From NCBI GenBank assembly GCA_965644295.1, contig CBFFRP010000322.1:6085-70084 (forward strand): 64,000 nt of DNA. Reading direction: 5' to 3'. A program made the position numbers and the translations under genes. The stretch comes from Paraphysomonas bandaiensis. Its lineage: Eukaryota; Protista; Chrysophyceae. Within the stretch, counting starts at the first letter, position 1. Each line of letters opens with the position of its first letter. The notes below the pieces were generated by a model. It ran no database searches and was not told the DNA's origin. It was given only the letters and a program-made list of their open reading frames with translations. This document shows positions 1 to 64,000 of the stretch, piece by piece.

Positions 1-485
1 GTACAAAGAGAGGAATTAACCACAGTCATCACTAAATGGTCCCATACCCATTCAATGAAATACGTGAGCCTGACAACGCTAAAATAGAACCACTCATCAT
101 AGTCTATCTCTCTTTTAGTTGTCCATCCTAAATGGTCGCGAGTTAGAATAAAAGACGACCAGAAGCGCTTGTACAATTGACCCAACCTCACATGCTCATC
201 ATAAATATCAGTGTAAATCCAATATCGACAGCTCGCTCGAATCGTACATATAAAAACTATAAAGAAACACCCCACACAAAAAAATATATGCCCAATAATA
301 AGCTGCACTTGAATCCCTTGTGACTGGACCCTCAAGAACACCAACCATGCCACCAGACCCATACCCACACACCCTGTAAGGTTTAAGATATATTTATAGT
401 TGCGTCGTATGTATGCTGTGACTACAATCAGTAGTCCCATAATCTGCTCTATGCACCATACGGAGAGCTCACTGATAGAGGACAT
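1..485 (-). CDS. Partial hypothetical membrane protein running off the left edge
   Basis: Hand translation: ATG at 485 and an open frame of 161 codons to the window edge (MSSISELSVWCIEQIMGLLIVVTAY...GLVAWLVFL...HIFFCVGCFFIVFIC). It has hydrophobic segments. It is absent from the ORF track because there is no stop inside the window. Confidence 0.55.
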   Translation of the reverse strand, partial: MSSISELSVWCIEQIMGLLIVVTAYIRRNYKYILNLTGCVGMGLVAWLVFLRVQSQGIQVQLIIGHIFFCVGCFFIVFICTIRASCRYWIYTDIYDEHVRLGQLYKRFWSSFILTRDHLGWTTKREIDYDEWFYFSVVRLTYFIEWVWDHLVMTVVNSSLC

Positions 486-781
486 GCTGTGTTACAGGCA
501 GACAGAACAAGAGGGCAACATCGGCTATGATGATAGAGGAGTAGGTAGTACCATATGGCTGAGTAAGCACACCGCCTTTAGACTAGGATAGCCATACACG
601 TATATGAATATGTGGACAGTATATATACACGTACATGCGATGTGATGTGATGGTTACAGTCTATGTACAGTCACACCTGGAACAGCTGCATATACTCTGT
701 GTGTATACATGGTCCCTTACACACGAGGTAACGTATTCTATTGTATTCCGGTACGTATACTGCAGCAGTTTTTCAAGTCGT

Positions 782-948
782 TATCTCTACACAGTATCCC
801 ATACTATAATATCTCTACACAGTATCCCATACTATAATATCTCTACACAGTATCCCATACTATAATATCTCTACACAGTATCCCATACTATAATATCTCT
901 ACACAGTATCCCATACTATAATATCTCTACACAGTATCCCATACGATA
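782..948. repeat. 28-bp minisatellite, about 6 copies (TATCTCTACACAGTATCCCATACTATAA)
   Basis: Units start at 782, 810, 838, 866, 894 and 922; the last one is slightly diverged. Confidence 0.95.
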
Positions 949-1043
949 ACAGTATCTAATATATCTCTCATAACTGCACCACATTAGCATCTCCCACACA
1001 TATACCCCATCAAATAATTACCCTTACACTTCCTACTCCCTAA

Positions 1044-2233
1044 ATGATGATCTCTAAATCTCTTACCTCTCAAGTTTATCACTGTAGTAAGCATCTGCGG
1101 TCTCTGTATGTATTGTCCCGTCAAAACAGTACTGCAGTCATCACAGGAGGTGCAAGGTAACCCTGTTATCCCCATTAATACCCTTCTATCCCTCTTATCA
1201 TATATAACTACAGTGGAATTGGATTAGCGCTTGCAAAGAGTGCCGTGTCTCGTGATTACAATATCGTTCTAGTTGATATTGAGGAGAGTCGTCTTTCAGA
1301 GGCTGTAAGCGAGTTGAAAGTTTCATCCGATCGTATTTTAGCTGTAAAGTGTGATGTGAGTAAAGAGGATGAGATGGCGTCCTTGGCAGATAAGGTGTTT
1401 GATCGATTCGGTGAGGTCCCGTGGTGTAGTCCATCATAATCTTACTTTTGAGTAGGCAGTGTGCAACTTTTATGCAATAATGCTGGGGTTGGAGCTACGA
1501 AAATGTCATGGGAACACACGAAGTCAGACTGGGACTGGGTACTGGGCGTCAATATGTGGAGCATTATTCATGCGAATCGCTTCTTTATTCCACGGATGCT
1601 TAAACAGGTACTCCACCGCCAATTGATTTTATCAGTCCATTCAGCTTTGATGCAGGACGTGCGCAGCAGGATATTGAACACGGCATCAGCAGCTGGTTTG
1701 ATCTCAACCCCTGGTAGTGTATATGATATCAAGTTTGATAAAGCTTTGACTGTCATATGTTATTACGACATTAGGGATGATCGCTTATAACGTGAGCAAG
1801 CATGCTGTTGTTACCATGTCGGAGACTTTATATCACGAACTGCGAGATGTAAATGCTCCGGTGAGTGGTTTACAAAATATTTTCCACATTTGAAGTGAGA
1901 ATGATGCAGATCGATGTATCAGTATTATGCCCAGCATTTATACCGACAGGGATTGCTGCGTCACACCGAAATCGACCTCCTGCTCTCTCTACTGACTGCG
2001 AAGATATGATGGCGTCAGAGTATAAAGATGCTAACATGAAATATGCTGCTGGTTTAGTAAAAGCTGTGAAGTCAGGCAAAAAATCAGCTGACGAGGTTGC
2101 AGAGCATGTATTTGAGGCCATGGATAAGGGAGACTTTTATATAGTTCCCCATCGTAAGATATTGGGTGCCGTACACCAGCGTTGCAATGATATTGTGAAC
2201 TTGAAGAGTCCTACAGTAATGGTTCCAGCATAA
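1044..2233 (+). CDS. Short-chain dehydrogenase/reductase (classical SDR), multi-exon
   Basis: AVITGGAS|GIG across intron 1157-1213, LLCNNAGVG, NTASAAG, catalytic YNVSK (about 1786-1800), VSVLCPAFIPTGI. The N-terminus is S/K/R-rich and could be a targeting peptide. Confidence 0.9.
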
Positions 2234-2837
2234 CTCGAAAGAAAGACACTGTTAAGCGTCATGGTATAATATTTTTGAAATTAATATCATATTAATAGGA
2301 ATACTTATATCGAGGTGGCTTGTGTACTAATTAGGTAATTAGTATTGTTTCTGGTAAAAAAACATTGCAAAACTAAATACCAAACGTACAGAATTCTTGA
2401 AGTTTTGGGAACCTTTGCTTTATTTACCAAAATCGTAGAGCAATGAACTCTACGTAGAGCAGGAATTGTGAACAATATACAGCGATAGTATTGTACTTCG
2501 TAGCTGTAGCTATAGCGTTGTCTGGAGTAAAAATGGATGGTGGATTGAGATAGTAAGATGAGCTTCGGATTAGGCCCATGCATAGTGATGCTCAGACACA
2601 CCCCGTCACATCTTTTCCTAGTGCTTCTGATTTGTGGTCTAGTAGATACGTATGTCGTATGGCCATACATCCTTAACCATTAACCAATGTTGTAGAGTAC
2701 TAACATTGTCAGTGGAACTTCTATTATACTTTAATAACTAGGTTATTCGTATACATTATAGACCACTACATCGTAACACACAAATATTCTTATAGCGAAA
2801 GGAGATTAGTGTAGCCCAAGAGACGGCGGATCAGCAC

Positions 2838-3786
2838 CTACTCAATATCAGGAAGTGAATTCAAAGTTTCCACCCATGCATTCATCTCGGCTGCACTCTC
2901 GGCGCGGCACACTAGTGGATAAGGCATTGCGTGTACAGTAAATTCGTTGTGAGGGTTTTCACCATCTGTTGTCGTAACAAAGAACGCGTTCAACTTGACA
3001 ACACCCTTTGGGGCGGCTCCATTGACGAATGCCTGCTCATTCTCGTAATACTTGATGTCATCTTGCAAAACAGCGTATCGCTTCTTCCAATTGCCAGAGG
3101 CACCTGATTTGTTACCACCAAGCTTCTCCAAATAACCAGCTTTCAGTACTATGCCTGGCTTTACGCGGGCTGTGATATCAATATTACGGCCGCGGTTGGG
3201 GATCCTAGAATTGCAATTCGTTAAAATAAGTAAATGCATTAATGAAGACGAGGAAGGCGTTACCTGTCAGCACCTGTGTGGTCATGTACCTGCATAAAGG
3301 CATACAGTTGGTTCTGTACTCCAGGGGTCATAGCCACGTTGTCCAGGAAGTCCTGTAGCCAGTTGTTTAGTGCTATTCTACGACGTTCCTGCTGTTCTGC
3401 TGACATTTTCCCAACCTAATACACTCCATAAACAAGATATACATAACTCTCAGTACATATACAGTACCGATACAGTTTTCGATGGAAACTCAGCTGTTAA
3501 GTTTCCAGTATGTTCCGACACAGCCTGATAAAAGAAACGGAACTCACTGTATCTCTTCCGAACTTCCCAAGATACACCATCCTTCTTCACCTGTTAGTGC
3601 ATGTGATATATCTCCACACACACCTATAGAGAGCATACATACCTCCAATACGAATATAGCTTGACTACCACTGTCAATGTCCTCACATGTTGTTATATTC
3701 ACTTCTAAGCCGTGCTGCTTGACAACAGGGGTTGCCAACACAACAGAGGTTGATTTATGCAAGACAGATTTTCTTCCAGCCATCAT
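2838..3786 (-). CDS. PX domain + PH domain protein, multi-exon
   Basis: The spliced frame gives the PX motifs WEVRKRYSEF, FPSK and ERRRIALNNWLQ. The last exon is a PH domain (KAGYLEKLGG...WKKRYAVL...AEMNAWVETL). Confidence 0.85.
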
Positions 3787-3927
3787 TTTGATAGGAGGGA
3801 TGTATATGTTAATGTGGAATAAGTATTTTCTAACTTCCTGTCGAACATACACATAATACAACCGAATATATGTACAATATATGTATACAACGACATCCTA
3901 TTCGAAATACCTTCCTACACACCTGTT

Positions 3928-4171
3928 CATACATACATACATACATACATACATACATACATACATACATACATACATACATACATACATACATACATAC
4001 ATACATACATACATACATACATACATACATACATACATACATACATACATACATACATACATACATACATACATACATACATACATACATACATACATAC
4101 ATACATACATACATACATACATACATACATACATACATACATACATACATACATACATACATACATACATA
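3928..4171. repeat. (CATA)n microsatellite, about 61 units
   Basis: Perfect tetranucleotide run. It accounts for the spurious YVCM/HTYI ORFs. Confidence 0.99.
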
Positions 4172-5449
4172 GTTTTCGTTCCACTCTCTGCTGTTTCATG
4201 GTGTTGTTGTGATATGAGTATATGGATGACACAGTAACAATGCAAGAATATCACTCATTCTAGACAGCAACTGGCACATCTTCTTGCTACATTCAGGAGT
4301 AGTCCATGTGTAATAAGTTAGTATTACAATCCGTGAAAAGAAGAAATAGCCCATAAAAACACAACCAGTTATTCCATCTGAATACCCTGGAACTATTAGT
4401 GAAATCAAGCACACACACCCCTATATATAGTGATGACTACATATACTACTCCGGAATGGTCTGCTACAGGGCTAATGAACAATATATGCAATACTATTGT
4501 TAGGTAGCGTTCTATTGCAAGCCATTTTTAACAGCTAATCATTACTATTGCAAAATTGACAGTACATTAGTATCATGAATCAGCAAATTAATACTTGCGT
4601 ATATTTTATTTTGAATACTATTTAGGTGAGAACCAAACCTATTACATAGGTAAGTTTCCTGCTGTTTGGCTAATCACATATTTCCTCCTACTCATCCTAT
4701 GATCTATGATCTATATCAGGGACATAATCCATGATGAATCTATATTAATCAACTCTATATTGATACTGTATGCTATAGTATATTAATTGCAATATATTGT
4801 GAGGTAGCTTAAAAGTAACAGTATCAATGTGTCGACCCATTGTGTTCTACAATAAATGCTTCCAAGCCTTAATCTGTCAAATGAAAGCATTCATACTTCA
4901 TATGTCATATAGTAGAAATGGCTATATTATTTACATAATTAACTCTAGTCAATTTAAATAAATCAGTGATATAGTTACATATAACATATAGTATCGTAAC
5001 TCGTAGCAATAAACAAGATGTAGAAGAAAATACTATTACTGATAGAAAAATACTATTACTATTTAAACCAGCTACTCATAATAGTAGCATATATATTTTT
5101 CAGTGTTGTGTGTTTGAAATAAATACTTTCTCTGTACAAATCGAGTGTGCAATATTGCGGCACATGTACTATTTGTATGTGTACCGTGTATGATGGATTA
5201 CAATCGCTTGTTTTAAATAGTAATATCAGAAGCAGTATATTGCAACTAATTTGTTTAAATGAATGCATCATACGGCAATAGAAGTCATGGCAATGGCCGT
5301 TGAAAATATATTTTAACATATTGTAGGCAACCACTTGACATTATACACCACACATGATATAAACGAAACATTTCTTTGTGTGTGATATTTGTACTTATGA
5401 TACACAATTCTAAAACACTTGAATAAAATATTTCATTCGAAGCATGATA

Positions 5450-6148
5450 TCAGAAAGAAACTATAGCAGGTTTCTCTAAATTTTCTGTGTCAGGCTCTCT
5501 GGGTCGCTTTCTATTTAATCTTCTCAGTACTACTACAGTTCGTCCATTATTCGACCCTGACAGCTTTATGTCAACAGATGTCTTAAGCACACTAGCATCA
5601 TCTAATAAACTTCGATATTTCTCTTGTATATCGGATGTTCTACGAGGTTTAACAAAAGCCACGACCTTAACATGCGGGTTCACCAGAAACATATGTAGCA
5701 GCTTATCAATGAGCTCAGGAATGCCAATAATTTGAGTCACTACATTCACCTCTAACATTATGTCTGTATTCAGGAAGGACTCTTTCTGCAAAGACAACTG
5801 ACTGTCCTTAAATCTACATGTGGGGAAACATGTTATGGCATGGTCGTTAATTTCAGTAGCAATAACATGTGAAGCCCCTGCGCGAATCAAATGTGCAACA
5901 AGAAAGCCTGTTCCACACCCAGCCTCCAAAATTCTTTGGTTTCTGATATTGTCTATGCCAATTGCATTAAGAAGTTTTACAACTGAGCTAGGTCTCATAT
6001 AATGCGTCGCCCCAATAGATTGCTTCACCATTGCGTTCGCTTTAGCATGAGCTCGTTGCTCATCCACTGCACAATCGAGAGTGTAAGAAGAATTCATCCT
6101 CACTCTTCCATGATAATGATAAACAAGATGTGCTATTAACGGATACAT
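5450..6148 (-). CDS. Class I SAM-dependent methyltransferase-like protein (start uncertain)
   Basis: Motif I ILEAGCGTG followed by VIATEI (acidic residue at the end of strand 2). Basic C-terminal patch RRLNRKRPR. Confidence 0.7.
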   Translation of the reverse strand: MYPLIAHLVYHYHGRVRMNSSYTLDCAVDEQRAHAKANAMVKQSIGATHYMRPSSVVKLLNAIGIDNIRNQRILEAGCGTGFLVAHLIRAGASHVIATEINDHAITCFPTCRFKDSQLSLQKESFLNTDIMLEVNVVTQIIGIPELIDKLLHMFLVNPHVKVVAFVKPRRTSDIQEKYRSLLDDASVLKTSVDIKLSGSNNGRTVVVLRRLNRKRPREPDTENLEKPAIVSF

Positions 6149-6473
6149 CTGTTGACGGTTGATGTATACCAGTGTATATCCTGCTGTAGAATACGGTATA
6201 CGGCAGACTACAAGACCACTTCAGTTAAATGAAACGTTGTGCATGTACGTATATATACATACATACGCAGTTCCATATAGAACCCCCTGTGTACTGTGTA
6301 CTGTGTACAGTATATAGTGTATAGTGTATAGCTATGCTATGATACGAGCACAGGGGTAACTGTACTGGACATCATTCGTGTTATAGAACATCAGGAAATG
6401 AGAGAGGGCTGTGGTGCCGTTTCCAGTTGAGATTGTGACTTGTTTATTCCTAATATATTGGAAGTGTTTCAGT

Positions 6474-7103
6474 ATGTCTGACGATAGATTGATATATCAG
6501 AGTACTGTGTTTCAGCTTAAGAAATGTGAATATATGGCACACGCATGCATCGTGGCTAGTTATGAGGATGCAAAAGATATGATCGCTAAGATATCTCTGG
6601 GATATTACTCTGCACACTGTTCTCCATATGCTCTTAGACTTGACAGTGACAATGGAGTGGAGGAATATAATGATGATATGGGAGAATTTTCAGCAGGAAG
6701 CACTCTGGCTTCGTGCTTGCGCAGTTTCGAGAATCTCTATAGTCAAGTGAATGGGGCCAATATATTGCTCGTCTTAACTAGAAAAGTGTCTGGTTGTTTT
6801 GTTACTGATATGATACAACATCAAAAATACAACGCCATTCGAACTTGTGGGCATAAAGCCCTAAATAAACTCAACAAACACACTGTAATTCCTATTCTCC
6901 CACCCAGAAAAGATACAGGAAATTCTGCACATAGTACACAGCCAGAGGAACAAGCCCCAGTTACACATATTGATGCAAAATTCAAGAGACCTGTTCTCCC
7001 GACACCGGCGATTAGATTCGATCCTGACAAATTTGACCTTCCTCCAATACCTAAGTCTGCAGACAAGAGAAAGGGTAGGTCAGGGCACTTTCTTCAGCCG
7101 TAA
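6474..7103 (+). CDS. IMPACT/YigZ (UPF0029) ancient-domain protein, divergent, no RWD domain seen
   Basis: KKCEYMAHACIVASYEDAK...AHCSPYALRL...YNDDMGEFSAG...NILLVLTR parallels the family pattern KKSxFxA...AxHxxYAYR...DDGE.xAG...NVLVVVTR. The tail is Pro-rich. Confidence 0.7.
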   Translation: MSDDRLIYQSTVFQLKKCEYMAHACIVASYEDAKDMIAKISLGYYSAHCSPYALRLDSDNGVEEYNDDMGEFSAGSTLASCLRSFENLYSQVNGANILLVLTRKVSGCFVTDMIQHQKYNAIRTCGHKALNKLNKHTVIPILPPRKDTGNSAHSTQPEEQAPVTHIDAKFKRPVLPTPAIRFDPDKFDLPPIPKSADKRKGRSGHFLQP

Positions 7104-7677
7104 GTTATATTTAAAAAATAATGGTTGATAGTGGATAAATATTTAGCACTGTATAGTCATATTGGTACTTAAATAATATTGTAACATCTTTTTCGTGATA
7201 TTATATTGAAGCTGCCATTGGCTTAACAGAAACCATAATAAACCAGCAAGCATTCATAGATTAGTGTGAATAATGTCACTGAAAGGTCAACCAGCGAAGG
7301 TTCCAGTTCAAGGGAGTCGATACTTTGGAAAATATTATTCAACCTCGTCAAATTGGTGGAATTACCTGTTACCCTAAATTTGATGTAAACACCTTGTCAT
7401 AACGATATCACATATCGCTACGTATTGTGTATAGTAATGAGGTCACAGCAGATTAAGTGCAACTAATGCAGATCACATCCGGTCAAAACGAAAAACCAAG
7501 CTAGAGTGCAGAAGAAAAGACGATAGAGTAAAGAGTAATATGTAATAATTGGCAGGACTCCAGCAGTCAAGTAAGTATGTCATTTAATGCAATGATCATT
7601 TTGAGTAGGTGTTATGGTATAGCGTTTCTTTGATTGAGGCATACCATAAGTATCATGACAGCTTACAGCTTGACAGT

Positions 7678-8011
7678 CCTCAACAAAGTCGGACTCGCAC
7701 CTTTTCGTGGTGTTGTGGGGGATAAGTACCGGACATGTTTCTCCAAAAAACTATCGTCAGCATATATAGTCAGCAGATAATTTTCTTCCCACTCACAGCC
7801 AAATGCTTTTGTCGACGTGTTTGGGCCTTGAATAAACAGGCATCTGGTAATGGACCCGTTTTAAAGGCATTTGAGGTATTGGGCTGCCTGCTGAAGTCAA
7901 GCATCCGGGCTGTTCACATGAAAGACAGAGAGCGAAAGTGGTTGCACATTGGTGCTTGCGGAGACGCACAAGCAGCTTTCGTAGCGTTAAATAGTAGGAT
8001 ATCAGAGTTAA
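7678..8011 (+). repeat. Dispersed repeat family, copy 1
   Basis: Shares AAAGTCGGACTCGCA, GGGCTGCCTGCTGAAGTCA and GCAGCTTTCGTAGCGTTAAATAGTAGGATATCAGAGTTAA with the other copies at about 12.5, 28.2 and 48.9 kb. Confidence 0.85.
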
Positions 8012-8673
8012 TCACTAGATTGTTAAATTATTTTGCTACACTAGTTCTGACTCTTTTATTCATATTGCTAATAGTCTAATAGTCAAACATTCATCACAGC
8101 TTGACTCTATTAAACTCTATTATTTATTAAGGACTAGATTTTTCGTCCAATCGACTAGGCTTTTGCACCTATTTTACTTTCACTACTATGTGTTACCGAT
8201 TAATTTGTAGCATTACCGTACATCGTACACTGTAGGTATGTAGATACCTAAAAACACGCATCTAGTAAAATTCGTTTTCTGTTTTAGTATTTAATGTTTT
8301 CTGTATTCTTATTGATCCTATTTACCAGGGCAAAGGAGCAATTTACTGCAGTATTATTGTGATAAAAGTTACTGTTGTTCAAAAATATTCTATAGAATAT
8401 ATAATATTCTATAACAATGCTGTCCTGGCGTCCTGGCATTGTTCCTTACAACTACCAAACTTACTTTGAAGATATTCTGTTTTAGGTGCCGATTGGCTTT
8501 AGAAGTTGTACGGTATTCATTAGATATTTACTGTGGTTGTGACAGTAGCAGTAGATATAGACACCAGGGTCCAGGCTCTCATTTCTCTCATGTCAAGTCC
8601 GTAAATCAAGTTTATAAGCTACGAGATAATTTTATATTAACAAGATATGATATATACAGCTAACAGCTAACAG

Positions 8674-9318
8674 CTAACAAGAGTAGCTATCTAGTGAATT
8701 TTTCACAAAATACTTAAACAAAACTACACCACATGCCGCCAAAGCTCCAAAGAATGTATCAGTACCGAATTTCGAAAATGCATTGCTGAGGCCATATGCC
8801 GGATTAAGTGCTCTTCTGATGTAAAAATAACCTACAGGCCATGATATAAAAGCTATTAGAAGTTCCTTGTATAGACTGAGCTGGTCTTTTGATTTCACTC
8901 CCAACCACGTGAGTGCCACAGACACGTTGTCAAAATAAGACATCGGATGAGGCAGATCGCTAGGAGATGAAACAATGAGTCCCAACATATATGCTAACAC
9001 AAGCACCGGATAGATATAAGAGAAATTAAACATACTCGAAGGGTTAAAAACAGTTTCGGAAGGTGTAGTCCCAACCTCCGTTATTGACTCATCTTCTAGC
9101 ACCTCAACCCACATATTTTCTAAAGAATTATCAGTCGGAGCATCAATAAAGCTTGGAATTACTTCATGACCATCCCTGTTTCTAAACATCATACTCTTAG
9201 ATGACGAAATGCCAAATCGACTACGTGCCCATTTCTCAAAATCTGTAAACGATATACGGCTACTCAGAGACAGTGACACTTTGCTGGACTTATACACTAC
9301 ATCTACCACACGACCCAT
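8674..9318 (-). CDS. Hypothetical protein with an N-terminal PB1/ubiquitin-like-sized domain and about 3 C-terminal TM helices
   Basis: Clean ATG-to-TAG ORF of 214 aa. Hydrophobic segments YIYPVLVLAYMLGLIV, LLIAFISWPVGYFYI and FFGALAACGVVLFKY. The N-terminal fold is a guess. Confidence 0.65.
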   Translation of the reverse strand: MGRVVDVVYKSSKVSLSLSSRISFTDFEKWARSRFGISSSKSMMFRNRDGHEVIPSFIDAPTDNSLENMWVEVLEDESITEVGTTPSETVFNPSSMFNFSYIYPVLVLAYMLGLIVSSPSDLPHPMSYFDNVSVALTWLGVKSKDQLSLYKELLIAFISWPVGYFYIRRALNPAYGLSNAFSKFGTDTFFGALAACGVVLFKYFVKNSLDSYSC

Positions 9319-9994
9319 CTGTACTTGTAGATGATATGTGAAGGACTACATACACTATAACGCAAAACTATAAGATTGTAATCATTATTGCATGAAGAGA
9401 GGAGATGTGACACGTGGCACTTATAATACTGCAGCTGCTGGTCGTTAATATGCGCAGTTATAAGGCGAGTATTTCTAGACAACGAACTATTATACCTGAT
9501 GTATACAGTCCTACAGTGTATATCAGCATATTTTCCAATATCTAGATACTAGAGTTTTCATGCCATCTATAAATCCAGAGTCAGTAAAGTGGTGGTCAAC
9601 TCGACTGTATTGTACCCGTATTCCCCTAGGAATTCCTACGATAGTACTACAGGGAATTGGAATTCCTACGTTGTAGAAGAAGTCGCACACAGCTTTTTTG
9701 TTTGAAAATACTGGTTTTTGAGACATCTAATCCAAATATTTGGAAAATATGATACATCGTATGTGGTCATTCCAGGTGGTGTTTGTTCCCATACTCCCCC
9801 AAAGGACATCAACTCACTGAATGATTGGTAGAATCGTAGAATACGTGTGGCTCAAATACGCACAACTTGAGGCGATCTTTTCATATATCGTCACAGGAGG
9901 TTTGATGAGGTTCTATTATCTCTGGTGATTGTATGGCACTCCATTGGTGTTGTTATCGTGTGATGGCCACTCTTTAGTGTCTTCTATAGTGAAG

Positions 9995-11158
9995 ATGACT
10001 CCATCTTGTGACGTTATCGTCAACTACTTGCCACTGGATGTTAATGATGAGCAATTACATGTATGTGCCTCATCTATCAACTGATTCATCATATATAATG
10101 ATTTATATTTCAGGAAATGTTTAATAGTTATGGAAAAATTGTGAAAGCAAATGTTGCAAAGAGTAAATCATCAGGAGCGAGTTTGTCCTATGGATTTGTT
10201 ACATTTTCCCAGAAAGATGAGGCTGAAGCCGCAATTGCTGCCTTAAATGGTATGAAAATGGGAAGCAAATCAATTAAAGTAAGTTTTGCGAAACCAAAAC
10301 TTGGAGATATTCAAAACAGAAAGCTTTTTGTTCGCTGCTTGCCCTTATCTTATACTGAGGACAAGATCACAGACCTCTTTGCAAAGGTATGTACCATCAT
10401 CGATATTATTTCACACTGACTGTGCCCTTTTAGTTTGGAGAAATTATTGAGTGTCGTGCTCTAATGGAATCGGATAAGGTGACCCCCAGGGGCTCTGCAT
10501 TCGTCGAATTCAAGAATGCCACTGATTGTGAAGCCGGTATATAGACACCACAATATTGAGTATATTTCTTATTGTTTTTTTAGCATTGTCTGCCCTCCAC
10601 AACAGTGTTCCACCTGGCGCAATAGGCCATATACAAGTGTGCTACGCTCGCCCTCCTCCTGGAAGCAACCAGGGGAGTGATACAGGTCGCTCATATTCAC
10701 ATCCCACTGATCGATCGCAATGGAGCCCCCCCTCCACCATGAGCCCTACCTCCCCACGTGGTGGTGTATTAACTTCTGCAAAGGTACCTTATGGCTCCTG
10801 TCTGACGCCTTTTCCACTGCCAAGTCCTATCGCGCCAAGGTTTTCTTTTCCAGTGTCCCCTGTTTCTAGGGAACAACAATACGCGAACAATATTCAGGAA
10901 GTACAAGTTAGGGTCAACGGAATTCCGCCGTTTGTTACACTGAAAGATTTTCTTGCATTGTTTGCGCCGTATGGGCATGTTGTATCCGTCGGCCTTGATC
11001 ATGCTCTCAATCCACCTGGTATCATGTCATTCGGTAGCGGACATCTTCGTATTGTTATTTCGCCCGAGAAAGTTCAAGAGATGGTGTGCAACATCCATAA
11101 CTGTGTTGTTTTTGAAGGTTGTCCGCCGTTGCAGCTCATGATTCTTGCCACGTTTTGA
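9995..11158 (+). CDS. ELAV/Sxl-like RRM RNA-binding protein (3 RRMs, third degenerate), 4 exons
   Basis: IVNYLP (ELAV-type RNP2), SLSYGFVTF, IKVSFAKP, KLFVRCLP, RGSAFVEF. Introns at 10061-10113, 10387-10433 and about 10537-10583. Confidence 0.85.
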
Positions 11159-11599
11159 TTTGAGTTAAAACTGCTACACTGCTCCAGTATATAATATAGG
11201 TTTTATATTTTTCGGTTTTGAACTCGTACTACTGGTGACAGTACACACTAAAAGATCTGATTTTTATATGGGTGAATAATATGAGCTAATATTGTCACAC
11301 AGACTCTGAAATTAATGTTACTTATATTGGGTTATTGCGACCTACAGTATCCATTCCTATCTGGCGATAATGCTACGCTTATTTGAGTGGCATATCGCAA
11401 TTCCTGTTAAATAATAACGTCATGTTTTAATATTGATTCCATATCTCATCACTTTTATTATATGCTACCTTGCTTGAATGCACAACAACTTACTGTAATC
11501 CATCATTCATTGCAATCTTCACTCCATTGCCCTGTAGACAAGATTAGGTGAAATTATATATGCTCAAGATTTGTCGTTAATTTGCAGCAAACGCATGCA

Positions 11600-11644
11600 T
11601 GTGTATGTATGTATGTATGTATGTATATATGTATGTATGTATGT
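11600..11644. repeat. Short imperfect (TATG)n
   Basis: Direct reading. Confidence 0.85.
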
Positions 11645-12463
11645 GATAAGTATGAATAACAATATAAAACATAACTATCTTGCACAACGGAATAGTTAGA
11701 AGTGTAACTGATAATGACACGATCATGTATCTTCAACAGATACTCTCTCTAATTCAGTTTATGATATATTTCATTGAACATTATAACTCACAGATACTGT
11801 CATGTATTAAGCTGAATCCTGATACAGAAAAATATTTCAGATTTCTTCAATCTCCTGTGTATATATTTAAAATCATGAGTACTACTATAACAGGTTCACA
11901 ACAACACTAATATCTTTCAGGCAGTTTAAGATAATTGAAAAATATCCAGAATTGTAACATATTTTCCACAGGACTCGAAAGGTATTCGTATACGCAACAT
12001 ATGTTGCACTCAATGCTCTCCGTTTAGTTAATTTAATTAGCTAATCAATTAATTGGCAAGTAAGGGAACACAAATCAGTTGTTACGCGAGCCGCGAGCAT
12101 ATTACAGAGTGCTATATCACCCAAATTATTTCTTTAGGGGTAGTAGAGGATCAACAGACTTGCGTGACAATTAAATGGCTGTGAATTGGTGAGAGGTGTG
12201 GTTGAATAATATTTCCCATAATTAAAACTATATCCTAAGCATTGTCGAACCCATGTACTGTCACACAATTTTGGTTATTAATGATATAAGTAGCTGCCCG
12301 TATATGCTAATAGATAATGGGTTTTTGTTAGCTGTACATCTTATGATACTATATAAATGTCTGTTTATTAGCAATAGGCTTTTGAGATTCAGTACCAGCT
12401 TAGCAGCTAAATGAACATACTATAGTCAAAGCTGGATAAGTATCTACTATAAACTAACTGGTA

Positions 12464-12535
12464 TAACTCTAATATTCTACTGTTTAACGCTACGGAGTTG
12501 CTTGTGCGCAACCGCAAGCACCAAGTGTGACCACT
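12464..12535 (-). repeat. Dispersed repeat family, short terminal fragment (copy 2)
   Basis: TAACTCTAATATTCTACTGTTTAACGCTACGGAGTTGCTTGTGCG...GCAAGCACCAA is the reverse complement of the 3' end of copy 1, with mismatches. Confidence 0.7.
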
Positions 12536-14183
12536 TGAATATGTATGGAGAATTATCCGAGAGTGTAAGTCCTACGGGGTCGATACTCGTTTAGTCAGGG
12601 GGACGCCCTTTGGGGTAGAGCTCCGCTGGGTTGGGAGGGGGCACAGGATCCTATATTAGGGTGGTGAGCGTCCCAAGCGTGAGAGACCTGGGTGGAGGCG
12701 TAGGTCTAGGTTCTGAGTCATCATGAGGAAATGCAGCACGCAATTTATTGGCAGCAATAATTATCTATATAATTAATTAGCAACATTTACAGTCCAATTA
12801 ATACTACTATGTACAAAAACGTTTTATTGGCGTGCAGAGAATCATATATTCTAGTCTCATCATTAGAAATCAGAGTATCGTTTTCGGACCTAGTTAGGGA
12901 TTGATGTAGTGTCTCTATAATACAATATTTAATGATATGATATGAGTAAACAATATTATGGCAATATATTTTCCCGCGCCACACAGTGTGACAGTTTTTG
13001 CGTATCGTATTGACTAACATTATAACTATGAAAGTTGGATTCGGAATCACTAGTACCACAGACATTTAACTGCTATTTATTAGCACATTTTGAGTTCTGT
13101 ATCTCTTTTTAAGTATTTTCTTGACATGAGAAATATTTCTCGTCATGAGTACGCAATCATTTTAGAGGTAGTTGCGTTCGGTCGACTTGTAACCCTGCTT
13201 GAGAGGATGAAGAAACACTTTTTTCGTATTGAGTGTTCCAAAAACGAGTTGACTACCCCTTATAATATAAAAGAAGCTGCTTGTAGCATAGCCATTGTTA
13301 TGTAAGATAAACCTATGGAGTTGCAGGAAGCAGCTAGTACTCTTAATTCGTAGAGAATATTATTGAAGGATACGATCCTATTGAAGACACAGCCCAAGAA
13401 GACCAGGTAAAACTTATGGGTTAGCTCGATTAGATAGAGCAAGAAAACAATAATCTCGACTCCATCGAGGACCTTGTCCATGTGATGTACCTGCGCGAGT
13501 AAGAATAGAACGAAACAACTTGAAGCTTAACTGAATGAGTTCCCAAAAAATCATATTCTCTTATATTTGTTAGCTTACAATGAGAGTGATTGGCTCTTCT
13601 CGATAATACGCATGTCTCAAGGGGTGTGTGAGTGTATGTATGTGAGGAGGTGTGTAGCACTATTAACAGAGACCATCACATACATATATGAACACACATC
13701 ACTTCAGTGAAGGGGATGAAGGGGACATGGCGGTTGAGATGAAACTCATCATCTTCGGGTGTAGATATTATACATTCTCATCTCTGTTGATAGTTTACAG
13801 CAGCATCAAATGAAGATGCACCGTATGTATGATGACCATGTACACAGACAGGTCACTGTGGTGCATGATGGTATGCCATGCATACAGTGGTATGGGTATG
13901 TGTTGTGTCATAGGTAGGTACTGTACTGGTGGGTTTACAGTAGGGTGTAGGTAGGTACTGTATGTATGTACTCTAGGTAGGTACGCAGGTGTGGAAGGTG
14001 TTGGGAGTATTATTCCCTGCTGTACATCTCGACATCATACAGCAGCACCGAGTACAGTACATCACAGGCACCCACCTCCTCATCTAAGATATATACATAG
14101 CCATACGGATAGGGCGGATAGGTGACTGACATACCATACCATCATATCGTATTAACAATTCATTCCAGAGTCATATATATACA

Positions 14184-16309
14184 ATGATAACTTCTCTGAT
14201 CTCTACTATATTTTTTATTGTCTCTGTCACTGCGAGGTTACCCAGTAGCTCTCAGATCGAGAGAGCATTCACTGCTGATGGATGGCATATCACTGATAAC
14301 ATAACAACCACTAGAGGATACAGAGGGTTTTTTGTTCAATCAAACTATGCGACTACACTTGATAATGGACAACCTAAGAAAGCGTATTATGTGGAAGGGG
14401 AAGGGTATGATTTGGGGTACTTACATGGGGCTCTATCTGCTCGTGTGGGAGATGCTCGCTCCATGTGTGTGACATATGTGCATCATATCATTATTAACTT
14501 ACTGGATGAGACATGGGACGAAGAAATGGCAGCCAAGTGTGAAGGTTAGTGGTATAGAATTAACCATATGACACGTGTTTAATATGATGCAATGAACAGG
14601 TTGGGTGCCAGGAGTTCAAGAAAAGAGCAGTGATGGCATGTCATGTGAAGCATACGAAATGCTCTTAACATTTATGGAAAAATGGCTCATTGCTGGATCT
14701 GTTCACTCTTTTCACCACGAAAAGCAGAAGTTCCCCTCAGAGCTTATTGTTGAAATGGAAGCTTTTGTTGAAGGGGCACTATCGGAGGACGCAGATTGCG
14801 GATGTTCTTTCGACAAGTTGATTTACATCAATTATGGCATTGATTTCGTCATGTCTGCTCTTTATTCCGGAGAACTCCCTCATGTCATTGCAAGAGAGGC
14901 GGCGAAAGATCCTCGCGTCCCTTCCCACTTGGTATCAGAGTTTCAACGTTTGCCGGCGTCTGCATTCCGGGGCCCGTATTTCTGTAATTCTTTCGCAGTT
15001 AAGGGTGCCGCTACCGCATCAGGAGAAGATGTTTTCATGTCGAGGGACTTCCAGATGCCTACAGGTACGAACATAGGTCGGTGTATCTGTAACTAAAGCT
15101 GTCAACGCAGGCTTAGTGTACCAGGACACTGCCGCTGATATTATCTTCTTTCCGACAGACGGACGTCTTCCACATGTCTCGTCAGGGGCTCCAGGTTTCA
15201 TTGGTCGTGTGACTGTCATGAACAGTCGAGGCGTAGCCATGGGGGTTGATATGCTACGCGCCGCTCCATGCACTCCTGATTCCCCGGGTATGAATAGCTT
15301 GCTTCTTCTAAGGCATGTAGCGGACCGCGCATTAAACACACCGGATGCAGTAGAGTTAGTGGGAAGCACTGAGCGGGGCACAACTTGGTTATACCCTATA
15401 TGCGACATGCAAGGTGACTGTGTTACCATTGAGGCAGGGCGCTATACTGCTCCTGGTGAACCTTTCAATCCTCTCCAGTTCGTAAATTCCTCGGAGCTTC
15501 GAAATGCCTTGCCCTCAGAGGAGTTTTATGCCACTCACTCCTCGGACGATATATTCGACCGGTGCGATGCACTAAAATAAGTCTTTTTGTAGTATAACGT
15601 TTCTGTATTTCAATATTGCAGAGGTATGTATACACGCCCAATTGACTGGCGATTCCCAGAGGAGTACCTTGAGTTCAACAAGGGTTTGTATGATCTAGCT
15701 GGTGTACCATTCGATGATTCGGATGATGTGTGGGGAAAGACTGGGTATGTGTTTTCCACATTTGACGAGGAAAACGAAATTACTAAGACAGCATTACACA
15801 ATAACTTTTTCCCTCCCATGAGAGAGAATCTTCCCGACGTGCAACTTGTTTCTAACAATGCCATCGTGCCGGAATTTCGAACCTCTATGATGTCGTATGC
15901 TGGTAACTTCTGGGAGATTACTGCCCATGCAGCACAGTGGCGGTGCGGTGTTTGTTGCTGCCGCCTCTTATATTGACTAATGTGATATGATAACAGGTAT
16001 GATGATATCAATGCTCGGATTATGGAGTCATATGGTTCCATCGATGCTGCAAAGGCAATGGAAATCGCCTCCTTTCTGAGTCCACGTGTAACTCCGGGGT
16101 ATTGGACGAACACGATTAATGAATCAGGTCAGAAAGGATTTATCATATATGAACTCTCTAAATCCATAACTGCAGATCCTATGTCGGCTATCATTGAAGG
16201 AACTATAAATGTGATGCAATTGTCTAAGACTAAAGGCCTTAAGCTTGCATCCAAGACTGGATATTGGAGCGATGCCTGGACTCACATTACTCTGACGGAG
16301 TACTTGTAA
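14184..16309 (+). CDS. Secreted/lysosomal Ntn-hydrolase (peptidase C45 / acid ceramidase-like), multi-exon
   Basis: Signal peptide MITSLISTIFFIVSVTA; GEGYDLGYLHG; candidate nucleophile in YFCNSFAVKG followed by MSRDFQ; PGFIGRVTVMNSRGV; SNN motif. Confidence 0.8.
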
Positions 16310-17373
16310 GCAAGAAGACAATCAGGCTATTGCCATATTAAAAATGATATCTGTTGGGTGTTTACTCATGATTCAAGATTATACTTGAACTTTAACTTTC
16401 GGCATCATACAAAATTATGCGAATTGCTACTGGATTATAAAGTTAATAAATTTCACTCTTCAATAACTTGATAGACAAATGGTGTTGCGTGCAGTACAAG
16501 CGTACAAGCGTTTGTAAGCTTTATATATACTGGATTCTGGATTCTTGGTAGCCGTATCTAAATTTGTTCTAATTGTTGGTGCCCTATACTCTATATTAGA
16601 TAACCAACTAGTAGTACAATCTCTTTGGTATGACTTTTTCTTCGAGTTACTACAGACTATCGGTAGGATGATATTCTTGGCTGATTGAAATTGCCAAGTC
16701 ACGCTAACTTAGATATAAACAGAAAATCGAGAAAATAGGAATTTTGAAGACAATAATTGATATCATACTACATAGAAGGGGAAGGTTTCAGATTTTTTAT
16801 CCATGCTAATGGGATGAACAATGGGCGTGTATTTTACACTCACACTAGATGTATTTGACACTCCAACTGCTTTTATAAGTGTTTTAGTCTATCGTGATTG
16901 GACTGATATACTGATATTAATTATGGGTTAAGACAACTCGTTAAGGTCAGGAAAAAGCAGAGAGGGATGAGGTGACCCAAGCCGTCCAAGGAGGTTTCTG
17001 CTTAATATAGCTAGAATTTATAAATTCAGCTAGACAATTAGATACAATTTGTTTGAAAACATTGAGGTATTAGATGAAGAAACAATAAAACAATACAATA
17101 AAGTCGCAAATATACAAAGATAGAATCTTTATGAGTATTCACATAAAATTCTAGCCACACATAAACAGTAATAGTATAATACTAGTCTTCTGAAATGAAT
17201 CAAGGTCAAGGCTGCAATTCGGCTTTAAACTTCTATTTACTGAAGTAGTATGTAGTGCTATAGCAGAAGTCGGGGACTATATATAAACCAGTTCAGGCCA
17301 ATGAGCTCTATTTCCTTGCACTCATCTGGTACAAGCTGGATCAACAGTACGGCTTGACTGCGAGTAACCTCTA

Positions 17374-17440
17374 TATTTCACTATCATCGCCGTATACGTC
17401 CCTTGTTTGGAATTCCTCCTTAAATACGGAGCAGATAATT
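17374..17440 (+). pseudogene. Isolated ankyrin-repeat remnant
   Basis: *PLYFTIIAVYVPCLEFLLKYGADN matches the ankyrin consensus TPLHxA..G...cvelLLkxGAdvN but is preceded by an in-frame stop. Confidence 0.35.
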
Positions 17441-17859
17441 CGCTGTTCCTAGAAAGAAAAGATTCAATAGCACTTCTAAGCTCATCCGAATCGAAGCTGA
17501 CATTGTATTGGAAGAACATATCCATGCTAGTGCAACAATCATTTCGATCTTCACGCTGTTCCACCGACCAGGTCAGTAACGGTCCAGGATATGAAGCAAA
17601 AGTCAGTATTTACTTAATTTTCTAAAATATCTGGGGTTTTGACATGTTTTTCTATATTTGCTTGAAATCTACGTATCATGTGGTTGCACTACCCTTCATT
17701 GTATTAGACGAAAACTGAAATGTCGTTTTATGATTCGATTTTATGTGGTGGAGTGAGACTGTGTGTTGTTTTTTAGTTCATATGAGCCTATCATGCAGCC
17801 TATGAGTCTAACTAACCTTATCAATCATATTGGTATTGTTTCATTGAGAGAGCGCTGCC

Positions 17860-18580
17860 ATGGTTGTTAAGTAAGATATTTTGATAATTGTGTCTTTTAG
17901 AGATAATATGAGTTGTGTTGCAGAACTGATCTTTGCGCATTTAGCGAATTTAGAATATACCCTGGTCATGGAATGAAATTCATTCGCAGGGACGGCCAGG
18001 TTAAGCTTATGTCTACTGTACACCATACATGTGATCTAATTTCTTTTTTTATTTGTAGCCTATCTTCCTCTCTTCATCCAAATGCAAGCATATGGTGAAC
18101 CAGAGAAAGAAGCCCGCCAAGTTGATGTGGACCCAGTCTTGGAGACGCCTCAATAAGAAGGGCAAGGAAGAGGGTGCCACAAAGAAGAGGTAAATTTAGT
18201 ACTATTTAAATATACAATGCTGATATTTTATATTCATAGAACTCGCAAGGTTGTCAAAGCTCAGCGTGCCATCGTTGGTGCATCTCTTGAGGAGGTACGA
18301 TTCTAGCTCCTGGTGTGTTCTGTACTCATTTCGATATATAGCTCAAGAAGAAGAGACTCAGTTCCAAGCCTCAGGGTGTTGCCGCTGAGGCTGCATTAAA
18401 GTACGTTATGTTTGTATTAAATATTCCACATTTTTGAAAACATTACTCTATAGGGAGGTCAAGGGCCGCCAAAAGGCTGCTGGTGGTGCCAAGAACTACG
18501 CCACTGGCCCCCGTTCCAAGGCTAACGTCCCCAAGGTCCAGCGCTCTGCTGCTAACGCCAGAGGTGGAGCTAAGCGTTAA
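17860..18580 (+). CDS. RPL24: 60S ribosomal protein eL24, 6 exons
   Basis: Spliced: MVVK|TDLCAFSEFRIYPGHGMKFIRRDGQ|...KKPAKLMWTQSWRRLNKKG...QRAIVGASLEE. Five GT-AG introns of about 47-59 nt. Confidence 0.95.
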
Positions 18581-19188
18581 AAATCTGTTAACATCTCCAT
18601 GTAGCTACTTGGGACTGTGTTGTTTGAGTGTTTCGCAATGGACATAATATGCATGCGTTAATTAAATACACAGTTTACTCTCTCTATATCAGTAAAAGTT
18701 TTGTTTAGTACTTTATTGAATCCTTAGTTTGAAACAGGATACATATTATGAGATCAAATTCACTTTAATACGTTGGCTGTTGCCGTAGATTAGTTTCGTT
18801 AGTTCATTACTTGCGTTTTTTACAAACGTCTGCCACTTGCTAGCTGAAACGCGTGAGCCTATCTTACGTTAACTATCATCCGAATATTTGCTAAACATTT
18901 GCATTGTGAATAGTCGTAATGTTTTTTCGAGCTATGAATATCACATACCACATACAATGCAACAAAACTCTACCAAAACACATTCTTATTATGATCATTA
19001 CCTAGCCCAGGGACTTACTTAACTAATTCTACTAGCTACACACGACACTCTTATATACGCTATGCTGCAATATACGAAAGGCCAGAGCGAGCCAGTATTA
19101 CTTCATCTACAACTTCGAGTTTTGAAAAGGTAGATGAAATTCAAAAGATGCTAGTAAACGCCGCTACAGTAAACACCATTTAGAAGGC

Positions 19189-20308
19189 TCAAGAAACTTC
19201 CATATCAGTGGTAGGAGAGAGTGCCGCGGGAAGCACAGGCGTATCCTTGTTCTTGTGTGGGCGGAAAGACTCCTCCACAACGAAAGTAGTACCGGGAGGG
19301 GGGGTTAATTTGGTAGGGCGGGTGTATTTACTCTTGTACGACGAGGCATTGCCAGCCGCGTTTTCATAAGTGCGGAATCTTGACACCTCGCCATTTTTGC
19401 GAATCACAGTGATATCCACATTGGACCCAGATCCAAGATCGTTAAAGATACCTACGATACAAAGTTACATAAAGGCAAGCACACATGGGGAAGGAACGAA
19501 ATCGTTTCGGGTAAGAAGAATTGCAATGGTGGTGGCGTCTGCAACGCACCTGCTCGAATGGCGTCCTTGACGAGAGCTATACCCGCAGCCTCATCCATAT
19601 CTTCCACATATCTAGGTGTAGTAGAGACAATTACTGCATTGGTATAAATGATCTAATACAGAGACCGCACCTGGATTCGAACACGGCCATAGCTGCAAGG
19701 GATCCGGAGCCCATCGTCACATAGGGCAGTCGTTGAGTGGATCCATGAGGGAATATGCTGTACAGATGCGGGCCGTGCACATCCACTCCCCCTAATACTA
19801 GAGCGGCGCTGATATGACCCTGATATCTGCAAGACAGCAATAAAGGCTTAGCAAATGACGTTTGATACTTTCAAAGAAGTGTTAACCTGTATAGCATGCG
19901 CTTCAACATTGTAAGAGAAGTAACAACGCGAGATTGTGTTCCAGTAGACAAACGAAGCAATTCTAAATTCGACGCAATCAACTCGGTTGTTTTTTCGGTA
20001 TCGGCGGCTGTGCCTGCCCCACAACACCATATATTCGGGGCGAGGTAGTGAATCTTCTCACAGTTCTTATCCATGACTTCACTTCCACCTGTCGCACGAG
20101 TGTCCGCACCTAGAACAATCCCATCTTTTATTACAATTCCACATATAGTAGTCCCTGTTTTCCAGGCTTTAGGGATAGTCCCATTGTCCCCTCCCAGTTG
20201 CTTTGAAATCATCTGATTACGAGCGTATAAATCAAAGGAAAATCCCCCCTTTTCATTAATCAACTCATTGATTCGCTGGTTTCCTACGCTCTTATCAGTA
20301 ACCTCCAT
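19189..20308 (-). CDS. PSMB7: 20S proteasome subunit beta 2 (trypsin-like), multi-exon
   Basis: Propeptide GGFSFD, then KTG|[56 protein letters not shown]. Confidence 0.95.
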
Positions 20309-20593
20309 TTCTGCGTTTTCAAAGTAACGTATGTATGAGAGTTAATGTCTATGTTATGTGTGGGTAATTAATAATTATGATGGCATGCTTGTATGTGTAT
20401 GTATATGCAGCATACCACAGCGCGCATACAGCATACAGTATACAGCAGCAGACAGGCAGATCTACACATAACACTGCAAGAGAACTATTGCATAGGACAT
20501 ACAGCAGAATACAGCAAGTATTCCTAGTATATGATACATGTATATGAACACTGCTGTACCTGGTGTACTGGTACGTCTAGACGTACGTATATA

Positions 20594-20621
20594 TCAGCAG
20601 CAGCAGCAGCAGCAGCAGCAG
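20594..20621. repeat. (CAG)n, about 9 units
   Basis: Direct reading. Confidence 0.9.
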
Positions 20622-20646
20622 TACAGTACATATGACTGTGTATAGA

Positions 20647-20870
20647 GTGGGTGACTACCTAAATTGCATAAATACATAAATGCATAAAAAGTCTGGGATT
20701 ATAAAAATCTATTCAGACCCAGTTTCTGCATATGTTTATGCATATAGGATAGTTTGTACGAGGGGTCCGGAGGGGTCTCCTAAAAAATCATAAATCTGCA
20801 TAAATTCATGAGTTTATGCAGCCTATTTTTTATGCATTTATGTGTTTGTGCAATTTAGGTAGTCACCCAG
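20647..20870. mobile_element. MITE-like element of about 224 bp with about 43-bp terminal inverted repeats
   Basis: Left arm TGGGTGACTACCTAAATTGCATAAATACATAAATGCATAAAAA matches the reverse complement of the right arm (TGGGTGACTACCTAAATTGCACAAACACATAAATGCATAAAAA) with 2 mismatches. The right end is followed by TA. Confidence 0.8.
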
Positions 20871-21244
20871 TATCTACCTGTCAGAATTATACAGGAAATT
20901 TAGGAGCTTGATATACTATTTTTACAACACGAAATTTTACAATTACACCATAAAAAATTCTATTTTCAAAAACGACAATATTACTATTATACAAGAATAT
21001 GCACATATTTTTAAAATCGCAGTGGACGAAATTACAACAACTCCATATACTCTAGCTCAGATGGTGTGTGTGTATACTCCGTGATCTTCATGATCACAAT
21101 CATATTGACTAAATAAACTATATATCACACATACACTGCATTGTGGAGTAAGTCTTCTCTATAGATTGCTTCACTGCAGATATTAACGGACTCAGATATT
21201 GATCTGCAGTGTATTTAAAGGGATATTAGAGGACTGTATCAGCT

Positions 21245-27517
<6,273 letters not shown>

Positions 27518-28236
27518 AGTGCTCCAACAGAATAGAAGGCTTTAAAATTTTAAAGTGTATTCAGATTTCGAAATAGGCGTAGTAGCATCATTAGAATCTG
27601 AATAGTACTGCCTGTATCCGCATACATTTGCGTCTGTATATTTGTTAAGCAAAATAATTTTATTTGCAGCATATTAGGTACATATATTTGGGTACAGGAT
27701 TACTTCGCCTTCACTGTTATATAAAAGGAATATGGCAGTAAGGAAATATTTATTTTCTTCATATGGAATGATTCACTGTAAATAGTGTGTTATTCTAACT
27801 CTGATGCGTAGACAAGTGAAGTATCGTGCAGTACGTAAACATACGAAAAATATGAAAGCATGACCGTAGATTCTTTCATAAAATAAGCTAGTAGTATATA
27901 TGGAATGAGCCGAGAGTTGCGCTCTAATTTTGTAATAACCAGCTAGCGGCTTATTTTATCCTATGAGCTCTCTATTTTGCATATGCTTCGGCGTACTTTT
28001 TTATTTTATGTATGCAATGGTACAATTATTATTACCATTGATTATGAACCAAGATCTGCTGAATATTATGACAACGAAGTGATAGGTTTACTATTGATAC
28101 TTAACAGAAACAGACCAAGAAATATGAGTTTTATAATGTAGACTGGCAATGAAGAGTAATGATGAGAACAATGACTGATGATATTTACAGGTAGTGAATA
28201 TCTTATTATTAGCAATATGCGTTTTAGAGTCAGTGC

Positions 28237-28652
28237 TTAACTCTGATATCCTACTATTTAACGCTACGAAAGCTACTTGTGTGTCACGACAAGCACCAAG
28301 ATGCATTCGATCCCTCAAAACAAACGTAGTGAGCAAGCAGAATGTTGATATATCACACATCTGTTGATTTCAGGATTATTTGAGTCCTTAATGTGAACAG
28401 CCCGAATGCATGACTTCAGCAGGTAGCCCACTACTCCGGACGCCCTTGAGGTGGACCCATTCCCGGACGCCTGTTTGTCAAGGCCCAAAGACGTCAACAC
28501 AAGTGACACTCATTAGTATCCCTAGTACCACACAAGCATTCGGCTATGAGTGGGCTGAGCAATATATCTGCTGACTATACATGCGGCTCACGTTAGTTTC
28601 GTTACTATCCCCAGAACACCTCGAGAAGCTGCGAGTCCGACTTTGACGAGAG
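28237..28652 (-). repeat. Dispersed repeat family, copy 3 (most complete)
   Basis: Reverse complement of copy 1 at both ends (TTAACTCTGATATCCTACTATTTAACGCTACGAAAGC ... TGCGAGTCCGACTTTG). Confidence 0.85.
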
Positions 28653-28735
28653 GCATTTTCTGGACATTATAATGATGCGCAAACTGGAGAATTTATTGCA
28701 GAAATCAGGGTTTTATATCCATCCTGATAGATACG

Positions 28736-28904
28736 TACATACATACATACATACATACATACATACATACATACATACATACATACATACATACATACAT
28801 ACATACATACATACATACATACATACATACAAACATACATACATACATACATACATACATACATACATACATACATACATACATACATACATACATACAT
28901 ACAT
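28736..28904. repeat. (TACA)n microsatellite, about 42 units
   Basis: Direct reading; one variant unit near 28831. Confidence 0.99.
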
Positions 28905-28960
28905 GCTGTGTGTCAGCCTCATTGTATCTCTTCATATCTATATCGATCTATCTATACACT

Positions 28961-29929
28961 ATGATATCATGGGGTATTATCGGCTGCGGGGACGTTTGCG
29001 AAAAAAAAAGCGGTCCAGCCTTCCATTCCTCACACAGTCAGCTGACTGCAGTGATGCGGCGTAGCTCTCAGTTAGCCTGTGACTTTGCCAGTCGTCATAA
29101 CTCTAAGAGATGGTATTCATCAGCCGATCAACTGCTATCTGATCCTGATATAAATGCTGTATATATAGCGACCCCCCCTGTGTATCATAAGGACTATGCA
29201 GTGGATGCTCTCAATAGAGGGCTGCATGTATATATAGAGAAGCCGATAGCAATGAACTCTACAGAGAGTATACAGATCGCTCAGGCACTCAAAGAGTCAA
29301 ATGGACTTCTGTCTGTTGCTCATTATAGAAGAGAGTTGCCCTTGTTTAAAGATGTGAAGAGCATGTTGGATGATGGGCTTATCGGAGATATCAGGATGGC
29401 TCAGATTCGATGCTGGCAGACACCAGCATCCACACACCACTCATGGCGATACGATCCTAATATATCTGGCGGTGGGCTCTTTCATGATTTATCACCACAT
29501 CAAATCGATATTATGATATATTTTTTTGGTGTACCTTTGAACTTCCAGGGTTTCTCATCGACTCAAACTAGTGGGAGTTGTGCTGACATCGTTTGTGGCA
29601 ACATATGTTTTGAGCATAACATTATTTTCAATGGGTCTTGGTGCTTTACAGTCGCAGAAGGTAGTGCTGTTGACGAGTGCCTTATTATTGGTAGTGCTGG
29701 AAGCATAAAGTTTAATTTTTTTGGTGCCCGGGGAAAGGTAATTGTGGAGAAGTTAGGCAGTGCATCGGTGACCCACGAATATGATCATCCTACAGCAATC
29801 CAGCAACCAATGATTGAAAAGGTGACACAATATTTTATCAGCAAAGGAGAGGAGACGAACCCATGTAGTGTACATGATGCAATCAAAGTCATGGAGGTGA
29901 TGGATAGCTTCACAAGTAGGAGTGGATAG
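28961..29929 (+). CDS. Gfo/Idh/MocA family NAD(P)-dependent oxidoreductase, intronless
   Basis: ISWGIIGCGDV (Rossmann fold), DPDINAVYIATPP, HVYIEKP, WR..P.ISGGGLFHDLSPHQID. ATG at 28961, 322 aa. Confidence 0.92.
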   Translation: MISWGIIGCGDVCEKKSGPAFHSSHSQLTAVMRRSSQLACDFASRHNSKRWYSSADQLLSDPDINAVYIATPPVYHKDYAVDALNRGLHVYIEKPIAMNSTESIQIAQALKESNGLLSVAHYRRELPLFKDVKSMLDDGLIGDIRMAQIRCWQTPASTHHSWRYDPNISGGGLFHDLSPHQIDIMIYFFGVPLNFQGFSSTQTSGSCADIVCGNICFEHNIIFNGSWCFTVAEGSAVDECLIIGSAGSIKFNFFGARGKVIVEKLGSASVTHEYDHPTAIQQPMIEKVTQYFISKGEETNPCSVHDAIKVMEVMDSFTSRSG

Positions 29930-30517
29930 TTGTTTTACACAATACTGATATAATGTCATATCCCACTACTGTGATTCTTTGACATGCTTCGAGAGGAACA
30001 AACCCATACAATTGATAATCTGGAGTGATTTGGGTGGCGTTGGTAGACATTCTATTAGTTGTTATATGTTATTTTCTCCAATAGTGTGGTGGTATACCCC
30101 TTAGTGGTGGTTTACCCCTAAAGGTTATACCGATTAATTAGCATCAGCATTATTGGTTTTCAATACCCCTTCGCAAGGAGAGCAAATGTAAGGATGATTA
30201 TATTTTAATAGCAATTATTCGAAAAAATTAGGTGTGGATTGTAATCATTATTTTGCGATTGGTATAATGACTCCACTCCCCCCTGACACTGAGCCGGTGG
30301 TAGTATATAAACCGGTAGCGTAAGAGTTCTTTATTTGGTTGAAGAAATTTCACTCACAAGCCACAATATAAAAAATAAATTTAAAAAAATATCGAGTCAT
30401 ATTACACCTCACTAACTAATCTGTGAAAAAGCTAAACCGGTCCATTTTGCTTCGCCCGAATCTGTTTCTGCTCACCAAAAATGCCGTGGGCATTTCGATC
30501 ATTTTTTCTTCAATATA

Positions 30518-31033
30518 TTAGAATTTGTGAATACGAATTACAACGATACAGTTACCAAATATTAGATTGAGATCGCAAATAACTTGTCCTGAACAAATTG
30601 AATTTAATCCAGGGAATGCTGCGTTAATTCTACTTGGTTGTTGAATTTCTTCATTAACTGCATAACAGGCGATTTTTCCGTGATGGTACTGAAATCCACC
30701 TATAACAATTTGTGGTGCTTGAATTAAAGCGATAGTTCCTGCTCCCGATTGAAAATCATCAACCTTTAACGACTGAAACGTTTGCAGAATGTCGTAAACC
30801 TCCAACTGTACTGCCACAGGCACGTACGGATATGCAAGTGGTCCAAATTGTGGCAACAATACCGGGTCGACTTCGTTATCATCTTGTAAGAACTGGAAGA
30901 ACAACTGATGGCCTTCGGGAGATTCCACTAACTCCACAATTTTAAATTCGCAATCATCACGAAAATTGACACCATCGCAGTTTCTGAGCCCCAACAAAAC
31001 ATCATCAGGTAAATTTGCATCAACAGACGTCAT
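30518..31033 (-). CDS. Hypothetical protein, possibly cargo or remnant within a decayed element
   Basis: 171-aa ATG-started ORF with globular composition; no family recognised. Confidence 0.4.
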   Translation of the reverse strand: MTSVDANLPDDVLLGLRNCDGVNFRDDCEFKIVELVESPEGHQLFFQFLQDDNEVDPVLLPQFGPLAYPYVPVAVQLEVYDILQTFQSLKVDDFQSGAGTIALIQAPQIVIGGFQYHHGKIACYAVNEEIQQPSRINAAFPGLNSICSGQVICDLNLIFGNCIVVIRIHKF

Positions 31034-31099
31034 TTTAAAACTTATTAAACTTATAGTAAGAACATCCAGCTATATGACCATACTACACTCTGAGTGATG

Positions 31100-32101
31100 C
31101 CCCTCCTACCTTGCTTTGTTCCTTCGTATCTTTGGGGGTCATATCTAGATACTTCTGTCGTCTTTGCTTGCTGTCTTGGAAGTCAAAAAGATATTGTGCT
31201 TGTACTTTCGATAGTTTCTGTCTTTTGTCCTCCTATAAATTCCTGCTTTTTCATCATATTCTGGCAAAAATGTCTTAGTGTGTGTGTACTATGTAAAATG
31301 AAATCCCCTGGTTTTTCACTCAAATATGCCACAAAACTACACATTTTCAAGATAATAATCGGCATATTGTCCACAGAATCCAGAGACAGATGTCTGTTAG
31401 CTTCACATACAGGATACGATGCGATACTTTTACAGTAATAAGAGGAACGCAGGCTGTGATATGATCATAACCTCACTGGGAATACATGAGCTCATAGTTC
31501 TTTCATGCCACATGCTGCTGGTTGTTGATTTAGCTGGTGAAAGGTATGGTTAAGTGGCAATCATACAGGAGAGTTGGTCTATTTCAAAGACAGAGATAGC
31601 AGAGTTGATTCCATGACCATAACACCAGAGGGCTCTCAGGTAATACGATCGGATGATATTGTAATATATTCAATTTAGTGGTTCGAAACAGAGCATATGA
31701 ATATACTCACTCATACTGCAGAGCTGATCATCAGAGTACTATGACTGTATCATTTATAGATACTTTCTCATAGTATCCTCTGCGTATTGATGTATATGAG
31801 TACTGTGTTGAAGCATGTCACTCATTGTTGACGTCCAGCATACTCTGCGGAGCCGAATCTCTCCCTGCACTCGATTGTCATGCATCAGCAGTGGAGTCTT
31901 GGGGTAATGCGATTGGATAATATTGTGAAAATGATAATGTGATGATATGATACAGAGCGTATGAAGAAACAGAATGCTTACGTGCTGCAGCAAAGGTTGC
32001 ATATATATGGCAATGGCATGTAGCTGTTTGTGCGCTCGTGCGTCGGTCAATGTCACATCGCTGAAGTTAGGCATAGTCAGTTTGGTTGATTGAACATTCA
32101 A
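31100..32101 (-). pseudogene. Possible degraded CACTA/Plavaka-type transposase remnant
   Basis: With two frameshifts the minus strand reads HYPKTPLLMH / IECRERFGSAEYA / WTSTMSDMLQH, resembling the PKxHxxxH...FG...T...ExxH pattern. There are many stops and frameshifts. Confidence 0.3.
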
Positions 32102-33603
32102 AGTATGTATTTACCATAAAATTTTCTTGCCATAAGTAAGCTCGATCACTAACAACACTTACAATCTTCTTCCAATGCTTGTGATGCTGTAGAGTATTAA
32201 CTGTGTAGATTCACGGCATCAGTGTTACGTTACTTACATACATTGTGTGGCCTTTAGTGTGTAGGCAAAGTTGAACTCTGAAGCAAAATGAAGGCGAATT
32301 GAGGTGAGGGGTGAGTCATTGAGGGCGGGTAGAGGCGCAACTCAATAACGACTCATTGAGAGGAACAAATGAGTTGCGTGAATATACAGTGTGTGTATTA
32401 GAACTCAACATTACAGACAGAAAAAATGCTTTTGTTTTCACTCCCACTACAAAGGTGAGTGTGAAAATGCTTGTCAGAATAGACGAGTATTTTGATCATC
32501 ACACCACAACAGATATCCTCACACAATGATGACCTGTACAAAGACAAGTTCTTAAGTCGAACTGAGTGAGCAGTCGTACTGATAAACCAACCAAACTAAT
32601 CTTGTAAAATTGCTTTCTATATTAGATTGTTAATTAAAAATAAATTCAGGTGAGTGGTAGAAAGTTATTACTGACATAAATAAAATTTATGCTAATATTA
32701 TTGTTGCTGGTGTTGGAGTTACATTTTCGCAGATTGGCTCTTACTTTCAAATTAAGAAGGACCGAAAATATCAGACCGACAGCGAGCGAATGATTTAGAA
32801 GCGGATGATGAATGAGTATACCGGAAATGATTGCTAATTATTTGGGTTGCATGGATCATAATGATGCTTTTGATAAGGGAAAAACACTCACGCTTCCGGA
32901 ACAAAAGTCTTTGGATGCACTAATGAAGTGTTAATTGAACAAAAGAAAAGTAAAACAATTGAAGTGAAGTCAAGTCAAGTGATGGAGAGACGGTGAAGTG
33001 AAACGAAGTAAAGGTATTCTTTGTATGAACCTAAAAGTGCACATTCATCTCTGATTCTTTCATCCAGTGTCTGTTTTTATTCACTGACTCCTATTTATGC
33101 ATTCATACAAGGGAATAAAAACAATCGAATTTGACAGCCACCAACACAACTCATTCAACACAAACTTGTTACCCTGTATGAATGCATAATGTACCTCAGT
33201 TACACCGGTGTTCACTCCTAACCCGTGAACCGGTATTGTCGGTCACGTGCTGTATACGTATACACACAGGATCCTGGGTGTGGATCTTAAACGAAACGCG
33301 TGAAAGGAAATATTTATTTACTCTTTTTTATTGTAGTTATACTCATTAAACTTGTTATATTATTAGCATTAAATAGTCAGAAATATCAACACCCCTATAT
33401 CGTGAAATATGTTGGCGACAAACTCACATATATATGAACTACTTTACGTAGGAATCAAATGGCTGCAATATCAAGCGCCCTTTTCATGTTTTGCAAGGTT
33501 TCACATATTCTAATTTTAGAGTCATAACATACATCACTGTGATATATAAGTAAACGAATAGTAATTGATATGTGAACACATATACACTATTGTCGCATCG
33601 ATA

Positions 33604-36544
33604 TTACAATTGAGGGCTCCAACACATGACATTGCCATCGGCACCCGAGGTAAAGATATCACTGGTGACTGGACAAAACGAAGAGCACAATATTTTGTCT
33701 GTATGACCAACTAATGATACTATTTTCACAAATTTAAAAGAATCGCTGGCAACTCGGCCGTGAGTAGCATCGCGATGTAGACTCCACACACTACCATTTC
33801 CATCAAACGAGGTCGTCAATGCGCAGAGCCCACCAAAAGGGGCTTCATTCCACAGAGCAACACTTCGCACGTCCGCACCATGTACAGAATACGAGCTTAG
33901 TAATCGCCTCTCTCTGGTGTCCAAAAGTGAGATAGACCCATTCGCATGGCCAACAATCGCCAATCCATCATCAGGAAGGGATTGGCATGAACATATGCCC
34001 TTACCGCCGAGGTCTACACTCCATACAACTGACGCCGTACGAGTATCTTGAGCAAGTAGAAGTCCCTTGTCACAACCTGTTAAAATGGTATTTGGAGCCA
34101 GCCATGACACACCGTGGATGTGTGCCTGATGTGCTGTCATCTTTGTGCATGAGCCTATTGTTAAAAAAGTTTAAACATGGCGAGGGAGAGTTTTAAAAAA
34201 CCTACCAGTCTGTACATCCCAAACACGCAATCTACAATCTCCAGCACCTCCAGAGGCAAGATCACTTCCTTCACCGTAAGGTGAGAATCGAACGGATCGC
34301 ACAGTGCCGTTGTGATCTTTCAACGTACCAGCAACCCCATATGTCGAGTGTTGCGTTCTTCCTGTGCTTCTACTACAAGTGATTAGTCCAACACTGTATA
34401 GCAAAGATAACATGTCATCACCTAATTATCCGAATTTGTCTATCATTTGATCCAGTGGCGAGAACTGCTGCATCCTTCGACCAGTCGCAGGTATATACGC
34501 TACATTTGTCGCCATGGTGGACCCCCTTTAGTTCACTCATTACTTCTACAGACTTGCTAGGCCTACTCATTCCCAATATACAAAGAGTGTTCGAGTTGCT
34601 GCCAATAGCAATACGAACCTGTTGGCCCTTGACCTGTTCAATGCTGTCAGTAACAAGGCTATCATCCAATGGATCGTCTGAGGAAAAGGTAGCAACACAG
34701 CGAAGGGGGGTGGAATCCCGTCTGATGCATACAGGACTGACATCGATACCACCTGGAGAAATCTCGCTCCAACGCACTGCGACACTTTTCTGTCGTCTGA
34801 TTACAGCCGACTGTGGCGCTTCTCTAGAGTGTGATTGGTATGCCATCCTGTCATATCTGGTGGGGGCTGGTTTGTGATGGTGTTCTACTCTGTCTACTCT
34901 ATGGGCACGATCAGTTACATTGCTATGGCCTTCTCTTGTGCTCTGGCTGATTGTGGAGGCTGTTAGCCCTGCTGTCGACACAGTTTGCACTCCAGTTGCC
35001 AACGAGTTCGCACTAAACACTGTGGTCTCGTCATGCTGCACTACCGCCTCTCGACCATCCTGTTCATCACGTTGCCCTGATAATCTACTATTCCCAGAGT
35101 CTCGTGAGTGCTGATTCGAATAGTTATGTCCCAAATGTTGTTCACGCGTATGCTGTACTACCGCCTCTCGACCATCCTGTTCATCACGTTGCCCTGATAA
35201 TCTACTATTCCCAGAGTCTCGTGAGTGCTGATTCGAATAGTTATGTCCCAAATGTTGTTCACGCGTATGCTGTACTACCGCCTCTCGACCATCCTGTTCA
35301 TCACGTTGCCCTGAGAATTTACTATTCCCAGAGTCTCGTGAGTGCTGATTCGAGTTGCCATATCCCAAATGTTGTTCGTGAACTTCAAGGTTTCTTCTCT
35401 TGTCAGGGGATCTTCCAACATCGGTAGTCCACTTCAAGGGTGGTTTCGTTGCAGACACGGCGTCAGTTTTAGAATGATTTCTACATTCAACGCCCTTCCC
35501 ACTATCCGATGCACAGCGATCGCTACACGATTGGTTATTAGGTTTACTCTTCAAAATCGTCAATCTGGGAAGGTTGCTGGGCATTCCTCGAGGGATGTCA
35601 GGATATAACAATCCGACCTCATCTACAGCTACTTTTATTGGAGCCGTTGGATAACTACTCTGAGAAGGCTTTGCACGATTTACGCAACACTCCAACCCCA
35701 ATGCAATCATTTCCTCTAGGCCATGTGTCGGGTAGTTAGACGAAGCGCAATATTCAGGTAGCACATCCTTCAGCAGATCTAATATAGCATCAACACATTC
35801 GAAGCGACCTCGTGTCACTGTCCATTCCGAATAGTCCGGGCTCTCCGAGAGAGACGAGAAAGTAAGGCAGTTGCAAAGCTTATTAAACTCCTATGTATAA
35901 ACATATTCGTGACCTCATACGAGGACACTGAATAAACTATATCGTACCACTTGAGAACACAAATCTTCTAACGACTTGAGGACTTCCATAACTCTATCCA
36001 TTACGACTTCGTCATTAGTGTCAGTGAATCCTCCCTCCGATAATTGTCGAAGTGGTCGCCAAGGAGTGACATCAATATGAGTATCCTTCGCTCCCTGCCA
36101 GCACAATGCTTCTAAATATTGCTGCTTTCGGATCTCAAATGTGACCTGTATGCATATCACCATCACACCATACTATGAATGTTGCATAGAATGTACACCA
36201 ATATATTACCTTATCGAAGTTTGAGACATACCTCTTGAGAGGACTCACATAAGCACATACGTCATCCCATCTGCATATGTATGAAACACAAATCTCCTCA
36301 ATCGACTGCACAATATACACACTCACCTGCCACTGAGTATAAGCTGCTGCAGACACAGGGCCGCATCTCCTCTCTCCACCTCCGCCTGTCCTGTCTCCAG
36401 AGAAAACATGCAGAGGGTGTCGAAGAGGGCGTGTCTTCTCATGTGTTCCTATGATCCATCTGCAGTTATACATGTGTGTGTATGTGTGTGTATGTGTACC
36501 ATGATGAGGCTGTTCAGTGACCGTTCATCCAACTCGAACTCCAT
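33604..36544 (-). CDS. WDR47: WDR47-like LisH/CTLH + WD40 protein, multi-exon
   Basis: Spliced N-terminus LNSLIM|EHMRRHALFDTL (LisH), LQQLILSGR|WDDV, IRKQQYLEALC, LKSLEDLC..FNKLCNCLT. C-terminal WD40s: IGSNSNTL, SVYTCDWS..LATGSNDRQI, HNGTVRSVRF. Confidence 0.85.
35032..35381. repeat. Coding tandem repeat, 117 bp (39 aa) x about 3, inside WDR47
   Basis: CCAGAGTCTCGTGAGTGCTGATTCGA recurs at 117-bp spacing. Peptide unit EQHLGHNYSNQHSRDSGNSRLSGQRDEQDGREAVVQHTR. Confidence 0.95.
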
Positions 36545-37292
36545 TATGTAATACGCCTGCGCCTGTTAGATGGGATGGTCTTAGTGGAGGGCTGTAAAGG
36601 GCACTCTACCACACCCAGTAAGCTGCACTATGATACTTTGATATAATATGAGCAGAGGGTTACAGTCTACAGGCACAAGAGCAGGGTGGGGATGTCGTAC
36701 TGCTGTACTGTACACACTGTACAGCAGTACATACTGTATATGTATGTGTATCTAGAGCAGAGGATCTTATTGCAGTACTTTCTATTCACTGGAAATCAGC
36801 TATTTATATGTATATAAACAGCAGTAAACCTCTAGTTTTTTTGTATTAAACGCGGTTTTGCCCAATTACTGCTGATCCAGTGGCATCCTTGATACATGCT
36901 GCTGTACATCCTAGAGCCATATATGCATATATATATATGGACTGCAGGCAAGCTTATATATGCATATAGCATATGAGTGGCACCACATACGGTATCTTGC
37001 TAGCTAAGATGATCAAAATCAATAACGTTAGACACGAATTTCATGACAGTCACAGTAATTCAGAGTCATATATAAGGAGAGACTGTGTGAGGGGTTGGAC
37101 AGCTGTGTCAGTAGCTCATTGCTGTTATCTCTTCAGATACACAAACGCTTTGAACTGATAATTCAATCCCATAGAAGCCTCGACTGGATTATACGTCTAT
37201 GAGTGGGAGGTTGTATATATATATACTAATTATCATATTTACAGTCCACAAGCATATTCACATCAAAGAATCCATAACACTCAATAGTGCAA

Positions 37293-40200
37293 CTAAAGAT
37301 CATCAGAATTCCCCATGGTACTCAGAACAGAGTCAAAAGTTCCACTGCTGTACGTGCTTCTATCATGAATCTGTGATATGACACTATCATTACTACCACT
37401 GTCAACGCTTACAATATGTTGGCCCCTTGATATACGTGCTAATAGCCTTTCTCGAGCTCTAATCGCATCACTTACTTCTTGGGTTGTAAAGTGTCCACGC
37501 GATGTGTCATAAGCACTAATAACATAAAGTTTGCTCTTCGTCGCAGGCGAAGATACAGATTGACTGAGTGATTGATGCGATGAGTCATCCGAAGATTTGA
37601 CCAGAGTCTCCATAAATAGAGAAATTCTGTCAGGGAGCGAAAAACGTGAGCTCGAATACTGATCGTCTCTGTATGCTGTCGACGTCCCCTGTTTATCTAC
37701 GTCCTCCATGGAGGCGTCATTGGATTGATGAGGCTGCCATGCCATTGATCGGGAAGATTCGTCGTTAGAAGTTTGGGATTCCAGCTCCGCTACATATCCC
37801 GATATAAATATAGATGTCACAGTTTGCATGAAAAGAAGCACGCCAATGAAGTACCAGAGCACAAAGAATATCCTCATGTGCAATTGTGTAACTGATGTCA
37901 TTCCTTCGGACACCACATCCCACCCGCTAACATGTAGGAGACTCGTCAGGGTGACATAGGCGGACGGAACGGTATTAAAATTAAGATCGTAGTAGTTATT
38001 TTTTCCATAATCAGTATCTTGAAGAGCCTAAATCATATTATTAGTCGTTCTGTCGCAATATCTGTCTCAAATGTCCACCAAATTTACGCAAACATAAAGC
38101 ACAGATCAATATACGAAAGATCAAACTTCTTACCTCATACTGACTTCGATTCTCATCACGGTTCACCAATCCTCCAAATAAAGACACACCAACGAGTGCA
38201 AATACGTGCATGATACACACAAAAGTAACTACCAGTGCTCCAAGTGATTTCGAAATTCGAGTCGTCGTTCTAATAGCAAAGGAAAAGTTGGAAGATGGAT
38301 ACAAGTAGTCAATGTTTCTAATCACCAATAAAATTCGGATCAACGAAATTATGCTATGTATTCATTACTTACGATTAACAAAATAAAATACTTATATACC
38401 TGGTCCACAAATGCGCCGTTTTGTAGGGTTTAGCTACACCCCCTTGTAGTTGTGCAGGGTTGTCGACGTATATTAGCATTACCCACAGGAACATTACAAC
38501 TGCGATGCAGATGTTGAACCATCCCCATGGTCTTGAAATCAAACGTGTGGGTCCCAATAATACCAAAAGAAAGGCAATATCAGAAACCATGATGACAGCC
38601 ATAATGGCTTTAATCCAATCTGTCTCGGCATTTGCGGAATATATCGATGGGTTGATACACAAGCACAAGCCACCAAGAAAGCACAAAACTCCATCCACAG
38701 TAGCATTATACGCTGGTGACGATGCTATATTGAATAATATTTTAAATTCAGCACTTTGAAATACACGCGGAAATCTTTCTAGATAATGACCTTGTACCTA
38801 TACATGTAACAGGTTATCACAATGTCAAACAACAGAAAACATTGCATACCCGCTCTTCAACTAATATTTGTGTAAGATGCAGTATCCACTTAAACTGCTC
38901 TTCGTATATACGTCCATTGCTCCTAACATCTAACCCTGCGGCAAGAACTGCAATCTCATCATCACTCGGAATTTTATAATATACTTGGCGAAACTCTGGG
39001 TAATAGAAATACAGCTCGTGAAGCAAGTCTCGGACTTGATTACACGACAAATATCCACGACCGACTACATCCATAGTGGAAAAAGCAAGTTTGATATTGT
39101 TCTCCCGATTAGACTGTTTTCTACTGTTTATAGTTTGCATACCGTGTTCATATTCAGCCATAACAATTGCCAAAACAAGATTCAACATTAAAACACTTCC
39201 AGCGGACAAATACCCAAAAAAGTATATGAAAGAACTGCGGTTAACTGAATAGTAAGGTATAATTTGATTTGGTAACCCTGCTGTTGTTATTGATACGAAA
39301 ACATTCCACGTAGTGTGGTAATAAGTATCAAAAAAATGAGTTTGCTCCCTGTCAACTTTGTATTCGTCGAACTCGCAGACGACGTAGCCAACTGTTGATG
39401 CAACAACTACCAACACCATCAGAAAAAGAAGACTAAGTCCATACCTAAATATGTATATTAATGTAAATATCACATTTTGAGCATGGTGTTGACAACCTTG
39501 GAAGTGCTTGCATCAGTACTCTGAGATTCGAGGCACTTTCGTAGTCAAACCATATTATGTACACGACGCTCAGCCAGGCAGATGGTCGAGATAATTGTGA
39601 TATTCTACTCACTGAGCCGTTTCCAAACGAATAAATAACAGAAATACACTCAATTATATTGATGATTATCAAGAGAACTCTTACAACCCGCTTTGTGCTG
39701 ATGTTATGGAAGTATTGGTTACTCGACAAAAAGGATAGTGTCTGACTGCAAAGCTCGAATGCACGGTATCTGGACAGAGTGTGGAAGTCATTGGCATCGC
39801 CTGCTGTAGACTCTTTGGTGAGGCGTTCAGACATGTATTTCACCTCTAAAACCAAGCCAATTGTAATCACTACAATACAGATGAGTGCAAAATCAGCGGA
39901 AGCACGGGCTGACAATAAAGTGAAATTCGCCATAGGGTAGATATTTCTATTGTCATAGTCCGCCGGAGGATCATCGACAATCCACACTGGCTTCGATATA
40001 AATGATAAAATGAGTAGTCCCCAAGCAGCAGATTGAAACGCACCGGCAAACTACACAATACAACAGTCTGGTTATCAATCAAGTAGCAGTATCACATTCT
40101 ATTTATTTGACACTAATATCAGGGCCTTACCCTGTGTCTAATTTGAAAGCAAGAATGAGCCGTGGTTGTAAAAAACTCATGGCGCCCTCTTCCACGCCTA

Positions 40201-43200
40201 GCAGCATGAAGGAGGGCGGCTGCACTCATGACAACAGTTATTTTGCTCTCATCCTGGCGTTTACGGAATAAAAAAAATACAAACAATTGTTTGATATATT
40301 ACCTCACCATCGACGTGCGTTTCTGTTCTACTACACCAGCTACTATCATCATGCTGTTGTACAGAAGAGTCTATAGCCGACGGCACCCGCTTTCTATCAG
40401 CTGATTCATCTCCACTACTTTCATGTACTGAAGGACATAAACCAGGAGCTGCAGTCATCATAGTGGCATCTCTCATGTAACCATCGTTGTTACCATGCGC
40501 TGTCAATCGACAGGAATTAGCGCGCCGTTTCTGCACACCTACTACACCATCAATCGTTTCTGACGATGGAGAGGCCCATACCTGAGAATTGTAACTCGCT
40601 GACAGCTCGTATACTCTCCCCTTCCCACAGAAGAGAACTACGGTGTAACCAGTCCGATACTCCGTCCTGATATTCGCCGGTATTCAGTTGTCCTTGATCA
40701 CAGATCTTCGATTCAACGGACAGACTTCCGCCTAATGGATTCACATTTTCTGATAAAATTGATTCGTCATATACACTCATATCTTGCGATTTTCGGGTAA
40801 CCCAAAACGATATAACAGAAGTCAGTAACGAGGCAGTCAAAAGATTTAGGAAAAGGATAACTCCGCACGAATACCAAGCACTGACGAATATTTTTACCAG
40901 TGCAGGGTCACCGCATGATATCAATCCATCAGCAATAATATGCATGTTGCTGACTAACAACAGAGTATACAATGTGCCCATCGATGAAAAAAAATCGTTG
41001 AAATTTAATGGGTAATAATCATTTTTTCCGTATGATGATTGAGATATGGATGGGTAAGTTGTCGTGCCCTCACTTTGTACTAAGCCTCCAAACAACTACG
41101 TACCCAATCAACACTGAATAACACTTACTCGGCATCAATACTACCTTCATGCCTACTATTGCAAACCCGACTCCAATTATTAACAAAAGAAGTGTTGTAA
41201 AAAGAACGTCGGCCGCACCTGCAGTATTTATTATACGAACGGAAATAAAGTAATATCCATTACCTAGTATGCAATATCGTACTGCAATTTTTAATCGTCT
41301 CTTTCGCAACCTCATCGCATTCAACGACATCACATTTCTGGGTAACACCAATGCTCGGAGAACAAGCATACACTGAAACAGGACTATTTCGTAACATCTC
41401 TTGAAAGCCGAATTGGATTCGTCATCCGTTTCGGCAGACCCGTATCGGCTCTCGTGCTGCAGCAGTTCCCTGAAAGACGAATCATGCAGATATCTTCCCG
41501 TGACGTAGTACACGAAAACAGAAGAAACCTGTATAACCATAATTACATGTACACAGAATGTGCTAAAACAAGGCACTTCCTACCATGCCAATAGCAACGA
41601 AAATATCAAGTGTACTCCCATAGCTTTTAATCATGCTGAAAGAGATTAGTCAGTAAATTTAGATATAGATGATTACCTTCTCCAACCTCTGCATACCAAC
41701 CGCACAGCGGTTTCAAGGAGTGCAAAGGCAGTAATACATAGCATGAAAACTTTACCAGGATAAAATAAAAAGCATATCATAAAGAAAAAGAAAATTAGGT
41801 CGGTGACAAAGTTGAACCTCTTAGATATTACTAAATTATGTGCAACCAGACATTGCCTTGACCATTCAGGCCACAACGATGCCCACTTTAACACACACGC
41901 CGAAGGAAATTTTGACTCCATAGAAAGATATCTGGTGGCCAGCCAGCACTGTCGCCACTCCTCATTGAAGTAAATTGGGTATGATGTGCAGGATTGAGTT
42001 TCTCTATCGCTTTCCGAAATTGCTGGCTCAGCAATTTCATTGTCATATTTGCTCAAGCAGGCCAAGTCTACTAAATGTGTGTCCGCTTTGAAAACAATAG
42101 TCAAGAAAAATTGCTGAAACATGGCTAGCGGTATGATGCAGTCCTGATTCTCAACTGATGGTACAACTGACTGAAGAGTAGATTTGTTGCGAATTAATCT
42201 ACCCAACCCATTGGGAGTTACAGGCAATGCCCCCGAGCACAACATCTTTACCAGGGATATCACAGGCATATATACAGGCACATCGTAAAGATCTCGCCAG
42301 TCCTCAGATACAAAATCAGATGGCGTAGTATCAGCAGAAAGAGATGATATTCCATGGGCTCTATTATAGCTACATTCAAGTACTGCTAACAATAAATTTA
42401 CGTCAGAATTGAAGTCGTAATCATTTTTATGACGTGGTCTCCTTAGCCCTCTGATATCGCCAATTCGCGAGGAATATACATGAAGAAGTTTCCGAAAGCA
42501 TACACCAGGAATTCCAGCAGCTTGACCTGAGCCTGTGGAAGAGCTGTTGGCGTCAGAGATAATTCGGTATGCGGCATTAATATTTCGAACTGCTAACTCT
42601 ACAACTCGATGGCGGGATGCCTGCTGTTGCTTCCTGCGATCACATTTCCGACTCAACAAAATCGTAAAAATACACTACACTTTTAAAAACTAACCTAAAG
42701 TGTGCAAAAACTAATGCAGATGCAATGTTAAGCATTCCAAAGGAGCATACCAACACGAATGAGAAGAAAAATATGAAATAAAGCTGAGATTCCTGTGCAG
42801 AAGTGTATAAGCATATCATATGATCTCGGTATTACTCAAAACGAACAGTTTATCTACGCCACAGTAACCTAGACGTCTCATAGACACTATTTCAGTATAA
42901 CACACTACTTCACGACATGGCGTGAGTTCATGCAAATAGAGGTCAATATCCAAGAAAGTGATACTTGAATTAGTAATACTGTCAAGTACCTGGTAGGCAG
43001 AAACTAGGGGATCTGGCCAATCGGCGGCATTCATGACCGTTAGAAGCGTCCAGAGCCCATCTTGTAAAGAAGAAAAGTACCGGTGGCTAGTTTTGCTGGC
43101 AGGATCGAATAACTGGAGTGCTATGAATATATCAGTAAAATGAGAATGCCAAGAAGCTCATATCTATTAGCATCATAAAAGAACAGAGTGACTTACCTAA

Positions 43201-44051
43201 AACAGAATAGAACAAAAGGGCAAGAGCAAGAAGTTTCATGAGAGTTATAAAGCGTAGAAGGGTGGCGAAAGTTATACGTATCATTCCATGAAAGTGCTTT
43301 TCTATCAGGAGTACAAAAATGCATCCTAGAGGAGAGAACGTGCTCAGAGAGCTACCAAGAATACTATATTTTACGGATGGAATGAGTAAAGCGCAGGATC
43401 GTATAATCAACTCGACGAGCTTCAAGATAAACACAACGATGTAAATATACAGCGACCATCGGGCGTCCATTCTTTCGGGACTATTCATGAAACTCCAAGC
43501 ATACTTCTTGCAACTCCCATCGTTGCCGCTTTCAATAGGTAAATACACAATTAGCTCAAACCCAGCTTCGAGAAACAAAGCAAGACCAAGAAAAAACATC
43601 ACCACAGCAAACAAGGCAATGTTAATTTCTTCGCTCATATATGATAAATCGGACATTGGAAACCTATTGTACAAATTATCATTTAAAAAAAATTCAAGTG
43701 ATCACACCTATCAGTATCATTCCATCCCCGGTGGTGGTAAGTCCAATAAGGTTTCTGAAAAGCTTCTACCAGTACCATCCCCCATGCCGCTAACCGAAAC
43801 ACGTACTGATACTGTACGACACAACATACATACCGTTAAACAGCACTCTATGGAGTAGCGATGTACCCTTATTCTCTTCTCATGGCAGTCTCGTTGAAAG
43901 GTGTTAGTGAAGACAACCCCCAGACCATCCCCTGCGAGTATAGTGGATCATGTCATAGCATATGTATGTGTATATATGGAGGGCTCGTACCATCCACAGC
44001 CTGACGAAGTAACGGCACTGCCTTCTCGTAGCAACTGAGCGTATCGGTCAT
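37293..44051 (-). CDS. Two tandem two-pore channel (TPC) units, probably one fused four-domain (4x6TM) channel gene
   Basis: Unit A (44051 to about 40800): YEKAVPLLRQAVDGDGLG, FQKPYW, pore I LWTLLTVMNAADWPDP, pore II FGGLV..YYPLNFNDFFSSMGTLYTLLLVSNM. Unit B (about 40230 to 37293): SAAALLHAARRG, ISKPVW, pore I WNVFVSITTAGLPNQIIP, two EF-hand-like loops, pore II FGGLV..YYDLNFNTVPSAYVTLTSLLHVSGWD. In-frame introns at 40539-40581 and 40254-40302 link A to B. TPC homology is more certain than the fusion. Confidence 0.8.
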
Positions 44052-44231
44052 GGAGTTGTAGGGTCAGGAAACATGATATGATGGCTTGTAATGGGCAAAA
44101 GATCACGTGGCTGCACTATCATGATACAAACACACAGATATATACACACAGACACCCGCCTAATGAAGATTATTGGAAAAAACTTGATACCATGTACAGT
44201 ATAGAGGTACCGTACATAGGTACACACATCA

Positions 44232-44316
44232 ATGTATGTATGTATGTATGTATGTATGTATGTATGTATGTATGTATGTATGTATGTATGTATGTATGTA
44301 TGTATGTATGTATGTA
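44232..44316. repeat. (TATG)n, left half of a tract split by the pogo element
   Basis: About 21 units ending in TA directly at the TIR. Confidence 0.99.
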
Positions 44317-46112
44317 CAGTCAGTTCTCGATATCGTCAATGGATTGTACCATAGGGTTACAATTTCCAATAACGGACATTTTTACCATAAAAAAACCGGG
44401 TTTTATTTTTAAAAAAACCAGGTTTATTTATAAAAAGCCAGTTTTTGTTTAAAAATTCAGATATTTTGCATAAAACTCAGTTTTTGGATATTAAAACCAC
44501 GGTTTTATACTAAAAAACCCTAAGTCTATGGTAAAAATTCTATATATCACAATTGAATTTAGCAGGATACTGTGTTTAAGGCTGAAAAACTTTCTATTAC
44601 GGCACTACAGATTAATTATGTGGAAAGCCTTGTTATTACATGATAAAAATGCGTTGTCTTAACGACACAGGACAGCTGTATAACATAGTTACTACATAAC
44701 GCTGCTATGTAGAATTAGATCTCTGCACCGAGTAAAAGTGCTGTATTGTTCGTTGTGACGAAGACCTTTTGCGCTTCTCTAAGTAACGTTTAGTAACTTC
44801 AGAAGCGGCCTTAACAAACGTGTGGTGCAAAGCATCAGCATCCTCATCACTACTTCCCATAGTAAAGTCATATACAACACGCATGGCATCATTGAATTGA
44901 TTCAAAGTTACCTTAGATGAAGTTGCAGGGTCAATATTTGTATCAGTTTGACAATGATCATCCACCATCGGTATTTGCGGAGAAATAGAAAAAGATTCGA
45001 ATCGCTCCATGGCTTCCTCAATTTCAGTTTCGACAACCAATGGATCATTTTCCACATTACACCATAATTCCACTGCGCTTGCTCGCTGTTCGGAAGTAAA
45101 TGAACTCATCTCAGTAATTCCTGAAACTATATCAGGCACAGCGGAAAGCTCCCTAACTTTGATACACAGAGTTGACATTAGGTTGCACATTGAAGCGAGA
45201 TCGTCGTCAGATATCTTATATATATTTCTATCCGCTGAGCCATATTCAGTAATCAGTTGCTGCTGCATTGGTAGTGGCAAACAATTCGCTTTACGCCAGC
45301 ATCTTCCAATTGCTAAGTTACTGCAATACCGTTCACCTTTCCATACATCATCCAGTATATTCATACAGTCAAGGATATGTGGAATTAAACCATACATGAT
45401 TCCTTTGCAACCTCTCCGCGCTGTTGGTATGGCCAATTTAACACTTTCATATTGCTCGACATCATCAAAAACAGAAAGCAGTTTGTGCAAGAGACTGTAT
45501 TTATATCCTACTTTTATGGAAGCGATTATTCCCATGTCCATTGGCTGATGACGCGAAGTCAGCCTTGGCGGGAAACACACTAATTTATTGTACGAAGGGT
45601 ACAACTGTTCGTCAATGCCGACATGTGACGAGCAGTTGTCAAGCAATATAATACACTTAAGTGATCCAAATCGTCGTCTGTACCAAGGATCAAATACCGA
45701 ATTGATCCACCATATAGTAATATTTCTATTCTTTCCATATAGTATAGTATAGTTTATATTCTTTCACGAAGTTACATTTCTGCACATCCGAGAAAGTACT
45801 CAAAGATTTCTTGCGCTTGGTACCGATGCTGCATTCAACTGACATCGTTACGTACAACAATGTGAGTATATATTACGAATGTGTTCATGATACTCTCTCT
45901 GTTGCATACTCTCTGCACATACAGGCAGCAGTATATTGCTAACTTCTATAATCACTTTTACAAAAGTCACGCAAAATAGGGGATTTTTATTAAAAAACTG
46001 TAGTTTTATATAAAATCGGGGGTTTTATCTTAAAAACCCTGTACCAAGCCTATTTCATTTCCCATAACGGACATTTTTACCATACCTCATTGACGATATC
46101 GAGAACTGACTG
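44317..46112 (-). mobile_element. pogo/Tigger-like DNA transposon, internally deleted, 1796 bp
   Basis: Perfect 25-bp TIRs (CAGTCAGTTCTCGATATCGTCAATG at 44317-44341 and its inverse at 46088-46112), TA on both sides, and a DDE_1-type ORF inside. Confidence 0.95.
44705..45845 (-). pseudogene. pogo transposase with internal deletion and frameshift
   Basis: The ATG at 45845 (MSVECSIGTKRKKS...) stops after 39 codons. Another frame resumes WWINSVF...LLDNCSSH...FPPRLTSRHQPMDMGII, with 33 residues between the 2nd and 3rd catalytic Asp. The HTH region and first Asp are missing. Confidence 0.85.
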
Positions 46113-46392
46113 TATGTATGTATGTATGTATGTATGTATGTATGTATGTATGTATGTATGTATGCATGTATGTATGTATGTATGTATGTATGTATGTATG
46201 TATGTATGTATGTATGTATGTATGTATGTATGTATGTATGTATGTATGTATGTATGTATGTATGTATGTATGTATGTATGTATGTATGTATGTATGTATG
46301 TATGTATGTATGTATGTATGTATGTATGTATGTATGTATGTATGTATGTATGTATGTATGTATGTATGTATGTATGTATGTATGTATGTATG
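46113..46392. repeat. (TATG)n, right half of the split tract, about 70 units
   Basis: Direct reading. Confidence 0.99.
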
Positions 46393-46568
46393 GGTCAGAG
46401 GTTGGTGTGTGTGTCGGTTTTAGTTGTGTTAAGGGGTGCTTGTGTTGTAGAGTGTGTGTAGAGGTCTGTCGTTAAGGTTGAGTTGCTGGTGTGCTTACTG
46501 TCACATCTGTTTGAGCAGCTGCTGTAGCTGTAATTTATAAACCAGATATCGCCTATATATAATCCAGT

Positions 46569-48522
46569 ATGATACGACGCATCAGAGAAGAGAATACTCT
46601 GGAGGAGTACAGCCCGATGCCCAGTGCATACTGGAGGAGACACAAGAAACCTAATGTGAACCTATTGTCTGACTCTCCATTCGCTACAGACAGACAACTC
46701 GAGGATCAGAGGTTCCTCATTGAGAAGAATAGGGTCAGTTTGTGTCTGTTATAACTGTAATATGCTGAGAGTGATGTTTGTATGTGTGGACAGAACCCTC
46801 AGGGACAGGTGCCTGGTAAGAACGATAAGCCACGATCATATAAGATTGCTGCGAAAGTTGGAGTTGGAAATCCAGTCCTCACAAAAGTTAAAGTTGTTAA
46901 TAAAATAGTTAGGGAGGCATCTGGAGTTCATAACTACGCTTTAGTCCCACCAATTGTACACAAGACGAATAATGATGGGCCAATTGATTCTGAAACACAC
47001 CCACTGATGAAGCCGTATCGAGAACAGTCCAACAGAAATCCAGTAATGTGCTCTTTTGGGCACCGACCTAGGTCGGCGTCGAGAACTTTTCACCCTGGGA
47101 CTATGAGGATTCGACTTAGAAAAAATGAAATTGCTGACCCCTTGGAAGGTGGAAAGAGTGGATTTGGACTCCCCCCTAGTACGCTTTCTCAGATCCTGCA
47201 CGCCCCTCGCGTCCACAGACCTGGAGAGGAACTTGATGATGATACTGATGGGACAAGGACTGATCCTCGGACCAGTGGAGAGATGTATGACCCCCATGAC
47301 CTCTTTCTTCCTAATGAACAGATATTCGAAAAAACAGGGAGTAGTGGGATGGAAGGTGGCACATCAAGTATTAGCTGGGGCGCGCAGAATACTGGCGCCT
47401 TCTCGAGGAGCTGGAATAACACGACAGACAGCAGTAATATACTTGGTGCTCCAGACAGCGGTACTGGTATCGGTCAGCGAGTAGGCCGAGGGCGAAAGAA
47501 GAAGCCATCTAAACGCCGGGTATTCAACGCATATGTATTCCGTATTGAAGTTCGTTGTAATGATCCCTTGATATGGATACAGGTTGATGACAGAGAGTGG
47601 AATAATCATTTCCATGTCATTGAGAGGCCAAGTAATGAAGTCTTCGAGATGAAAAAGAGTGGGATTGCTGAGACTCAACTGAAGCCACTCAAAGAACGAC
47701 TTACTAGGTGTGACATTATGTTAGCTTTTTGAAATTTATATAATATCGACGGACAGGTTTGCAGCCATATCTGTGCGCGACGTCAAGCCGGATCCATTTT
47801 GTGCCAACAAGAAAGAAACTGACCTCCTAGTGTCACTTGGTAAGCCTGCAAAAGCACCAGATCCGACCTACGATAAAACTGCGAACCCGTTCTACGATGC
47901 TGAGGTGGAGGAGGACCTCAGGAACATACAGAAGCGCAGTGTTAGGTTAGCGCGGGCGAAAGAGAAGCGGCTTAAGAGAAAGCTAGTGGAAGCAGCCATC
48001 AAGTCTATACCGAAAGTGGACTACCATCCGGATGAGATTGTGATCGAGCAGGCAAGGCAAGCACAGCTTCAAAGTAAACCTTCTATGGGGTCTGTAGACT
48101 CAGGAACTATAAACGACGGCCGTAATGAGACTTCCGGTAGTGGTGTGAAGACGACAGGAAATACCGTGAGGTTAAAGAGCAGTAAGTCAGACGTTGGGAG
48201 TACTAGCGGTGAGTTCCAGGGAGACAAAGTGTATGATCACGTTATGCAGCCATTTGATGACTACTTGAATGAGGGGGCGGAGGAAAAGGAAAAGTTGCGT
48301 GACTCTGTAACGAATAATGATGATCGAAACGGGGTGAGTGATGAATATGGTGCAGATTATGACGCGGTTGTCGATGAGTTCGACCGGAGCACTCTCAATG
48401 ATGAAGGACTTGGGTTTGACGAGGACGCTGAACTAGCCAAACTGGAGAACGATTATAACGGGAATGAAAACGCCTATGCAGGGAACATTGATGAATTTGG
48501 AGATGGGTCGGACCATCAGTGA
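46569..48522 (+). CDS. Hypothetical, largely disordered protein with a basic core and an acidic C-terminus, at least 3 exons
   Basis: ORFs 46569-, 46782- and 47773- can be joined by GT-AG introns at about 46734-46793 and 47708-47756. No family recognised. Confidence 0.7.
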
Positions 48523-48887
48523 TCATTTCAATGAATTGGGTATTTATTATTAGATGTATCAGATATGTAGGTAATTGATGTTTGGGTGTGTACGATATGC
48601 CCTGCTGGTGCTGATAAAATAGATTGCGTGGCAATTTGTGTGGAGTGTGGAGATATTTTGTAAAAAATAAGTTCTTGAAGTTGTAGAAGCTAATTTCATA
48701 CCTCTCGAATGGTATTGTTAATATATGAGAAAAGAATAAACCCTGATGTACTGATATAGATATTGCAATATACAATATAGAACTTGATACTTGAGGGGAG
48801 CCCCTTTTTTACCACCGAGGAATCAAGATTTGGCATATTAGGATAGTAAAGGCCTTATCAATTGAGACACATATATATACATATATA

Positions 48888-49500
48888 CATATACAGTCAG
48901 CAGGTATTGTTCTACCCATTCATAGCCAAATGTGGTACAAGGACACAAATCTATGTGTCACTTTTTAGAAGTCTTTGGGTATTGACGAATATACAGGCAT
49001 CCAGGACTTGAGCCCCTTTCAAGCTTGAATGGTGATCGGGGTATTGGGCTGCCTGCTGAAGTCATGAATTCGGGTGGAGTCATTTTAAGCCTACTAAATT
49101 TTCAGATGTTCCAAATAAACTAAAAATGACAGTGGAACCGTTTTGAAATTTAGTAGTATCGATAAATTTTTAAGTTAGCAGGAATGTCTAAAATATTTAG
49201 TAGGCTCAGCTGCCAGTTTTAATTTAATTGAAATATCCGCAAACCGCAAAACTTAGTAGGAACAAGAAACACGTTCTTGTGTAGTAGGAACGTCGGATAA
49301 ATTTAGTCGGGGCAAATATTTTTCCGAGCATCCGGGCTGTTTACCTTAATAGCCCAAATATCCTGATGTCAGAAGATGTCATGTATATCAACATTCTGCT
49401 TGCTCTCTGCGTTTGCTTTGAGTGGTAGAGCGAGGTGGTTATACCTTCGTGTAAACACAAGCAGCTTTCGTAGCGTTAAATAGTAGGATACCAGAGCTAA
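48888..49500 (+). repeat. Dispersed repeat family, copy 4, interrupted by a nested insertion
   Basis: Homologous to copies 1 and 3 from CATATACAGTCAGCAG to GTAGCGTTAAATAGTAGGATACCAGAGCTAA. Confidence 0.8.
49075..49327. mobile_element. Nested old MITE-like insertion, 253 bp
   Basis: Absent from the other copies. Imperfect inverted ends (CCTACTAAATTTTCAGATGTTCC / GGAACGTCGGATAAATTTAGTCGG). Flanks GAATTCGGG and GCATCCGGG match at 7 of 9 positions. Confidence 0.55.
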
Positions 49501-49863
49501 TAATTAGACATTCACTACTACACTATACACTACTACGATCTTATATAGACACGATCTTATACAGTCTATTTCATTTCACTACGCACTATTATTCCTATCA
49601 TCTCAGCAGTTCATGTAATACTGTTAATCACTACTGTATTCTTCATGTAATGGTCATAAATTCAAATACCATAGAAAATAAAACTTTTAATAGCTCTAAA
49701 TGTGTCCATCAAGAAAATTGTTTTCTATAGAAAAATATTTCTTCGCAGCAGTTAATCACAGCAAGAACAAAGTATTGATATATTCTTCGAAATAAAAAAG
49801 TAATCGTAAGGAAACACCACATTGTAATAATCATTTCGGCTAGGACAACCTACTACACCATCT

Positions 49864-52800
49864 TTAACCCCATTTTATTGGTAAAGCGCATTTCGAGTAG
49901 CCGTTACGGTGATCTAACTCCACTACATCAGTATGTAAACAATTCTCGGTTTCCCCACTAAATTCGAAATATAATTCAACACATACTTGGTCACAGCTCT
50001 CTGTGCCATTTCGAATTGCATCAACTCGTTTACATAAAACCTCTTCTTTGTCAACAATGATTCTAGATGATTCAAGCGTTGCAATCACGACATCGGGAAA
50101 ACTCATACGGAGAACAACACGGGTGCACACAGAGTCAGTACAAACAGTAACAGATTCAACTGTGTACGAATCATCGAATCGCGCAGCAGAGCAGTTGAGT
50201 GGAACCCCTCGATATTGACAGTTTGGTAGTATTCTTTTAAAATCGCATTTTATTCTTCGAGACGCTTCAAGCTCAGAGTTCCAACAGTCAGTGCAGACAG
50301 TGTAGCTACATGATAGGTGCGAGCTGCAACCATAAGCAAATCTAGACCCATCAACACACTCACTTCCTTTGTGGTGCGGCCAATCGCAGCTCCAGCTACC
50401 CAGAATCTTTGGAATGTGAACACGGCGAATGTTTTCATGACACTCACGACACGCTAATGACAACGAGGAAGGAGCTTCCCACCTATCGTCCACGCTGATA
50501 CAATCGAAACAAACATCACTCGAACATTTCTGACAAAACCATCTCTTGCCTGTCTTGTGGTGGCGGCAGAGGCAACAAGCATAACCCGCTATATATAAAT
50601 CCTCATCATAGGCTGATACAATCATCTGGTGGCCTTTGCCACATACTGGCCCTGAAAAACTTATCTTCCTCGTGGAATTCGGCACCAATACTTCACAAGT
50701 AGAATATCCACTCTCCCCAAATGTAAAGTAAACAGGACTGTCAAATATTTCATTCGCCACGCTATTTACGTCAAATATAAGCCGACTCGTCGATACGTCT
50801 CTAGCTGTGCTCAACAAATCGTATCTAGAACACTTTACTAAGTGACTGTTCACAGAAAGTACAGAGGAGCATGGGTCTCCCATCTCACCACCATATATCA
50901 CAATGCTCAAGCGTAACTGTGAAGCTCCACTTACTGAGTAGTACACGATACTATTGACAATGCAATAATGACTGGAATCTAAAATAGAGGCAAAATAGTT
51001 GTATCTCTCCAACTCCGTAGGTGCAGACATATTGTCACCAACATATTCCATGCATACACCACATATACTAAACGAACAAGCCCGACATACCCACCAGCTG
51101 TGACTGACTGCATATTTATCCCAGCTCCCGCATTTATTACAAGTCTTTTCATCACCCGTTCGAGTTAGCACCAGTGTATGTCCTGCACAACACTGTGGCA
51201 TAGAAATAGCAGCTTCTACAGTTGAATTTGGGACAGGAATTTGGCAGGTTGAATATCCGTCTCCATACATATACTTCACATTCAACACATATATATTATC
51301 GTGCATTTTGCAAGACGTCAAGATATCGAAAAAAACATCTGCAGCGACAAAAATTTCACTTTGCTCCTTGAATACACAAGCACAACACGGAACCAAATCG
51401 TCCCCAATGAGAAGCCTTGAGCCATTGGGATTCCTTACAGGCCCCACTGACATATCTCCACATACCATGATGCTTACCACAATACGCGTCCTGGCCTCTT
51501 CCACTCTTAAACTTACTCCAGAGATCATACAATAATACGACTCGTTGTAGCGGCAAACATATGAGTACATATTAAGGCTCGAGTGGAAATACGATCCTGC
51601 AGGACGGGATTCTAATATAAGCTTAGATACGTCTGCCCGACCATTAACCATATATGCATCGGCACCACACAACCATTCCATTATGATGTCACTGTACGAC
51701 TCTTGAACGCTAACTTCTTCGTTGTCCATGCTGTAGTCAATAACAGAATTCGGAGTCACGCCCGGACGTTGCTTAACCGCCTCAAGGGATATATGACGGA
51801 TTTGCTGTCGAAACGAAAGCGGAGTAAGAAAAAAATCCCGAGTGTCATCAGGATTCCTAACTACACGATCGTCGGAATGGTATGCAGAGAATGTCCAACC
51901 CAAGTCTGCAGCAAAGTTCAAAACAGCACGCAATTGACGAGGAATATCATTGAAGTAACTGGAACCCGGTATCGTGACCAAACAGGAGGTGTAATCCACA
52001 CCGAGAGAAAATTTTACTATGCGAGATAGAAGTTTGTCCATCATATTAACAGGTACTTCAAACATTAAGTATACGGACACAGTTTTGTGAGTTCGATGAG
52101 CTACGACTCCAAAGGTGTAATCAAACTTACACTCACCAATACAAATACAAGATGCTTCTAGATGATGAAATTGTACCTGATAATCTGAGCAAAATATCTC
52201 GACATGAACTGTTACAATCAGATTAGTTTCAAAATGCCGAATGCTTGCATGGGAGACAGTTCCGTAGTTTTCATCATTATGGTACGATACGCGGCCTCGG
52301 GGTTGGTATAGAGCAGTGTATGCATCTGGAGGTCGAAACCCTTGCAGTTTCGACATATTCACTAGGCCTCCGTCTACGTAAACATCACTAGAGAATAGCC
52401 AGTCCAGAGTACTGTACGCATATGCCTGCTGCACATCTACCTCGCTCATGGTGGAGAAGTCGGTCATGGTAACTCTTTCATCATCACCGGGCCGTGCCTC
52501 GATAGCGACCCATACGAGTTCATGAATTTGCCGATAGAAGGACTCTTTGCACAAGAAATATTCGCACCCTCCATCCGCATCAGTTAAAACCTTATCGCTA
52601 TCGCACACAGCCCTCCAAGGCCACTGTTCATCCAACGCATAACTCAGCACAGCATGTAAAGAAGTTGGAAGGCCACTAGTTTGATTGATCTCAAGTGGCA
52701 TCACTGAATTTACAGACGCATTTTCAACAACATTTGTACAGCAGCTAATTGGGCATTCGACCTCATCATCCATATACTTTGGAATGACAACCAGCTTAGC

Positions 52801-54447
52801 TTCTGTTGTAGGAGTTTCGCGAATAGCCCAGTGTACAAGAGCATTGAATGCGTATCTCTCTTTAGTATGTTCAAGAGTATGAGGCAGCCTCCATTGGCAA
52901 ACCTCAATCTCCCGCCCAACAAAAATAAAAGCGCTGTTATCGAATAGCCAAAATACACCGCTAATTTCCTCTGAAGTCTTCGCGGGAAACTCCCAGTCCG
53001 GATCAGCTAACGGTAATTCATCCCAGCCATCATCAATATTGCCAGCGTACGACTCTATATCGTTACCAGAAAACACTGCCAAGCGTGCGCGGGAAAAGAA
53101 CAGTTGCATCCGCTTGTCCAATGCTATCTTGGACGGCCACCGGCGGGTGAACAGCTTAGAGTGAAGCAATTCAACAGTGAGGTCACCACTCTCACTTCGA
53201 TAAGCAATTTGGATCTCAAATGCTCCTACTCTACATGAATTCGACGATTGCATTGTATCAAATTGAGGAGGGGATACATCGGTGAGAATTCTCATTGCTC
53301 CAACTCGAGCACAAGCATGCCATGATTGCACATTCGTCAACATACAACGTAGCACATCATTGGCCCTATCACAATACTCCTTCGTTACATGTCGCAATGT
53401 CATCGGGTGAGACTCACAGTCGTGGCAGTGCTCTACAGTTATAAGAATGTCAAGTGGTCGCATATCATGATACGCACCAAGCAGTCTCGGTGGGATGGTG
53501 CTTGCGGACTGCTCAAGCTCTGATGGTGTACGTATCGCTCGCATCTTGGATACAAACTTCTGCATACTGGCTTCAATGCGACGAGAAGGTCGCTGAGGAT
53601 GTGTAGGGGACTCTGGGGACGACATATCCCTGAGCTCTTTCTCACGACGACCTTCTTCATATTCACCAAGCGAACGCATTTTTTCCTTCCTCTTCGTTTG
53701 CAGTTCTTCTATGTCGCTAATCGGCATCCGACGACCGGTATGAGTGTCGTAACCGTACAACTGATAGTGATCAAAACTGATCGGTTTGTTGGGAGCTCCA
53801 CTATAGCATGTCGGTCGATTACTACTTGGCGACCGTCTGCTAGATGGCGCACTCTTCGGTCGCAGTGCAAACATATTCCGTTTTTCTGATGCCTTGTGCA
53901 TCGCCGCAGCGTTATTTACATTCCCCGGATGAGCTTTGTCAACACTGATAGGTGACTTTCTTCGTTTAGATGATCCGTAATTCCTTCGACGCATCCTATG
54001 TTCAGTCCTCTTAACATGAGCTTGGCCATGTTTATGACAGCGAGCATGTTGCCAACTATACGCCTGTCTCAGCACGCACAATGAATCCACAACAGCAGTA
54101 ACAGTAGCAAGATCTCCATTCACAATCTTCCTTCCATTTACTCCATTCAGTGCTCGCTGACAGTCATATGGAAGCTTCCTCTTAATCTCTCTGATAACAG
54201 CAGTTGATACGATCTCAAGTCTGTGTGTCTCTCCAGTGAACTCCTCCTCTATCTGTATATCCCCATACATACACTCATATACACGGACTAACACTACAGG
54301 CGCCACTAGTCTGAGTTGATCTATAGAAGTCACACGAGCCACTCCTGATTTATCTAATAGATCATTAGTCCGCTGTAGTAACTCAATCTCACTGGTAGAG
54401 TGATGAAGACTACAGACTGGTTCATCCGTATTGTTCAGTGAAATCAT
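49864..54447 (-). CDS. Large intronless mosaic protein: CEP95/DUF5745-like N-terminus, Rdx/SelW-like CxxC domain, internal repeats, Cys-rich Zn fingers
   Basis: ELLQRTNDLL..VRVYECMY..VNGRKIVNGD (DUF5745-like); ITVEHCHDC...RVGAFEIQI...LHSKLFTRRWP (Rdx-like); three Cys-rich modules. Likely start is MISLNN at 54447; the open frame extends to 54861. Confidence 0.75.
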   Translation of the reverse strand: MISLNNTDEPVCSLHHSTSEIELLQRTNDLLDKSGVARVTSIDQLRLVAPVVLVRVYECMYGDIQIEEEFTGETHRLEIVSTAVIREIKRKLPYDCQRALNGVNGRKIVNGDLATVTAVVDSLCVLRQAYSWQHARCHKHGQAHVKRTEHRMRRRNYGSSKRRKSPISVDKAHPGNVNNAAAMHKASEKRNMFALRPKSAPSSRRSPSSNRPTCYSGAPNKPISFDHYQLYGYDTHTGRRMPISDIEELQTKRKEKMRSLGEYEEGRREKELRDMSSPESPTHPQRPSRRIEASMQKFVSKMRAIRTPSELEQSASTIPPRLLGAYHDMRPLDILITVEHCHDCESHPMTLRHVTKEYCDRANDVLRCMLTNVQSWHACARVGAMRILTDVSPPQFDTMQSSNSCRVGAFEIQIAYRSESGDLTVELLHSKLFTRRWPSKIALDKRMQLFFSRARLAVFSGNDIESYAGNIDDGWDELPLADPDWEFPAKTSEEISGVFWLFDNSAFIFVGREIEVCQWRLPHTLEHTKERYAFNALVHWAIRETPTTEAKLVVIPKYMDDEVECPISCCTNVVENASVNSVMPLEINQTSGLPTSLHAVLSYALDEQWPWRAVCDSDKVLTDADGGCEYFLCKESFYRQIHELVWVAIEARPGDDERVTMTDFSTMSEVDVQQAYAYSTLDWLFSSDVYVDGGLVNMSKLQGFRPPDAYTALYQPRGRVSYHNDENYGTVSHASIRHFETNLIVTVHVEIFCSDYQVQFHHLEASCICIGECKFDYTFGVVAHRTHKTVSVYLMFEVPVNMMDKLLSRIVKFSLGVDYTSCLVTIPGSSYFNDIPRQLRAVLNFAADLGWTFSAYHSDDRVVRNPDDTRDFFLTPLSFRQQIRHISLEAVKQRPGVTPNSVIDYSMDNEEVSVQESYSDIIMEWLCGADAYMVNGRADVSKLILESRPAGSYFHSSLNMYSYVCRYNESYYCMISGVSLRVEEARTRIVVSIMVCGDMSVGPVRNPNGSRLLIGDDLVPCCACVFKEQSEIFVAADVFFDILTSCKMHDNIYVLNVKYMYGDGYSTCQIPVPNSTVEAAISMPQCCAGHTLVLTRTGDEKTCNKCGSWDKYAVSHSWWVCRACSFSICGVCMEYVGDNMSAPTELERYNYFASILDSSHYCIVNSIVYYSVSGASQLRLSIVIYGGEMGDPCSSVLSVNSHLVKCSRYDLLSTARDVSTSRLIFDVNSVANEIFDSPVYFTFGESGYSTCEVLVPNSTRKISFSGPVCGKGHQMIVSAYDEDLYIAGYACCLCRHHKTGKRWFCQKCSSDVCFDCISVDDRWEAPSSLSLACRECHENIRRVHIPKILGSWSCDWPHHKGSECVDGSRFAYGCSSHLSCSYTVCTDCWNSELEASRRIKCDFKRILPNCQYRGVPLNCSAARFDDSYTVESVTVCTDSVCTRVVLRMSFPDVVIATLESSRIIVDKEEVLCKRVDAIRNGTESCDQVCVELYFEFSGETENCLHTDVVELDHRNGYSKCALPIKWG

Positions 54448-56633
54448 GATAGAGGCTGCATGCTTATATACTGCACAGATCTCGGAGTAATGAGCAGACA
54501 CACAGCTGTACATATCATACATATACATATATGAGCTGCTGTATTCGCTTGCTGTCTCTCTCTGCATACTGACTGTAGGATTCCTATCTGTATGATAGAT
54601 ACACAGCACAGCACAGCACTGCACTGCAGCTGGAAGCAGTGGTTTCGTTCTGTATTTTTTTGGAAATAAGCCCCTTTTTTTCCCTAAATCACTATTTTCA
54701 TCACTATTATTTTCAGTAAACGAAAAAAACCCTACTTTCTGCTGTATTTCAGCTGATATGTAGTGTCCTGTATATGTCCATTGCTTTGTCTTGCTGTGAA
54801 CGGCCATGTATGTATGTAGCAATGTAGAGCTAGATCTATTCAAACTGCAGCACAACAACACTAATCAGACACCGAACACATACGAAACACTTCCACTGAT
54901 GTAGAGGTACATGAACAACTATAAAGACGGATTAGTTCTTGTATATATGATGTACGTCTGCTAGTGTATATGTAACGGTCATATGCAGAGGGCACTCTGT
55001 ACAGAGCGACGCACAGGTCCAACAATATTCAATGGTATCAAGAACGGCGTACAAGTCACATGTGAATTACGGCCATTCTGTTTCAATGATAAAGCAGTTA
55101 CATGCTGCTGAGGTTATATGCGACCAGTCTACCGAACCCCCTGAGGGTCATCTCTATCACCTCTCTCTCTCTATGGGTATATAATTATTTCATAGATATA
55201 AATGTATTAGGTACTTGTGCATTTACATATATCCTTATAGAGGGAGAGTAGGGAGAGTAGGGAGTAGGTAGTTCGGTATATTGAAAAAGAATCGAGACCT
55301 GTCCTCTATCACCTTAATGGCGCCGAACTAAGTCTCTCCATTCCATTATAACATGACACACCAATGACCAAATTGTCTTCAAGTTTGCTTATTTTTACGA
55401 CAAAAGTATAAACACGTAGGGATTATGTAACATTTGGTAGATTCTGGCTTGGGTAACAATTAATTGAATTACCAATTGTTTAACTGGTTTTAAAATGATA
55501 ATTCTAGTTATTATTATCGGTATATAATGCCAATTGCTAATTGAATGGCTAGGCTTAATGATATAGCATCGTATGGTGCGTAGCTACTGGTCATATAAAC
55601 TAATCCACTATCTGTTAGTATAGAAGACCGTATGCCACTATATCATTATTAATCATTATTGTGTGAGTGACAGTATCAGGGTTAGTGTAAATTCAACCTC
55701 AGCACGCAAGAGTAATTCCATGTGAAAAGTCTTTGATGTCTCGCGATTAAAGTCGAAGTGGATCGTGTCAGGGTAGAAAGGTTTAACATCGTCTGTAAGC
55801 TTTTGCTATCAGATGGAGAAGAAACTCTTGATCTGAGTGACATCCGGGGGGTACAATTTGATGTTTTAATTTGCTAGTACCCTGAGATGAAATTCCATCT
55901 GGGTGCAGATTTCCATCTGTGGTAGTTAAAAATACAGGTGTGACGCGTTTTGATAAGATATATATAGGTTAATCCCTTGGTTTACTTAAAGACAATCAAA
56001 AGAACAAGAAAGCACGCACCAAACTGTCAATACGATGTCGTTGCTTGAATCAATTGTATAGCACTACCATTATTTGTGAAAGGTTGTTTAGCAGAACTAA
56101 GTTTGTTAGAGTGATTTTCCCAAGCGAATGTTTCTGCGTGCTGAGTACTTTTGGGATGAGGTTGAAGTGGAGTAAGCAATTCGAAAAAGTAATAGAATTA
56201 AAGGCAATTAACTGCAAATTACAATTGTTATTGTTGGATACCTCTCACCAATTTAATGTTACGCAAGCCTTCCAATACTTCACCTAGATTGCAAATATAA
56301 CTACGAGGTAGCTCGGTTCTCAGGTGAGCATTGGTAGCACTGGTATATCACATTCATTCGCCGTCGATAACAATGATGGCGTCGGCTTCGCGCGAGAAAA
56401 TTACGTCGAATTTAGAAAAAGTAGAATATATTACATAACAATATAGACGTATTTACATATGTGGAAACTCAAATCCACAAACAGTAATTACTTCTTCAAC
56501 TATTACATGATATGATATGTAACACCTTGTACTTTCTAATCCAATATATTTGCATATATGAAAGAATTATCAGAGAATACGTATTGAACTGTAGAATATG
56601 GAACAAACATTGTAGATGTAAATAATAGGGCTT

Positions 56634-59600
56634 CTATGAATTCTGAGGGTATATTTTTTTCGATCCCCTCTTCTCACTCCAATCGAGAAGTAGTTTTCTG
56701 ATATTGTGTCGGATCATAGATATAATACCACCAACTTTACGCGCGTCTGCGTCTAATTCATTCAGTTTTTCTAATATTGACCTCAGCAATGGTGGTTGCG
56801 ATGAAATGCCACAAAACTGAACAGCAGACAACTTCGACTGAGTCATTCGAATGGCTTTCGACACGAGATCCATCACATCATATAGTTGTGACTGACCACA
56901 GTGGTGCTTGAAGGCTCCGTATACATAAGGAAGTATTGATTCAACTTCCCGTTGCGCTAAACAGTACTTCGCAGCACGACACGACGAATGAAATGTAAAT
57001 GGGTGCGGAGTTGGCTTTCCAGACTTTATATGATGGTAAGCTACACTGATAATATATACACAGTTAGCTTGACCATAAAAAAAATGCTACAGACCTTAGA
57101 ACATGCGCAGGTACACTTTCATCGAGTAAATTCTCCAGTACAGTTGCCACTGTGGCATGAAGAGTCTTGGCATCGCTACAAATATAAATTAATAATATAA
57201 TCATATAGTATTGCACTATACCTAGGGGGAAGTAGATCATAAGCAAATTTTCGCATTAAGCCACTGCTGAATGCCATCACTCCGTCAAAAAGAGTTACTA
57301 AAAAACCTCTGTTCTCTAGTATGTGGAGAATATGCTCTAAAGAAGGTCCAAATTCTTCAGGAACCACATCTCGCAATACAGCCACGTCAAATTCCTCCCC
57401 AATAACGCTAGCCGTCTTTAGAACGCTTCTTGCATTGTGCGGCACTCTCTCAAGCATAGTTACAATGAGTGAATTATCAGCTATGCCAGACATCACATCA
57501 TCGATATTAGTCTGTTGTGTATCGTGGCAGTACTCAATTATCTTCCATAGGAGAAAGGGGGTGCCTTGAGACACCGAAACTATGGCACGAATAGCATCGT
57601 CTGATATATTCGAGAAGCCTTCATTCTGGATAATATTGGATATGGTTCGCTCATTTAACGGGCGCAGCATTAACGTGTGTAAACAGCCTGACTGTACAGT
57701 GCTCTTGAAAGTGTCATATTCTACACCATGCCTACGAAAGAATAAAATTGTCACTATTAAGCCTATAATACACACGTACATACATATTACCTTGCAGGTG
57801 TCCTAAGCACTTTAACGCTACTCTGAGGCAACTTCGACGCCGACTCATATGTTAGCTTTATCATATTTTCCGTGGTTGTGTCTCCGTCGTCATCCTCTCC
57901 GAAAAAACACCCCATGTTCATACTTGTGGGGGTAGTCGCAGGAGAAGGCGAATGCATAAATGAATGCGAAGATCGCAAAGATATAGAAATTCCTTCCATT
58001 GACCCATTATGGCATGACGTGAGAGATGGTAATGACATTCCATGAGTGCGAATAGACAGAACTAGCATTGCAGAAGAACCTAATGTAACTAACTGGGTCA
58101 ATGATTCCCATGTGGAACGACACATAAAATGAGAGTCGTCGATTGCCAACACAGCCACACCTGCACTGAGCATATAGAACAATAGCTGCGCGACTATCTG
58201 CGTGGAACTCACATCGAATGTCTGTGAGCAGGATCGACGAACTGCATCGTGTGGGCCCGACGGCCAGGACCACTGTAGGTCTAAAACGGTTTTCAATATA
58301 GAAAATATAGTCCCACTAATATATTCGCGATGATGACTCGAAAAAGAGTGAGAAATGATATTTATAATTTTATCTTTTTCGCATCGAGCATCCGGGTCAT
58401 CTATAACAGCGACAAGTGCATTAAATATCTTGCGTATCGCACTCCATGGTGTGTTGTCATCTTCACGTCGAATCGATACGAAAATAGCGTCACGTTTGTA
58501 TGTTCTATGTGCCAGAGATTCCGAAGACATCACACGATGGATGAAGTGATTCAGCGTAGCTGTTTTTCCTGTATTAACAAATTCACTTTTTTATCCTATT
58601 CAAGATGTTCAAAATATACCTGAGCCAGAGGCGCCCTTAATAACGAACACCTCAGTCGGTGGGCACACTTCTCCGCCATAAGCATACCGAGTAGGCCTGC
58701 TCAGATTGAAAGGGTGGTCGAATCCAGATACGTCGGAACTAGCTGAAAGAGTACACACAACATCAGCAGTGTGCTGCTGAACCTCACACGGTAGGGCTAT
58801 ATTTCGAGTGGTATCTAAAGGCAGGGAAATATCTACTGGATTTTGCTGGGGAATCTCCGAAGGCATTGAGTGCATATGACTAAGAGATTGGTCGCTGTAC
58901 TGGGACTGGGACCGTCCAAGTGTAGGTTCCGTGGTATTCGATGACGACCGCGAATAAAATTCACTCAAATTCGATGATACATGGAAAGCGTCACGAGAAT
59001 TAGAGCACGACCTCGATATCGGATGGGAATGAACTGCTGACTCCACAACTGCTAAGGCATTATTCAATTTTCTCCTAGCATATCCTTCAATCCCTAACAT
59101 GTAGTCTTCTCGAACGTCGGCAGCATACGGTGGAGGGAGTTGCAAGGAAGTGTAGCAGAAGTACCTTATAGCACGAGGAATTCCTTTCAAGTACAGTTCC
59201 TCAGTCGGTGCTAAGTGTGGAGAAAGATCTAAGTGGATCTTGTCATGAGTAGTTTTGTCCAGTAAAATACGACCCCTGGCTTTGCCCATCAACCGTGCGG
59301 CTAGATTAACCGAACGGCCGATAGCCACATAATCCCTCCTATAGTCAGTCCCAACAGTGCCGCAATAAACACTTCCAGTAGTAATACCGATAGAAATCGT
59401 ATGGGACTGAGCTGAAGCCTCATTTCTCATCATAACCGCACAGCGAAGGGCTTTGGAGCAGCTGGCCGCGTGGGTAGCAGTAGGTACCCCCCAAAGGCCG
59501 ATCAGTACACATCCCTTGTCGTCAATAAGGAACTGTCGCATAAATCCCCCGCACTCCTCCAGGCACCTTTGCATTGCCACAAAAAAAGGTTGAAGAACTC

Positions 59601-60714
59601 GCACATCATAGCTGCCAAGAGAAGAAAAACTATCAAGTCTTAAAAATAATGTGGTGACATTCCTAATCTCTGCTAGTCCATCCACAGTATGACAGCGTAT
59701 CGCGTCTATAGCAGGTGCAGGTACACATTTCTCTACGTCTTCTTGAGTACACCCACCGGGAAGATTGAAGGCAGGAGAACGACAGAACCGCTCTTTATTC
59801 TGCATACAAGATAAACTGAAGTCAGTAAAATATTGGAGATAGTATTCGGCTCCACACCTCAAGTGTATAAACCATACACGATACTTACCTCAGAAAACGG
59901 TGTGCAATAGGTAATTCTATAATACTTATCTTCCTGTCCTAGGAGCTCACCAGTTACAAATTCCTTCACTAGTGAGTATACGTTTTCCGTCACTACAACA
60001 TTCTCCGCCGCTGCAAGTTTAAGACACGTCGCTATACTACTCATAAATGGTCCATTCATGATGTATGTATGTTTCCCGTTATTGCCGCCTACAAAGCCCA
60101 TGTTCATGCAGCCGTTTGATACAGCCACGTGAGTCTGAGTTCCATCCATTACACACTTAGTTATACTTATTCCACATTGAATAGCACGTAACGAGCTCTT
60201 TTCCAGTGACGGCTCGTGAATATCTGGCAAAAAAATGCACAGCAAAGAGTCGCCGGCAAACTCTACCACTACACAACAGACCTATAATATATGCAAACCA
60301 ATTGTACAACATCTCACCTTCACCGCCATGTGAATATATAATTCGCACAAAATTTGCAAAAGAATCATTGGTGATGAGTCGCAATTGATCAAGACCAACC
60401 TTTCCTTGAGAGCAGAGTGCACTTGACAACTGTGTGAATCCAGATATGTCCGCAAGCATAAAGACACACTCCGCATTATAGCAACTTCCCAATGGAGGCA
60501 ACTTATTGATACAAGTGGGACAAAACGATGCCATTTGTTCCAGAGTATAAGGAGATGTCCCACCTTCTGCAGTTTCATAAGAAAATCCTTTAGCACTGCT
60601 ACTCTTAGGCGATGTGGCGAAGTATCCCTCTGACTCTGAGCTATAGCTGCTGCTGTCTGACCGGTGAAGATTTGCTATCGACCGCTTCGACAGCTCATAG
60701 TTGGGGAAAAACAT
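56634..60714 (-). CDS. Soluble adenylyl cyclase (ADCY10)-like: two class III cyclase domains plus a P-loop/STAND NTPase, multi-exon
   Basis: C1 FMLADISGFTQLS and GGE|VVEFAGDSLL; C2 QFLIDDKG, SIGITTGSVYCGTVG, IGRSVNLAARLM; Walker A GASGSG|KT; Walker B AIDDSHFM; SQGTPF; VLKTASVIGEEF. Confidence 0.9.
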
Positions 60715-61033
60715 ACGGGCAGCTAGAGTACAGATGAGGGCCAAGTAATGTGGAATCAATTCGATATAATCATATCTAATGAGTTCTTGTATTTACTACC
60801 CTGCTTCACTTGTCAAGTCACTGTATATATATACTGCAGTATATAACTACAAGTAACCAGAGGGCAATGCATCGTGCTAATCTGTATGATGGTAACGCCA
60901 TCCCCTCCATTAAGACTACTTCCCCTCCTACTTCCAAGGTGCGATCAACACAACACAACAAAAAATAATTTCGACTCATTTGATTGGCCAGTTGGAATTT
61001 TAGCTTGGAGTGAATGTACACTCCTGCAATATT

Positions 61034-61345
61034 TGTATGTATGTACGTATGTATGTATATGTATGTATGTATGTATGTACGTATGTATGTATGTATGTAT
61101 GTATGTATGTATGTATGTATGTATGTACGTATGTACGTATGTACGTATGTATGTATGTATGTATGTATGTATGTATGTATGTATGTATGTATGTATGTAT
61201 GTATGTATGTATGTATGTATGTATGTATGTATGTATGTATGTATGTATGCATGTATGTATGTATGTATGTATGTATGTATGTATGTATGTATGTATGTAT
61301 GTATGTATGTATGTATGTATGTATGTATGTATGTATGTATGTATG

Positions 61346-61375
<30 letters not shown>
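61034..61375. repeat. (TATG)n microsatellite, about 340 bp, with TACG variants
   Basis: Direct reading. Confidence 0.99.
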
Positions 61376-61376
<1 letters not shown>

Positions 61377-61970
61377 GGTGTTCCGGGAATATACTGTATA
61401 CTGTATACCCGACCCCTACCCGGCTCTACCTAAGTATGGGGCAGCCTCTGCTTGAGTAAAATCGTCGTATGTTGTAACTTTTCCAATAATATATACAGGT
61501 GTACCCCTAGTGGGTTGTGCATCTCATCAACTTAATATTGCGGTCAATGAACTCATCGGTAGCAAAGAAAAGAGAACTAAGGAAGGAGTTGTAACAAGAC
61601 CTAGACCACTCATTCGGCAAGTAGAGACCTGCTCATGGGGAAGTTTAAGCAGCCTAAGAATTTTCCTTGCTACTTGTGGCCAAATCAAACTGCTACCAGA
61701 AAAGATAAATGTGACAAGATGGTCCTCTACCTTTCAGGTTCTGCTAAAGTGGTTGCGTATTAAAGATCATGTATCAAAAATCGAAAACTTACTGCATGCA
61801 GTGACTGATATGATTACTACTGCACCGAATTCCGAGATCACCGCCCTTGGATACGACTTGAGAAAGTTTGAAAGCGTTTCCAAGCTGCTTCAATCAAAAG
61901 GATTAAGTCAAGTGAATCTTTAAGAATGCCGGAACATTTTTGACAGCTTGTTGAGAGACTTCGGGGCTAG
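61376..61970 (+). mobile_element. hAT-like transposase fragment between TATG tracts
   Basis: VPLVGCASHQLNIAV (CxxH), NVTRWSST, FESVSKLLQ..NL*ECRNIFD are hAT-type motifs. It has an in-frame stop and deletions. Confidence 0.75.
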
Positions 61971-62427
61971 GTATGTATGTATGTATGTGTGTATAGTATG
62001 GTATACCATACGGTGTTGTGCGTGTATGGAGTATATGTACTATAGTCTATGTATGGTATAATACACAAACAGGATCTCCTTATCAATCGAAGTGTTCTTT
62101 GAGGCCATATCGAGCAAACTATTGGCTGGAGTTTGTTCTATAAATTGGCGTACTTTTAACTATAAAAAAGAAGATATGAAGTCAGTAAAGAAAGTTCATA
62201 GAAAATTATACGGTTACTTTCAGTTCATTTAAGTCCAGTCCCATTGTTACTATATTGTGATATAATGCTGTAGTTATGATGACTATGACTGCAAGAGAAT
62301 TATATTACTCTGCCTGATATGTGTATATATATATATTCATACATGTGTATATATATCAGAGTGTTGTGTTTATACACAGTGGTGTATGCTGCAATGAATG
62401 TACTGTACTGCTGTACTCTCTGAAGTA

Positions 62428-64000
62428 CAGGGTCGGTCAAAAAGAAAACAACAACGGTTTTTCGAGAATTTCACTTAAGCAAATGTAAAAACTGGATATT
62501 ACTCTCATAATAGGAAATGTGTAGTTTTTTTAGGGCTTTCTAATGAGCTATTCAGCTTAAAAATTGGTGAAAATTTTCTTAATTAAAGTGTCAAAACCTT
62601 GATTTTTAGGCTTCTTATAAAAACCCCACACTTAATACTTAATGGCATATCCTTTCGCATCTATCACAGCTTGACACCTTCTAGGCATGCTATCTACTAG
62701 ATCAGACAATAAGCTAACTGGGAGTTCATTCCATGTCTTCAGTAGCAGCTGAAAAAGCTCGTTTAGGTCGTTGGAAGATCGGTCTTTCATGCGATGATCT
62801 AGTATTGCCCAAAGATCCTCTATCGGGTTCAAATCAGGAGATTGAGCGGGCCAATCCATACGGATAAGATCTTGGTCATCATACCATTGCCGTACAATTC
62901 TCGCGGTGAGTTTCGGATCGTTATTTTCTTGGAAAATACAGTCGAAATCAGGGTATAGTCGCTCTGCACTGGTATAGAAATGGTTTTCAACGATGCATAG
63001 GTACTGTTCCTTCCTTAAAATTCCCTCCACACGGTACAAATCTCCTATGCCATGAGCACAGAAACATCCCCAAACCATTATTTTATCGTCATGCTTCACT
63101 GTCGCTGTAGTACAGGCCGGATCATATCTATCGCCAACAGCTCTCCAGCAACGCTACTTTCGGCGATAGCGAAGAACAAAAGGGGACTCGTCCGACCAAA
63201 TAACTTTTCTCCACTGTTCAACAGTCCAATTGAGGTGAGCTCTCGCCCATTCCAATCTCCTAATTCTGTTGCGTTCGCTAACAAAGGGCTTTCTTGTGGC
63301 CCATTCCGATTGGAAGTTGGAGCAACTGTTAATACGGCGTCTAACGTCCGTTCTAATACCTTAAGTTAAGGAAAAAGAGTTTTAAGGTGTGGTCCACTTA
63401 CCGTACGATTCTTCTATACTTCTCTGATATTCAATGCATCGTCTCTTTCAGTTGTTTTTCACTTTCTACCGGAGCCAGGAGTGCGGTCGAAACTTTTCGT
63501 CGAGAATATTTTGTTGTAAACTCTGCATAAATTGCCGGAATTTAGCTTCATCCGCTTCCCAATATCACGAAAAGTAAGTCCGGCATGTCGAAGTGCGAGT
63601 AGCTGCATCTTGTCAGCACTATTCATGTGATAATGCCTTCGTGGAGTTCGCTTCTTTCGGCCTCTCCGTTCTACACGTACCATTAACCAAATCCAATCCT
63701 AACTGAAGCAAACTGCAGTGCATACAATGTATTTAATAGTTCACTATAAGTAATAGCGTCTAAACGCTTCCATTAAAGTTGTAATAAGATTTTAATATGA
63801 CACAGGGGTTTTTAGAGTCAATGCGAAAACCCAGGGTGCCTCTTTATCTCACGAAGGAGCAGAAATTACATATACAACATCATATATCAAAATACGTATC
63901 TTGAAAAGCTCTACATTTTTTATTATTTGAGTTTGCTCTGATTTTTGACATGTGTTGAAAAAACGCGAAAAAACCGCGGTTGTTTTATTTTTGACCGACC
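62428..64000 (-). mobile_element. Tc1-like (DD34E) DNA transposon, full-length but inactivated; the right TIR is cut by the window edge
   Basis: TA + CAGGGTCGGTCAAAAAGAAAACAAC at 62428 and the inverse GTTGTTTTATTTTTGACCGACC at the window end; transposase motifs inside. Confidence 0.92.
62632..63683 (-). pseudogene. Tc1 transposase pseudogene
   Basis: HTH region, GSGRK*K, VIWSDES, VKH..IMVWGCF, FQENNDPKL (canonical FQQDNDPKH), WPAQSPDLNPIEDLW. Four in-frame stops and one frameshift near 63345. Confidence 0.9.

Follow-up and report, generated by a model that had tools for sequence, protein, structure and literature searches.

In textbook accounts, four-domain Na+/Ca2+ channels derive from two rounds of duplication, and the two-pore channels (TPCs) are the surviving two-domain stage. 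A lineage-specific, divergent stramenopile TPC, termed TPCL, has been described in diatoms; it carries VND at filter II, lacks EF-hands and resides in the vacuolar membrane (PMC11085791, 2024). Concatenation of a different kind is seen in the K+/CNBD channels of SAR protists, in which voltage-gated-like channels independently underwent an 'internal oligomerisation'. Here, we describe a gene on the minus strand of a 64,000-nucleotide stretch of Paraphysomonas bandaiensis DNA, hereafter called the window. The locus likely produces one 18-exon mRNA for a 1,882-aa four-domain channel subunit, a member of an old TPC-TPC duplication-fusion family that would operate as a one-chain pseudo-tetramer.

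Each half of the window protein, termed units A and B, resembles TPC1/2/3 in its N-terminal helix, six-transmembrane (6-TM) domain I, cytosolic linker and 6-TM domain II, the latter with the pore pattern FGG..NFND..V-x-N; a putative, sub-threshold EF-hand pair occupies the linker of unit B, and across the wider family EF-hand pairs occur in the linkers of both units. Unlike TPCs, which have exactly two, the protein contains four Ion_trans domains per chain (D1 to D4), and its units are unlike each other (20-34% identity). Furthermore, filter positions in the fused family are asymmetric as opposed to the two-fold-symmetric TPC ring, and the S4 segments of D2 and D4 follow R-x5-(P)RN, with two arginines, in place of the R-x2-R-x2-R of TPC domain II.

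Unit A resembles diatom TPCL in having no recognizable EF-hand, whereas TPCL is a two-domain protein whose pore and S4 motifs (NNFNDYPSG..VVNDWQ and GRAIDMIRMLR; PMC11085791) differ from those of the fused family. Five motif strings specific to the family were all absent from the TPC alignment of that publication, which makes no mention of four-domain TPCs, and TPCL was rejected as a member of the same family on the basis of the differing pore and S4 motifs and the absence of these strings. With Cav, Nav and NALCN channels the protein shares four homologous 6-TM repeats in one chain, pore loops that are not identical among the four, and a lengthy tether of the II-III type, and its origin is alike in outline to that of Cav/Nav, namely the duplication of a two-domain ancestor. 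That origin is nevertheless independent, the domains grouping with TPCs and not with Cav/Nav repeats. The window gene also lacks an EEEE/DEKA ring (its filter reads D/N/G/G) and has sparse S4 charges (two arginines in each of D2 and D4), while the fused family places EF-hands between D1 and D2 and between D3 and D4. The SAR-protist K+/CNBD channels offer a parallel in that their first repeats group apart from their second repeats and the two clades mirror each other in branching, as is the case for D1-D4; they represent, however, a 1-to-2 (or 1-to-4) concatenation, as against a 2-to-4 concatenation of TPC.

Gene structure, splicing and domains of the locus

The gene structure, splicing and open reading frame (ORF) of the locus at 37293-44051 are established by assembled RNA contigs (Table 1). 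The ORF begins with an ATG at 44051 and ends at a stop codon at 37295-37293; the model mRNA, with its 17 introns removed, measures 5,756 nt, holds one ORF of 1,882 aa and has an in-frame stop in its 5' leader. Both units are traversed by one contig of 5,758 nt (run X3) and one of 4,872 nt (run X1). Fifteen of the 17 introns are joints in RNA contigs, the remaining two (43932-43990 and 42793-42989) having been placed from loose contig ends and sequence.

The original prediction, made from the sequence alone, held that two diverged TPC-like units lie head-to-tail, that the apparent stop of unit A falls within a 43-nt intron, and that a second intron of 49 nt leads in frame into unit B. The head-to-tail arrangement held, every quoted motif (the two N-terminal helices, KPxW after S1, and FGGL..YY.LNFN) being present at its predicted position on the minus strand. 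The introns (40539-40581 and 40254-40302) held likewise, as the RNA contigs remove exactly these two: the 43-nt intron, within which an in-frame stop does exist, is absent from contigs of runs X1, X3 and X4, and the 49-nt intron from contigs of X1 and X3. Both splices in one transcript, proposed as a check, are present in contigs from X1 and X3, and failure to splice the 43-nt intron, which would have counted as refutation, was not seen in any covering contig. By our own estimate, made without a tool, the chance that a 78-codon linker exon would lack stops and keep the frame at both introns is ~1/1,000.

The RNA support consists of assembled contigs and not of single long reads. Because minor isoforms are lost from contigs, it remains possible that the intron is retained, which would yield unit A alone, or that unit B has an internal start. 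The 30- and 32-mers spanning the spliced junctions had no match in the genome assembly. The joined sequences therefore come from RNA, and a processed retrocopy was dismissed as the origin of the intron-less contigs.

The domain HMM returned four envelopes across the whole protein, two per unit, which agrees with the predicted four domains. The units have diverged strongly, their identity being 20% for D1 versus D3 and 33.5% for D2 versus D4, and the inter-unit tether is a low-complexity stretch of ~190 aa. D2 is marked by the S4 motif LRALVLPRN, the pore motif FGGL..YYPLNFND and the filter LLLVSNM (40943-40963), and D4 by LIRILLVIRN, FGGL..YYDLNFN and TSLLHVSG (at about 37923-37946). No EF-hand was found in the D1-D2 linker of unit A (Pfam scan, exon aa 310-627); the score of the unit B pair lies below the 30-bit cut-off, and both of its loops, judged by eye, deviate from the canonical Ca2+-binding pattern. 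Pfam gave no match for the D1 and linker exons of unit A and only weak matches for other single exons, and the D1 exon drew no match in a PDB sequence search. For the assignment of D1 we consequently rely on the tree and the family HMM.

Table 1. Features of the fused gene in window coordinates (clade supports are UFBoot/SH-aLRT from the 96-domain tree)
Feature	Position	Strand	Description or evidence
Assembled spliced transcript contig, full extent	37241..44106	-	18 exons, 17 introns; run X3, 5,758 nt
Fused-gene coding region	37293..44051	-	1,882 codons + stop, single ORF
Introns 1-6	43932-43990, 43812-43866, 43664-43707, 43121-43196, 42793-42989, 42634-42694	-	GT..AG
Introns 7-12	41636-41676, 41529-41583, 41219-41263, 41096-41144, 40539-40581, 40254-40302	-	GT..AG
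Introns 13-17	40051-40130, 39445-39496, 38798-38849, 38354-38399, 38028-38133	-	GT..AG
Unit A, aa 1-929	40582..44051	-	N-terminal helix (aa 8-24), D1, long D1-D2 linker, D2, start of tether
Domain D1, aa 36-313, introns included	42621..43887	-	Domain HMM envelope; fused-D1 clade 100/98
D1 pore motif MNAADWP	43014-43034	-	Pore alignment
Domain D2, aa 565-851	40817..41867	-	HMM envelope; best PDB match TPC domain II; fused-D2 clade 99/94
43-nt intron holding apparent unit A stop (TGA 40552-40550)	40539..40581	-	GTATGG..TAGTAG
Linker exon, 236 nt, aa 930-1008	40303..40538	-	In frame, open; low-complexity tether
49-nt intron, linker exon to unit B	40254..40302	-	GTAATA..CGCCAG
Unit B, aa 1009-1882	37293..40253	-	N-terminal helix, D3, putative EF-hand pair, D4, C-terminal tail, stop
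Unit B N-terminal helix MSAAALLHAARRGRG	40179-40229	-	
Domain D3, aa 1043-1337	39135..40151	-	Pfam Ion_trans 3.6e-8; best PDB match TPC domain I; fused-D3 clade 97/86
D3 pore motif VSITTAG	39276-39296	-	Pore alignment
D3-D4 putative EF-hand pair, aa ~1358-1430	38856..39074	-	Pfam EF-hand_7, E 7.8e-6, 26.6 bits
Domain D4, aa 1413-1721	37779..38909	-	HMM envelope; best PDB match TPC3/TPC1 domain II; fused-D4 clade 98/90

TPC ancestry and the wider TPC-TPC family

Both halves of the protein descend from TPCs. Sequence searches of the PDB returned TPC1/2/3 as the best matches (1e-28 to 2e-21), surpassing Cav (Cav3, 5e-4) by ~20 orders of magnitude or more, with NALCN weak; the D3 exon aligned to TPC residues ~213-357 (domain I), and the D2 and D4 exons to residues ~577-705 (domain II). 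These matches to solved TPC structures suffice to establish the fold. In a careful IQ-TREE analysis of 96 domains, D1, D2, D3 and D4 of the fused family each formed a clade (Table 1). D1 and D3 were sisters (100/99) nested within TPC domain I (99/92), and D2 and D4 were sisters (100/99) nested within TPC domain II (99/93), from which we infer that a complete TPC underwent a single duplication and fusion. Cav/Nav-type repeats from the same genome fell outside the TPC and fused clades; the outgroup ORF is a true Cav/Nav, matching Cav3.2 at 5e-182, and the Cav/Nav sample was limited to repeats II-IV from two channels of this genome. The canonical TPCs in the tree were gathered with a unit B query, and closer stand-alone relatives of unit A may therefore have been missed. 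A word-indexed protein search with a unit A query (P0013:78-830) identified no stand-alone unit A among its three matches: P0135 is a C-terminally cut fused protein, another is a coral TPC1-like protein, and the last, P0190 (545 aa), was left unassessed.

The same genome carries a paralogue on a different contig (G000:C71), where the A-B order is kept and the protein is collinear with the whole window protein. The link between its two units consists of an open ORF and one frame-preserving GT..AG candidate intron, with no stop between them, giving an open path of 2,199 aa (a computational model only). The window gene and this paralogue pair in all four domain subtrees (48-100% bootstrap). Beyond this genome, public data contain at least 30 proteins of ~1,600-2,500 aa that share this four-domain arrangement. 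The best full-length proteins retrieved with a unit B exon query (~1,570-2,480 aa) matched it at residues ~1,100-1,650, and single BLAST alignments span the A-B junction in P0011 (E 3e-101), P0013 and P0009. Pfam scanning of four members revealed four Ion_trans stretches and EF-hand pairs in each, the EF-hand pairs being significant and, in P0161, present in both linkers. Two members were checked at the genomic level, and each is a continuous ORF (P0059, 1,711 aa; P0161, 1,717 aa). All three named sources (Chlorochromonas danica, Pedospumella encystans and Epipyxis sp.) are chrysophytes, and their homologues share only 25-35% identity with the window protein. Every member seen has retained the fusion, even with a tether that is not conserved and varies from 92 to 594 aa. 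The four-domain TPC-TPC family exists, and the window gene belongs to it by its collinear A-tether-B arrangement and by the position of its domains in the D1-D4 clades.

These data also bear on the remaining claims of the original prediction. Its expectation that A-I and B-I would group with TPC domain I, and A-II and B-II with TPC domain II, was met; the grouping of domains with Cav/Nav repeats, named as a refutation, was not seen in the tree, in which Cav/Nav is represented by the same genome only. A 2-to-4 domain duplication-fusion independent of Cav/Nav is supported by the RNA, the PDB matches and the domain tree, and the suggested search for the same fusion in relatives found it, with the three named sources all chrysophytes. 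The view of an event at one locus is amended to that of an old gene family with a same-genome paralogue and many homologues, and the monomeric 24-TM channel remains an inference, chain assembly not having been shown.

'Half-size' matches to unit B (P0022-P0034) sit on contigs of 2.5-5 kb, and none has been shown to be a complete gene. They are taken as probable fragments because of these short contigs and because P0028 clusters with the 2,042-aa P0187; on the same grounds, their interpretation as unfused genes was set aside.

Public family members are annotated as 'hypothetical' or are misnamed, and gene callers that do not recognize introns split or truncate them. No description of a TPC-TPC channel was found in the searchable literature; most subscription journals were outside the scope of this search, and novelty is unproven. 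The family appears to be undescribed and to belong to golden-alga-like protists.

Pore signatures and the proposed channel

The pore motifs of the family are conserved for each domain: NGSNWP in D1, HVNNMH in D2, TSSSYP in D3 and HVSDFD in D4. The corresponding signatures (D1 to D4) are GSN, VNN, SSS and VSD in the family, AAD, VSN, TAG and VSG in the window gene, and the intermediate AAA, VNN, SSS and VSG in its paralogue; at the key filter position, the family consensus reads N/N/S/D, the window gene D/N/G/G and the paralogue A/N/S/G. Neither the V-N-N of animal and diatom filter II nor the M-G-N of plants is met by the VSN (D2) and VSG (D4) of the window gene. The two arginines in S4 of D2 and D4 lie in the family-specific R-x5-(P)RN motif, which ends in PRN in D2 and IRN in D4 of the window gene. 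Taken with the sister pairs of the tree, these domain-specific signatures suggest that each domain gained its own conserved pore signature after fusion. No other member of the family has filter residues and EF-hands as derived as those of the window gene, whose function may accordingly differ from that of other members.

We propose that tandem duplication of a complete two-domain TPC gene was followed by fusion of the two copies, after which the four domains would have diverged, each in a domain-specific manner. The single chain is predicted to fold as a pseudo-tetramer, with D1-D2-D3-D4 arranged round one pore in replacement of the TPC homodimer, an arrangement that would leave all four pore loops free to differ. 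Gating would probably be TPC-like but altered, with the sparse arginines in S4 of D2 and D4, and Ca2+-sensing EF-hands would have been lost in unit A and have degenerated in unit B of the window gene. The assembly of one chain into one pore, ion selectivity, gating and membrane location are all inferred, without experiment or structure. The covalent A-B link may possibly permit an intramolecular 'dimer', for which there are no assembly data. A bolder reading, which in our view could as readily prove wrong as right, is that the four-domain architecture of voltage-gated channels arose here a further time, independently and as yet unreported, when an ancestor of chrysophyte-like stramenopiles duplicated and fused a TPC to yield a single-chain pseudo-tetramer, the four pore loops of which subsequently diverged.

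Alternative explanations and significance

The closest alternative accepts that the fusion protein is real and holds that A pairs with A and B with B between chains, so that each dimer has two TPC-like pores, or that the tether is cleaved to release two ordinary TPC subunits in a 1:1 ratio; we regard this as unlikely. In its favour, TPCs are homodimers, and solved TPC structures were among the PDB matches; furthermore, the long, unconserved, low-complexity tether could serve as a protease-accessible linker, and A-A/B-B pairing, in the absence of assembly data, fits the same data. Against this alternative, both paralogues and all other members seen retain the fusion despite their deep divergence, and completeness as a gene has not been shown for any 'half-size' match; there are also four domain-specific pore signatures, as a fixed four-position pore predicts. 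These points are arguments and not tests.

Less probable still (indeed, very unlikely) is that the locus comprises two adjacent TPC genes whose overlapping transcripts were merged by the assembler, the in-frame join being incidental. Contigs cannot establish a single molecule, an ATG (40229-40227) begins the N-terminal helix of unit B, and unit A gains a stop when the 43-nt intron is retained. However, that intron is removed in all covering contigs from three runs, and a spliced A-only mRNA would have no stop upstream of unit B; the frame is held across two introns and 78 linker codons, and the paralogue and homologues have no inter-unit stop, two of them being single genomic ORFs. An ordinary, divergent four-domain channel of the Cav/Nav/NALCN type, with halves that are merely TPC-like, would account for four Ion_trans repeats in one chain and for the weak PDB matches to Cav3 and NALCN, but it is all but excluded: the domains lie within the TPC D1/D2 clades at 99-100% bootstrap with the true Cav/Nav repeats of the genome outside, the matches to TPC structures are stronger by the margin given above, and both halves possess the TPC-type N-terminal helix, the FGG..NFND pore motif and (family-wide) an inter-domain EF-hand pair.

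The second duplication round that gave rise to four-domain channels happened once and so long ago that its direct study is impossible. On the favoured reading of a fused, single-chain channel, the TPC-TPC family would represent a second, independent 2-to-4 transition whose two-domain relatives are still recognizable, with members that have diverged to varying degrees, including two paralogues in one genome, and pore residues that are already domain-specific. This combination makes questions of concatenation directly approachable: whether concatenation lets four pore loops evolve asymmetric selectivity, how voltage sensors specialize after fusion, and what cellular role a single-chain TPC performs. 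The finding is also relevant to annotation, given that family members are hidden by misnaming and by intron-blind gene calls. Finally, if the bolder reading were true, the family would replay, in living organisms open to experiment, the step proposed to have given rise to Cav/Nav channels.

Splicing and reading frame across the A-B junction

Short exons with channel-like translations form two series on the minus strand, and the frame of the upstream unit, A, runs into a stop codon. The original prediction had placed this stop in a 43-nt intron, followed by a 236-nt exon and a 49-nt intron, and this held, both on the sequence and on intron-less contigs. Fourteen sequencing runs were found, four of which were compared, as assembled contigs, with window positions 38000-43999. 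Every matching contig lacked introns and therefore derives from spliced RNA. The 15 listed joints have CT..AC ends on the plus strand, corresponding to GT..AG on the gene strand, and both predicted splices were among them: joint 40536/40580, skipping 43 nt, in runs X1, X3 and X4, and joint 40252/40302, skipping 49 nt, in X1 and X3. Unit B begins 'MSAAALLHAARRGRG', straight after the second intron. The A-B junction is crossed by a 5,758-nt contig of X3 (pieces from 38133 to 43661, with loose ends extending to exon 1) and by a 4,872-nt contig of X1 (38133 to 42632).

The gene model comprises 18 exons and 17 introns, all GT..AG, of which 16 measure 41-106 nt and one 197 nt; two of the 17 were set from contig loose ends and sequence rather than from listed joints. 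The modelled mRNA of 5,756 nt carries a single ORF of 1,882 aa, preceded by a 55-nt leader with an in-frame stop, and the contig ends ~50 nt past the stop codon. The longest intron is 2-4 times the length of the others.

A genomic retrocopy could have produced intron-less contigs, and X3 is flagged 'probably DNA'; this explanation was rejected, since the 62.5-Mb assembly contains neither of the two k-mers (30 and 32 nt) taken across the spliced junctions. A and B might also be two separate genes. However, an A-only mRNA from which the 43-nt intron has been spliced has no stop codon, so that this reading requires an unspliced transcript form, and none was seen in the contigs. In its favour, contigs cannot stand for single molecules, and rare isoforms are dropped during assembly.

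Coordinates of the features (window positions unless a contig is named)
Feature	Position	Strand	Remark
Channel exon series	44051 to 37293	minus	
TGA ending unit A's frame	40552-40550	minus	inside 43-nt GTATGG..TAG stretch
43-nt intron	40581-40539	minus	absent from contigs of X1, X3, X4
236-nt open stretch	3' of 43-nt intron, before 49-nt stretch	minus	sequence
49-nt intron, GTAATA..CAG	40302-40254	minus	absent from contigs of X1, X3
197-nt intron	42793-42989	minus	placed via loose end and sequence
(TACA)n microsatellite	44232-44300 (about)		~130 nt upstream of transcript contig 5' end
313-aa ORF	44705-45646	minus	partial DDE_1 transposase match, E 1.3e-5; directly upstream of channel gene
WD40 gene	33604-35818	minus	downstream of channel gene
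X4 differences	40449, 38300, 38323, 38927, 42573, 43761		
C71 TPC-TPC gene	G000:C71:~120400-127700 (L001 1408-8718)	minus	computational model
671-aa ORF, two Ion_trans-type domains	G000:C200:~121100-122700 (L006)	plus	

The microsatellite probably lies in the promoter region, and the DDE_1 ORF is likely a transposon remnant. No sizeable plus-strand ORF overlaps the channel gene (longest 124 aa, no domain scan). In run X4, which carries the label of another organism (B), the gene is matched at >99%, and six single bases differ. One of these changes, 40449 C>T, recurs in X5, a marine poly(A) metatranscriptome, so that a near-identical strain occurs under another label and in the sea.

Fused relatives in this genome and in public data

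Searching the genome with two domain-II exons returned one other locus, on contig C71, where an A-like copy is again followed, on the same strand, by a B-like copy. This locus is collinear with the entire 1,882-aa protein at 26-43% identity. A 359-codon ORF spans the D2 pore and the whole tether, stop-free, up to a GTGAGT donor, and a 57-nt intron then leads in frame to 'EYAAALMQCAKNGQ'; judged from sequence alone, the A-B link appears plainer here than in the window gene. A dynamic-programming search, with splice-site weights trained on the window gene, predicts an open path of ~2,200 aa with 11 introns. This model is computational only, without RNA evidence, and some of its exon borders (D1 S6 region) appear wrong.

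With one unit-B exon (aa 1235-1432) as query, an exhaustive HMMER search gave as top full-length matches proteins of ~1,570-2,480 aa, in which the exon aligns to residues ~1,100-1,650, with canonical TPC-sized proteins (650-950 aa) ranking lower. BLAST of the spliced protein against this fused family revealed full collinearity, with single alignments spanning the A-B junction (P0011, aa 582-1729, E 3e-101; P0009, E 2e-94; P0013, E 8e-93). According to Pfam, four members contain four Ion_trans stretches each, and P0059 contains three; EF-hand pairs are found as well. The three organism-named members are all Chrysophyceae (Chlorochromonas (Ochromonas) danica, Pedospumella encystans and Epipyxis sp.); the remainder are metagenome, Logan or NCBI entries, labelled 'hypothetical' or misnamed. 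Among the wrong labels are 'Na+-transporting methylmalonyl-CoA/oxaloacetate decarboxylase gamma subunit' (P0017, JGI) and 'hypothetical protein, partial [archaeon]' (P0033, NCBI RYH05590.1), a mis-binned eukaryotic fragment.

Two members, P0059 (NCBI GCA_013565615.1; 1,711 aa) and P0161 (52-kb JGI contig; 1,717 aa), are each one uninterrupted genomic ORF, and the fusion is therefore independent of any splicing model. 'Half-size' matches lie on 2.5-5-kb contigs, and one of them falls in a cluster with a 2,042-aa protein; P0135 is fused and breaks off in D3. Among the homologues found, neither A nor B was observed as a complete gene on its own. The fusion predicted at this locus is thus supported, but its scope extends from a single locus to a family.

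Ancestry, pores and sensors

A PDB search with a family member retrieved plant and mouse TPC1, human TPC2 and zebrafish-type TPC3 at 1e-28 to 2e-21, and Cav3 only at 5e-4; in contrast, Cav3.2 is matched at 5e-182 by an ORF of this genome with four repeats. The window D2 and D4 exons match TPC domain II, and the D3 pore/EF exon TPC domain I. All proteins were cut into domains with an iteratively built HMM, yielding a quick tree (181 domains) and a careful tree (96 domains, LG+C20+F+G4, UFBoot/SH-aLRT). In the latter, D1+D3 (100/99) fall within TPC domain I (99/92, then a coral TPC1-like protein) and D2+D4 (100/99) within TPC domain II (99/93, then the coral protein, 100/93), as the original prediction expected, with own-genome Cav/Nav repeats outside. 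Its claim of two TPC-like units in one gene accordingly held, on the single ORF, the PDB matches and the tree. Branching is mirrored between the two halves of the tree, and in each of the four subtrees the window gene and its C71 paralogue form a pair. The simplest history is that a complete TPC was tandemly duplicated once and fused, the four domains then co-diverging and the two loci duplicating after the fusion. The canonical TPCs were sampled via the unit-B query, all but the coral protein being without names, and the four-domain outgroup consists only of Cav/Nav repeats II-IV from this genome.

Pore motifs, residue at the TPC-filter asparagine position (family/window gene/C71) and tree support by domain
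Domain	TPC reference	Family	Window gene	C71	Asparagine position	Fused clade, careful tree	Window-C71 bootstrap
D1	TTANFP	NGSNWP	NAADWP	NAAAWP	N/D/A	100/98	100
D2	VVNNW	HVNNMH	LVSNMH	MVNNMD	N/N/N	99/94	98
D3		TSSSYP	TTAGLP	TSSSFP	S/G/S	97/86	48
D4		HVSDFD	HVSGWD	HVSGWD	D/G/G	98/90	100

Pore motifs are conserved and domain-specific; TTANFP is the TPC reference for both D1 and D3, VVNNW that for D2 and D4. The S4 helices of D2 and D4 share the motif R-x5-(P)RN, in which there are just two arginines, whereas canonical TPC domain II has R-x2-R-x2-R; we read this, on sequence evidence only, as a shared derived character of the family. No EF-hand is detectable in unit A of the window gene, and the unit B pair stays under the Pfam threshold, its loops being without the acidic residues normally present. 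The C71 paralogue retains a canonical second EF-hand loop in unit B, DINGDGRVYFEE, and VNN in D2. The D2-D3 tether (192 aa in the window gene, 92-594 aa across the family) is low-complexity and unconserved.

The C200 ORF, with long branches at the base of the TPC D1 and D2 clades and filter II 'VGNNW', is likely the genome's only stand-alone, divergent TPC. Well above 100 Ion_trans matches are spread over many contigs, including several intron-less four-repeat Cav/Nav-type ORFs (e.g., C258, 1,440 aa) and many two-repeat ORFs of ~950-1,050 aa. Since many ORFs have two Ion_trans matches, channel concatenation seems frequent in this organism.

Precedent and proposed assembly

In a 2024 survey of Ca2+ channels in diatoms (PMC11085791), TPC1 and TPCL are described, each with two domains, and the TPC alignment of that work contains none of the fused-family motifs. 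The surveys of four-domain channels and voltage-gated-like channel sets that we searched do not mention TPC-derived four-domain proteins, and no report of a TPC-TPC channel was found in the accessible literature searched, the coverage of which is incomplete; such a channel has probably not been described so far. The nearest conceptual precedent is a study reporting two-repeat Kv and CNBD tandems of SAR protists, which arose independently, and arguing that internal oligomerisation is common (PMC7576140).

With regard to the predicted single-chain 24-TM channel, the four-domain chain held, while its assembly and function are only inferred. Since the termini of TPCs lie in the cytosol, two units can be linked by a cytosolic tether with topology unchanged. 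One chain would then form one pore, D1-D2-D3-D4, replacing the TPC homodimer. Provided the gene is real, we consider this assembly likely, albeit without assembly data, because the fusion is kept everywhere though the tether evolves freely, because neither A nor B turned up as a complete gene by itself, and because, in the manner of Cav/Nav channels, each of the four domains shows a fixed pore signature of its own. Pairing between two chains, A with A and B with B, is not excluded, nor is cleavage of the tether. TPCs, like diatom TPCL, reside in vacuolar or endolysosomal membranes (PMC11085791). In the family at large, we expect a channel for cations that is gated, much as TPCs are, by voltage and Ca2+; for the window gene, we expect Ca2+ sensing to be weakened or lost and the filter to be unusual.
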